DNA of 56,259 nt, from sequence record SRR31156797_5663. One strand, 5' to 3'. Of the stretch, positions 1 to 56,259 are shown piece after piece; within the stretch, counting starts at the first letter, position 1; every line of letters starts with the position of its first letter. A program made the position numbers and the translations under genes. The notes under the pieces were generated by a model. It did no database searches and was not told where the DNA came from. It saw only the letters and a program-made list of their open reading frames with translations.

Positions 1-1462
1 TGGAGCTCATACGCTCATCCAAGTCTTTCGGATCGATCCAACGGGCGATCTTGTGGCCCATTGGGGTCATGATGACTTCCGCATTGTACTCATTCATCAT
101 GCGATATTGGAAAACTTCAAATTGCAGTTGCCCGACAGCACCGATGATATACTCATCACTAAGATACGTCTTGTACAACTGGATAGCCCCTTCTTGGACC
201 AACTGATAGATTCCTTTATGGAAAGATTTTTGCTTCATCACATTTTTCGCAGTAACTTTCATAAAGAGTTCCGGAGTAAACGATGGCAGCTCTTCGTAAG
301 CAACTTTTAGTTTTCCTTCATAAATCGTGTCACCGATTTGATAATTCCCCGTGTCATAGACACCAATGATATCTCCGGCGACAGCTTCTTCAATATTTTC
401 ACGGGTATCAGCCATAAATTGAGTCACATTACTGAGTTTCATTTTTTTGCCAGTACGTTCTAAAGTAACGTCCATGCCTCGTTCAAAGGTTCCTGAACAA
501 ATGCGGACAAAGGCGATCCGGTCACGATGGGCAGGATTCATGTTTGCTTGGATCTTGAATACAAACCCAGACATTTCTGGTTCATAAGGACTGACTTCCT
601 CACCAGCTAGTGTTTTATGTCCGTAAGGTGCTGGTGCAAAAGTCAAGAAGGTTTCTAAAAAGGTCTGTACGCCAAAATTTGTGAGAGCAGAACCAAAGAA
701 TACAGGGGTTTGATCGCCCCGAGCGATTTTTTCTGTATCAAAGGCGTCGCCAGCTTCTTGCAGCAATTCCACTTCTTCTAAAACTTGTTGGAACAGCCCA
801 TCTTCGGCAAATGGATGATCTGCTGGGAATTGACCATTTTCATCTAGGGCAACTAAACGTTCCCCACCGTGATTGTCAGGACGGTAAAATTCGACCCGTT
901 GGTTGTGGATATCATACAGTCCTTCCAAGCCTTTCCCCATGCCGATCGGCCAATTCATTGGAAATGATTCGATCTCTAAAAGATCTTCTAGTTCTTCTAA
1001 TAATTCTAATGGTTCGCGGCCATCACGGTCGAGTTTATTGATAAAAGTAAAAATCGGAATACCACGTTTTTTAACGACCTGGAAGAGTTTTTTCGTTTGT
1101 GCTTCGATCCCTTTTGCGCTATCGATCACCATGACAGCACTATCCACCGCCATCAAGGTACGGTAGGTATCTTCAGAAAAGTCCTCATGCCCAGGGGTAT
1201 CTAAAATATTGACCCGTTTGCCTTGGTAATCAAACTGCATAACGGAACTGGTAACGGAGATCCCCCGTTGTTTTTCGATTTCCATCCAGTCGGACTTTGC
1301 GAAATTACCAGTCTTTTTCCCTTTGACCGTACCAGCTTGGCGAATCGCGCCACCGAATAATAATAATTGTTCTGTAATGGTTGTTTTCCCCGCATCCGGA
1401 TGGGAAATAATCGCAAAGGTACGGCGACTATCGACTTGTTGTTTTAATTTTGGATTATCCAT
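1..1462 (-). CDS. prfC: Peptide chain release factor 3 (3' end runs off the window)
   Basis: Absent from the ORF track. Manual translation from ATG 1462 gives [67 protein letters not shown], followed by DTPGH and FINKLD GTPase motifs. GGAG RBS upstream. Confidence 0.97.
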
Positions 1463-1572
1463 TGATTCTATTGCTCCATTTCTTGTATTTACAATGCGAA
1501 CAGTGTCTATTTTAGACTGTCGCTAGTTTTCTGACCAAATCAGTATATCATGGATAAGGGTGATAAAAAAGC

Positions 1573-1632
1573 AAAAAAAGACAAGAAACCCCTTTGACTA
1601 CTCTCTTTTAGAGAGTTAGGCAAAGGGCGTTC
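1573..1632 (-). terminator. Intrinsic terminator of the lplA-ABC operon
   Basis: Hairpin CCCTTTG..CTCTC/GAGAG..CAAAGGG (1590-1627) followed by T-rich runs on the minus strand, just past the binding-protein stop. Confidence 0.7.
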
Positions 1633-1654
1633 CTTCCATTTTGATAGAAATAAA

Positions 1655-2470
1655 TTAAAATGCTGGCAATAAGGTATCGCTATGCTCGTTTTCTAAAAAC
1701 TCACGAACTTTATCGCTAGTCATGGCACGGCGCAATACAGCGATTTTTTCAGAATCTTGATTGTCTTCTCGAGCAACCAATGAGATAGCAAAGCGATCAT
1801 CGATGGTCTTTTCTAAGAAAAGGGCATCTGCTGGTTTCAAACCGATCTTCGCGATATAGGTTGGGTAATTGTATACCAAAGATACGTTTGGTTCATCATA
1901 GGCTTCCGCAAGATTCAGTAAATCGACAGATAACCACTCAAATTTTTTCGGATTTTCGGTAATGTCTTTTAATGTCCCATTGACACCAACGCCTTCTTTA
2001 AGGGTAATCAATCCTTCTTCTGCTAAAATCGCTAACGCTCGACCTTCATTGGACACATCATTTGGCAATGCGACTTTCGTTCCTTCTGGAATATCATTGA
2101 TATCCGTATACTCTTTGGAATAAAAACCGACTTTTGCGTTGTAGATTTTATCTAGTGCCACTAGGTTTGCATCTTTTTCTTCATTATACATTTGCATATA
2201 TGGTTCATGTTGCGCAAAGTTAGCATCGACCTCGTCATTATTCAGCAACTCATTGTACTGGATATTGTCATTGACTTGGACCAATTGGATTTCCCAGCCA
2301 TCTTCCACTGCTTCAGCTGCAACCTTTACGACATCGGTCATTGGCGTCGTTTGCGAAGCGACCTTGATGATTTTCTCTTCGCTCGCTTCATCAGAACCTG
2401 TACCGCAAGCCCCCAATACACCTAATGCCAATACACTCAGTCCTAAAACAAATCCTTTTTTCACTTTCAT
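1655..2470 (-). CDS. MetQ/NlpA-family ABC substrate-binding lipoprotein (divergent pocket)
   Basis: Lipobox LGAC; DANFAQHEPY and PNDVSNEGRAL family motifs; 271 aa. Confidence 0.9.
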   Translation of the reverse strand: MKVKKGFVLGLSVLALGVLGACGTGSDEASEEKIIKVASQTTPMTDVVKVAAEAVEDGWEIQLVQVNDNIQYNELLNNDEVDANFAQHEPYMQMYNEEKDANLVALDKIYNAKVGFYSKEYTDINDIPEGTKVALPNDVSNEGRALAILAEEGLITLKEGVGVNGTLKDITENPKKFEWLSVDLLNLAEAYDEPNVSLVYNYPTYIAKIGLKPADALFLEKTIDDRFAISLVAREDNQDSEKIAVLRRAMTSDKVREFLENEHSDTLLPAF

Positions 2471-2475
2471 TCCTC

Positions 2476-3144
2476 CTATTTTCGTTTATCAAGTTTTCTT
2501 GCTGCTTGATTGCCAATCCCTTGCAGGATAAAGACCAAAAGAATCATGATGATAATTGCAAAATACATCACGCCATACTCATAACGCTGGTACCCATAAC
2601 GGATCGCAAAATCGCCGATACCGCCACCACCAACGATCCCCATCACCGTCGAATAAGAAACCATGCTGACTGCTGTCGTCGTTAAAGATAAAATCAAGCC
2701 GCTTCTAGCTTCCACTAGTAAAAACGACCAAACATACTGCCATTGACTGACACCAAGAGATTTCGCCAAATAAGAAACTTCTTCTGGAACATCCAACAGC
2801 ACTTGCTCCGTCAAACGAGCAAAAATACTCATAGCAACGATGCTCAAAGGAAAACTGGCGGGAATCGGTCCAAATGAGCTGCCTAAAAGCATCCGCGTCA
2901 ACGGGATCAACGCTACAACAAATAATAAAAAAGGAAACGAGCGGATGATCGTCACAACGAGATTCAAACACTCATAAAGAAATGAGATTTTTTTCCCTCG
3001 GCTGCGACTGAGAAAAAGCCAGACACCTAACGGTAGACCTAAGACAATGGCTGCGAGCATCGAAATGCCCATCATGATCGCTGTTTCTTTCAAAGATTGC
3101 AGCAATTCAGGCAGATAATACAAAATACTCTCACTGATCGTCAT
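2476..3144 (-). CDS. MetI-family ABC permease
   Basis: RSFPFLL motif and GIVGGGGIGDFAIRYGYQRY signature; hydrophobic, 222 aa. Confidence 0.9.
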   Translation of the reverse strand: MTISESILYYLPELLQSLKETAIMMGISMLAAIVLGLPLGVWLFLSRSRGKKISFLYECLNLVVTIIRSFPFLLFVVALIPLTRMLLGSSFGPIPASFPLSIVAMSIFARLTEQVLLDVPEEVSYLAKSLGVSQWQYVWSFLLVEARSGLILSLTTTAVSMVSYSTVMGIVGGGGIGDFAIRYGYQRYEYGVMYFAIIIMILLVFILQGIGNQAARKLDKRK

Positions 3145-3856
3145 GCAGCAGACTCCTCTCCACTTTGTTCACATAAGAGCTTTCAATGCGGACGATTGGT
3201 TGTGGCTGATTGGCAAACTCCGCCTCAAAGACGGCATCCTCCAATACAAACACACGTTGACAAATTTGTCGGACGGCCGATAGCTCATGACTGACAAAGA
3301 CGACAGCTGGTTGAAACGTCTGTTGAACTTTTTGCAGCAAAGCAAGAACATCGGCTTTCGTATCTTCGTCCAGCGCACTAGTGGGCTCGTCACACAGCAA
3401 GATTTTTGGCTCACGGATCAAAGCCCGTGCAATAGCCACTCGTTGTTTCTCTCCGCCGCTTAACTTGGCCGGATAGATGTGGGCTTTATCTTCCATGCCA
3501 ACAAACGAAAGCATCTCAAGTACCATATCTGCTGACTTTCCCATTAACTTCAAGGGCAAATAGACATTTTCGAAAACGGTTCGATTGTGTAACAGATTGT
3601 AATTTTGAAAAATCATGCCGATTTCTTGTTGTGCACGTAGCAGATGCTTTTTATTCGATGTATCGATTTTTTTGCCATCAAAAAGTAATTCCCCGCTGTC
3701 TGGGGTTTCAATAAAGTTTAAAAGCCGCAACAACGTCGATTTTCCTGAGCCGCTTTTGCCGACGACCCCAACGATTTCTCCTGCCTGAACAGAAAAAGAC
3801 AAACCATCGAGAACCTTTCGATCGTAACGCTTTGTGAGATTGATCGCTTCTAACAT
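3131..3856 (-). CDS. MetN-like ABC ATPase lacking a C-terminal NIL domain
   Basis: GKSGSGKS, IGMIFQNYNLL, LSGGEKQRVAIARAL, CDEPTSALD. Start moved to ATG 3856 because AGGAGG overlaps the lplA stop. 241 aa. Confidence 0.9.
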   Translation of the reverse strand: MLEAINLTKRYDRKVLDGLSFSVQAGEIVGVVGKSGSGKSTLLRLLNFIETPDSGELLFDGKKIDTSNKKHLLRAQQEIGMIFQNYNLLHNRTVFENVYLPLKLMGKSADMVLEMLSFVGMEDKAHIYPAKLSGGEKQRVAIARALIREPKILLCDEPTSALDEDTKADVLALLQKVQQTFQPAVVFVSHELSAVRQICQRVFVLEDAVFEAEFANQPQPIVRIESSYVNKVERSLLHDDQ

Positions 3857-3866
3857 CTTTTTCCTC

Positions 3867-4883
3867 CTAATCAAACAGCAATGCTAAAAATTCAGAAGCG
3901 GTCATCTGATGGATAAACTGATCGATGGCGATTCCCTCTAGCAAGCGGCTAATGGTGCTTTTTTCAAAATCAATACCTTGCAACATCGCTTCAAGTTCAC
4001 TGATCTCTTTTTGTCCAAAAAAATCACCGGTAATTTGAATCGCTGCAATCTTGCCTTTGTTGACAGTAAAATCGACTTCAACAATCCCAACCTGCTCAAA
4101 CCGCTTTCTTTTTTGCCATTCGAAAGCAGGCGCTTCATTAAAAATCCACTCATTATTGGCATATCGTTCTTCAAACAGTGCTTGGATCGCTTGTCGATCG
4201 TTTTCCGTTAAGACGATCTCTTGCTCACTGATTTCATCAATCGATTCTACTTCATAGATTCGGCAAAGCAGTGTATCTCGAAATTCCTTGGTATCCATTG
4301 ATTGGTATTGCTCTGCCAAAAAGGGCTTGATATTCGTCACACTTTTCCGAACTGATTTCGTGGCTTTAGAAGCAATTTTTTCTTGGGCAACATGTAGAAC
4401 TTTCGTCAATTCTTCTAGATCCACATCATACATCAACGTGCCATGAGAATACGTCCGGCCTTTTTTTGTATACATCGCATTGCCAGAAAACTTTTTCCCA
4501 TCAATGAACAGATCATTACGGCCATGTACTTCAACATCCTTGGCTCCCATTGCCGCTAAGCCTTTCATGATCGGTTGTGTTGCACTTTGATAGTCACCAA
4601 AACTCGTGGCATCTTTTTTGGTGACAAAACTAAAACTCATATTGCCTAGATCGTCATAAACCGCTCCACCACCAGACGTTCTGCGAGTCAAAACGATCTT
4701 ACGGCTTCTTAGATAGTCAAAATCAATCTCTTGATACGCATTCTGATTTCTGCCGATTATAACACATGGTTTTTGTATGTATAACAGAAGACAAGGTTCC
4801 GAAACATCTACGTTATTCATCAGATACTCTTCAGTCGCCAAATTGTAACGGATATCTTCACTAAGCATACGGTAAAATTTCAT
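3867..4883 (-). CDS. lplA: Lipoate--protein ligase (LplA/LplJ family)
   Basis: NLATEEYL, IIGRNQN, RRTSGGGAVYDDLGN, GRNDL..GKKFSGNA, HGTL, KSVRKSVTNI; C-terminal ligase domain with GDFF. Confidence 0.95.
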   Translation of the reverse strand: MKFYRMLSEDIRYNLATEEYLMNNVDVSEPCLLLYIQKPCVIIGRNQNAYQEIDFDYLRSRKIVLTRRTSGGGAVYDDLGNMSFSFVTKKDATSFGDYQSATQPIMKGLAAMGAKDVEVHGRNDLFIDGKKFSGNAMYTKKGRTYSHGTLMYDVDLEELTKVLHVAQEKIASKATKSVRKSVTNIKPFLAEQYQSMDTKEFRDTLLCRIYEVESIDEISEQEIVLTENDRQAIQALFEERYANNEWIFNEAPAFEWQKRKRFEQVGIVEVDFTVNKGKIAAIQITGDFFGQKEISELEAMLQGIDFEKSTISRLLEGIAIDQFIHQMTASEFLALLFD

Positions 4884-5068
4884 TTCAAGCCCCTCATTCT
4901 CATTATATTTCTATGGATATTCTCGCTTTTCTTACGGAAAATTGCAATCAAACTGCTTAACGATAAGATACACGTGTTTTTTTATCTGTTTTTAAACTGT
5001 ATTATTCAATAAATTTATCGTAACCGTTTCTTCCATACAAATCAAGGGGAATACGTAAAAAAACGGAC

Positions 5069-5100
5069 AAAAAAGACCAAAGCAACTGCCTTGGTCTTTC
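5069..5100 (-). terminator. Intrinsic terminator after the CorC/HlyC-family gene
   Basis: AAAGACCAAAGCA..TGCCTTGGTCTTT stem with an A6 run (U tract on the minus strand). Confidence 0.7.
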
Positions 5101-5121
5101 TCATTTCATTTATACGGAACT

Positions 5122-6498
5122 TTAACGGCGAGGCTCATCTTCCTCAAAATCTTTACGGAAATAGCGCCGCTCTTCCTCTGGTTCCACTTCCCCTTCTTCT
5201 GGGTCGTGGAAAATCACCCGGATCTTCAAGACGCGTGATCCTTCCATTTCTTCAGAGATCAGCTTCACATTGTCCACTTCGAAGGATAGTTTTTCTCCTT
5301 CATCAGGGATTAATCCTAAAGCAGTGATCAAATATCCTGCCATCGTATCCACATCACTCATATGCAAGCTCATGTTGAAGGCTTCATTAAAATCATCGAT
5401 CAACATGCGTCCTTGGATGACATATTCTTTATCAGAGATTTTTTCATAAAGCTCTTCGACTTCATCTGATTCATCATCGATCTCGCCGACGATTTCTTCT
5501 AGCAAGTCTTCTAGTGTAACCAATCCAACGACGCCGCCATATTCATCAAGCAAAATCGCCATTTGGTTTTGGGTTTTCTTTAATTCATAAAGCAAATCAT
5601 CGATAAAGACCGTTTCTGGCACAAACAATGGTTCCTGCAGGATTTGTTTGATGTCCATCGTATCAAAGCCGTATTTGTACGCACATTTCAAAAGATTTTT
5701 GGTATGTAGAATCCCTACGACTTTGTCTTTATCTTCATTATATACAGGAATACGAGAATAATTTTCTGCTAAAATTTCAGTCAAAATTTCTTCTACTGAG
5801 TCATTGATGTCCACCATAAAGGCTGAGGTTCTAGGAACCATGACTTCCCGGGCGACTTTCGTGTCTAATGAAAAGATCCCTTGCAGCATCTCTAATTCAT
5901 CTTCTTCAAAGACCCCTTCTGTTTCCAACATATACCGCATTTCATCACGGGTCATCTTCGTGTCTTCATCGTCAAATTCCATTGGAGTGATGCGCGCCAA
6001 TAAACTTGTCGAAGCAGATAAGAACCAGACGAAAGGTTTTGCAATAATCCCGATCGTTCGAATGACACCAGAAGTGAACTGGGCAACTTCTTCTGATTTG
6101 TTCATGGCGATCCGTTTTGGATACAACTCACCGAAAACGATCGACACATACGTCAAGATCGCTAAAACAATAATGTTCGCTAAGCTTTTAGCCGCCGTCC
6201 CTCCACCTAATAAAGGTGCCAAACGGGTCGACAAGGTATCTGCCAGAGATGCCCCAGATAAAATATTCACCAAGGTAATCCCAACTTGGATCGTTGACAA
6301 GAAATTTGTTGGATTATCAATGATTTTCAATAATTTTTGTGATTTGACATTTCCTTCTTCCGCTTTTTGCTCCACACGGTTTTTGTTAACTGAGACAACT
6401 GCGATCTCAGAGGCCGCTAGAAAAGCGTTGATCAATGTCAAAACGATCAATAATAAAATTTGCGCTAGAAGCGACTGACTCTCGGGGTCAGCATTCAT
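5122..6498 (-). CDS. HlyC/CorC (CNNM/DUF21-CBS-CorC) family transporter, 'hemolysin family', probable Mg2+ exporter
   Basis: [63 protein letters not shown]. Confidence 0.92.
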
Positions 6499-6610
6499 AA
6501 TAGCATTCTCTCCTTATTTTTTCATTTTCTAAAAAAAATCGTGGGCTTAGCCCACGATAAAATCCTATCACAAAGTTTTTTTCTTTGCAATAAAAAACAC
6601 CAGTCATTGA

Positions 6611-7726
6611 TTATTCGATCAACCGTTCCTGATTTTTCTTGATTTTGTCGTCTTTGATCAGGCGAACAATAAAGACGACGATCGTTCGGCAAATCGCATA
6701 AAATGGCACACCTAGGAAAATCCCCAGCAAGCCAGCTAGATTTCCAGCAACTAATAAGACCAAAATGATCGTTAACGGATGGATCGCCAATGATTTTCCG
6801 ATTACATTCGGGTAAATAACATTTCCGTCTAATTGTTGGACGACCAGAACCACGATACAGCATAATAATGCGCGAAATGGTTCATCAAAGACCGTCACTA
6901 ACACCGCCGGAATCAAACCAAGATATGGGCCTAAATAAGGGATCAAGTTTGTGACGCCTGCAATTACCCCAAAAAGAAAGGCATAGTTAACGCCGATCAT
7001 CCAGTAACCAATAAACGTGAAGGTAGCGACAAAAATACATTCGATCGCTTGCCCACTAATGTAATTGGATAATGTCTTGTTTAAGTCACCTAGCAACCCA
7101 ACAATCTGATCTCGTCTTCTTTCTGGAAAGACAGTTTTCAGATTAGGAACTAGCTTTTCTCCATCCTTCAACATGTAAAACAGGATGAATGGTACTGTAA
7201 CGATGATCATCGTCGCGGAAGCAATCGTACTGACGATCGATCCTAAGCTAGTGGATAACCCACTAAGAAACTGCTGCAGCAAAGAACCATAAGAAAGATT
7301 TAGGTTTTCTAACTGCTGCGCGATATCGATTTGTTTGAAAAATGGATCATCTGCGATTCTTGAGATCCAGCTTTCCATATTTTTGGCAAATGTTGGAATA
7401 TTTTCCGCCAATGAAGTAATCTGACTCACTAGATTAGGAATAACGCTGACGAAAATCAAGATGATTGCTGCTACTAATAACAACAGAACCAATATGACAG
7501 CAAACAGTCGTTTTATTTTTGTGGTTTTCATCAAAAATAAGACGATTGGATTTAGCAGGTAATACAGAAAGCCAGCAATCAATACTGGTGCAAATAAAGT
7601 AGAAAAAAACGTGCCAATCGGTGCAAATAGAAAATTGACTTTACTTAACACAAACACGAGTGTCACTAAAACCAATGCTTCCAATGACCAAAAGAACAGT
7701 TTTGATTGTTTGAATTTGTCGAACAA
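6611..7726 (-). CDS. AI-2E family transporter
   Basis: Multi-TM protein with LFYMLKDG, YISGQ, NLIPYLGP, QQLDGNVIYP, IHPL. TTG start at 7726 behind a GGAGG RBS. Confidence 0.9.
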   Translation of the reverse strand: MFDKFKQSKLFFWSLEALVLVTLVFVLSKVNFLFAPIGTFFSTLFAPVLIAGFLYYLLNPIVLFLMKTTKIKRLFAVILVLLLLVAAIILIFVSVIPNLVSQITSLAENIPTFAKNMESWISRIADDPFFKQIDIAQQLENLNLSYGSLLQQFLSGLSTSLGSIVSTIASATMIIVTVPFILFYMLKDGEKLVPNLKTVFPERRRDQIVGLLGDLNKTLSNYISGQAIECIFVATFTFIGYWMIGVNYAFLFGVIAGVTNLIPYLGPYLGLIPAVLVTVFDEPFRALLCCIVVLVVQQLDGNVIYPNVIGKSLAIHPLTIILVLLVAGNLAGLLGIFLGVPFYAICRTIVVFIVRLIKDDKIKKNQERLIE

Positions 7727-7868
7727 AAGATTCCCTCCCTTTTTTATAACATTATAGATGATTTTGAAAAAAAAAGCTTGCGACTTTAGCCGCAAACAAA
7801 AAAAATTTGTAAAAAAAGTGGTATACTATTAAAAATAACGGAGAAATCTTAGCTGAGGTGAATTTTTT

Positions 7869-8312
7869 ATGCATATTGCACAAACAAAAGATACGCTGAG
7901 TGACATTTATTTGGCGTCATTGAAAATACGAAATCAAGTATTCGTGAAAGAGCAAGGTGTTCCATTAGCATTGGAAGTAGATGAAAATGAAGCATTGGCA
8001 GTCCACTTTGTCTTATATGACGACGATAATGAAGCAGTCGCAACCTTGCGTTTCTTACCTATCTCTGATCATGAAGTGAAGTTGCAGCGAATGGCGGTCC
8101 CCGCTGCTCATCGAGGTTCAGGTTATGGCAGACAACTGATCGAAGGTGCGGAAGCCTTCATTCAAAAACAAGGAATCAAAAAAGTCACTTTAGGGGCACA
8201 AATAACTGCCAAAGAGTTTTACTTGAAGTTAGGCTATCAGCCTCAAGGCGATGTTTTTTTAGACGCAGATATGCCCCATATCAAAATGAGCAAAATCTTT
8301 AACGAGAAGTGA
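7869..8312 (+). CDS. GNAT N-acetyltransferase (ElaA/YjcF-like)
   Basis: IRNQVFVKEQG, RMAV..HRGSGYGRQL, AQ..AKEFYLKLGY, PHIKM. Confidence 0.88.
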   Translation: MHIAQTKDTLSDIYLASLKIRNQVFVKEQGVPLALEVDENEALAVHFVLYDDDNEAVATLRFLPISDHEVKLQRMAVPAAHRGSGYGRQLIEGAEAFIQKQGIKKVTLGAQITAKEFYLKLGYQPQGDVFLDADMPHIKMSKIFNEK

Positions 8313-8324
8313 TTCCTTAAAATA

Positions 8325-8372
8325 GCGACCACAAAACAGATCCTTCCTCTGTTTTGTAGTCGCCGTTTTTTT
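8325..8372. terminator. Terminator between the convergent GNAT and amidase genes
   Basis: GCGACCACAAAACAGA..TCTGTTTTGTAGTCGC stem followed by a T tract. Confidence 0.7.
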
Positions 8373-9333
8373 ATTCCTCTGCTTCAACGATCTCTTCAAT
8401 CGCTGTCAGCAACGCTTGCGCCACCCTTTGATCATACCCTTCACTTGTAATCATTGCCAAATCATTGTCACTGTTCAAATAGCCTAACTCCAATAATACT
8501 GCTGGAAGATATTGTTCTCGCAACACATAATAGTTACCAAAACGAGTGCCGTTGGAACTCAATGCCACCGAAGAACTCAAATTGGCAGTGATCGTTTCTG
8601 CCATCTCTTTTGACCCAGTATAGTAATAGTAAGTTGTCAGTCCTTGATTGCTGTTTGGTATTTCTGAATTATCGTAATGAATGCTAATAAATAAATCTGG
8701 TTCTTCTGAAAGCGAAGCAGCGGTGATATCAGACAGCGAGAGATAACGATCTTCAGTGCGTGTATAACTGACTTGAATACCTGCTTCTGTCAACACTTCG
8801 CCGATCGTTTGGACCGTTGTTAGCGTCAAGTCTTTTTCCATGATCATTTGATCCGTTGACAGTGCCCCAGAATCTTCGCCGCCGTGACCTGCATCAAGGA
8901 CGACTTTGAAGTTCGATAGATCTTTTGGGATTGCCGAAAGCGCGACTTCTTGAATCGATGCTGATTGCTTTTCAATATAACCAGTTACCCCATCGTCTGT
9001 TTGAATTTCAACCATGTCTTCTGTTTGACTGATGAAGGTTGCCCAACTTCCCCGATGGATTTTCCCAATGACTGTCTCTTGACTTGTTGACTGATAAATC
9101 GGTACATAATCGTTCTCACTTTCAATCGCTGCATCGTATTCTGAGGGATCTACATAAATTTGAACCATACTGGCAGTCTGAGCGGTCTCTTCAGTTTGAG
9201 CGTTAAGCTCAGTTTGAGAAGTACTTTCTTGACTCTCCTCACGAGCGGATTGGTCGTTTCTCAACACAGCAAACCCCGCTGCAAAAAGCAGAATCATGGT
9301 GGTCCCGATAACAAGCTTCCCTTTTTTCTTCAT
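8371..9333 (-). CDS. N-acetylmuramoyl-L-alanine amidase (Amidase_3) with N-terminal membrane anchor and SH3-like domain
   Basis: DAGHGG, EKDLTL, SIH, YYVLRE, PAVLLELGY Zn motifs; N-terminal hydrophobic helix; SH3b-like VEIQTDDGVTGYI. Confidence 0.88.
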   Translation of the reverse strand: MKKKGKLVIGTTMILLFAAGFAVLRNDQSAREESQESTSQTELNAQTEETAQTASMVQIYVDPSEYDAAIESENDYVPIYQSTSQETVIGKIHRGSWATFISQTEDMVEIQTDDGVTGYIEKQSASIQEVALSAIPKDLSNFKVVLDAGHGGEDSGALSTDQMIMEKDLTLTTVQTIGEVLTEAGIQVSYTRTEDRYLSLSDITAASLSEEPDLFISIHYDNSEIPNSNQGLTTYYYYTGSKEMAETITANLSSSVALSSNGTRFGNYYVLREQYLPAVLLELGYLNSDNDLAMITSEGYDQRVAQALLTAIEEIVEAEE

Positions 9334-9365
9334 GTGCTTCCCCCACTAATTTTCTTGGTCTCTCT

Positions 9366-9398
9366 ATCATGGGACTGTCAGCTTAAACAGAACTTAAA
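9366..9398 (-). promoter_or_regulatory. TTTAAG-N5-TTTAAG direct repeat 10 bp upstream of a -10-like hexamer (CiaR-type response-regulator box)
   Basis: Minus strand reads TTTAAG TTCTG TTTAAG ctgacagtcc CATGAT, upstream of the amidase gene. Confidence 0.55.
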
Positions 9399-9494
9399 AC
9401 CTGCTGATTGAAGCATTCCATTAGAAACACAAAAAAACTCCAACCAACTTGGTTGAAGTTTCTTAGGGAAAATGAGCGATTCGACCCATTTTAC

Positions 9495-10028
9495 TTATTT
9501 TTGAGACAACTGCTTGTAGCGATCATACCAAATGTCCACATACCCTTGCGAAAAGGGTCCTTTGCCATTATTGATCCAATCTACTAAAATTTTGACATTT
9601 TCTTTTAAGATAAAATCAATGTCTTGCGGATATTGCATAATCTTACTGTGCAATTCATACTCATCCACATCTAGTAAACGTTTCTCGCCATCAGGAAATA
9701 CTTTGATATCAAGGTCATAATCGATATATTTCAATGCCTCTTCATCAAGTAAATACGGTGAAGCAAGATTACAATAATAGGAAACCCCCTTTTCTCGAAT
9801 CATTGCAATAACATTAAACCAGTATTTTTTATGAAAATATACAATTGCTGGTTCACGGGTAACCCAGCGTCTTCCATCTGATTCGGTCACTAATGTATGA
9901 TCGTTGACCCCTATCACTGAGAATTCACTGGTCTTTAAGACCATCGTATCCCGCCACGTTCGATGCAAATTGCCGTCATGTTTGTAGCTTTGAATGCTGA
10001 CAAACTCTCCTTCTTTTGGAACTCGCAT
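9495..10028 (-). CDS. ntdP: DUF402 nucleoside tri/diphosphate phosphatase
   Basis: [46 protein letters not shown]. Confidence 0.9.
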
Positions 10029-10121
10029 AGCAACCCTTCCCTCAGCAAGAAAACTTGCGTTTTGTTTGGGTGTTCATTACACCGACATCGTTAATATTAT
10101 AGCAATAAAAGAAAGCTTTGC

Positions 10122-11273
10122 CTAGAAATCTTTATCGAGTTTCTGATATTTCTTTAATTGATCCACCAATTTCTGCTGGGGTTTTGGGAAAACATAGTTT
10201 TGAAAGGATTCTTTTGCTGCCCATTCGCTGTCTTGTAACGTGAGCTCTCCACGTTTTCTGCCGTAAAATAAAAGGACGTGCCATTTCAAATGACTAAAGA
10301 TATGAGTGATCTCGCCAAAATGTCGTTTTTGCCAAACGACAGGCAGATCAGGAAAAATTTCGAGCGCATCATCTTCGGCAATCAAATCCAACTGCAGCTG
10401 CTCCTCTTTTGCCCATGTTCGCTGCAGAGCCTCGTACTGTTCTTTCGTCACTTCTACCAAAGGAAAATGCCACATAGAAGCTAATAAGCCTGTTTCAGGT
10501 CGCTGCACGAGTAAAAACGAGCCTTGATCTTCGATGGCGCCTGCGATGTAATAGACATCTTTTGGCTTTGCTTTTTTCGATTTCACTGGAAAGTCTGTTT
10601 GTCGATTCTCCGCATAAGCAAGACAATACTGACTGATGGGACACTCTTCACATTTCGGTGTAGTGGGTGTACAGATTCGTGAGCCAAGATCCATCAAGGC
10701 TTGATTAAACTCACCAGGTTCATCGGGGGAAATGATTGTTCTCATCGCCTCGTCAAATGGTCTTCGGCTGCTGGCTTTCGCAATATCTGCTTCGATACAA
10801 AATAACCGACTGACGACCCGCATCACATTTCCATCGATTGCCGGTTCTGGCAAGCCAAAAGCAATACTGCCAATGGCTCCAGCTGTGTAGGGACCAATTC
10901 CTTTTAATGAGCGAATCTCTTCAATTGATTGGGGCATTTCTCCGTCGAATTCGGCAACGATTTGCTGTGCAGCAGCCTTAAGGTTACGGGCACGAGAGTA
11001 ATAACCTAAACCTTCCCAAACCTTTAAAAGCTTTTGTTCTTCGGCTGCCGCCAAGTCTTGGATCGTCGGGAATTGTTCCATAAAACGATAGAAATAGCCA
11101 ATCACTGTTTCCACTCGTGTTTGTTGAAGCATGATCTCTGAGATCCAGATTGCATACGGATCGTTGGTCGCCCGCCAAGGCAGATTGCGTTTTTCTTTAT
11201 GATACCAAGTTAAAAATGTTTCTTGGAACGTCTTGATTTTTTCTTCATCCCAAGTTTCCCATTGCTTACTCAT
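10122..11273 (-). CDS. mutY: A/G-specific adenine glycosylase
   Basis: RNLPWR, WISEIMLQQTRV, WEGLGYYSRARNL, HhH motif LKGIGPYTA, 4Fe-4S motif CTPTTPKCEECPISQYC. Confidence 0.97.
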   Translation of the reverse strand: MSKQWETWDEEKIKTFQETFLTWYHKEKRNLPWRATNDPYAIWISEIMLQQTRVETVIGYFYRFMEQFPTIQDLAAAEEQKLLKVWEGLGYYSRARNLKAAAQQIVAEFDGEMPQSIEEIRSLKGIGPYTAGAIGSIAFGLPEPAIDGNVMRVVSRLFCIEADIAKASSRRPFDEAMRTIISPDEPGEFNQALMDLGSRICTPTTPKCEECPISQYCLAYAENRQTDFPVKSKKAKPKDVYYIAGAIEDQGSFLLVQRPETGLLASMWHFPLVEVTKEQYEALQRTWAKEEQLQLDLIAEDDALEIFPDLPVVWQKRHFGEITHIFSHLKWHVLLFYGRKRGELTLQDSEWAAKESFQNYVFPKPQQKLVDQLKKYQKLDKDF

Positions 11274-12060
11274 CCATTACTTCCTCATCTAAGAATCGTT
11301 GTATATCATCGATGGCAAACCCTTTTTGATAAAGGCCTTGCTTGATCTTCATTTTTCGTTTCATCAAGGGCAATCGCTGATGCCGCCGCATAAGTCGGGC
11401 ACCTTCTCTTTGGAGCGCTTCATTTTCTTGGTCCTCATCTTTTTCCATTGGTAATTCATCCAAAATCATCTGAATGACTCCTTGATGAAAACCTTTTTGC
11501 ATCAAATGCATTTTTATCTTTTGGATCATTTCTTTATGACTTTTGTTGTGAAAACGACGCATCGCTTTCTCAGCCGTATGATAACCGACTTCAAACTGCA
11601 TTTCCTCGGTATACAAAGGCAATACTTCTTGAATCACAGGATCTTTCAAGCCTTTTTTTCTCAATTGCTGACTGATGACCACGGGTCCTTTATCGCTCAT
11701 GCGGACTTGGGTGCGAATGTAGCTCTCTCCGTAGTTTTTGTCATCGATCAGATTCAGCTCTTTCAGCCGTTCAACGACTAAGTCTCGGTCTTGTTTTTCG
11801 ATTTCTTTGTCTTTCAAATAGGTACGGACTTCCATTTCAGAACGCAGCTGATAGCTGATATAGTTCATGGCTTGCTGCAAGCCTAAATCAAACCCCGCAC
11901 TTTTTTTGATTTCTTTTAATTCTTCTTCACTCAGTTCCTTGCCTTTTAATAGCCGAAAACGGACCAAAAGATCTTCTGAGACCCGCAGCGTTTCACCTTC
12001 TGATGTCGCCACTTCATAAAATGGTCCTTTCCCTTTGTTGATACGAATAATTGTATTCAT
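11266..12060 (-). CDS. recX: Recombination regulator RecX
   Basis: AMNYISYQLRSEMEV, LIDDKNYGESY, KGPVVISQQLRKKG and repeated LxxKGF motifs. Start moved to ATG 12060 (RBS AGGTGA). Confidence 0.93.
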   Translation of the reverse strand: MNTIIRINKGKGPFYEVATSEGETLRVSEDLLVRFRLLKGKELSEEELKEIKKSAGFDLGLQQAMNYISYQLRSEMEVRTYLKDKEIEKQDRDLVVERLKELNLIDDKNYGESYIRTQVRMSDKGPVVISQQLRKKGLKDPVIQEVLPLYTEEMQFEVGYHTAEKAMRRFHNKSHKEMIQKIKMHLMQKGFHQGVIQMILDELPMEKDEDQENEALQREGARLMRRHQRLPLMKRKMKIKQGLYQKGFAIDDIQRFLDEEVMDE

Positions 12061-12073
12061 CTTCTTCACCTCG

Positions 12074-12087
12074 CGAACGTACATTCT
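12074..12087. promoter_or_regulatory. Putative LexA (Cheo/SOS) box at the recX-mutY promoter
   Basis: CGAACGTACATTCT is one mismatch from GAAC-N4-GTTC and lies between the extended -10 (12088-12098, minus) and the RBS. Confidence 0.55.
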
Positions 12088-12174
12088 ATTTTACCACAAC
12101 TACGATAAAATTCCTTCTAATCAAGCTGAAAAAATGTGGTAAAATGAACTGACTATTTTATTTAAGGAGTTCAC

Positions 12175-13551
12175 ATGGCAAATACACAAGTCCAGCTTGG
12201 ACAAAAACTACAACTAACGATCAAACGCTTGGGGATCAACGGAGAAGGCATCGGGTATTACAAAAAGCTGATCATCTTTGTTCCCCGTGTTCTGCCGGGG
12301 GAACAGGTCATTGCCGAAGTCACCAAAGCCTCTCCCCGCTTTGCTGAAGCCAAGATGACCAAAATCATCAAGCCAAGCAGCGATCGCATCCAACCACCGT
12401 GCAAGTTTTATGACCGGTGCGGCGGCTGCCAATTGCAGCACTTAGTCTACGATAAGCAATTAGACTTCAAAAAAGACCTATTGAAACAAGCACTTGAAAA
12501 ATTTAAGCCAAAAGGCTACCAACAGTTTGAACTAAGGGATACTTTAGGCATGGATGTTCCTTGGCATTACCGCAACAAAGCGCAATTTCAATTGCGTTAC
12601 AACAGTCAGACCAAACGTATCGAAGCGGGTTTATACGAAATGGAGTCCCATCGCTTAGTCGCCATTGATGATTGCCTCGTACAAGAACAAGATACACAAA
12701 AAGTGATCAACGGCATCGTCCAGTTATTGAACAAATACCAGATCCCGATTTACGATGAACGAAAAAATAGCGGGATTTTACGAACATTGATGGTTCGCAT
12801 CGGGATCGCCACTGGCGAAGTCCAAGTTGTTTTCATTACCAATTCTGTCAAACTGCCGCAAAAAAATGCTCTGATACGCGAGATCAATCAGCGCTTGCCG
12901 CAAGTGGTTTCCATCATGCAAAATGTGCAAAACAAAAAAACGTCCGTCGTCATGGGAGAGGAAACGATTCATCTTTGGGGCAAAGAAGCAATCGAAGAAC
13001 GGTTGAATGAACTGACCTTCGATTTGTCCGCCCGCGCATTCTTCCAGCTGAATCCGCAGCAAACCAGCGTCTTGTATCAAGAAGGGTTAAAAGCCCTTGA
13101 CTTAAGCAAAAATGAAACAGTTGTTGATGCTTACTGTGGTGTGGGGACGATTGGGTTGAGTGTGGCACCTTATGCCAAAGAAGTCCGCGGCATGGACATT
13201 ATTCCTCAAGCGATCGAAAATGCCCAAGAAAATGCCCACCGTATTGGTGCCCAAAATACCCATTATGAAACGGGAACTGCTGAGGAGCTCTTACCAAAAT
13301 GGTTCAATGAAGGCTTCAAACCTGATAGCATCATTGTTGATCCGCCAAGGACAGGCTTGGATGAACGATTATTGCAAGCTTTGCTGAAACAACCACCGAA
13401 GAAGATGGTCTATATATCTTGTAATGTTTCTACTTTAGCAAGAGACTTAGTCCAATTAGCCAAAGTGTTTCACGTAGAATATCTGCAATCAGTAGATATG
13501 TTTCCACAAACCGCACGCTGCGAAGTGGTGGTAAAATTGACCCGCAAATAA
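12175..13551 (+). CDS. rlmD: 23S rRNA m5U methyltransferase (RlmD/RlmCD family)
   Basis: TRAM N-terminus, C..YDRCGGCQLQH, YRNKAQF, AFFQLN, DAYCGVGTIG, VDPPRTG, YISCN, VDMFPQT. Confidence 0.95.
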   Translation: MANTQVQLGQKLQLTIKRLGINGEGIGYYKKLIIFVPRVLPGEQVIAEVTKASPRFAEAKMTKIIKPSSDRIQPPCKFYDRCGGCQLQHLVYDKQLDFKKDLLKQALEKFKPKGYQQFELRDTLGMDVPWHYRNKAQFQLRYNSQTKRIEAGLYEMESHRLVAIDDCLVQEQDTQKVINGIVQLLNKYQIPIYDERKNSGILRTLMVRIGIATGEVQVVFITNSVKLPQKNALIREINQRLPQVVSIMQNVQNKKTSVVMGEETIHLWGKEAIEERLNELTFDLSARAFFQLNPQQTSVLYQEGLKALDLSKNETVVDAYCGVGTIGLSVAPYAKEVRGMDIIPQAIENAQENAHRIGAQNTHYETGTAEELLPKWFNEGFKPDSIIVDPPRTGLDERLLQALLKQPPKKMVYISCNVSTLARDLVQLAKVFHVEYLQSVDMFPQTARCEVVVKLTRK

Positions 13552-13557
13552 ACATTC

Positions 13558-13594
13558 GCCTGACAAATCATTTTGTGATCTGTCAGGCTATTTT
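13558..13594 (+). terminator. Intrinsic terminator of rlmD
   Basis: GCCTGACAAATCA..TGATCTGTCAGGC followed by TATTTT. Confidence 0.75.
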
Positions 13595-13810
13595 ATTGCA
13601 CCTATCGTTTCAGCGTATTTTCAATGGAAAAATGAATCGGTCTGTATGATGAGAATCTTTGTATCATTATAAGCATCATCAAATCCCCAATCATTAAAGC
13701 CGAAGAATCGTTCGATCCCTTGAAAAGTAATGGGTCAAAATGTTTTTTATTATATAATATTTAACACTGCAAGAAAGCAATTCTAAGTACAAAAAAATCG
13801 AGAAATTTAG

Positions 13811-13846
13811 AAAAAAAACTGGAACTGATTCTTTCAGTTCCAGCTT
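13811..13846 (-). terminator. Intrinsic terminator of glyQS
   Basis: CTGGAACTGA..TCAGTTCCAG stem with an A8 run (U tract on the minus strand). Confidence 0.8.
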
Positions 13847-13880
13847 ATTTTATTTAGAAACGTGCAACTGCAAGCTTCTT

Positions 13881-15953
13881 TTATTTCGTAATCAAAGCAT
13901 CTAAACTAGCCACTGCCAGACTCATCTTCGCGATTTTATCCAACAAGGCAAAACGGTTGCGGCGAATCTGTTCATCTTCCACCATGACCATTGTTTGATC
14001 AAAATAAGCTTCGATCAATGGGCGCAGTGCCACTAAGCTTTGGTAGTTTTCTTCCATCGTTTGATGTGGGAACTTGTTCTCTACTGTTAAGACCGCTTCA
14101 TACAAGGCAGTTTCAGAGTCGTTTTCAAACAAGGCAGGATCAATTGCTACTTGTTCCAATTCGGCTTTTTTCGCTAAATTGATTACTCGGGTCAAGGCTT
14201 CCATCGATGGTTTGAAGTCGGTGTCTTGCAAATGTTCTCTTAACATCTGAGCCGTTTCAAATAGCGTACTGATATCTGCTTGGCGTGCGCCTAAAACAGC
14301 TTCAATGACATCATGACGCGTATTTTTGCTGAGTAAGAATTGACGCAGACGGCCTTTCACAAAATCGGTCACTTGTTCTTGACCTGCGGCAAGTTGAATA
14401 CCAAAAATTTCCGGTTGGGCATTAATAGCTTCACGAATCTCTTCTTGTAACTGAGCAAATGGGAAATACCAGCGTTTTTCAGCTAGGATGCGGATAATTC
14501 CGTACGTTTGCCGGCGGAGTGCGTAAGGATCGTTTGAACCACTTGGAACCATATCGACAGCGAAGAACGCAAGCAAGCTGTCCAATTTATCCGCAATGGC
14601 TAAAACAGCCCCGATTTTCGATTGCGGCAGTTCACCTTCTGCTGAGATCGGCATGTAGTGTTCACGAATCGCTTGGGCAACTGTTGGTTTTTCTCCTTGG
14701 ATCAAGGCATACTTTTCCCCCATGATTCCTTGCAATTCAGGGAATTCTCCCACCATATTTGTCACTAAATCAAATTTATAGATTTGAGCTGCCCGTTGGA
14801 GATCAGTCAGTTCTTCTTGTGTTAAACCAACAGTATTCCCGATGATTTGTGCAGCTAATCCAACACGCTGCATTTTTTCATACAAACTGCCAATTTTTTC
14901 GTGGAAGGTGACTTGCTTAAGCTTTTCCACGCAATGGTCGATGGTCAATTTTTTGTCCTCATTATAGAAAAACTCAGCATCTTCTAGACGGGCGGTCAGT
15001 ACTTTTTGGTTTCCTTTGATGACATTATCAATTTTCACGGCATCCCCGTTGCGGGCAGAGATGAAATGCGGCAGCAATTCTCCATCAAGGGTGCGGACAT
15101 CGAAGTAGCGTTGATGTTCTTTCATAGAAGTAACTAACACTTCTTCAGGTACAGAAAGATATTTTTCTTCAAAGTCCCCTACAAAAGCTGTTGGGTATTC
15201 AACCAGATTTGTCACTTCTTCGAGTAGGTCTTCATCTAAATCGATCCGCCAGTTGTTTTCTTGAGCGATCGCATTGATTTGTGAGGTGATCATTTGTTGA
15301 CGTTCGCTTGGATCAGCAATGACAAACTGATGCTTCATTTTCTCCAAATAGTCGTCCGCATGATCAAACGTGACTGCCTCACCTAAGAAACGATGACCTT
15401 TTGACTCGCGTCCGGTAACAATATCAAGGATTTGGAAAGGAATGACTTGCTCACCAAAGAGTGCGACGATCCAATGAATTGGTCGGATATATTCAAAATC
15501 GTAGTCTGCCCAGTGCATCGTTACTGGGAAAGTCAAACTCGTGATTACTTCCTGCAATCCTTTCAATACCTCAACGGTTGGTTGACCTTGGGTATGTTTC
15601 GTTACATAGACATACTCAACACCTTTTAATTCACGGAAGGTGATGTCATCGGTTGTCAATCCTTGCCCCCGAACAAATCCTTGAGCTGCTTTCGACCAAT
15701 TGCCTGCTTCGTCTAAGGCGATTTTTTTCGCTGGCCCTTTGACGTCTTCTTGTGTATCGGCTTGTTTTTCAGGAAGACCGGTGACATAGACTGCCAAACG
15801 ACGAGGTGTCGAATAAGCTTCAATCGCTGTATAAGGTAATGCATGAGCATCTAAGAAAGCTGCCGTTTTTTCTTGTAATTGTTTCATACTTGGGGTTACG
15901 ACATGCGCAGGTAATTCCTCTAAGCCGATTTCTAATAATAGGTTTTGTGCCAT
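13881..15953 (-). CDS. glyS: Glycine--tRNA ligase beta subunit
   Basis: [52 protein letters not shown]. Start moved to ATG 15953. Confidence 0.97.
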
Positions 15954-15954
15954 C

Positions 15955-16866
15955 TTATTTTCCCTCCTCAATCAGTTTTTGCGCCACTTCTGGATCAAGC
16001 AATGGATAACCGAGGTTTTCCCGTTCTGCTACAAATAGTTTTGCTACTTGACGGGCCATATTACGGATACGTGCGAGGTACCCAGCACGTTCAGTGACGG
16101 AGACTGCGCCACGAGCATCCAACAGGTTGAAGGTATGGCTGCATTTTAAGATATAGTCGTAAGCTGGATGAACTAAGCGTTCATCGATACAGCGTTTTGC
16201 TTCTTTTTCAAAACGATCGAAGTTCCCTAAAAGCAAGTCTTGGTCACTGACTTCAAAGGAGTATTTTGAATGTTCATACTCAGGTTGGCGGAAAATCTCA
16301 CCATATTTGACACCTGCAGACCATTCAAGATCGTAGACACTTTCAACTTCTTGAATATAAGATGCTAGACGTTCTAAGCCGTAAGTGATCTCTGATGTCA
16401 CTGGCTTACACGCTAAGCCACCAACTTGTTGGAAGTAAGTAAACTGGGTGATCTCCATCCCATCTAACCAAACTTCCCAACCAAGACCTGCACAACCCAT
16501 TGAGGGGTTTTCCCAGTTATCTTCGACGAAACGAATATCATGTTCTAATGGATCGATCCCTAAAAGACGCAAGCTTTCTAAATAAAGCTCTTGGATATTT
16601 TCAGGAGAGGGCTTCATCACGACTTGGAACTGGTGGTGCTGATACAAACGATTTGGGTTTTCCCCGTAGCGGCCATCAGCTGGACGGCGAGAAGGTTCTA
16701 CGTAAGCGGCGTTCCATGGTTCTGGACCGATTGCACGTAAAAATGTGTATGGGCTCATGGTTCCAGCCCCTTTTTCTGTATCATAGGCCTGCATCAGCAT
16801 ACAGCCGTTTTCAGACCAGAATTTTTGCAAAGTCAAAATCATCTCTTGCACAGTTAGTTTACTCAT
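15955..16866 (-). CDS. glyQ: Glycine--tRNA ligase alpha subunit
   Basis: [49 protein letters not shown]. Confidence 0.98.
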
Positions 16867-16881
16867 CTTTTTCTTCCTTTC

Positions 16882-17121
16882 TTATAACGCATTGACGACA
16901 GGATAAAACTCGACAACTGATCCGGGGATCAATTTTACTTCGACCACGGCATCTGCTTCTAAAATATCAGATAAGTCGTAAAGCATTTGGTCTGGACTCG
17001 TTGTAAATTCATGTAAAAGCTGTTCATCCTTTAAAAGGCGAACCTGAAGTGGAATACTTGCTAATACTTTGAGCTTTTTTTCGGTAAACGCACTTGCTGG
17101 AATCGTCATATCAAATAACAT
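16882..17121 (-). CDS. Hypothetical 79-aa protein, first ORF of the glyQS T-box operon
   Basis: Strong RBS AAAGGAGG 7 nt before ATG 17121. Stop lies 15 nt before the glyQ ATG. No family recognised. Confidence 0.75.
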   Translation of the reverse strand: MLFDMTIPASAFTEKKLKVLASIPLQVRLLKDEQLLHEFTTSPDQMLYDLSDILEADAVVEVKLIPGSVVEFYPVVNAL

Positions 17122-17164
17122 AAAAAAACCTCCTTTGTTTTTGGCTATTCTTGGTGTGAAACAT

Positions 17165-17368
17165 AAAAAAGTCCCTATATCTATACAAAGTGTATAGATA
17201 TAGGGACGATACATTCGCGGTTCCACCCTACTTCCGACAAGTCGGCAGCTTCATTGATCATGCTCACGGACGCCTGCGAAATAAGGTTCCAACTTGGCTT
17301 TCACTCTCCCAAGTTCGCTTCATGGAATGGTCTTCTTTCTTTCTTCCGGTCATAGCACGGATTCGATT
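17165..17368 (-). promoter_or_regulatory. Glycine T-box riboswitch (glyQS type) with terminator
   Basis: T-box AGGGTGGAACCGCG (17229-17216); AGCGA and GAGTGA stem-I motifs; GGC (Gly) specifier at 17274-17272; terminator stem 17171-17207 plus U6. Confidence 0.93.
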
Positions 17369-17374
17369 ACCCTT

Positions 17375-17404
17375 ATGATAGTAGTTGAAGCTAGGGTTTG
17401 TCAA
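17375..17404 (-). promoter_or_regulatory. Sigma-A promoter of the T-box leader
   Basis: TTGACA (17404-17399), 18 bp spacer, TATCAT (17380-17375). Confidence 0.75.
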
Positions 17405-17420
17405 TGATTAATTTGAACTT

Positions 17421-19178
17421 TTATCCTTCTGGACCTAAATCCGCCTGATCATGAAAGACGATCTCATCAGCGATTTTCCCATCACTTTCAAAAACAATGA
17501 TCTCATTCATTCCAGTTTTTAAAAACGGCGCCGGGACGTACAAGCGCTGCTGCGGTCCTTTTTCCCAGAAACGGCCGATCATATGACCATTGACTTGGAC
17601 AAACCCTTTGCCCCAGCCCGGCAATTCGATAAAGGTATCTGCACATTCATCAAAAACACATTCAAAGCGTGAGAAACTTGGTTGGCCTTTTTGCCATTTC
17701 CCTTGGAAATCAATGGCATGCAAATTATCCATCGGCAAGGGATAGATTTCCCAGTTGCTTTGGAATGCGCCATTAATGATCACACCGTCTTTAATGCCTT
17801 TGTGCTGATGGTTCATTTTAACGGAATAATTGACCCGCCCCATATTCTCCACCAAGATCCCCAACTCGTTTTCTGATTCTGATAGATCGAAACTGTAGGA
17901 TTGACCGATTTCTCGATCGTAATCGATGCGCAAAAGTTCCTGGTTGATAAACGTATGGGCACGATCCATCGTATTGATCAGACGGTAGTCGGCAATCTTC
18001 CGTGCAGGCCCAATCAGTGAGCGATAGTAGATATAACCTGTCGCTTGATTGCAGGCTTCCATCGATAAAGGGTAATTCCTTATGATCGGTTGACTGATCG
18101 TGTCGATCGTCGAAAACAAGGAGACTCGTTCTTTCACTGAGAATGTTCCATAAGCTTTTCGCTCAAGTTTCATACTCAAGGGAAACTCAGGAATTTCCGC
18201 ATAGTCAGCGATCACTTTTTTGAAGGCTTGGTATTTGGCAGTAGGTTCTCCCCATTCTGTCAACAAGGCATCATAATCATAGCTAGTGACATCCGGCGCT
18301 AAGCGCTCGTAATAGTTTGACCCGTTCATAAAGCCAAAATTGGTCCCGCCATGGAACATATAAATATTGACAGAACCTTCTGCCAAGCAATCCTGAAGTT
18401 CCTTTACTGCATCAGCCGTTGATGTTGTATGATGATGGTCATCACCCCAAGCATCAAACCAGCCGATCCAAAATTCCATGACCATCAGTGGCCGTTTTTC
18501 TCCGTGAAATCTTCGAAGTTTTTCAAAGTTTTCCTTGATGTTGGAGCCGCAGTTGATCGTAGGCAATGCCAAGTCTTTGATAGTGCCGTTTTCTAACATA
18601 TCGTGCCAAGGTCCGTCAGAGGTCACTAACGGCGTTTCTACACCCTGTTGCCGCATCGCAGCCACCATTTTCCGCAAATACTCTTTATCATTGGCGTAGC
18701 TGCCGTATTCATTTTCTACTTGCATCACTAAAATCGGACCGCCTTGGGTGATCTGCAGATCCCGCACTTGTGGAAACAAATGGGCGAAATAACGAGTGAT
18801 TTTTTCCATAAATGGTGGATAATCAAACCGAAGCTTCATCATGGGATCTTGCAAAAGCCAATAAGGCAGTCCCCCAAATTCCCATTCTGCACAAATATAA
18901 GGTGCTGGTCGCAAAATGACATAAAGCCCTACTTCTTGTGCCGTTTGGATAAATCGCCGCAAATCAAGGATCCCCTCAAATTGATAGACGCCTTCCTGTG
19001 CTTCATGGAGATTCCACGGAACATAGGTTTCCACAGTATTACAACCCATCAAGCGTAGTTTCTCTAATCGATCTTGCCAATATTCAGGAACGACCCGAAA
19101 ATAATGGATCGCTCCAGAGATCACTTTGAACGGCTTTTTGTCTAGATAAAAGTCATCTTCGATAGCAAAAGTTCGCAT
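17421..19178 (-). CDS. Beta-galactosidase, GH35
   Basis: SGAIHYFR, ETYVPWNLHE, RPAPYICAEWEFGG, QVENEYG, MEFWIGWFDAWG, YMFHGGTNFG, TSYDYDA. No signal peptide. Confidence 0.95.
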   Translation of the reverse strand: MRTFAIEDDFYLDKKPFKVISGAIHYFRVVPEYWQDRLEKLRLMGCNTVETYVPWNLHEAQEGVYQFEGILDLRRFIQTAQEVGLYVILRPAPYICAEWEFGGLPYWLLQDPMMKLRFDYPPFMEKITRYFAHLFPQVRDLQITQGGPILVMQVENEYGSYANDKEYLRKMVAAMRQQGVETPLVTSDGPWHDMLENGTIKDLALPTINCGSNIKENFEKLRRFHGEKRPLMVMEFWIGWFDAWGDDHHHTTSTADAVKELQDCLAEGSVNIYMFHGGTNFGFMNGSNYYERLAPDVTSYDYDALLTEWGEPTAKYQAFKKVIADYAEIPEFPLSMKLERKAYGTFSVKERVSLFSTIDTISQPIIRNYPLSMEACNQATGYIYYRSLIGPARKIADYRLINTMDRAHTFINQELLRIDYDREIGQSYSFDLSESENELGILVENMGRVNYSVKMNHQHKGIKDGVIINGAFQSNWEIYPLPMDNLHAIDFQGKWQKGQPSFSRFECVFDECADTFIELPGWGKGFVQVNGHMIGRFWEKGPQQRLYVPAPFLKTGMNEIIVFESDGKIADEIVFHDQADLGPEG

Positions 19179-21190
19179 CAGTTACGCTCCTCTTTGACGA
19201 TATAGGTGGTGTATTGTGTCAGCATCATTTCTGAAGAAAGAACCTCACCCGTCAGAAGATCCGTCTTTCCAACAAACATTGCTGGCAACGGTTGTGCTTC
19301 TTCGTGGAAATTGATGATAACGAAGAATTTCGCCTCTGCATTTTCACGACAGGCAACTTCTAGTTTTGTTGCTTCCTCGATCACTGGGGTGATATCGTTT
19401 TCTTCGACAATCGTTTTGAAAAGCTGATCTTGCAGCTGATCTTCCAACTGTCCACCAAAGTAATAGACGGTGCCATCGCCAAACATATTTTTCGTCACTG
19501 CCGGCATTCCTGCATAGAAATTGCTTGTGTAATGCGCTAGCGCTTCGGCGGTTTCTAAATGGATCAAATCGCTGACTAAATTACTGGTTCCTGTCAGTTC
19601 TTCATTGACTAAGGAAACGCCGTTTGATTGTTCTGGGGCTAATGCATCGATTTCTTCCACCCAGATGCCAGCTAACTCCCGCAATGGCCCAGGATAGCCC
19701 CCTAAGTGAACGTTGTCAGATTGATCAACGATACCGCTCATATACGTGGTAAGTAAAGAACCACCTTGTTTGACGAAATCAGTGAGCCGCTCTTGCATTC
19801 CTTCTTTGATCATGTAGAGAACAGGTGCTGCGACTAATTTGTATTTTGATAAGTCAGCATCCACGGGAACCAAGTCGACGGCAATATTTTGTTCATGAAA
19901 ATAACGATAGTAGCGATGGATCTGTTCTACATACTTCAGATCAACGGTCGGACCACTCGTATATTCTAATGCCCAATAATTGTCCCAATCGAAAATCACG
20001 GCAACCTGTGATTGAGTTTGCGTCCCAATAATGTCTGAAAGCTGCGCTAATTCAGCACCAAGAGCTGCCGTTTCTCGGAAAACTCGCGTGTCTTCATGAC
20101 CGACATGTTCGATAACAGCTCCATGGAATTTCTCACAAGCACCGATGGAACGTCGCAATTGGAAATATTGGATCGTGTCCGCCCCATGAGCGATCGTTTG
20201 GTAGCTTTGCGCCCGCATTTGTCCCGGTTTTTTTAATGAGTTATAGGGTTGCCAGTTTTGTTGAGAGGGTGTTTGTTCCATCAGCATAAAGGGCTGTTGT
20301 TTCAAGCCGCGCATTAGATCATGTGTCATGGCTACTAAACTCCATGGCGTATTATACGCTGGATAATTATCCCACGAAATAAGGTCCATTTCCTTCGCCC
20401 ACTTGAAATAATCCAGTCCTTTAAAGGTTCCCATCAAATTCGTTGTAATCGGTGTCGTGGGATCGATTTTCCGAATAGCGTCCCGCTCCATCATATAGTT
20501 TTTTAAAAGGCTATCCGAGTTGAAGCGTCGGTAGTCAATAGAAATTCCTGCAAATGCCGTCTTGTCATAGCCGATTCCTTCTGACAGCGCATTTGGCAGA
20601 ACGATTTCATCCCATTCATATACAGTATGACCCCAAAATTCCATATTCCAGGCTTTATTCAGTGCTTCGATCGTTTGATATTTATCCTTTAGCCAAACAC
20701 GAAACGCTTTTTCACAGTTGTCGCAATAACATTCGCCGCCGTATTCATTATTGATGTGCCAACAAGTCACTTGTGGATTTTCGCCGTAACGTTCGGCTAA
20801 TTTCGTTGCCAGACGTTCTGCGTATTTTTGATAAACCAAACTATTGGGACAGGCATTATGCCGTTGCCCAAACTTATGATGGCGTCCATCATAATCGGTG
20901 CGAGCGACTTCCGGATACTTCTTAAACATCCAAGCTGGCAAAGCGGCTGTGGAAGTGGCTAAGACGATGTCGAAGCCCTCCGTACTTAATTTTTCGATGA
21001 TTTGATCCAATTCCTCAAAATCATAACAATTTTCAGAGGGTTGGATCTTTGCCCATGAAAAAACATTGACGGTCGCGCTATTGATACTTGCTTTTTTAAA
21101 GATCCGAATGTCTTCTTCCCAAATCTCTTTCGGCCACTGATTTGGATTATAATCGCCGCCGAATAGAATTCGATCAAAAAATTTTGTCAT
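19178..21190 (-). CDS. Beta-galactosidase, GH42
   Basis: GGDYNPNQW, FSWAKIQP, WHINNEYG, CYCDNC, WDNYP, LMEQTPS, QLRRS..CEKFHGA. No signal peptide. Confidence 0.95.
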   Translation of the reverse strand: MTKFFDRILFGGDYNPNQWPKEIWEEDIRIFKKASINSATVNVFSWAKIQPSENCYDFEELDQIIEKLSTEGFDIVLATSTAALPAWMFKKYPEVARTDYDGRHHKFGQRHNACPNSLVYQKYAERLATKLAERYGENPQVTCWHINNEYGGECYCDNCEKAFRVWLKDKYQTIEALNKAWNMEFWGHTVYEWDEIVLPNALSEGIGYDKTAFAGISIDYRRFNSDSLLKNYMMERDAIRKIDPTTPITTNLMGTFKGLDYFKWAKEMDLISWDNYPAYNTPWSLVAMTHDLMRGLKQQPFMLMEQTPSQQNWQPYNSLKKPGQMRAQSYQTIAHGADTIQYFQLRRSIGACEKFHGAVIEHVGHEDTRVFRETAALGAELAQLSDIIGTQTQSQVAVIFDWDNYWALEYTSGPTVDLKYVEQIHRYYRYFHEQNIAVDLVPVDADLSKYKLVAAPVLYMIKEGMQERLTDFVKQGGSLLTTYMSGIVDQSDNVHLGGYPGPLRELAGIWVEEIDALAPEQSNGVSLVNEELTGTSNLVSDLIHLETAEALAHYTSNFYAGMPAVTKNMFGDGTVYYFGGQLEDQLQDQLFKTIVEENDITPVIEEATKLEVACRENAEAKFFVIINFHEEAQPLPAMFVGKTDLLTGEVLSSEMMLTQYTTYIVKEERN

Positions 21191-21311
21191 ATAAGTGAAC
21201 GCTCCTTTAAAATAAAATGATTTCTACTCTCTTATTGTAAGGCTTTTCATTTTGTTGTAGTATAATACATGAAACACTATTTTATAACTTTTCGAAACAT
21301 GGAGGTTGAAC

Positions 21312-22118
21312 ATGCCTATTTATTTTTATCAAACAAACCAGCAGTTGCCTTTGTCGCTTGAAAGTATCGGAAACGATTGGCCACAAGATGACGTTGTTCG
21401 TCTCGATGGCTACCCTTACTTTCATTGGCTGCAGACAGAACAAGGAGAAGGTCGCGTCACCTTTGGTCAAGAATCCTTTATTTTACGTCCCAGTGAAGGC
21501 ATCTTGATTTTCCCTTTCACTCCTCATCGCTACTATCCCTTATCAGATTGGAAAACCTCCTTCGCTACCTTTCAAGGACCTTTGGCAGCTGAGATATTAA
21601 AACAATTTACAAGTCAACCTTATCTTTTAGTTGAAGAGTCTAAAACTTTTTCCTATATGACTTGGATCAAACAACGCATTAAAGAAGACCCAAAAATCAG
21701 CTGGGATCCGTTACGGGCTTCTAGTGAGTGTTATCGTTTTTTGCTGGCGATCATGCAAGAGCGCTCTGGGAATCCAACCGAAAAACACCCCTTGTTTCAA
21801 CAATATCTGGTCCCTGTTATACAAGAAATCGAAACCAATTATGATCAGGCGATCACGATCAAAAACTTGGCTGGTTTAGTCTATGTTTCGCCTCAATATC
21901 TCTCTCGGTTGTTCCAGCGTTTTTTAGGACAATCCACCGCCCAATACTTATTAAACTATCGCATGACCCGTGCCAAAGAGCTTTTGGTGGCACAGCCGGA
22001 TCTGCCCATTCAGCAAGCCGCTTTTGCTGTAGGGTTTCAGGATGCGAGTCACTTTACCGCATTATTCAAAAAAAGAGTCGGCTTAACTCCATTGAAGTTT
22101 CGCCAACTCTATCATTGA
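21312..22118 (+). CDS. AraC-family transcriptional regulator
   Basis: Cupin-like N-terminus and C-terminal double HTH (VSPQYLSRLF..VGFQDASHFTALFKKRVGLTP). Start moved to ATG 21312 behind GGAGG. Confidence 0.93.
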   Translation: MPIYFYQTNQQLPLSLESIGNDWPQDDVVRLDGYPYFHWLQTEQGEGRVTFGQESFILRPSEGILIFPFTPHRYYPLSDWKTSFATFQGPLAAEILKQFTSQPYLLVEESKTFSYMTWIKQRIKEDPKISWDPLRASSECYRFLLAIMQERSGNPTEKHPLFQQYLVPVIQEIETNYDQAITIKNLAGLVYVSPQYLSRLFQRFLGQSTAQYLLNYRMTRAKELLVAQPDLPIQQAAFAVGFQDASHFTALFKKRVGLTPLKFRQLYH

Positions 22119-22885
22119 TTTTTCGGTTTTAAGACGTCTTGCCATTGCCCCATCTGATCGATAAACTTCTTACTTTTTAAATGAATGCCCACATATTCAT
22201 CATACAATAGATCGATCACTTGTCGAATCGCTGCTTTCGTTTCTGGCTTTAATTTGATCGAAGCAATCTGCTCGTAGGATATTTGCGAAAATAAGCGAAT
22301 AAAATGGATCGCACGAGAATCCGCATGATAGCGACGTTCGTCCATCCCCCAGTGTTGTTCGCATAAAATACCGCTATACTTTGAGGAATAGTCAAACCGA
22401 CCGTCGGTTTTTCCGCAGATGGCACAATGGGTCCAATTCGGAGTGATCCCGAAACGGTGCAAAATCTGGATCTCAAAGATATTGGTGATGATCTCTGCGT
22501 CGTTCCCTTGATCCATTAAGTGCAATGCCTCATGTAAAAATTGGTATAGATGTGGGTCATAGACCCGATCATCGATAGCAGAATCAGCCAAATTCAACAA
22601 GTAGGTCGCATAACCAGCAATAAAAATATCACTTTGGATCGTACGAAAAGGATGGATGTCTTTGGCATTGTTTAAAAAGGACAAGCCTTCCGTTTTGATG
22701 GTTCCCATGTAGGTGGCTTCAGTATAGGAGAGCAACGCTGGTGCCAAGGGGTTATTTTTCCGATGAGCACCCTTGACATAAAACATTTGCTTCCCGGCAG
22801 ATTCCGTAAAGATTTTGACTAGCTTGTCTTTTTCTTTATGGTCCTTTGAAAAAAGCAAAATTCCTTTTGTTTCAACAAGATTCAT
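22112..22885 (-). CDS. recO: DNA repair protein RecO
   Basis: KEKDKLVKIFTE..GK N-terminus, CAICG Zn finger, LKSKKFI C-terminus; follows era. Confidence 0.95.
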   Translation of the reverse strand: MNLVETKGILLFSKDHKEKDKLVKIFTESAGKQMFYVKGAHRKNNPLAPALLSYTEATYMGTIKTEGLSFLNNAKDIHPFRTIQSDIFIAGYATYLLNLADSAIDDRVYDPHLYQFLHEALHLMDQGNDAEIITNIFEIQILHRFGITPNWTHCAICGKTDGRFDYSSKYSGILCEQHWGMDERRYHADSRAIHFIRLFSQISYEQIASIKLKPETKAAIRQVIDLLYDEYVGIHLKSKKFIDQMGQWQDVLKPKNQ

Positions 22886-22904
22886 CGTCGCACCTCATTT
22901 CTTG

Positions 22905-22942
22905 AAAAAAACTGATCCAGTTCGCTAACTGCATCAGTTTTT
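22905..22942. terminator. Bidirectional terminator-like hairpin between era and recO
   Basis: A7-CTGATCCAGTT cgct AACTGCATCAG-T5. Confidence 0.65.
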
Positions 22943-22978
22943 CCTCTTTAAAGCAGACCGTGATGGATCTGCCTTTCC

Positions 22979-23878
22979 TTAATACTCATCTTTACGATAG
23001 CCGTAATCCGTTAAGAAGGTTTGCTTGTCGCGCCAATCTTTTTGAACTTTCACCCATAATTCCAAGAAGACTTTGTCATCTAGTAAGTGTTCAATATCTA
23101 GACGGGCTTTCGTCCCGATCTGCTTCAGCATTTTACCGCCTTTACCGATGATAATGCCTTTTTGGCTGTCACGTTCGACAATGATCGTCGCTTGAATATG
23201 CACCTTATCATTATGATCTCGTTTCATGGAGTCAACGACGACCGCTACCGAGTGAGGCACTTCATCTCTGGTCAGCAGCAAGACTTTTTCCCGTACCAGC
23301 TCGGAAACGATAAAGTATTCCGGATGGTCAGTGATTTGATCTTCTGGGAAATACTGAGGACCTTCAGGCATTTCATCGACCAATAGTTTCATTAGCGTTT
23401 CGAAATTATTGCCTTCCGTTGCAGAAATCGGTACGATCTCGGCAAAGTCCATTTGTGAGGAGTAATCTTCAATGATTGCCAATAAAGCATCCGGATGGAC
23501 TTTATCAATTTTATTGATCACTAGGAAAACCGGCGTCTGGCTTTGACGCAACCGTTCGATGATAAAATCATCACCCTTGCCGCGCTTTTGATCGGCACTG
23601 ATCATAAATAGTGTCACGTCAACTTCACGAAGTGCGCTATAGGCGGTTTCCACCATAAAATCGCCCAGACGGTGTTTGGGTTTATGGATCCCTGGTGTAT
23701 CGATAAAGATGAGCTGTGCGTCATCTGTCGTATAGACCCCTTGGATTTTATTACGAGTCGTTTGCGCCTTGTCACTCATGATCGCGATTTTTTGTCCTAC
23801 AACTCGATTTAGTAGTGTGGATTTCCCAACATTTGGCCGTCCGACGATCGCAACGAAGCCTGATTTGTGTGTTGTCAT
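22979..23878 (-). CDS. era: GTPase Era
   Basis: [25 protein letters not shown] motif IIIGKGG. Confidence 0.98.
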
Positions 23879-23913
23879 TGTTGTTCCCCTTTATCTTGTG
23901 GTTTTAGTGCGTA

Positions 23914-24309
23914 TCAGAAGAGCTGCAGTAATTTTGGCAAGAAGATGATCGCTGCGACCACTAATGCAAAAACTGCGGTCATCAGCACAGCACCAGCTGC
24001 CATATCTTTGATTTTTTTCCCGATTGGATGGAAATGAAAGTCCGTAAACATGTCAACGACATTCTCAAAGACTGTATTGATGATCTCCACGATCCAGACC
24101 AAGAAAACGGCTAACAGCAGCCAAAGCCATTCCATTTGATTCAAACGGAAAATAAAACCTGCAATGATCGCAACGATGCCTAACCCAACATGTTTACGCA
24201 TATTACGTTCCTCTTTAAAGACAGTTTTTATACCGGTGAAAGCAAATTCGATTGACGAGATAAACTGTTTATTTTTCCCAATATTCTTATCTTTTGAGTC
24301 CATAGGCAT
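23914..24309 (-). CDS. dgkA: Diacylglycerol/undecaprenol kinase
   Basis: FKEERNMRKH, EIINTVFENVVD, KKIKDMAAGAVL. Start set at ATG 24309 (24303 also possible), overlapping the ybeY 3' end. Confidence 0.92.
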   Translation of the reverse strand: MPMDSKDKNIGKNKQFISSIEFAFTGIKTVFKEERNMRKHVGLGIVAIIAGFIFRLNQMEWLWLLLAVFLVWIVEIINTVFENVVDMFTDFHFHPIGKKIKDMAAGAVLMTAVFALVVAAIIFLPKLLQLF

Positions 24310-24763
24310 CCAGTATTTCCTTTTGCAATCCAAACATTTCCTTTTCATCTTCTGGTGTCATATGATCATAGCCGTTGATATGCAAGAAACCATGCAGCGC
24401 CAAGAAACCAAGTTCCCGATTATAGGTATGCCCATATTCAGCAGCTTGTTCCTTTGCCCGTTCAATGGAGATCATAATGTCTCCTAGATCACGAGGCATC
24501 TCTTCAAGGGCTTCGTCAAAAATAATCGGCATCTCCTCCGCCGTTTCTTCTTCGAAGGCAAAACTGATGACATCTGTCGGCATATCTTTGCCGCGATACT
24601 CCCGATTGATTTCTTGGATGGCTGCATTGTCCATAAACGTGACGGACATTTCCGTATCCTCTGGAAGGTCTAAATGTCCTGCAGCAAATTGCAGAAGTCC
24701 TTCGATCTCTTTGATCTTCGTTTCCCCCACTGAATTTGTCTCATCTAAAAAGGTAATCTCCAT
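24287..24763 (-). CDS. ybeY: rRNA maturation endoribonuclease YbeY
   Basis: NREYRGKDMPTDVISF, LGDI, HGFLHINGYDH. Start ATG 24763 overlaps the pgpH stop. Confidence 0.96.
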   Translation of the reverse strand: MEITFLDETNSVGETKIKEIEGLLQFAAGHLDLPEDTEMSVTFMDNAAIQEINREYRGKDMPTDVISFAFEEETAEEMPIIFDEALEEMPRDLGDIMISIERAKEQAAEYGHTYNRELGFLALHGFLHINGYDHMTPEDEKEMFGLQKEILDAYGLKR

Positions 24764-26964
24764 TAGCGCTCTCTTCTTTCTTGTTCTTCTTTCATTTTCT
24801 CTGCTTCCGATTTCATTTTTGGGTATTTGATCCGTGAATGGAAGGTACTGCATAGTCCGTTGACCAGTGATTTTTCAATCATCCGGATTTCTTTCAACGT
24901 TAGTCCCGTTTCATCTAATTGACCGTCTAAGATCCGATCATTGATGAGATTCGCAACAAATTCTTGAATTTTTTGATTGGTCGGATTTTCCATCGCTCGA
25001 ACAGCTGCTTCACAACTGTCAGCGATACTCACGACACCCGCTTCTCGTGTCTGCGGTTTTGGCCCAGGATAACGGAAATCTTCTTCTGTCACCTCGGGAT
25101 TACGCTCTTGAGCTTTTACATAGAAATAACGCATCAGAGTTGTGCCATGGTGTTGACGGCAAATATCGATCACCATCCGCGGCATTTTGGCTTCTTCGAG
25201 AATTTCCGCTCCGTCGATCACGTGACCGAAGATGATTTGTTTGCTGTCTTCCGGCAGCAAAAAATTATGCGGGTTTTCGGCACCAGCAGGTAAATTTTCT
25301 ACGAAGAAATTGGCATGTTTGACTTTGCCAATATCATGGTAATAACAAGCCACGCGGGTCAGTAAGCTTTGCCCACCGATCTCGGCGACGGCATTGGCGC
25401 TAAGATTAGCAACCATCATACTGTGATGATAGGTCCCTGGTGCTTCTTCCAGCAACTGCTTCAATAACGGGTGGTTCGGGTTACTCAATTCATTCAACAC
25501 GATCATACTTTCATCCGTTACCAATAATTCGATATATGGATGCAACCCCATCGTCAGCAAATAGCTAAGAAGCGAGCCGGCCAATCCACAGACGAGTGTT
25601 GTCCACGTATTGCCGCGGGCCAAATCCATTCCTTGGAAAATGACCAACATGATGCTTAAGAGTAATGGGAAAACGATCACCCACATGACTGCGATTTTCC
25701 CTTGACTGGCGATACGTGCTCGTTTGATCATCGTCCCCATCAACCCAGAGAAGAGATAGGTCACTAAAACAGTCGTCAACAAGTTGGTCCCGCTGGAATC
25801 AAAGTAAATGAAGAGTGCACTGACCACTTGGAAAATCGCGGCTAATATCCCTAAACGTCTGCTGGAGAAAATGCTTAGAATCAGCGGTGTAAAGGCTGCT
25901 GGGAAAAAGAGCGGGATAAAGGTCACTAATTCTGATTGGAACAGTTGGAAAAATTTCATGATCAAGATACTGAATGCCATCGCCAAAATATAAAAAGTGA
26001 CGGCGTTCATTCGCTTTTCAACATCTTTTGTCTGTCTTGTATAATAAAACAGCATGAGCATTTGTAAGCAGGTCGCTAAAACTAAGGCGATTAATGGAAA
26101 AACTGAGAAGGTCTGATTGGTCATTCCTAAAAGCTGCAGCTTTTCCAATGCGTTGGCATCGATCTGTGATCCTTCACGAACAATGATCTCCCCTTGATAG
26201 ATCATTACCGGTGGAACAGCATCCATGGCGGTTTGTCTCGCTTCTTCCGTCCGCTTTTCATTGGGAATATCATTGACGACGATTCCTTGATTGACAATGA
26301 AGCGTAAAACGGACGCCATATCCGAAGTAACATCTAGAAATTGGATCTTGTCTTCCGCCTCTGAGCGGAAAGTACTGAGTTCTGTTTGACGGATCTGTTT
26401 GGCCATTTGCTCGTCTACTAGCTGCAACGCATAGGTTCGTACCGTATTCAATTCATCGGTACTTAATGAAAACAATGTCGACAAAAAATTATTCGTCAAT
26501 GACTGATAGAAATCGAGTTCATCATCACTCATTTTTTCAAACTCTTTTTTTAAGGCTGCAATGTATTCATCCGTACTCGGTTTAGGGATATTTTCATCCT
26601 CATCCGCCTCAGCAACTTCTTTTGCATGTGTCTCATCCGTTGATTTTTTGACTGAATCAACTAAGTCAAAAAGGTGGTCGATGCGATCGTGCTGTGTCTG
26701 CGCTAGAGTATCCTGATAGGTGTACTCTGGCGGAACCGCTTCTGCTGCCAATTTGCGTTTTTGTTCCGTTGCAGTAGTGTTTTCGATCGTTTTATTGGCA
26801 CGAATGTTTTCTTCCGCCACCTGGCCTTCGCTATAATCGACATTATTCTGTTTGACACTGGTGTACATGATACCAATCGAAAAAAGAAAGAAGAGAAACA
26901 TCAAAACTGGTAAATAAAACTTCCCGAGTCTTTCTCTAAGTTTCCGTAGTGGTTGAATGATCAT
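24763..26964 (-). CDS. pgpH: 7TM-HD cyclic-di-AMP phosphodiesterase (PgpH-like)
   Basis: Extracellular domain plus multi-TM region plus HD domain (APGTYHHS, YYHDIGK, HHGTT, ADSCEAA); sits between phoH and ybeY. Confidence 0.9.
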   Translation of the reverse strand: MIIQPLRKLRERLGKFYLPVLMFLFFLFSIGIMYTSVKQNNVDYSEGQVAEENIRANKTIENTTATEQKRKLAAEAVPPEYTYQDTLAQTQHDRIDHLFDLVDSVKKSTDETHAKEVAEADEDENIPKPSTDEYIAALKKEFEKMSDDELDFYQSLTNNFLSTLFSLSTDELNTVRTYALQLVDEQMAKQIRQTELSTFRSEAEDKIQFLDVTSDMASVLRFIVNQGIVVNDIPNEKRTEEARQTAMDAVPPVMIYQGEIIVREGSQIDANALEKLQLLGMTNQTFSVFPLIALVLATCLQMLMLFYYTRQTKDVEKRMNAVTFYILAMAFSILIMKFFQLFQSELVTFIPLFFPAAFTPLILSIFSSRRLGILAAIFQVVSALFIYFDSSGTNLLTTVLVTYLFSGLMGTMIKRARIASQGKIAVMWVIVFPLLLSIMLVIFQGMDLARGNTWTTLVCGLAGSLLSYLLTMGLHPYIELLVTDESMIVLNELSNPNHPLLKQLLEEAPGTYHHSMMVANLSANAVAEIGGQSLLTRVACYYHDIGKVKHANFFVENLPAGAENPHNFLLPEDSKQIIFGHVIDGAEILEEAKMPRMVIDICRQHHGTTLMRYFYVKAQERNPEVTEEDFRYPGPKPQTREAGVVSIADSCEAAVRAMENPTNQKIQEFVANLINDRILDGQLDETGLTLKEIRMIEKSLVNGLCSTFHSRIKYPKMKSEAEKMKEEQERRER

Positions 26965-26985
26965 AGTTCTCCTCCTGAAAGACGA

Positions 26986-27960
26986 TCAGCGCTTGTCTTT
27001 AAGATCTGCTTCTTCATAAGCTCGAATGATATCGGCCACAACTGGGTGCCGCACCACATCTCCTGCTTCAAAATTAGCAAAAGCAATTTTAGGGATTTCC
27101 TGCAACGTTCGCTCCGCATGGATCAAACCGCTTAAAGTCCCTTTTGGCAAGTCGATCTGACTCGTATCGCCATTGACGATCATTTTGGAGTTGAATCCTA
27201 AACGCGTCAGAAACATTTTCATTTGAGCGATCGTCGTATTTTGCGCTTCATCTAAAATGACAAAGGCATCTTCTAATGTACGCCCTCGCATATATGCTAA
27301 TGGTGCGATCTCAATGACGCCTCGTTCCATCAGACGGTTCGTATGATCCATCCCGAAAATTTGATACAACGCATCATAAACCGGTCGCAAGTAAGGATCG
27401 ACTTTTTCTTTCAAATCGCCTGGAAGAAAGCCAAGGTTCTCTCCTGCTTCAACCGCGGGCCGTGTCAAAATAATCTTTTGCACTTGACCTTTCTTTAAAG
27501 CAGCGATCGCCATTACGACGGCCAGAAAGGTTTTTCCGGTTCCGGCTGGTCCGACCCCAAAGACCACATCATGTTTACGGACAGCTTCGATATATTTCTT
27601 TTGACCGGCATTTTTTGCCCGAATCGGTTTCCCATTACGGTCCTTGATGATTTCTTCTTCATACATATCTTTGAAATAATCAAGACTGCCTTTGTTTACC
27701 ATGTTCAAAGCTGTGATCACATCAGGAGTACTGATATTGATGCCTCGTTTGATCAACTCTTGCAACGCTCGGATCACGGATTGTGCTTTTTCTGTAGCTT
27801 CCGCTTCGCCGACGATTTGGATCAGCTCCCCACGAGTGTGAATGACCGTCCCCGTCGAGTCTTCAATGATTTTAATGTTCTTATCGTGAGCACCTAAGAG
27901 TAAACGAACGTCATCGTTCTCACTAAGTGTTATCTCGATCGTCATAGTTTTGTCTGTCAA
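26986..27960 (-). CDS. phoH: PhoH-family ATPase
   Basis: GPAGTGKT, RPAVEAGENLGFLPG, PLAYMRGRTL, DEAQN, GDTSQIDL. Confidence 0.96.
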   Translation of the reverse strand: MTDKTMTIEITLSENDDVRLLLGAHDKNIKIIEDSTGTVIHTRGELIQIVGEAEATEKAQSVIRALQELIKRGINISTPDVITALNMVNKGSLDYFKDMYEEEIIKDRNGKPIRAKNAGQKKYIEAVRKHDVVFGVGPAGTGKTFLAVVMAIAALKKGQVQKIILTRPAVEAGENLGFLPGDLKEKVDPYLRPVYDALYQIFGMDHTNRLMERGVIEIAPLAYMRGRTLEDAFVILDEAQNTTIAQMKMFLTRLGFNSKMIVNGDTSQIDLPKGTLSGLIHAERTLQEIPKIAFANFEAGDVVRHPVVADIIRAYEEADLKDKR

Positions 27961-28089
27961 ATATGTTACAGCTCCTTTTTTGGCGTTCTTATTAATAATA
28001 ACATAAGATGGAAAAAAGAAAAATTACTTATAAAGTCCAAGGGTAGTTTCCTTTTTGTCCTTATGCTTTTTTTAAGTTTTTGAAATCAG

Positions 28090-28126
28090 AAAAAAAGCCG
28101 CGAGCATGTCATCCATACTCGCGGCG
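28090..28126 (-). terminator. Intrinsic terminator of rpsU-yqeY
   Basis: GCCGCGAG..CTCGCGGC stem with an A7 run. Confidence 0.75.
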
Positions 28127-28131
28127 TGAGC

Positions 28132-28581
28132 TTACATTTGATCCAATAATTCTTTAACGATCGCATTGACTTGATTGCCGTCTGCTTTGCCTTTGACTTG
28201 CGGCATTACAGCACCCATCACTTTTCCAAATTCTTTGGAAGAAGAAGCACCAGTCTTTTCAATCGCTCCAGCAACGATTTGGCGGATTTCCGCTTCATCA
28301 AGTTGTGCTGGCAAATATTTTTCAACAACTGCAATTTCAACTTTGACTTTCTCAGCTAGATCATTTCGGTCAGCTTTCTCAAACTCATGTAAAGAGTCCC
28401 GACGTTGCTTCATCTCACGAGATAAAACGGTCAACTCTTCTTCTTCATTCAAGTCAGAACCTTTTTTGATCTGCTCATTTTGAATTGATGCTTTCAACAT
28501 GCGGATCACCTGCAAGGTTTCCTTGTCTTTGGCTTTCATCGCTGTCTTCATGTCATCATTCAGTGTACTTAGTAGTGTCAC
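28132..28581 (-). CDS. yqeY: GatB/YqeY domain protein
   Basis: DMKTAMKAKDK, KQRRDS, YLPAQL, GKVMG..KGKADG. GTG start at 28581. Confidence 0.92.
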   Translation of the reverse strand: MTLLSTLNDDMKTAMKAKDKETLQVIRMLKASIQNEQIKKGSDLNEEEELTVLSREMKQRRDSLHEFEKADRNDLAEKVKVEIAVVEKYLPAQLDEAEIRQIVAGAIEKTGASSSKEFGKVMGAVMPQVKGKADGNQVNAIVKELLDQM

Positions 28582-28614
28582 ACTACCAGCTCCAATTCTC
28601 AAAACAGTAGAAAA

Positions 28615-28791
28615 TTAGAATTTTTTGCGTTTTCTAGCTGCTTCAGATTTTTTCTTACGCTTTACGCTAGGTTTTTCGTAAAATTCACGTTTACGAGATT
28701 CCTGTAAAGTACCCGCTTTTGACACGGAACGTTTGAAGCGACGAAGAGCATCGTCAAGTGATTCGTTTTTGCGAACGACTGTTTTTGACAT
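28615..28791 (-). CDS. rpsU: 30S ribosomal protein S21
   Basis: Absent from the ORF track. Manual translation: [70 protein letters not shown]. Confidence 0.98.
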
Positions 28792-28874
28792 GTAAATTCC
28801 CTCCCTCCGAGCTTAAAAAGTAACCGTAGTTGTTATTGAAATAAAATCCCAAAAAACACGACTGTCCTTTAAAA

Positions 28875-28903
28875 ATTATAGCTAACCCCTGAAAAAGTGT
28901 CAA
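28875..28903 (-). promoter_or_regulatory. Consensus sigma-A promoter of rpsU
   Basis: TTGACA (28903-28898), 17 bp spacer, TATAAT (28880-28875). Confidence 0.88.
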
Positions 28904-28951
28904 GGCATTCTGTTAAAAAAGTCTTCGATACTGTCAAGTTTGTTTGGGTTT

Positions 28952-29383
28952 TCATTGACATTCTTCACAACGACCCAAAATCTCGAAGCGATGACCCTCG
29001 ATCAAACAACCGGGAAGCTGTTCTTGAAAGAAATCCATTGGGCAAATATGCAGTTCTTTTGTTTTGCCACAAACCGTGCAAATAAAGTGATGGTGATGAT
29101 GGTCTTCTAATTCTGCACAACAGTTATAGCGAAACTTCATCTCACCGTTCAGTTCTGTTTCTTCTAAAATACCGATCTCAGAAAAATCGTGCAAATTCCG
29201 GTAGATCGTATCATAACTCAAGCCAGGGTACTTTTCCGACATGTATTCATGAATTTCTTTTGCCGGTAAATAGCGATTGCGTTTCACTAAATAGGTAATG
29301 ATCGCTTCTCTTTTTTTCGTATTTTTAAAGCCATTTTCTTTCAACGTTGTCATGGCATGCTCTATGAGCGTTTGATTTTTCAT
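28952..29383 (-). CDS. zur: Fur-family regulator, Zur-like
   Basis: PGLSYDTIYRNL, HHHHHFICTVCG, HRFEILGRCEEC. Confidence 0.85.
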   Translation of the reverse strand: MKNQTLIEHAMTTLKENGFKNTKKREAIITYLVKRNRYLPAKEIHEYMSEKYPGLSYDTIYRNLHDFSEIGILEETELNGEMKFRYNCCAELEDHHHHHFICTVCGKTKELHICPMDFFQEQLPGCLIEGHRFEILGRCEECQ

Positions 29384-29478
29384 CGTAGACCCTCCTGATA
29401 AATCAAAATCATTCCGATTCTATCAATCTTAAGTATGGTATAATGAAATCAATAAAAAAGCAAGAGAGGATTTTTCTT

Positions 29479-30366
29479 ATGAAGCCAAATGAACCAGAAC
29501 AACTAGACTTGCAAGAAAAATTGCAAACCAGTGCTGCAGTGACGATGTTCGTTTTGTCGGACTCTGCCGGTGAAACAGCATCGAAGCTTGCCCAAGCGAC
29601 AATGGCACAGTACCCCAGCGTCGAATTTAACCTTTTTAGACGCACGTTTATCCACACGAAAGAGCACTTGATCAAAGCATTATCAGATGCTAAGAAACAC
29701 AATGCCATTATCCTTCACACTTTGATCAAAGAAGAACTCGTGGATTTGACGAATCATTTTTGTGAAGAAGCGGATCTCTATCATTTCGACGTATTAACAC
29801 CGCCTGTCAGTGAAGTGGCACGCCGCACTGGAGTAGCACCTTCACGAGAGCCAGGGGCTTTGCACCACCTGAACGAAAATTATTTCAAACGCATCAAAGC
29901 CATGGAATTTGCGGTCATGTACGATGACGGAAAAGACCCTCGTGGCTTCTTGGAAGCAGATGTCGTGTTACTAGGGGTTTCTCGAACCTCAAAAACACCG
30001 TTGAGTCTATTTTTAGCGAACAAAAACTTAAAAGTCGCTAATTTGCCTTTGGTTCCACAAGCCCACATCCCGAAACAGCTCTGGGAAATCGATCCGAAAA
30101 AAATCGTCGGGTTAACAAATGATCCGAATGTGTTAAACAGTATCCGCAAAGAACGGATGCGTTCTTATGGCCTGAACCCTGACTCTGCATATTCCGATAT
30201 TGAAAAAATCAAAGCAGAGCTGACGTTTGCTAATGATCTTTACGAGAAATTAGGTTGTGTCGTGATCAATGTCGCTTCCCTTTCCATCGAAGAAACCGCC
30301 TCAATGATTTTAAATGCATTAAACTTAGAAGACCATAGCTATTACACTTCAGAGACAAAAGACTGA
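29479..30366 (+). CDS. Pyruvate,phosphate/water dikinase regulatory protein (kinase-pyrophosphorylase, YqfL-like)
   Basis: LSDSAGETA, YFKRIKAMEFAV.YDDG, GVSRTSKTPLS, SIEETA. Start moved to ATG 29479. Confidence 0.93.
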   Translation: MKPNEPEQLDLQEKLQTSAAVTMFVLSDSAGETASKLAQATMAQYPSVEFNLFRRTFIHTKEHLIKALSDAKKHNAIILHTLIKEELVDLTNHFCEEADLYHFDVLTPPVSEVARRTGVAPSREPGALHHLNENYFKRIKAMEFAVMYDDGKDPRGFLEADVVLLGVSRTSKTPLSLFLANKNLKVANLPLVPQAHIPKQLWEIDPKKIVGLTNDPNVLNSIRKERMRSYGLNPDSAYSDIEKIKAELTFANDLYEKLGCVVINVASLSIEETASMILNALNLEDHSYYTSETKD

Positions 30367-30381
30367 AAACGATAAAGCAAT

Positions 30382-30420
30382 AAAAAAAGATGAACAGACT
30401 GCCGTCTGCTCATCTTTTTT
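30382..30420. terminator. Bidirectional terminator between the yqfL-like gene and thrB
   Basis: A7-GATGAACAGAC..GTCTGCTCATC-T6. Confidence 0.8.
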
Positions 30421-30446
30421 AGGATATCTATCATTTCAAAGTTTTT

Positions 30447-31316
30447 TTAAAAAACTTGCAGCCCTTCACGATCGATTTGTAATTGTTCGATATACGCATT
30501 GCTCTCCAAGGCATGTAAAAGTTTTGAGATTCGTTCTGCCCGTTCCTCTGGGACGATCGCTAAGACCGTTGGTCCAGCGCCGCTTAAGAAACAGCCATAG
30601 CCGCCTTCTTCTTCGCAAATCTGGCGAATGGTCGACAAGTGTGGCACAAGCTTTTCCCGATAGGCTTCATGAAAACGATCCTGCTGCATCAATTTCCCTG
30701 CAAGAGGCAGATTGCCATTGATGACCGCTGCGATCATCACGTTGGCGATCGCACTGGCCTCAACTGCTTGCTCGTGAGAAAGTGTTTGCGGCAAGACTTG
30801 ACGACTTGCTTCAGTCAAAAGTTCTTCATGAGGAATATAGGCAATGATCTCGCACTCTGGAAAATGATGCTTTACTAAATACGTATGCTTGTGCTGATGA
30901 TCATAAGCAGCAACTGCAAAATCTCCATAGATCGCTGGTCCAACATTGTCAGGATGCCCTTCAATGGCAGTTGCGATCTCAAGCTTTTGTGCTGCACTCA
31001 GATTCATGTGTGCCATTCGGTTGGCTAGTTCAATACCAGCGACGATCACCGAGGAACTACTGCCTAAGCCTCGTGCCAAAGGAATATCCGAACTCATACG
31101 GATCTTCAGGGGTTTCATGTCTGGTGCTAATTTTAGTGCCACACGCAAAAGTAAGTTAGTTTCATCGTTTGGGATCTCTGAGCCTAGCTCATGGATGATC
31201 TCCCATGTATCGTTTTCTTTTAAAACTTCGATGAACAAATACTTTGACAGGGCAATCCCGCAGGAATCAAAGCCAGGCCCTAAATTCGCACTGGTTGCAG
31301 GAACGCGGATCTTCAT
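30447..31316 (-). CDS. thrB: Homoserine kinase
   Basis: [38 protein letters not shown]. Confidence 0.97.
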
Positions 31317-32371
31317 AACTTGGCAACTCCTTCACGAAGATGCTGGCGCATTTCTTCTAAATCACTCATTTTATTGATCGTAACTTCCGTTGCTTTAATT
31401 GCTGTATCAGGATCTTTCAGCCCGTTTCCAGTAAAGACGGCAACGACAGTTTCACTTGGTTTGATTTTCCCTGCTTTCACGTGCTGGATGACACCAGCAA
31501 GCGATGCAGCAGAGCCTGGTTCAATAAACACACCATCTTGCGCAGCAATTTTACGATACGCATTCAAAATTTCCTCATCGGTTACTGCATCGATGTATCC
31601 TTTTGATTCATCACGAGCGGCTTCTGCCAACTGCCAGCTGGCTGGATTGCCGATACGAATCGCTGTAGCGATGGTTTCCGGCTGTTCAATGACTTCCCCA
31701 CGAACGATGGCAGCCGCACCTTCTGCCTCAAACCCATGCATTCTTGGCAACGTGGTGCCTTTTTTCTCATGCCATTCTTTGAATCCTTTCCAATAAGCCG
31801 AGATATTCCCAGCATTACCAACTGGAATTGCAAGAACATCAGGCGCCTGTCCTAGCTGTTCGCATACTTCAAAGGCAGCTGTTTTTTGTCCTTCTAAACG
31901 ATAAGGATTGACAGAGTTCACTAATGCCACAGCTTCTGTTTTCGCAATATCCCGGACTGCTTTTAACGCTTCATCAAAGTTTCCTGGAATCGAAATGATG
32001 TCCGCTCCATAAACGATTGCTTGCGCCAATTTCCCCATAGCGATCTTGCCATCTGGAATAACAACGTAAGCTTTGATCCCCGCTCTGGTCGCATAAGCGG
32101 CTGCGGCTGCACTAGTATTTCCTGTCGAGGCACAAACGATCGCTTTCGCGCCTTCTTCCACCGCTTTTGCCACCGCCATCACCATGCCGCGGTCTTTAAA
32201 TGAGCCTGTCGGATTCAGGCCTTCGTATTTTCCATACAATTGGATCCCTAATTCATTTGAAAGACTTGGTAATGGAATCAGAGGTGTATTTCCTTCAGCC
32301 AGCGACAATGCTGGGGTATTTTCATTAACTGGGAGATATTCCTTGTATTGATGCAATAATCCTTGATACAT
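31313..32371 (-). CDS. thrC: Threonine synthase
   Basis: [39 protein letters not shown]. Confidence 0.97.
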
Positions 32372-32373
32372 GT

Positions 32374-33624
32374 TTATTCCTCCATCACTTTCATTATTTG
32401 CACGTTTTGCGTATTCGCGTATGCCTTGAGTGCTACTGTTAGTTCCTTTTCACTGATTGGCTTCGTGATTCCAGCTATTCGTTGGCTTGCTTCATCAAAT
32501 GCTGTGTGCTTTGATTCAAACCATTCTGGGAAAGAAGCTGCATTAAGGTCTTTACTTGAAAAGGAAACATAGTGTTGCACAGGAACTTCTTGTACCGAAG
32601 CCAATGCTGTTTCTTTTTCAAAGGTTAAAAAAGGTTCAACGATCCCGAATGTTTTGTTTTTAGCCAATACCGTCAAATCGGCAACCACACTAGTGGCTGT
32701 CGGACGCGATCCAGCCCCTGGTCCATAAACCATCGACTGATCAATTCCGTCGCTTTTGATAAAAATACCATTGAACTCATTTTGGATCGTCGCCAAGGCG
32801 TGGTTTTTTGGCACTAACACCGGCCCAACCGATACAGTAAGGGAACCGTCATCAGTCTTTTGAGCTGCGCCAATCAATTTCACTTCATAGCCAAAAGCTT
32901 GTGCCTGCTTAATATCTTCTACAGCTAATCCGCGAATACCTTTTGTTGCAACATCAGCAACGTCGATTGTTTTCCCAAAAGCAAATTTGGTCAGGATCAC
33001 CATTTTATAAGCCGCATCGATACCGTCAACATCATTGGAAGGATCTGATTCGGCAAAACCTTTTACTTGAGCTTGTGACAACGCATCTTCATAGGTCATG
33101 CCATCTTCCGTCATTTTCGTCAGCATATAATTGGTCGTCCCATTGACGATGCCAAAAATTCCTGTGATCGTATCAGGTAGATAGTGGGTGCTCAATGTGC
33201 GCAAAATCGGAATTCCTCCCCCCACACTGGCTTCATAATAAAGAGAAACACCGGCTTTTTCAGCAATTGCCAGCAGTTCAGGTCCATGGGTGGCAATCAG
33301 ATCTTTATTTGCCGTCACAACATGCTTTTTATTTTCTAAAGCAGCTGAAATAAACGCTTTTGCCGGATCGATCTTCCCGATCAATTCCACAATTACGTCG
33401 ATGGTCTCATCTTCAAACAACTCATTTGCCTCATTCGTCAAAGCAAACCCATACTTAGCTGCTAACGCAGACTTATCCTCATAAGGCGAAGCTAATGCTT
33501 TCGTGATTTGCACACTGACTCCTGTGCGTGCCAGAATGGCTTCTTTTTGCTCTGCCAACACTTGGCATACCCCGGTGCCGACAACACCCATTCCTAATAA
33601 TCCAATGTTCAATTGCTTACCCAT
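32374..33624 (-). CDS. hom: Homoserine dehydrogenase
   Basis: [53 protein letters not shown]. Confidence 0.96.
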
Positions 33625-33740
33625 AATGCCCCCTAACTGAAAACGTTATTAAAAACCGTTCATCCAATTTTAATATTTCCACTAGCATACCAAAAACAAT
33701 AAGAAAAAACTAGGACTTTTGAGAAATTCTCGCCCTAGTT

Positions 33741-34034
33741 TTAACGGTGATGGATATGTTCGAATGTTTTTTGCAAAATATCCACAACATGTTTGTCATC
33801 AAGACTATAAAGGATGGTTTTTCCTTGTCTTTCCGACTTTACGATCCGATTATCTTTCAATAGTTTCAACTGATGAGAGACTGCTGATTGTTCCATATGT
33901 ACTTGTTCCGCGATTGAAGTGACATTGCGTTCACCCTCTTGAAGGGACAACAAAATTTTTAATCTGGTCGGATCACTAAGCATCTTAAAAATCTGCGTTA
34001 CTTGCTGAATTTCCTCTAATTTAGGCGGAGTCAT
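33741..34034 (-). CDS. ArsR/SmtB-family metalloregulator (CzrA-like)
   Basis: FKMLSDPTRLKIL, QSAVSHQLKLL, YSLDDKHV..FEH (alpha5-type metal site). Confidence 0.92.
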   Translation of the reverse strand: MTPPKLEEIQQVTQIFKMLSDPTRLKILLSLQEGERNVTSIAEQVHMEQSAVSHQLKLLKDNRIVKSERQGKTILYSLDDKHVVDILQKTFEHIHHR

Positions 34035-34064
34035 CGCGCCACATCCTCTCTTATTTCCTTTTGC

Positions 34065-34093
34065 ATTTTAGCCCTTGATAGACGGCTTGTCAA
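34065..34093 (-). promoter_or_regulatory. Sigma-A promoter of the ArsR-family gene
   Basis: TTGACA (34093-34088), 17 bp spacer, TAAAAT (34070-34065). Confidence 0.75.
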
Positions 34094-34141
34094 TCAGCGG
34101 CCGCCAAACAAGGAGAAGTAATTAGATAAAAGACAAGAATA

Positions 34142-34234
34142 GATCCAAGTGTCAGAAAATTCCCTTTAGAAGCTTAGGTCCCTCAACAACTGTTCGTTGG
34201 CGAAACAAATGCTTCTTTTTCTACCACTCGGATC
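34142..34234. repeat. 93-bp intergenic element bounded by 18-bp imperfect inverted repeats (MITE/REP-like)
   Basis: GATCCAAGTGTCAGAAAA versus the reverse complement of the right arm, GATCCGAGTGGTAGAAAA (15/18 identical). Confidence 0.45.
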
Positions 34235-34280
34235 ATTCAGTCAAATTGCAATTTTTTGATTATGAAGGCAGCAGATGACT

Positions 34281-36008
34281 TTATTCACCTGTGATTTCTT
34301 CAATCGCTGCTTGCAGATCAGCAATTTTTTGTTCTGCTGCTTCTGCCGTTTCGCCTTTTACACCAATATAAAACTTGATTTTCGGTTCGGTCCCAGAAGG
34401 ACGAACCGCAATCCAGCTTTCATCTTCCAAGGTGTATTTCAAAACATCAGAAGGCGGTGTGGTCATTTTTTGTTGGTGACCATCTAAGCCCACACGAGTC
34501 AACAGTTTAAAGTCTTCTGTTTGTACGACAGGGGTTCCTGCGAAGACAGAAGGTGCTTTTTCACGGAAAGTCTTCATCAAGGCAGCAATCTTAGTTGCCC
34601 CTTCCATGCCGCTCATCGTTACAGAAATCGTTTTTTCTGCATAATAACCGTACTCTTCAAAAATATCTTGCAGACCGTCATACAATGTTTTGTCTGATTG
34701 TTTGTAAAAAGCAGCCACTTCTGCTAATAAAACGAGCGCTTGGATCGCGTCCTTGTCCCGTACGAATGGTTTTACTAAGTAGCCATAGCTTTCTTCAAAG
34801 CCAAACATAAAGGTTTGAGAATGGTCTTTTTCAAATTGTTGGATTTTTTCGGCAATAAATTTAAAGCCGGTCAATACGTTGATCATATCCACATCGTAGG
34901 ATTTAGCGATCGCTGTTGGCAATTCACTAGAAACGATCGATTTTAAGACTGCTGCATTTTCTGGCAATGTCCCAGCTGTTTTATGGGCTTCTAAAATGTA
35001 ACGGATCATCAATGCGCCTAACTGGTTACCTGTCAACACTTGGTAGTTGCCATCTGGCATTCTTACTGCAGCTCCTAAGCGATCGGCATCTGGATCTGTT
35101 GCGATCAACAGGTCAGCACCTTCTTTTTCTCCTAAAGCAATCGCATATTCAAAGGCAGAGTGCTCTTCTGGATTCGGTGATTTCACTGTACTGAAATTTG
35201 GATCGGCAACCGCTTGAGAAGGTTCAATAATGAATTGTTGGAAACCAGCTTGTTTCAACGCTTTCTCCCCAAGCATCCGCCCTGTTCCGTGAAGTGGTGT
35301 ATAGACAAGTTTCAAATCTTTGCCCACCGTATCGATCAATTCTTGATCGATCGTGACTTCTTTGATCTCTTTCAGATAGGCAGTATCGATTTCTTCGCCA
35401 ATAATAGAGATCAAGCCGCTGTTTTTGGCTTCTTCTTCACTTAATACAGGGATCTCTAACGGATTTTCAATTTCCCGAACGAATTTTGTCAATGCATCCG
35501 CATCTGCTGGTGGCATTTGTCCACCATCTTCCCCATATACTTTGTAGCCATTGTATTCGGCTGGATTGTGAGAAGCTGTGATCATGATTCCAGTAAAGGT
35601 TTTTAAGTATCGCACAGCAAAAGATAATTCTGGCGTCGGACGTAAGCTTTCAAAGACGAAGGCTGGAATATCGTGTTTTGCCAATGTTTTTGCCGCTTCC
35701 ATCGCGAACTCAGGTGAAAAATGACGGGAATCATAGGCGATCGCTACGCCACGACGTCTTGTTTCAGGATCTTGTGTATCCATAAAGCGAGCCAATCCTT
35801 CGGTTGCTTGACGAATCGTATAAATGTTCATCCGATTGATACCAGGTCCTAAAATTCCTCGCATACCGGCAGTCCCAAATTCCAAAGGCATATAAAAAGC
35901 GTCTTCTAACATCGCAGGATCTGCTTCTAATGCGGTCAATTGTTCTTTTAATTGTGGATCTAAGTGTTCACTGTTTTTCCATTGATTAAATGTTTGTTCC
36001 CATGCCAT
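34281..36008 (-). CDS. pgm: Phosphoglucomutase/phosphomannomutase
   Basis: EFGTAGMRG, TASHNP, DPDADR, GFEESYG, RPSGTEPKIK. Confidence 0.95.
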   Translation of the reverse strand: MAWEQTFNQWKNSEHLDPQLKEQLTALEADPAMLEDAFYMPLEFGTAGMRGILGPGINRMNIYTIRQATEGLARFMDTQDPETRRRGVAIAYDSRHFSPEFAMEAAKTLAKHDIPAFVFESLRPTPELSFAVRYLKTFTGIMITASHNPAEYNGYKVYGEDGGQMPPADADALTKFVREIENPLEIPVLSEEEAKNSGLISIIGEEIDTAYLKEIKEVTIDQELIDTVGKDLKLVYTPLHGTGRMLGEKALKQAGFQQFIIEPSQAVADPNFSTVKSPNPEEHSAFEYAIALGEKEGADLLIATDPDADRLGAAVRMPDGNYQVLTGNQLGALMIRYILEAHKTAGTLPENAAVLKSIVSSELPTAIAKSYDVDMINVLTGFKFIAEKIQQFEKDHSQTFMFGFEESYGYLVKPFVRDKDAIQALVLLAEVAAFYKQSDKTLYDGLQDIFEEYGYYAEKTISVTMSGMEGATKIAALMKTFREKAPSVFAGTPVVQTEDFKLLTRVGLDGHQQKMTTPPSDVLKYTLEDESWIAVRPSGTEPKIKFYIGVKGETAEAAEQKIADLQAAIEEITGE

Positions 36009-36155
36009 AAAATAACCTCTCCTTTTTCCGTTAAAATGCTCTAAAATTAGTATAACACTACTTACAGATTTCTCAAAGAATAACCAAACGAAAAATAAAA
36101 ACAGCTGCTATCAAAAGTGATTGACACTTTAAAAATAACAGCTGATTCCATTAAA

Positions 36156-37088
36156 CTATTTCGTTAATTGAGCATCCTTTTGTGTTTCAATAAAATCAAA
36201 CACTTGTTGACCAGCAATACTGCCATCGCCGACTGCCGTCGTGATTTGACGCAAGCCTTTTTCACGAACATCGCCAACCGCGTAAACACCAGGAATTGAA
36301 GTTTCCATCTGCTCATTGGTTAAAATCCAGCCAGCATCATTCGTGATACCGCTGGCTTTGAATGGTTCTGTCAACGGATCTAAACCAACATAGATAAAGA
36401 CACCGCCAGCAGCTTCTTCTGTCACTTCATCCGTTTTTACGTTTCTGATTTGCACGCCAGTCACGACCATCTCATTGCCTTTGATTTCTTCAACAACAGA
36501 ATCCCAAATAAAAGAGATTTTCTCGTTGGCAAATGCGCGATCTTGAATGATTTTTTGTGCTCGTAATTCGTCACGACGGTGAACGATCGTTACTTCGGAA
36601 GCAAATTGTGTTAAGTAGATAGCTTCTTCGACTGCCGAGTCGCCTCCGCCAACAACAATCAAGCGTTTGTTACGGAAAAAGGCACCGTCACAAACCGCAC
36701 AGTATGAAACACCGCGTCCCGCGAATTCTTCTTCGCCTTTGACGCCTAACTTTCTATGTACGCATCCTGTGGCAATGATGATTGTTTTCCCTTGATAGGT
36801 TTTGTCTTCGGTGGCAACTTCTTTGAATTCACCTTGATCCGTGATGCTCTGAACGATCCCATAGGCATTTTCAACACCAAATTTAATGGCACCTTCATAC
36901 ATTTTAAATGCTAATTCAGGGCCTAAGATTGATTCGTATCCTGGGTAGTTTTCAACTTCAGCCGTATTGTTCATTTGACCGCCAGGTGCGCCTCGTTCAA
37001 TCATTAGTACTGATAAATTCGATCTTGACGCATAAAGCGCTGCTGTCATCCCCGCAGGGCCTGCGCCGATGATAATTACATCATACAT
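36156..37088 (-). CDS. trxB: Thioredoxin-disulfide reductase
   Basis: IIGAGPAG, GRGVSYCAVCDG, GGGDSAVEE, HRRDELRA, RQITTAVGDG. Start moved to ATG 37088. Confidence 0.97.
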   Translation of the reverse strand: MYDVIIIGAGPAGMTAALYASRSNLSVLMIERGAPGGQMNNTAEVENYPGYESILGPELAFKMYEGAIKFGVENAYGIVQSITDQGEFKEVATEDKTYQGKTIIIATGCVHRKLGVKGEEEFAGRGVSYCAVCDGAFFRNKRLIVVGGGDSAVEEAIYLTQFASEVTIVHRRDELRAQKIIQDRAFANEKISFIWDSVVEEIKGNEMVVTGVQIRNVKTDEVTEEAAGGVFIYVGLDPLTEPFKASGITNDAGWILTNEQMETSIPGVYAVGDVREKGLRQITTAVGDGSIAGQQVFDFIETQKDAQLTK

Positions 37089-37273
37089 ATATTTCCCTCC
37101 AATTTGGACTACCCATACTTTACTTTCAAAAGCAAATTCTATCAACTCATCTGCTTACAAAAAATAATAAGATATTCCTGCTTTTACTTTTGAAAATTAC
37201 ATTGACTTTCTTTTCAATTTTTGTAAAATTTTCACGATACGTCTATTATATAGAAAATAAGGAGTCCTTACAA

Positions 37274-38659
37274 TTGAATAAGAAAAAACTTTTAGGAAAA
37301 TCAGACCGTGAACTGCTTTTCCTCAGCTGGCCGATTTTTGTTGAGCTATTTTTGCGGGTCGTTATTGGGAATGTCAACGTTTGGATGATTTCTCATTACT
37401 CCGAGCCAGCAGTAGCGGCCGTCAGTGCTGCCAATCAACTATTGAATTTAACGGTCTTTATATACGGTTTCATCACCGTGGGTACTCAGATCATTATCGC
37501 ACAACTGATTGGTGCGAAAAAACGCGACCAGATACCCAAAGTCATCAATACCGCTCTCTTTGGCTCATTGTTCATCGGTATTTTGATCAGCTTAATGTTC
37601 CTTTTCGGCTCAACCTATCTCCTTCGTTTCATGGGATTGGATGCTGAATTAGTTGCTTTAGGTCATGGATACTTACAAGTGTATGGAGGAAGTCTGTTCC
37701 TTTCATCGATCACGGCGATCATAATTGCTGTCATGCGTAGCCACAGTTTCACAAAACCTGCGTTATTGGTGCCGATGTTTGCTAGTATCCTAGCCGTCAT
37801 TGGGAATTACTTTGTCTTATATAGCCCCTTTGGTTTACCGAATTTTGGTGTGACCGGATTGGCATTTTCTAGCGTCTTTGGTAATTCGATTGGTTTAATA
37901 ATTGCCGCAATGTTGCTGAAGAAGCATGTGAATTTTTCTGTTTTATCTGCCCGTTTCTCGAATGTCTCTTGGGGTGTGATGAAAAACATTTTGACTTACG
38001 GATTGCCTTCTTCTGGCGAGTCTCTTTCCTATCAAGGAGCGCAAGTCGTAGTGACGATGATCGTGGCTCAACTTGGTGCCAGCGTCTTGATTGCAAAATC
38101 TTACGTAACAGCTATCACCCAATTTGTTTATTTGATTGCCTCCGCATTGAGTCAAGGGAATCAAATCATGATTGGCCGCAATGTCGGTGCTGGAGAATAC
38201 GATCGCGCGCATCAGCGAGGCATGCGCACGATGGTGATCGGGATCATTGCCTCGGTAACGATCTGTTTATTGACTTACTTGTTTATTGAGCCAATCATGG
38301 GAATCTTTACCACCAACGCGGAAGTGATCGAGATTGCCAAAGGTGTCTTTTTGGTAGAGATCGTTTTAGAAACGGCGCGTGCAGTCAATATGATCCTTGT
38401 GGGTTCCTTAAATGCAAGTGGCGATGTGAAGTTCCCATTGATCTGTAGTCTAGTTGTTCTATGGGTCATCAGCTTACCGTTTTCCTATTCACTGGCGATC
38501 GTCTTTAAATTCGGCTTGATCGGCGTTTGGATCGCTTATGCCATTGACGAAGCATTGCGCAGCGTCTTAATGATTTATCGTTGGCACTCCGGTGTATGGA
38601 AAACTAAATCTGTCGTTCATCCACAAGAAACAGAACCCGAAGTATTGCCAGAAGCATAA
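37274..38659 (+). CDS. MATE-family efflux transporter
   Basis: About 12 TMs; IAQLIGAK, IGRNVGAG, LNASGD, GLIGVW. TTG start at 37274 behind an AAGGAG RBS. Confidence 0.9.
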   Translation: MNKKKLLGKSDRELLFLSWPIFVELFLRVVIGNVNVWMISHYSEPAVAAVSAANQLLNLTVFIYGFITVGTQIIIAQLIGAKKRDQIPKVINTALFGSLFIGILISLMFLFGSTYLLRFMGLDAELVALGHGYLQVYGGSLFLSSITAIIIAVMRSHSFTKPALLVPMFASILAVIGNYFVLYSPFGLPNFGVTGLAFSSVFGNSIGLIIAAMLLKKHVNFSVLSARFSNVSWGVMKNILTYGLPSSGESLSYQGAQVVVTMIVAQLGASVLIAKSYVTAITQFVYLIASALSQGNQIMIGRNVGAGEYDRAHQRGMRTMVIGIIASVTICLLTYLFIEPIMGIFTTNAEVIEIAKGVFLVEIVLETARAVNMILVGSLNASGDVKFPLICSLVVLWVISLPFSYSLAIVFKFGLIGVWIAYAIDEALRSVLMIYRWHSGVWKTKSVVHPQETEPEVLPEA

Positions 38660-38661
38660 TT

Positions 38662-38697
38662 AAAGTCCAGCGGTCTCGGTGACTGCTGGACTTTTTT
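38662..38697 (+). terminator. Intrinsic terminator of the MATE gene
   Basis: AGTCCAGCGGTC..GACTGCTGGACT followed by a T tract. Confidence 0.8.
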
Positions 38698-38812
38698 GTT
38701 TTCCATAAAAAATAAAATGCGCCAAGAAGTTTGCTTGGTTTTTTTGAAGACTTTGCTCTATACTTGTCTCAGAAGCTATCGACTACGATTTACATTAAAA
38801 GGAGCGTTTGCT

Positions 38813-39283
38813 ATGTCAATCTATGACTACCAAACAACATTGGAAAATGGCGAAACTTATTCGCTAGCAAAATACGAAGGTCAACCGCTAGTGATCGTCA
38901 ATACAGCTACGAAGTGTGGTTTGAGCCCGCAGTTCAAAGAATTACAAGGTCTTTATGAAACTTATAAAGACCAAGGATTGGTCGTTTTAGGGTTTCCTTC
39001 TGATCAGTTCAAACAAGAAGTCGGGTCAGCCGAAGAAGCCGCAGCCTCTTGCCGAACCACCTATGGTGTCGACTTTCCGATGCACAAGTTAACAGTGATC
39101 AATGGAAAAGACGCGGATCCCTTGTTTCGCTATTTGGAAGAAGAAGCACCTGGCACGCTAGGAAAAGCCATTAAATGGAATTTCACGAAATTCTTGGTGG
39201 ATCGCCAAGGTAAAGTCGTTGAGCGTTTCGCTCCCCAGACAAATCCTCAAAAAATGATTCCAGAAATTGAAAAAGTTCTTTAA
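38813..39283 (+). CDS. Glutathione peroxidase family protein (Cys type)
   Basis: VNTATKCG, LGFPSDQF, IKWNFTKFLVDR. Start moved to ATG 38813 (AAAGGAG RBS). Confidence 0.94.
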   Translation: MSIYDYQTTLENGETYSLAKYEGQPLVIVNTATKCGLSPQFKELQGLYETYKDQGLVVLGFPSDQFKQEVGSAEEAAASCRTTYGVDFPMHKLTVINGKDADPLFRYLEEEAPGTLGKAIKWNFTKFLVDRQGKVVERFAPQTNPQKMIPEIEKVL

Positions 39284-39292
39284 AAAACAGAG

Positions 39293-39340
39293 AAAGGCGA
39301 TTTTGAGGACAAAACATGTCATCCTTAAGGTCACCTTTTT
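39293..39340 (+). terminator. Intrinsic terminator of the peroxidase gene
   Basis: AAAGGCGATTTTGAGGA..TCCTTAAGGTCACCTTTTT, with G-U pairs. Confidence 0.6.
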
Positions 39341-39454
39341 GTGATTGCTACAACATAAACATTATACAACAATCACATTGGCGCTTGTCAAAATATCTGA
39401 ATGTCTATTTCTTCTTAAAGAAACCATTCGTTACAAAGATTTCAAAAAGACTTT

Positions 39455-39506
39455 AAAAAAACTGCAGTTGATCCCCTTTGATTTCTCAACGGGATCAACT
39501 GCAGCT
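39455..39506 (-). terminator. Intrinsic terminator of the GH4-GH1 operon
   Basis: CTGCAGTTGATCCC..GGGATCAACTGCAG 14-bp stem with an A7 run. Confidence 0.85.
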
Positions 39507-39514
39507 TCTTTTGA

Positions 39515-40957
<1,443 letters not shown>

Positions 40958-40968
40958 CTACTTTCTCT

Positions 40969-42360
40969 TTATTTAACTAGTTCGCGATCAAGTTCGCGGG
41001 CTACTTCATCTTGTACTTCTACGCCTTCTTTTTCAAGACGTGCGATCGTTTCCTTAAATTTAGGCAAGTGATCTTTGTGGGCAATAAACAGTTCGTCCAT
41101 GACACGTTTTGCCGTATCACCTGATGGAACCAATGGGTTGATGGTGAAGGCTTGTAATGCGATATTGTAATCCCCAGTCACTGCTGCTTCGATCGTTAAT
41201 AATTCCATTGCTTTCATTACCTGTAACCAACCTTTTTCAGCTGTCGGTAACTCACCAAAGGCAACATTTCTAGCACCTTGTCCGCCAACGTAAGCTGTTA
41301 CTTCAACTACGCAATCGGCAGGAAGATCTGGAACGGCGCCTTCATTTTTTGTTGAAACAACGATTTGGGTATTTTTATTGGCATAAATGGAAGCAATCGT
41401 TTCACACGCTGCATCTGAGTAATACGCACCACCACGTTTTTGCAGCTGTTCAGGTTTATGATCCAATTCAGGGTCTTTGTACAACTCAAACAATTCGGCT
41501 TCGGTTTGTTTCACTTGCTGTGCACGGGTCCCAACAGTCTTGTATTCTTCGATCGCATGATTCAGCATTTCTTCTTGACGATAGTAGTAACGATGATAAC
41601 CGCAAGGGATCATCTTCATTTGTTCTAGCTGTTCTTTGTAAAATGGAATATCAAAGATATTCTTCGGTAAGCCATTGTCTTCTTCATACATTTTATCAAT
41701 AATATCCATCGTTACATCGTTGCCGTGTGAATCAGCAACTTTGTGCCAATGGAAGTGATTCAATCCTGCAAATTTGTAGATCAATTCGTCCGGTTCTTTA
41801 CCGATCAAGGCTGGCTCAATCATGGTTGCCATGACTGGCACATTACACAACCCGATCACTTTGTCCCATTTTCCGTAACGCACGATTGCTTCAGTCACCA
41901 TGCCGCTTGGATTCGCAAAATTGATCAACCAAGCATCCGGACATAAACGTTTCATGTCTTCAACAATTTCAAGAATGATTGGAACCGTACGGAACGCTTT
42001 GAACATTCCGCCAGGGCCGTTGGTTTCTTGACCAATCATGCCATAATAAGCAGGAATTCGTTCATCTTTAATGCGGGCATTCAGCAACCCTACTCGAAAT
42101 TGGGTCGTAACGAAATCAGCATCTTTTAGCGCTTCTTCTCGATCCAATGTCATGTGGATTTTTACATCGTAGGGTGACGCATCCCACATCCGTTGTGCCA
42201 TCGCACCAACGATTGCTAATTTTTCTTTTCCTGCTTCGATATCTACTAGCCAAATTTCACGAATCGGCAATTCTTCATAGCGTTTGATAAAGCCTTCCAT
42301 TAACTCCGGGGTATAGCTGCTGCCGCCACCAATGGTTGCAATTTTAATTCCTTTTGTCAT
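40969..42360 (-). CDS. 6-phospho-beta-glucosidase, GH4 (LicH/CelF-like)
   Basis: IGGGSSYTPEL, QFRVG, GQETNGPGG, NFANP, GLCNVP, GLNH, RGGAYYS. Confidence 0.95.
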   Translation of the reverse strand: MTKGIKIATIGGGSSYTPELMEGFIKRYEELPIREIWLVDIEAGKEKLAIVGAMAQRMWDASPYDVKIHMTLDREEALKDADFVTTQFRVGLLNARIKDERIPAYYGMIGQETNGPGGMFKAFRTVPIILEIVEDMKRLCPDAWLINFANPSGMVTEAIVRYGKWDKVIGLCNVPVMATMIEPALIGKEPDELIYKFAGLNHFHWHKVADSHGNDVTMDIIDKMYEEDNGLPKNIFDIPFYKEQLEQMKMIPCGYHRYYYRQEEMLNHAIEEYKTVGTRAQQVKQTEAELFELYKDPELDHKPEQLQKRGGAYYSDAACETIASIYANKNTQIVVSTKNEGAVPDLPADCVVEVTAYVGGQGARNVAFGELPTAEKGWLQVMKAMELLTIEAAVTGDYNIALQAFTINPLVPSGDTAKRVMDELFIAHKDHLPKFKETIARLEKEGVEVQDEVARELDRELVK

Positions 42361-42436
42361 TGTATTGCTCCTTTGCTATTTTATTTACATTCTTATTATC
42401 ATTCATAAAAACATTTGATTCAATGTAAATAGCATA

Positions 42437-42584
42437 TTTAGAAAAAGCGTTTGCAAATCTCGCTTCTTCTTGCAGATGTTTTGTAAAAAAGATTTACAAA
42501 GAGCATCAAATAAGGAATAATTAGGATGTAAACGATTCGCTAGGTACTGAATAAAAACGAATTTTTGTAAAAACCATTTACAAA
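42437..42584. promoter_or_regulatory. Array of TGTAAA-N5-TTTACA palindromes (putative RpiR operators) plus a cre-like site
   Basis: Perfect 8-bp-arm palindromes at 42480-42500 and 42564-42584; degenerate copy at 42437-42457; TGTAAACGATTCGC at 42527-42540. Confidence 0.65.
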
Positions 42585-42620
42585 TAATCATAAAAAAATG
42601 TAAAAAGGAGCATATATACC

Positions 42621-43541
42621 ATGTTGTTACAAGAAAAAATGCGCCAAATCAAACTAGCACCAGCGGAACGATCGTTGATCGATTATTTATTAGCCAACCC
42701 GACTGCGATGGCGGATCAAACCATTAAGGAATTGTCAGAAAAGACCTACGTTCATCCTTCTACTTTTATTCGGATTGCCAAAAAATTAGGCTTCAATGGT
42801 TGGCTCGACTTAAAAACGGCCTTTGTGGAAGAGCAAACTTATATGAGCAGCCATTTTACAGATGTAGATGCGAACTTCCCTTTTTCCTCCCATGACGGCA
42901 TTATGACCATCGCCAAAAAGTTGGCAAAGCTTGAACAAACAACGATTGAAGATACGCTTTCCTTGATCCATCATGATGAATTACAAAAAGCGAAACAATC
43001 GTTGCTCAACGCCAACCATATCAAGATCTTCGCCAGTAATGCCAATACCTTGATTTCTCAAGACTTTGTTTTGAAGATGCGGCGTTTAGGAAAAAACATT
43101 CACGTCTGCGACACCTTCGGCGAGAGTGCTTACGAGGCATCTAACTGTACCTCCGATACGACCGCGATCTTGATTTCTTACACCGGTGAAAACAAAATGG
43201 TCAAAGAAATCGGTAAGATCCTTGCCGAGCGGCAGGTTTCCATCATTGGCATGACGAGTATCGGGGAGAACTCCTTGGCGAAATTAAGTAATTGTGTTTT
43301 GAATATCACGACAAGAGAACGGCTCTACTCAAAGATCGCCAACTTTACGATCAATACGTCCGTTTGCTACTTGCTGGATTTGTTGTACGCAGTCGTCTTT
43401 TCGGAGCATTATGAAAAAAACTTGCAGCATTTGATCGATATTGGCATGGCTTATGACAAGCGCCCTACATCATCGACGATAATCGCTGAGCCAACCTACG
43501 ATAAAAATCTTCATTATAAAGACTCACTGTTTCCCAATTAA
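42621..43541 (+). CDS. MurR/RpiR-family transcriptional regulator
   Basis: N-terminal HTH (STFIRIAKKLGFNGW) and SIS domain (ILISYTGE, NSLAKLS). Confidence 0.93.
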   Translation: MLLQEKMRQIKLAPAERSLIDYLLANPTAMADQTIKELSEKTYVHPSTFIRIAKKLGFNGWLDLKTAFVEEQTYMSSHFTDVDANFPFSSHDGIMTIAKKLAKLEQTTIEDTLSLIHHDELQKAKQSLLNANHIKIFASNANTLISQDFVLKMRRLGKNIHVCDTFGESAYEASNCTSDTTAILISYTGENKMVKEIGKILAERQVSIIGMTSIGENSLAKLSNCVLNITTRERLYSKIANFTINTSVCYLLDLLYAVVFSEHYEKNLQHLIDIGMAYDKRPTSSTIIAEPTYDKNLHYKDSLFPN

Positions 43542-43550
43542 ATGACTGAC

Positions 43551-43584
43551 AAAAAGCGATCGCTTCACATGGGCGATCGCTTTT
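43551..43584. terminator. Bidirectional terminator between rpiR and the PTS gene
   Basis: AAAAAGCGATCGC..GCGATCGCTTTT. Confidence 0.8.
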
Positions 43585-43617
43585 AACCTTACGTAGAACT
43601 TGTTAGAAAGTTTTTGG

Positions 43618-45594
<1,977 letters not shown>

Positions 45595-45734
45595 AAAATG
45601 TTTCGTCTTTGATATGCTGCTTCTTAACTAGCGGTCCTAAAAATACGTTTTAATAAAAATCATTGCCAAAAAATTATTCTTTCTTCTATATCTTGCACTG
45701 AGTAAAACTCTTTCTCCTTTCTTCTTTATTTCAA

Positions 45735-46577
45735 TCAACGATTTTTTTGCACAAGTCTGGCAATATGAATCGTTAAATACAAACTTTCGTCACTGGACAT
45801 TTGATACTGATACTGATTTTCTAATAGTTCAGCGATTTTTTGTACGCATTGATACGCATTTCGGTACTTCACTTTGACCATAGCCAAAAGATCTTCATCG
45901 GTTTCATCCGTATGAGGGGTATGGTTTTGCATTCTTGAGACAAAAAATTTCAAATGCGTAGTGAAGCGATAAAAATAAACGGACTCTTCATCAAAGGTGG
46001 TTTTGAAAAAATATTTAACAATGTTAATAATGTCTTGCATCGTTTGGGTTAGCTCAGCAATATTGCCTTGGTCACCATTTTCGGTTTGCGCATTGACCAG
46101 ATGCAGAGCAATAAAGCCAGCTTCATCATCTGGCAGCTGAATCCCGTAATGTTCTTTGATTTTTTCTACTGTTTTGCAGCCTATTTGGTACTCATCGGGG
46201 AAAAAACGCTTGATATCCCACAATAAGACATTTTTGACCGTCATTCCTTTTTTCGATCGTTCAATGGCACAGTGCATATGATCTGTCAGCGAGATGTAGA
46301 TGGAATCATTGATGGGGGATGACAATTCTCGCCGAGCATACTCAATGATCTCATTGGATAATTCAAGATATTCCAGTGGTAAGTCAGCAAGCAGCTCTTG
46401 AAATTGAGATAAGATCGTCTGATTTTCTAAGCGATATACTTTATCGACCGTTTCTGAAGAAATGTCATCTCCCACTTTTTTCTTAAAGGCAATCCCCCGC
46501 CCCATAACAATAATCTCGTTTTGACTTTGATCGGTAGTGATCACAACATTATTGTTTAACACTTTACTGATTTTCAT
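45735..46577 (-). CDS. BglG/LicT-family transcriptional antiterminator
   Basis: CAT domain KVLNNNVV..MGRGIAFKKK; two PRDs (LTDH, IALH, FTTH, LTIH). Confidence 0.96.
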   Translation of the reverse strand: MKISKVLNNNVVITTDQSQNEIIVMGRGIAFKKKVGDDISSETVDKVYRLENQTILSQFQELLADLPLEYLELSNEIIEYARRELSSPINDSIYISLTDHMHCAIERSKKGMTVKNVLLWDIKRFFPDEYQIGCKTVEKIKEHYGIQLPDDEAGFIALHLVNAQTENGDQGNIAELTQTMQDIINIVKYFFKTTFDEESVYFYRFTTHLKFFVSRMQNHTPHTDETDEDLLAMVKVKYRNAYQCVQKIAELLENQYQYQMSSDESLYLTIHIARLVQKNR

Positions 46578-46654
46578 GTCCTACCCCCACTTACTTTATC
46601 ATTGCGGATATGGTTCATTGCTTGTCTTTATTGTTTAGCCAACAGTCAACACAG

Positions 46655-46730
46655 AAAAAACCTCATGAAAGCAGCGCAAATACCGCAGCTTCATCAGGTT
46701 TAGCTTGTTAAAAATCAACAATCACTATCC
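46655..46730 (-). promoter_or_regulatory. RAT overlapping an intrinsic terminator in the antiterminator-gene leader
   Basis: RAT GGATAGTGATTGTT..AACAAGCTAAACC (46730-46697) overlaps the hairpin AAACCTGATGAAGCTGCG..CGCTGCTTTCATGAGG plus U6. Confidence 0.85.
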
Positions 46731-46754
46731 ATTAGAACCAGTTCTATTATCTTT

Positions 46755-46783
46755 ATCATAGCAAAGGTAGAAAGCGCTGTCAA
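46755..46783 (-). promoter_or_regulatory. Sigma-A promoter with a cre (CcpA) site over the -35
   Basis: TTGACA, 17 bp spacer, TGcTATGAT; cre TGACAGCGCTTTCT at 46782-46769. Confidence 0.8.
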
Positions 46784-46884
46784 TCGTTGTTCGTTATTTT
46801 TATTTTTCATCCCTTCCTTCTTTTTTTCGTACAAAAAAACCTTAAAAACGAGAGTCTTTAAGGTTAGCATTACTATCAAAGCTA

Positions 46885-48660
46885 TTAAACTTCACTTGCC
46901 TGCAAACGGTACATATCGGCATACAACCCTTTTTGAGCCAAAAGTTCATCATGGGTGCCTCGTTCGACGATCGAGCCTTTATCAAGCACCAAAATCAACT
47001 CGGCATCGCGGATGGTAGATAAGCGATGGGCGATCGCGATCGTGGTTCGCCCTTGACGCATATTTGCCAAGCCTTCTTGGATCAGTCCTTCTGTTTCAGT
47101 ATCGATATTGGCAGTCGCCTCATCCAAGACCAGCACTTTCGGATCGGTCACCATCGTTCGGGCAAAGGAAATCAATTGCCGTTGCCCGCTTGAATAACTG
47201 GCACCCCGTTCAATCACTTTGGCGTGGTATTTACCAGGTAGTTTTTGAATAAAGGCATCTGCTTGAACAAATTTTGCTGCTGCTTCGATCTGTTCTTCAC
47301 GAATGTCCTGATTCAATAAGCGGATATTGTCAGCGATGTCCCCATAAAACATGAAAGCATCTTGCAATACGAGTCCAACTTTTTTCCGAAGCTCTTCCAT
47401 CGTGAAGTCGCGGATATCTTGATCATCGATCAAAATTTGCCCTTCCCCAAATTCGTAAAAACGCATCAACACATTGATGATCGAGCTCTTGCCACTTCCT
47501 GTGTGACCGACTAGAGCCACGGTCTCACCTGGATAGGCGATGAAAGAAATATGATTCAATACGTTGTTTTTTCCATCATAGGAAAAACTGACATCACGAA
47601 ATTCAATTTTTCCTTTGGTGATGGTTTGACTGGCATCGGAGTTTTGCTGCGGCGTATATTCTTCGTTATCCATAATCTTCAAAATCCGGCTGCCGGCTAC
47701 CATCCCATCAGTAAAGACGCTGAGAAAATCCATCATCTGTGTCATGGGATTAAAGAATCCTTGAATATAGGTCGTAAAGGCGAAAATCAACCCAACTTCA
47801 ATGGGCGATTCTAAGGCATCAAACCCAAAGAGCGTCAATGACAAGGCAATCGCTAAGGCATACAACAAACTAATGATTGGTGATAGTAGCAGCGCATTCG
47901 TGCGGATCATGGCGTATCTAGTTTTCAAATAATCATCGTTGGTCGCTTCGAATTCTTCATTCAGCCGCGCCTCTTGGCGGAATTGCTGAATGATCTGCAT
48001 GCCAGAAATCGATTCATTCAATTTCGTATTCAGCTGACTCAGTTTTTCCCGCATTTGACGATAGATACGAGAGCTGAATTTTTGATAATACCAGATGACT
48101 ACCATTAGGATTGGCAGAAAAATCAAGTTTAGTAAGGCAATTTTGACGTTGATGCGGAACATGGCGGCAAAAGAAGAAACCACCGCAAAAATTCCTGTCA
48201 ATACCATCAAGAAGACATACCAAAATTCATACAATGTTTCTGTGTCGTTGCTGACCCGTGAAACGATTGAACCCGCTGGCGTCTGATCGAAATAGCGCAT
48301 CCCAAGACTATGCAATTTTTCAAATAATTTTGCTCGAATATATTGATAGGTTTTTAAAGAACCCATTGAATAAAGGAACCATTGGAAAAACCAAATCACG
48401 GCTTTTACCAACACCCCAAAGAAATACAACGCAGCAAAGAAATAAATGACTTGCTGGGTCGCCGTCTGATTGGTCAAATAATTATCCATAAAGGTTTGAA
48501 TGATCAAAGGCAACAAGATATTGATGATCGATAGCACAAAAGCAAAAAAGATCGCTGCATAGAAGGTTTTTCGAAACGGTTTGGCAAAAAGAAACATTCG
48601 TTTGATGATGTTTTTTTGCTCTTTAAAGGGAATCGATTTGCTCCATTCTGATTCTTGCAT
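46885..48660 (-). CDS. Heterodimeric multidrug-type ABC exporter subunit (YheH-like)
   Basis: TMD plus NBD: GHTGSGKSS, YSSGQRQL, LDEATANID, IAHRLST. Confidence 0.92.
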   Translation of the reverse strand: MQESEWSKSIPFKEQKNIIKRMFLFAKPFRKTFYAAIFFAFVLSIINILLPLIIQTFMDNYLTNQTATQQVIYFFAALYFFGVLVKAVIWFFQWFLYSMGSLKTYQYIRAKLFEKLHSLGMRYFDQTPAGSIVSRVSNDTETLYEFWYVFLMVLTGIFAVVSSFAAMFRINVKIALLNLIFLPILMVVIWYYQKFSSRIYRQMREKLSQLNTKLNESISGMQIIQQFRQEARLNEEFEATNDDYLKTRYAMIRTNALLLSPIISLLYALAIALSLTLFGFDALESPIEVGLIFAFTTYIQGFFNPMTQMMDFLSVFTDGMVAGSRILKIMDNEEYTPQQNSDASQTITKGKIEFRDVSFSYDGKNNVLNHISFIAYPGETVALVGHTGSGKSSIINVLMRFYEFGEGQILIDDQDIRDFTMEELRKKVGLVLQDAFMFYGDIADNIRLLNQDIREEQIEAAAKFVQADAFIQKLPGKYHAKVIERGASYSSGQRQLISFARTMVTDPKVLVLDEATANIDTETEGLIQEGLANMRQGRTTIAIAHRLSTIRDAELILVLDKGSIVERGTHDELLAQKGLYADMYRLQASEV

Positions 48661-50408
48661 TAGGCTTCACTCCCTTCGATTTTGGCTTCTAGTTGCTGCT
48701 TGTCCCACATTTTTTTATACCAGCCATTTGCAGCCAATAATTGTTCATGGGTCCCACGTTCACTGATTTTCCCATTGTCGATCACGAGAATTTCTTCTGC
48801 ATGCTTGACACTGCTTAGGCGGTGGGCAGCAATGATCGTTGTTTTATTCTGACGGAATGTCCGTAATTGTTGTAAAATAGCTTCTTCCGTTTTGGCATCT
48901 ACTGCTGAAAGGGCGTCATCTAAAATCAATAATTCTGGGTCAGTGATCAAGGCACGGGCAATGGATAAACGCTGTTTTTGTCCGCCGGAAAGAGAAACAC
49001 CACGTTCCCCCACCATCGTTTCGTACCCTTCAGGAAACTGACTGATATCCTCGTGGATCACTGCTAATCTAGCAGCCGCTTCAACTTCTGCTTGAGAAGA
49101 CCGTGGTTGCGCGAAGCGGATATTGTCTCGAATCGTCATGGAAAATAAGAAATGATCTTGCGGAACATAACCGATCGAACCCAAAAGAGCATTCAAAGAG
49201 TATTGCTTGCTGTCGATGCCCCCGAAGGTGATCGCCCCATCAAATGAATCATACTCTCGCAACAAGAGCTTCATCAAAGAGGTTTTTCCTGCACCAGTTT
49301 TCCCGACCACACCAAGTGTTTGCCCGGCAGGCAAAGTAAAGTGGATGTCTTGCAGGGCAAAATCATCTCCTTGATAGTGAAAATCATTGATTTGAACGTT
49401 CACCGTTCCTTGGGCTGGGGTATCGACCGCATCTTTGGCTTCAATGATATGGGTCTTTGCCGCCAATAATTCGGCAACCCGATCATAACTTGCATTGCCT
49501 CGTTCCAGCACATTGAACAGGCGTCCGATGGCAAACATTGGCCAAACTAACATACCGATATAACTGATGAAAGATACCAATTGACCGATCGAGATGGTAC
49601 CGTCCATGACATAATTGCCGCCAACGATGATCGTCAGCACATAGGAGATTCCAATGATGATCGTAATAAACGGATCAAATAAGGCATCCAGAAAATTGAC
49701 TTTGCGGTTTTTGATGATGGCATGGTCGATTTTGGTTTGAAAATCAGCGATGTCCTCTTTTTCCTGTCCAAAGGTTTTGATGACTTTCATCCCAGTAATA
49801 CTTTCTTGGGCTTTGTCGTTGATGGAAGAAAATGCTTCTTGCGAGTCACGAAACGCATCATGCAATTTGCTACCAAGAACCCGTGCCATGACTGCTAAGA
49901 AAGGCAGCGGCAATAGAGCAATGATCGTTAACCGCCAATCGATAAAGAGAACCATCGCAATGATGGTAGCTCCACCAGAGATGAAGGAATCAGCAAAGGT
50001 CAAGATCCCCGCCCCTGCCACATTCTGGATGGCATTCAAGTCATTGGTGGCATGGGCCATCAAATCACCTGTCCGATGCTTTTGATAAAACAACTGATCC
50101 ATCCTTGTAAAATGTGCAAATAACTGTCTGCGTAACGTTTTTTCTAGCCGAGCGGCACTGCCCCAGATATGCGTTCGCCAGACAAAACGAAACACATATT
50201 GAGCGATAGCTGAAGCAATCAAGATCATGACCCAAAAAAAGATCGTCTGCATCGAGATCTCTTTTTCAGCAATTTCATCGATGATGATCCCGATAACTTT
50301 GGGAGGGGCCAACTGTACCAAGGCGACTAGGACTAAAGAGCCTACGCCTAACAAATAATGTTTCTTTTCTTGTTTAAAAAACCAACCTAACTTCCTAAAT
50401 ATTGACAT
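48660..50408 (-). CDS. Heterodimeric multidrug-type ABC exporter subunit (YheI-like)
   Basis: TMD plus NBD: GKTGAGKT, LSGGQKQR, degenerate LDDALSAVD. Start moved to ATG 50408. Confidence 0.92.
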   Translation of the reverse strand: MSIFRKLGWFFKQEKKHYLLGVGSLVLVALVQLAPPKVIGIIIDEIAEKEISMQTIFFWVMILIASAIAQYVFRFVWRTHIWGSAARLEKTLRRQLFAHFTRMDQLFYQKHRTGDLMAHATNDLNAIQNVAGAGILTFADSFISGGATIIAMVLFIDWRLTIIALLPLPFLAVMARVLGSKLHDAFRDSQEAFSSINDKAQESITGMKVIKTFGQEKEDIADFQTKIDHAIIKNRKVNFLDALFDPFITIIIGISYVLTIIVGGNYVMDGTISIGQLVSFISYIGMLVWPMFAIGRLFNVLERGNASYDRVAELLAAKTHIIEAKDAVDTPAQGTVNVQINDFHYQGDDFALQDIHFTLPAGQTLGVVGKTGAGKTSLMKLLLREYDSFDGAITFGGIDSKQYSLNALLGSIGYVPQDHFLFSMTIRDNIRFAQPRSSQAEVEAAARLAVIHEDISQFPEGYETMVGERGVSLSGGQKQRLSIARALITDPELLILDDALSAVDAKTEEAILQQLRTFRQNKTTIIAAHRLSSVKHAEEILVIDNGKISERGTHEQLLAANGWYKKMWDKQQLEAKIEGSEA

Positions 50409-50606
50409 AACACTCTCCATTTCTTTGTGACCTGTTGCCTAAATTTTGCGATTTTTCCGAATATTTATTAGATTCAGATTCGATTGCTACCCCGCTATTC
50501 ACAGAACGTAAATAGAAAAAGCAGCCTGGGGACATTCTTTTAGTTTCTTCATTTTGCCGCAATAAAAAGCGAGCTGATAAAATCAGCCCGCTTCTTAGAA
50601 AAAAAC

Positions 50607-50825
50607 CTACTTTTGGTTTTTCATTTGCTGCATCATCTGACGAATCTTTTTCTCAGAAGGTTTTTGACCCATTGACATCATCATCGAGCGAAGCATATCC
50701 TCATTAACGGGAGGATTTTTCTTTAGATAATCTTGCATATATTTACGCGCCAAAAAGAAGCCGCCGACAGCGCCTAGTAATGCTGCAACAACAGCGATCA
50801 CGATTACGATTCCTACACTAACCAT
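50607..50825 (-). CDS. yneF: YneF family (UPF0154) small membrane protein
   Basis: [35 protein letters not shown]. Confidence 0.93.
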
Positions 50826-50932
50826 TTGAAAACTCTCCTTTCTCTTGTACTCTCAATGAATCATTTTACTAGAAAAAAACACAAAAAGAAAGAGTGAAAG
50901 TTGGATTTATCCAAAAACTTTCACTCGTTTCC

Positions 50933-51736
50933 TCAACTTAATGCGACATCTCTTTTATTGAATAACCAATTTGTTAAAAGGTAGATTAAAACACTATAAA
51001 CAAGGATCCCGATCGCCATTTCCCAATAGCCCAATCCCGGATCAAAGGCAGTCATCTGCATGTCAGGACTATTTAATAAACTCGGTATCTGCTCTTTGAT
51101 ATTCATAAAATTAAACGGGTTCCACTTCAGCCATGGGTATTTTTCTTGAGCAAAAAGCATGATCGAGTTGATGATGCTGCTTCCAAACAACATACCCAAG
51201 CCTAAGCCAACCGCCAGGCTTTGAGAGCGAATGACGGCTGAGATAAAGATGGTCAATGCAATATAAAAGACAATCAATAGCAAGTTGGTTCCCGCAAAAA
51301 CAAAGGCAACGAGAATCGCCGCTAGCCCGTTGTAGCCAGTAGCAGCAAAAGGTGATTCAGCTGCTAAAAATAAATTGGCGGCTGCTAAACTACTGATTAG
51401 TAAAACAGCAGTCCCTAAAAGCGCAAATAAAAACGTGTTGATGGCTTTTGCTGCTAAGATTTGGCTTCTGGAAAAAGGCCGAATCAATAAGAACTTGATT
51501 GTTCCACGACTGAACTCTTCCGCCACTGAAGAAGCTGCCACAATCACCACAAATAAGTTTAAAAAGGAAGTCATGTCGCTCAAAGAAGCGAATAAATCAT
51601 TGGCACCAATCTCGGGACTACCTAAGCGAACCACATAGGTCAACCCAAAAGTCATTAGAACCAATAAAAGCAGCATGATCCAAGTAGAACGTTTTTTGGT
51701 TAATTTGATCCATTCATTTTTAATCAATGTCAGCAT
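50933..51736 (-). CDS. ABC-2 type exporter permease
   Basis: LIKNEWIKL, VAEEFSRGTIKFLLIRPFSRSQIL.AK, FNKRDV end. Start moved to ATG 51736. Confidence 0.88.
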   Translation of the reverse strand: MLTLIKNEWIKLTKKRSTWIMLLLLVLMTFGLTYVVRLGSPEIGANDLFASLSDMTSFLNLFVVIVAASSVAEEFSRGTIKFLLIRPFSRSQILAAKAINTFLFALLGTAVLLISSLAAANLFLAAESPFAATGYNGLAAILVAFVFAGTNLLLIVFYIALTIFISAVIRSQSLAVGLGLGMLFGSSIINSIMLFAQEKYPWLKWNPFNFMNIKEQIPSLLNSPDMQMTAFDPGLGYWEMAIGILVYSVLIYLLTNWLFNKRDVALS

Positions 51737-51738
51737 GC

Positions 51739-52647
51739 TTACAAACCTCCTTCTTCGGTCCAAGCCAAGAATGTATCTTCTAGAGAAGATTGCTTTGTCC
51801 GTAGTTCTTTCAAGCCGATCCCAGCCGTCACGATCGCTGCAGCGATTGCCGAACGCTGATCTGTTGCTAGAGTGACTTGCAATTCATCTGCAACCTGCAA
51901 GACCTCGACCTCAAAGGAAGCTTTTAACATTGCTTCTGTTTCCGCATTATCATCAGTTTTAATAATCAGTACATTTTTCTCTGCTTTCAACTCTGCCATT
52001 GCTACTTGATGAGTGACTTTTCCTTTTTGCACCACGATCAAATGATCGGCAATTTGTTCGATATCGCTTAATTGATGACTGGAAACTAAGACAGAAACGC
52101 CTTTTTCTCTCAAAGAAAGAATCATTTCTCGAAACTCCCGCATGCCTTTAGGATCCAGGCCATTCATCGGTTCATCTAAAACTAATAAGTCTGGTTGATG
52201 GACCAATGCCTGGGCAACACCTAAACGCTGACGCATCCCTAATGAATAGGTTTTGACTTTTTGATGGATGTGTCCTTCTAAATGTACCTGACGAATAAGA
52301 GCTTCTAATTCTGCTGTCGTACTTTTTTTCTTCGCCATGCGCTGATACTGCATCAAATTTTCATAGCCTGTCATATAATTATAAAACTCAGGATTTTCAA
52401 CGATCGCACCGACTGAGGCAATCGCGGTTTTAAAAGAAGAATCCAGTAAATTCCCCATAATGGCAATCGATCCTGTGTTGTGCTTCATCAACCCAACAAT
52501 CATCCGAATGATCGTCGTCTTCCCAGCCCCATTAGGCCCTAATAAACCAACGACTTGTCCTTGGTCCACCACAAAGGAAACATCCTCAATGATTCGTTTG
52601 GTTCCAATCAATTTGGAAACATTTTGCAGTGCTAATACTTCTGTCAA
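51739..52647 (-). CDS. ABC exporter ATP-binding protein (BcrA/YhcH-like)
   Basis: GPNGAGKTT, GAIVENP, YSLGMRQRLG, LDEPMNGLDP, SSH; TTG start. Confidence 0.92.
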   Translation of the reverse strand: MTEVLALQNVSKLIGTKRIIEDVSFVVDQGQVVGLLGPNGAGKTTIIRMIVGLMKHNTGSIAIMGNLLDSSFKTAIASVGAIVENPEFYNYMTGYENLMQYQRMAKKKSTTAELEALIRQVHLEGHIHQKVKTYSLGMRQRLGVAQALVHQPDLLVLDEPMNGLDPKGMREFREMILSLREKGVSVLVSSHQLSDIEQIADHLIVVQKGKVTHQVAMAELKAEKNVLIIKTDDNAETEAMLKASFEVEVLQVADELQVTLATDQRSAIAAAIVTAGIGLKELRTKQSSLEDTFLAWTEEGGL

Positions 52648-52731
52648 AGTTACCCCTTCTTCCTAACACCTTTTCTGCAACGATTTTAAATAAAAAACGT
52701 TATGATAATATGTATACCATGCCATCTCTGT

Positions 52732-52789
52732 AAAAAAAAGTCAAGAAGCGAAAAAGGAACGACGATGTTCCTGTTTTTGCTTCTTGACA
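52732..52789 (-). terminator. Intrinsic terminator downstream of the Mga-family gene
   Basis: GTCAAGAAGC..GGAAC..GTTCC..GCTTCTTGAC long stem with an A8 run (U tract on the minus strand). Confidence 0.8.
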
Positions 52790-52899
52790 CCTGTGTTTAT
52801 CAAAGTCGCTTTTCACTTTCGCCTTACTGCCGAAACTTACGAAATTATAAGTTCTGTCTGCTCAGCCAACCCACGCGGCTGATTATTTACATGGTACGA

Positions 52900-54423
52900 T
52901 CAAATCGATTGGGCAAAAACGAGCTTTTCAAAAGCTGCCTTGTTCTTGGCACTTCTGATCTGTTTGATCGTTTGTTTAAGTTGTTTCCACTCCTTTGCGC
53001 TTGGTTGACCGTTCCAATAAAAGATATAGGGCTGTTCTTCCTCAGAAAATTCTTGATGAATCGGATAATCACTGATGACCAAATCTGGTTTTTGAGTAAG
53101 TGAAAGATGCGCCATCGCTCGATGCGTTGCATTCAATAGTCGGTTCTTCATCCAAAGTTCTTGCGTTTTTCCGTATTTCGAATGGATCGAGAAAGTGACT
53201 GGCTGTTCATATTTGATAAAAATAACTCTCAATAACATACAGTATTGGAAAATCAATCGGTCATTCTTTTGCAGCAATGCACGCAAATCAGGTAAAGAAA
53301 CAGTCGCTTCCTCAAAAAATCGTTTCACGGTCGGATAAAGCACTGGGAAAGCCGCTTGTAGCTCTTGCTTGTCGGTCGGTTTACCAAAACTATCACTTTT
53401 TTGTCGGGTACCAAAAAGGTTGGAAGCAGAATGGATCATTACGAAATTAACTAGTAAATAGTTTTTTTCAGCATCGGTAAACCTCAGACGAAAACACTGG
53501 GCTAGTTGTTCAACAAGTAATACTTCTGGCTGATACTTGGGTTGGGTCAACCACGAGAGTTCCGCGTCGCAAAGATTCTCTTCAAGATAGGTGTTCATTA
53601 CGCCAAACATAAAATACAAGAAGCTGCATTCAGGCTCCGAGATTTCAGTTAGAGAAAGGTGATTGCCGTTGAATAATGGCTTTAAAAAGACCTCAAAAAA
53701 CTGATTCCTTTCAATCAGTGGATGTTCAAAGGTACTTACTTCCTCTGGTAAAAAAGTGATTGGATGCTTTTGATGAATTCTTTGCAGGGAGATAGCGAAT
53801 AGATTAAGAAACTTATCGATATCGATTTTTCTCATATAAGAAGCATGAGTTTCAAACAAAGCCATAACGCTTTCTTTATCCTTGATCGATGCCACGACCT
53901 GTGAGTGCTTCTCATCGAAAATCTGCCAATAGGTTAAATGATAAAAATAGCGGATTGCGTATTCCTCACCTGTCAAGGGATCTCCTTTCTTCAGACTATA
54001 GGACAAATGATAGTTCGCCAAAATGTGATTTAGTTCTTTCAATTTTCGTTGGACCGTTCGGAGACTGCTGAAGGTTTTGAGGCTGAGTTGTTCAAGGGAG
54101 TGATAGTCCCCATGAAAGAGTGCATCGAGTAAGATAAACCCAACGGTTCCCTGTAACAATACATTATATGCTTGACTCAATAAAAATCGTGGAGAAAAAG
54201 CAATCACCACTTCTTTTTCTTGTTCATCATAAATCAACGTAAACTGAGGATAGCGGGCACAAAACCATTCGACTTGTTGCACGATCGACTGCATTTTATT
54301 CGTTCTCCTATTGAAAACATCAGAAAGCTCTTTAATTGTATATTTTGGTTTGTTCGTTTCGTAACAATAACTTAGAAACTGAAAAATTTGTTTTTCTGTG
54401 GTATCCAAAAGTGCGTGTAACAT
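52900..54423 (-). CDS. Mga/AtxA-like helix-turn-helix regulator
   Basis: About 507 aa with two N-terminal HTH regions (SLEQLSLKTFSSLRTVQRKLKEL), the GEEYAIRYFY motif and an EIIB-like end (DLVISD). Start moved to ATG 54423 (GAGGGA RBS). Confidence 0.85.
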   Translation of the reverse strand: MLHALLDTTEKQIFQFLSYCYETNKPKYTIKELSDVFNRRTNKMQSIVQQVEWFCARYPQFTLIYDEQEKEVVIAFSPRFLLSQAYNVLLQGTVGFILLDALFHGDYHSLEQLSLKTFSSLRTVQRKLKELNHILANYHLSYSLKKGDPLTGEEYAIRYFYHLTYWQIFDEKHSQVVASIKDKESVMALFETHASYMRKIDIDKFLNLFAISLQRIHQKHPITFLPEEVSTFEHPLIERNQFFEVFLKPLFNGNHLSLTEISEPECSFLYFMFGVMNTYLEENLCDAELSWLTQPKYQPEVLLVEQLAQCFRLRFTDAEKNYLLVNFVMIHSASNLFGTRQKSDSFGKPTDKQELQAAFPVLYPTVKRFFEEATVSLPDLRALLQKNDRLIFQYCMLLRVIFIKYEQPVTFSIHSKYGKTQELWMKNRLLNATHRAMAHLSLTQKPDLVISDYPIHQEFSEEEQPYIFYWNGQPSAKEWKQLKQTIKQIRSAKNKAAFEKLVFAQSI

Positions 54424-54480
54424 GAAAATTCCCTCGCTTGTATGGTCAGCCAAAGCTGTTTTTTGCTTTGAATCTATCAC

Positions 54481-54542
54481 CTTACAAAATTGTAAGCTGT
54501 GAATGTTTGGTGATCGTACCACTGTGCCCTCTTTTCTGTCAA
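54481..54542 (-). promoter_or_regulatory. Promoter of the Mga-like gene with a downstream CTTACA-N4-TGTAAG palindrome
   Basis: TTGACA (54542-54537), 18 bp spacer, TGgTACGAT; palindrome at 54481-54496. Confidence 0.65.
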
Positions 54543-54586
54543 ATTACTTTTAACAAATTTTCCTTTTGTTATCTGTATATTTTCAT

Positions 54587-54623
54587 AAAAAAAGTCTGAC
54601 GCCTCAAAACGATCGTCAGACTA
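54587..54623 (-). terminator. Intrinsic terminator of the LPKTG protein gene
   Basis: AGTCTGACG..CGTCAGACT stem with an A7 run. Confidence 0.75.
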
Positions 54624-54721
54624 ATTATGAATTACGGCAAAACAACACGTGATTGTGTATTCTGGGGAAGAAATTTCCAATCGTGGGTTATCAATTTTCT
54701 CATGATTTTTGGGTATGTTCG

Positions 54722-55771
54722 TTACAGCTTCTCATCATAAAATAACTTTCGCTTCAGCCAGTAAAGAAACACAGTCAGAACCACTACTAGACCAAAGAGT
54801 AGATAGCGAAGATTGGTAGTTTTGCTGCCGGTTTTCGGTAGTACGGCTGCATTGACCTCCTTGCCACTGCTTATCTCCGTGGGTTGAAGTTGTTCCTTTT
54901 TGTCTTGAGAAGATGTTGTCGCTTGGTGCTCTTCTGTACGGACACTAGATGAAACGCTCGCCTGACTTTTCTGGGATTGATTGGCTGGCAATCCTTTGGT
55001 TTTCTTTTGTGAATCTGAATGCTTTGACGAAGCAGATTCCTTCTCGGTAGACGTTATGGCTGTCGCTGCGTTTTCTTGACAGCTCTCTGTCTGACTTGGC
55101 TCGCTTTTAGTGACTGGTTGGGTGCTGACGGTTTCCGAATCACTGATATCGATAGTGCTTTGTGTGCTTTGGATGTCTTCACTGGTAATTTCAGCCTCAG
55201 AAGTCGTTGGACTCGTCGATTGAGACTCGCTAAATTTCGGCTCGATACTACTAGAGGAAGCGCTTGTTGCTACCGTTTCGTTTGAGCTTTTACTTGTCTC
55301 AGCTGTCGTACTCTCATTACTGCTTGGCGGCGCGGTTACTTGCCAATGACCGGGCTTCAGGTTTTCAGTTATTGTTGTTTCACCATCATATATAACAACT
55401 AAATCAACTTTATCCATACTTTTTATCTCATCAATAGCCATCTCCGCATGGATCCTTAAGTAGTTTTCAACACCTGAAAACCAATCGACTTTCGTTAAAA
55501 CTGTTTCGCCGATCACTTTTTCACTGTGTCCGTTCCCATCCCAACCATAAGTTAGTAAGACACGAACCTTTTGTGAAGTCAGTGTTTTGTTCGGACGTAC
55601 CGGAACCGTGATCATTTTCAAGGCTTCGTCATAAATCACTCGGTTCGTTTGTACAGAAAACGACAGATTTCCTCTGGAACGTTCTTTTGCTGAAGTATGA
55701 TCGAAACCAAACACAAGAATCAATAACCCTATTAGCAGTATTGTGATTAATACACCAACCAGTTTTCTCAT
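54722..55771 (-). CDS. LPXTG cell-wall-anchored protein with Ser/Thr-rich stalk
   Basis: Signal peptide, about 110-aa globular region, S/T/E-rich linker, LPKTG, hydrophobic helix and KRK tail. Confidence 0.9.
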   Translation of the reverse strand: MRKLVGVLITILLIGLLILVFGFDHTSAKERSRGNLSFSVQTNRVIYDEALKMITVPVRPNKTLTSQKVRVLLTYGWDGNGHSEKVIGETVLTKVDWFSGVENYLRIHAEMAIDEIKSMDKVDLVVIYDGETTITENLKPGHWQVTAPPSSNESTTAETSKSSNETVATSASSSSIEPKFSESQSTSPTTSEAEITSEDIQSTQSTIDISDSETVSTQPVTKSEPSQTESCQENAATAITSTEKESASSKHSDSQKKTKGLPANQSQKSQASVSSSVRTEEHQATTSSQDKKEQLQPTEISSGKEVNAAVLPKTGSKTTNLRYLLFGLVVVLTVFLYWLKRKLFYDEKL

Positions 55772-55849
55772 TTCCTCACTTCCTAAATGAATATTTCAAG
55801 ATAACTTGATAAAGAAATTATAATAAAATCTCAGAGAAAACATGCGCCG

Positions 55850-55890
55850 AAAAAAAAAGGAAAGTGGCCATAAAATGGCATCTTTCCTTT
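55850..55890 (-). terminator. Intrinsic terminator of the FPQTN protein gene
   Basis: AAAGGAAAG..GCCAT aaa ATGGC..CTTTCCTTT with an A9 run. Confidence 0.7.
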
Positions 55891-55953
55891 AAATAAGTCT
55901 TTATTAATTTTTCTTCCAAGTAATAAAACTGCCTCCAAAATTTCAGTTTCTAT

Positions 55954-56259
55954 CTACCTGATAAATTTACTCCAACCTAACTTCAATGCGCATCCTGCTA
56001 AAACCATTCCTATTGCAATCCATAAATGATTAGACACTTCATTCGTTTGAGGAAAGTGCTGTTTTTCTGATTGATTATGCAAATTATTTGTTTTGGATAA
56101 CTTATTGATCCCAGAGGATGAATTTTCAGGTGACACCGCCCCAGTATTACTAGAACTACTCCTGTTAGTTGCTTCGGTGGATTCACTGGTGCTACTGTCG
56201 CTACTTGGTTCCGTACTACTACTAGTGCGGCTTTCACTACTTGGTTCCGTGTTACTACT
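55954..56259 (-). CDS. C-terminal part of a Ser-rich sortase-anchored surface protein (5' end outside the window)
   Basis: Open frame from the window edge: SSNTEPSSESRTSSSTEPSSDSSTSEST..QHFPQTNEVSNHLWIAIGMVLAGCALKLGWSKFIR*. Confidence 0.8.
   Translation of the reverse strand, partial: SSNTEPSSESRTSSSTEPSSDSSTSESTEATNRSSSSNTGAVSPENSSSGINKLSKTNNLHNQSEKQHFPQTNEVSNHLWIAIGMVLAGCALKLGWSKFIR

Follow-up and report, generated by a model that had tools for sequence, protein, structure and literature searches.

Organization of the lplA Operon

The window, which is the whole analyzed stretch of 56,259 nt (record SRR31156797_5663), carries four neighboring genes on its minus strand, namely lplA and the genes of a MetN-like ATPase, a MetI-like permease and a MetQ/NlpA-family lipoprotein, which together make up one Enterococcus operon, as shown in Table 1. 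The initial annotation had described these genes as a single unit, and their ORFs, their tight coupling and a terminator on either side were all confirmed. The junctions within the operon range from −14 to +11 nt. The lplA stop codon (TAG, 3869–3867) lies inside the TAGGAGG ribosome-binding site of the ATPase gene (3869–3863), and the ATPase and permease frames overlap by 14 nt (ATPase stop 3133–3131, permease ATG 3144), both as previously described. The ATPase was read from the ATG at 3856, which follows the TAGGAGG, while a mechanical ORF list starts it at TTG 3874 instead. The gap of 5 nt reported between the permease and binding-protein genes holds for a start at ATG 2470 (permease stop 2476); however, the alternative GTG at 2464 is better spaced from GGAGG and yields an MKK... 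start as in the homologues, and a gap of 11 nt may thus be the correct one.

Table 1. Features of the lplA operon and its borders in the window.
Feature	Coordinates	Strand	Remarks
CNNM/CorC-type gene upstream of the operon	5122–6498		CNNM, CBS and CorC_HlyC domains
Intrinsic terminator of the CNNM/CorC-type gene	5067–5104	−	17-pair stem and T-run; upstream boundary of the operon
Promoter/leader region of the operon	4884–5066	−	holds a conserved block; no riboswitch or T-box
lplA, 338 aa	3867–4883	−	TIGR00545, PF21948, PF10437
MetN-like ABC ATPase, 241 aa	3131–3856	−	PF00005; RBS overlaps the lplA stop
MetI-like ABC permease, 222 aa	2476–3144	−	PF00528; NF008049 below cut-off
MetQ/NlpA-family lipoprotein, 271 aa	1655–2470	−	PF03180; lipobox LGAC, Cys22; alternative GTG 2464
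Intrinsic terminator after the binding-protein gene	1575–1635	−	hairpin ~1635–1583, then U-run; downstream boundary of the operon

The downstream terminator was absent from a simple terminator scan and was identified by folding against 200 shuffles, none of which folded equally well (−29.1 kcal/mol, z = −5.28). The four-gene order was found again in 17 other species, where the gaps range from −14 to +22 nt. In the RNA library X1, a single contig of 3321 nt spans 1662–4981 and bridges all three gene junctions; a contig of this kind is no proof of a single transcript, and its ends are not readable as transcript ends. The ends of this contig coincide with the operon limits, and long contigs extending beyond the operon were seen in the RNA runs X2, X3 and X14.

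The Ligase and the Need for Lipoate Salvage

The ligase matched the equivalog model TIGR00545 over its full length with 408.8 bits (cut-off 280), and carries PF21948 (residues 10–207) and PF10437 (residues 252–336) in one chain. Solved LplAs align with it end to end, the best being 5IJ6 with 389 bits; 5IJ6 and 5IBY are structures of E. faecalis LplA paralogues. Pairs of LplA1 and LplA2 paralogues occur in Listeria and S. aureus, and the ligase of the window is likewise a full two-domain protein and one of two copies; unlike the published paralogues, this second copy shares translational coupling with an ABC importer.

The genome nearest to the window (G001; 100% complete, with 80% of sampled words in common and a binding protein 99% identical) holds two LplA copies and a third LplA/B-type protein, with the operon LplA as the second, divergent copy. 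Lipoyl synthase (LipA) was not found in this complete genome, which must therefore salvage lipoate. Across 40 genomes carrying the transporter, an LplA homologue was present in every one (35 above the cut-off), LplA being common in these taxa anyway, and LipA was absent from 29, with the other 11 able to make lipoate. No long LPxTG or surface-type lipoamidase candidate was detected in G001, where the amidase family gave two matches only, in frames of 497 and 489 aa. In E. faecalis the lipoamidase has been described as a cell-wall-anchored surface enzyme (PMC3059304); such an enzyme would release free lipoate outside the cell, which makes it a plausible source of substrate.

The Importer and Its Methionine Pocket

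All three proteins of the importer fell below the curated cut-offs of the methionine families. The binding protein reached 198.9 bits with PF03180, and only 155 against 228.85 for MetQ/NlpA (TIGR00363) and 146.6 against 374 for the MetQ model, while the permease, which matches PF00528, scored 138.2 bits with the MetI model NF008049 (cut-off 212). The ATPase matches PF00005 only and has no C-terminal NIL/C2 regulatory domain; it scored 215.6 bits with the MetN model TIGR02314 (cut-off 499.7) and covered positions 19–216 of 343, whereas the matches of the three other MetN copies of G001 run over positions 1–340 or 2–333. ATPases adjoining the permease across the clade range from 209 to 286 aa in crude ORF calls, the one of 209 aa coming from a truncated MAG locus. 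The NIL/C2 domain is not universal among the MetN family, so its absence carries little weight.

The lipobox Cys22 is invariant in the alignment of binding proteins, which, in support of the initial reading, form a clade of their own, apart from canonical MetQ (SH-aLRT 100) and with an altered methionine pocket. A protein atlas search with the binding protein returned MetQ/NlpA names only, and the source databases label homologues as "D-methionine transport system substrate-binding protein". For E. coli we assumed R144, N202, Y69, F86, H88 and Y91 as further methionine contacts beside N229, using numbering offsets; the six letters were confirmed at those positions in the 4YAH chain, and the N229A chain 6CVL served as a check of the numbering. 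In the HMMER alignment to 4YAH, the seven contact positions of the binding protein read N69, A86, H88, Y91, R144, Y202 and I229, with four of the seven replaced (Y69N, F86A, N202Y and N229I) and H88, Y91 and R144 kept; N141 is kept as well. According to PMC6739813, N238 corresponds to E. coli N229, and an Asn-to-Ala change at this position lowers L-Met binding more than 10^5-fold. All 18 lplA-linked rows show the N/A/Y/I pattern at 69/86/202/229, as do at least 48 of the clade's 69 unlinked rows, while Y/F/N/N was the commonest pattern among the other representatives (49 rows). The predicted model of the binding protein (pLDDT 86.2) matches the fold of MetQ structures with a TM of ~0.8. With the pocket read from the alignment, the importer appears not to be an ordinary methionine system.

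Leader Region and Regulation

Neither a T-box nor a SAM riboswitch was found in the window or at 16 further loci of the clade, namely five other lplA-linked loci, the G001 copy and ten unlinked loci, and an Rfam search of positions 1–9000 of the window gave two matches only, both at chance level. T-boxes with an AUG specifier do occur in G001, one at each of four other MetQ-family loci, and three of these loci pair a full-length MetN with MetQ, so that the canonical metNIQ expected elsewhere in the genome does exist.

A leader block at 5000–4976, ACAG..AAAAACAGATAAAA, is conserved among the four closest species in an alignment of five upstream regions. It did not lead to a regulon: in G001 it occurs at its own locus only, with one weak A-rich match besides and no link to pdh or other lipoate genes. 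The 8-mer CTGTTATATAA, recurrent in other upstream regions, was discarded as an operator, since it resembles an extended −10 promoter element. In Alkalibacterium and Marinilactibacillus the operon is preceded by gaps of ~690–780 nt, which contain neither a conserved ORF nor an above-threshold match to an Rfam family. The final ~250 nt of these gaps, next to the ATPase gene, are not conserved, so they offer no candidate riboswitch.

Distribution of the Clade and Linkage to lplA

The clade was found in Enterococcaceae, Carnobacteriaceae, Aerococcaceae, some Staphylococcaceae, Erysipelothrix and, by transfer, Actinobacteria. Record titles assign many of the carriers to halotolerant or food-associated genera. 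Linkage was counted in the best 80 of more than 598 matching loci, of which 17 have lplA beside the transporter, contributed by 15 of 18 Enterococcus and two of seven Vagococcus loci. In the other 63 of these 80 loci, lplA was not found within the fetched DNA (three with too little upstream DNA), and no linkage was seen in Brochothrix, staphylococcal, carnobacterial, aerococcal, Erysipelothrix and actinobacterial members. The proposal that the clade always sits beside lplA therefore did not hold. The initial annotation had also set an adjacency limited to this lineage against its own reading, and among the best 80 of more than 598 loci the adjacency is nearly so limited, extending from Enterococcus to Vagococcus only.

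Where the linkage does occur, the cassette of lplA, ATPase, permease and binding protein persists while identity drops to 42% for LplA and ~63% for the binding protein, and the flanking genes differ between species groups, suggesting that lplA and the transporter genes are kept together as a unit. The linkage is clustered on the binding-protein tree, with equally few changes in none of 500 shuffles; at least seven gains or losses of lplA linkage are needed, three of them forced by well-supported branches. Beyond the transporter genes, lplA alone recurs widely, at 17 loci against at most ten for any other gene cluster, and no other lipoate-related gene recurs among the neighbors, both in the best 80 of more than 598 loci.

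In Tetragenococcus, an lplA-adjacent "transporter substrate binding domain" gene is called a lipoic acid transporter in PMC9840258. No such pair was seen in one T. halophilus genome at its MetQ-like operon, which has no lplA in the 644 nt upstream, or at its divergent lplA copy. This copy adjoins Lit, HAD, YutD-like and sulfatase-family genes, with no transporter.

Candidate Substrates of the Importer

As the binding protein has lost residues that hold methionine, the importer may carry lipoate. Of the hypotheses considered for this operon, lipoate import ranks first, with a probability of roughly 0.4, the identity of the substrate being one that we infer from the gene context and the pocket only. 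In its favor stand the coupled genes between two terminators, the conserved cassette, the pocket substitutions, the missing Met regulation, the short ATPase, the lack of LipA in G001 and in 29 of 40 carrier genomes, and lipoamidase as a plausible source of free lipoate. Under this hypothesis, the four genes would form a salvage operon in which a second-copy LplA is co-expressed with a MetNIQ-family importer re-specified away from methionine. The lipoprotein would most likely capture extracellular free lipoate or a hydrophobic carboxylate much like it (dihydrolipoate or octanoate, for example), with the retained Arg144 and Asn141 holding the carboxylate and the enlarged, more hydrophobic pocket (Y69N, F86A, N202Y and N229I) taking the alkyl-dithiolane tail. 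Transport inward would fall to the MetI-like permease and the short ATPase, and LplA would then attach the imported lipoate to the lipoyl domains of a cell unable to make it. However, lipoate may enter cells without a dedicated transporter, which counts against a dedicated importer. Further points against lipoate import are the confinement of the lplA adjacency to Enterococcus and Vagococcus, the seven or more gains or losses of the linkage, the move of the three transport genes into Actinobacteria without lplA, the 11 of 40 carrier genomes able to make lipoate, the three-gene operon of E. faecalis V583, and the lack of any other lipoate-related gene that recurs among the neighbors in the best 80 of more than 598 loci. 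No tested bacterial MetQ-type lipoate importer was found in the literature. The clade defined by N69/A86/Y202/I229 and a short ATPase, including EF3198–3200, might tentatively be put forward, at less than even odds, as the missing high-affinity bacterial lipoate importer.

It is somewhat unlikely that the importer takes another non-methionine compound, for example a hydrophobic or sulfur-containing carboxylate from food, gut or saline environments, with the lplA link as a lineage-specific fusion without a shared substrate. This would be consistent with the wide occurrence of the same signature without lplA, at 63 of the best 80 of more than 598 loci, and with the many halotolerant or food-associated carriers. 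In addition, only the three transport genes were passed to Actinobacteria, having moved into Brachybacterium, Nesterenkonia and Micrococcus without lplA (56–67% identity), and LipA was present in all five actinobacterial genomes tested. Elsewhere in the clade the neighbors are unrelated, among them a two-component system with PepSY, DJ-1/PfpI, a methylglyoxal-synthase-like gene, thymidine kinase, DeoR, a flavodoxin-like gene, TenA and DUF72. On the other hand, lplA is the sole widely recurring extra gene (17 loci in the best 80 of more than 598), and the coupling of the cassette stays tight while the flanks change. No riboswitch or neighbor points to an alternative substrate, and the neighbor genes outside Enterococcaceae gave no substrate clue.

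We regard it as improbable that the importer still serves the methionine family (L- or D-Met, Met sulfoxide, a Met peptide, or a keto or hydroxy analogue) and merely lies beside lplA. The operon shares with the MetNIQ systems of E. coli and N. meningitidis (4YAH, 6CVL, 3IR1 and 6CVA) the architecture of ATPase, MetI-type permease and PF03180 lipoprotein, but differs from them in the four replaced methionine contacts, the missing NIL/C2 domain, the lack of a Met-responsive leader and the sub-cut-off scores of all three proteins, each of which speaks against a methionine substrate; so does the loss of the Asn at 229, in view of the affinity cost of its replacement (PMC6739813). MetN, MetI and MetQ are nevertheless the best family matches, homologues are named D-methionine binding proteins, and H88, Y91, N141 and R144 are kept. 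The pocket of one G001 paralogue under Met T-box control (contig C37), which reads V/D/P/L, is non-canonical too, so that the pocket residues alone are an imperfect guide. Yet the four other MetQ loci of G001 have the Met T-boxes that the operon lacks, and this genome is already equipped with three complete MetN and MetQ systems.

Uptake of a bound cofactor (lipoyl-lysine, lipoamide or short lipoyl-peptides), with the linked LplA specialized for that route, is very unlikely: the linked LplA is indeed a paralogue in its own right, sharing 43% identity with the housekeeping LplA, paralogous LplAs of other Firmicutes differ in using host-derived lipoyl-peptides, and G001 has no long surface-type amidase, but the binding protein has lost the head-group residues N202 and N229 and retains the carboxylate-binding Arg144, which fits a free acid better, lipoamide has no carboxylate, and LplA requires free lipoate as its substrate. 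Lipoyl-lysine, one of the ligands proposed initially, appears disfavored because the residues that bind the alpha-amino group are gone.

Relation to Known Systems

Lipoate salvage by LplA, LipL and lipoamidase has been studied well in Gram-positive bacteria, among them pathogens dependent on host lipoate, and our literature search found no experimentally assigned gene for the passage of lipoate across a bacterial membrane. If lipoate import is correct, a re-specified methionine-type ABC system would fill this gap as a new variant within a known transporter family, would account for the scavenging of trace lipoate by lipoate-auxotrophic enterococci, and would correct a widespread "methionine transporter" annotation. 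If the substrate differs, the clade would still clearly exemplify the remodeling of a MetQ-family pocket for a ligand other than an amino acid.

A comparative-genomics paper from 2009 reportedly predicted that an ECF-type S component, LipT, transports lipoate, on the basis of gene co-location with lplA. The logic is alike, a transporter gene of Firmicutes linked to lplA and proposed to provide lipoate to salvage, but the ECF class differs and has no binding lipoprotein. In animals, the sodium-dependent multivitamin transporter SLC5A6/SMVT carries lipoate, biotin and pantothenate; this eukaryotic secondary carrier has no homology to the ABC system of the operon.

The closest solved relative of the binding protein is EF3198 (4NTL), a YaeC-family lipoprotein of E. 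faecalis V583, with 243 bits and ~48% identity, which shows N69, F85/A86, Y202 and a hydrophobic Leu at 229 in the printed alignment. We know of no function or ligand of EF3198, and a literature search on "4NTL" found no paper. If lipoate import is correct, this existing crystal structure of a homologue would make the importer a testable target. In PMC2766626, EF3200–EF3198 is described as a blood-induced operon of three genes; it has no lplA, unlike the four-gene operon of the window. Though 4NTL was named the best fold match, its TM is 0.74 (rmsd 3.2), against 0.78–0.81 for Met-bound MetQs of lower identity, and thus falls between these and the apo structure 6CVA (0.68). The lower fit of the predicted model to 4NTL could mean that 4NTL is in an open, unliganded state.

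Organization of the lplA operon

The lplA gene and three ABC transporter genes, for an ATPase, a permease and a lipoprotein, form one tightly packed unit in the window, and the coordinates of all features are collected in the table below. At the first junction, the motif TAGGAGG contains the lplA stop codon TAG, and its GGAGG is followed after 6 bases by the ATG of the ATPase gene; the ATPase gene shares 14 nt with the permease gene, whose stop codon is separated by 5 nt from the ATG of the lipoprotein gene. A GTG located 6 bases downstream of this ATG is an alternative start, with a better fit to the ribosome-binding site and in agreement with the MKK... start of the homologues. The unit is bounded upstream by the 17-pair terminator ending the CNNM/CorC gene, and downstream by a strong hairpin with a U-run after the lipoprotein gene (-29.1 kcal/mol, z = -5.28, equalled in 0 of 200 shuffles). 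The four-gene unit described in the initial annotation was thus correct in every particular. All three junctions were bridged by contigs from RNA libraries, with a single 3321-nt contig of one library (X1) spanning 1662-4981, which is compatible with one transcript for the four genes, short of proof. The neighbouring genes have no evident tie to the operon.

Coordinates of the features in the window and in the compared loci
Locus	Feature	Position	Strand	Remark
Window	Translational-GTPase-type gene	2-1462	-	Runs off window end; probably prfC (from translation only)
Window	Lipoprotein (binding protein)	2470-1655	-	Fourth gene of unit
Window	Permease	3144-2476	-	Third gene
Window	ABC ATPase	3856-3131	-	Second gene
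Window	lplA	4883-3867	-	First gene
Window	CNNM/CBS/CorC transporter	5122-6498	-
Window	AI-2E family transporter	6611-7795	-
Window	GNAT acetyltransferase	7869-8312	+
Window	N-acetylmuramoyl-L-alanine amidase	8371-9333	-
G001 L087	T-box leader, AUG specifier, MetQ-family locus	5150-5388	-
G001 L088	T-box leader, AUG specifier, MetQ-family locus	1251-1500	+
G001 L089	T-box leader, AUG specifier, MetQ-family locus	3610-3844	-
G001 L091	T-box leader, AUG specifier, MetQ-family locus	3306-3537	-
G001 L092 (contig C88)	Housekeeping lplA region	170000-178000
L056, L063, L068, L069, L070, L073	Tandem binding-protein genes (Jeotgalicoccus)	about 7000-8650
L037	OsmC-like gene	4805-5293	+
L052, L082, L085	OsmC-like gene			Divergent, just upstream of ATPase gene
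L044	DJ-1/PfpI-ABC operon gap	2581-3325
L057	DJ-1/PfpI-ABC operon gap	4710-5492
L058	DJ-1/PfpI-ABC operon gap	4838-5524
L065	DJ-1/PfpI-ABC operon gap	4692-5421
L071	DJ-1/PfpI-ABC operon gap	4684-5421
L081	DJ-1/PfpI-ABC operon gap	1158-1895

LplA scored 408.8 bits against the equivalog cut-off of 280, with both domains present. The best matches of the ATPase, permease and lipoprotein were MetN (215.6 bits), MetI (138.2 bits) and MetQ/NlpA (155 bits), all well under the curated cut-offs of 499.7, 212 and 228.85, respectively. Since the ATPase aligns with the 343-position MetN model over positions 19-216 only and PF00005 is its sole domain, it lacks the C-terminal NIL/C2 regulatory domain.

Distribution and phylogeny of the binding protein

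A full HMMER scan revealed a compact group, with few 50%-identity clusters above about 190 bits; most ordinary MetQs come below these, at about 30-36% identity. One genome per species was scanned, and the best 80 of more than 598 matches were taken as loci. These include 18 loci from Enterococcus and seven from Vagococcus, together with Brochothrix, Bavariicoccus, Tetragenococcus, Mammaliicoccus, Salinicoccus/Lacicoccus, Jeotgalicoccus, Alkalibacterium, Marinilactibacillus, Carnobacterium and relatives, Aerococcaceae and Erysipelothrix, and nine actinobacterial loci (L028, L032-L038 and L040) from Brachybacterium, Nesterenkonia and Micrococcus. The ATPase-permease-lipoprotein trio was found throughout, and by crude ORF calls the permease-adjacent ATPase is short everywhere (209-286 aa, the 209-aa one coming from a truncated MAG locus). 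In Jeotgalicoccus, the binding-protein gene is tandemly duplicated downstream of the permease, with the copies showing 44-49% and about 50% identity to the query.

In 17 of the best 80 loci, 15 of the 18 from Enterococcus and two of the seven from Vagococcus, the trio is immediately preceded by lplA, and the upstream DNA of three loci was too short to judge; the expectation that the clade always sits beside lplA therefore failed. Besides lplA, no gene cluster was repeated in more than 10 of these 80 loci. When 103 rows were placed in a quick maximum-likelihood tree, the binding protein fell, as had been proposed, into a clade of its own, split from the canonical MetQs with an SH-aLRT of 100. 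Every lplA-linked row lies within one 35-row part of an Enterococcaceae-centred subclade; the linkage requires at least seven changes, three of them forced by well-supported branches, and is clustered far beyond chance (as few changes in 0 of 500 shuffles). As the flanks of the four-gene cassette vary by species group, the linkage has been kept as a unit and is not a relic of general synteny. The actinobacterial proteins are 56-67% identical to their enterococcal counterparts and branch within the Enterococcaceae subclade, suggesting that their transporter genes were acquired horizontally from Firmicutes. Thioredoxin-like/NHL, flavodoxin-like and OsmC-like genes neighbour the actinobacterial loci.

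Binding pocket and predicted structure

In N. meningitidis MetQ, replacement of N238 by Ala reduces L-Met binding by more than 10^5-fold according to PMC6739813, in which E. coli N229 is named as the equivalent of N238, the one such equivalence given there. The window protein was mapped by HMMER alignment to E. coli MetQ (4YAH) with native numbering retained, and the N229A chain 6CVL, used as a numbering control, deviates at exactly the position-229 column. The six other contacts, which by numbering offsets would be Y69, F86, H88, Y91, R144 and N202, were confirmed by letter in the 4YAH chain. The window protein has N for Y69, A for F86 (with F at position 85), Y for N202 and I for N229, and keeps H88, Y91 and R144. 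By this residue mapping, the carboxylate clamp is retained, hydrophobic residues replace both Asn that read the amino-acid head group, and the thioether pocket has two of its aromatic walls trimmed. The predicted ligand would keep the carboxylate, carry no alpha-amino group and exceed methionine in hydrophobicity and in length or bulk.

These pocket residues are invariant or nearly so among 30 close homologues. The N/A/Y/I pattern at 69, 86, 202 and 229 is present in all 18 lplA-linked rows. Of the 69 unlinked clade rows, at least 48 have it if either I or L is accepted at 229, a count taken from the 12 most frequent patterns, which cover 62 rows. Among the other 50%-identity representatives, Y/F/N/N occurs most often (49 rows).

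The AlphaFold model of the binding protein (30 sequences) has a mean pLDDT of 86.2, and its top fold match is 4NTL, the EF3198 lipoprotein of E. faecalis V583, followed by MetQ structures. 4NTL is also the top sequence match (243 bits); the printed alignment shows that, like the window protein, it has N69, F85/A86 and Y202, and that its residue at 229 is hydrophobic. A literature search for 4NTL found no paper; the E. faecalis operon EF3200-EF3198 is described in PMC2766626 as a blood-induced ABC transporter with a YaeC lipoprotein.

Methionine paralogues and lipoate requirement

The nearest genome to the window (G001) harbors this locus too, its binding protein being 99% identical, along with five more MetQ-family genes. 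Full-length MetN adjoins three of these five, which bears out the expected separate canonical metNIQ, and T-box leaders with an AUG specifier precede four (contigs C53, C131, C67 and C37), two of the paralogues so controlled having the Y/F/N/N pocket. In the C37 protein, the four key positions read V/D/P/L, so its pocket is non-canonical. No T-box leader was found at the lplA-linked locus, at five further lplA-linked loci or at 10 unlinked clade loci.

Lipoyl synthase (LipA) is absent from G001, a 100% complete genome that encodes two LplA copies (43% mutual identity) plus a third protein of the LplA/B type; lipoate must therefore be obtained by salvage. The housekeeping lplA of G001 lies downstream of metallo-beta-lactamase-fold, DUF975 and M42 peptidase genes, and a nearby T-box belongs to an opposite-strand prolyl-tRNA synthetase gene. 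An LplA homologue was found in all 40 carrier genomes tested, above the cut-off in 35 and at 120-136 bits in five actinobacterial carriers. LipA is absent from 29 of the 40; the other 11, which have it, are the five actinobacterial carriers, Mammaliicoccus, Lacicoccus and four Salinicoccus.

Candidate substrates

The window transporter is firmly shown to represent a branch of the methionine-uptake ABC family that is distinct and re-specified and whose regulation is not that of a methionine importer; it probably does not import methionine. Lipoate or a near analogue is our tentative reading (probability about 0.4), because the operon fusion with lplA is kept across many species of two related genera, and because of the pocket chemistry and the physiological need. 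Against lipoate, the clade is far broader than the lplA linkage, it is present in lipoate-making organisms, and the transporter genes were transferred without lplA. The predicted ligand profile would fit free lipoate, and also octanoate and some other acids; that the importer takes another non-methionine substrate is somewhat unlikely. A methionine-type substrate, which the family matches would allow, sits poorly with the altered pocket and is distinctly unlikely. Import of a bound lipoyl form is improbable. The E. faecalis lipoamidase is described in PMC3059304 as cell-wall-anchored and as probably drawing its substrates from the environment, so that free lipoate would arise extracellularly. 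If confirmed, lipoate uptake would add a new substrate class to a known transporter family.

A literature search covering few subscription journals revealed no bacterial ABC importer of lipoate that had been tested. The ECF-type LipT is reportedly a predicted lipoate transporter, and active lipoate uptake in S. faecalis is said to have been described in the 1960s. In a T. halophilus transcriptome paper, an lplA-adjacent binding-protein gene is loosely labelled a 'lipoic acid transporter' (PMC9840258), and the E. faecium lplA operon of PMC6522849 is a different one, with lplA followed by HD and HAD hydrolase genes.

Other features of the loci

An OsmC-like gene adjoins the transporter in four of the best 80 loci, three from Erysipelothrix and one from Nesterenkonia. 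OsmC/Ohr peroxidases use lipoyl groups as reductant, and the adjacency may be a coincidence. In Alkalibacterium/Marinilactibacillus, a gap of about 690-780 nt separates a DJ-1/PfpI gene from the ABC operon. No conserved ORF and no above-threshold Rfam match was found in this gap at the six loci; it contains conserved blocks in which C-rich motifs (TTTCTCCCC) recur, as well as two hairpins resembling terminators, and these elements may be small RNA genes.
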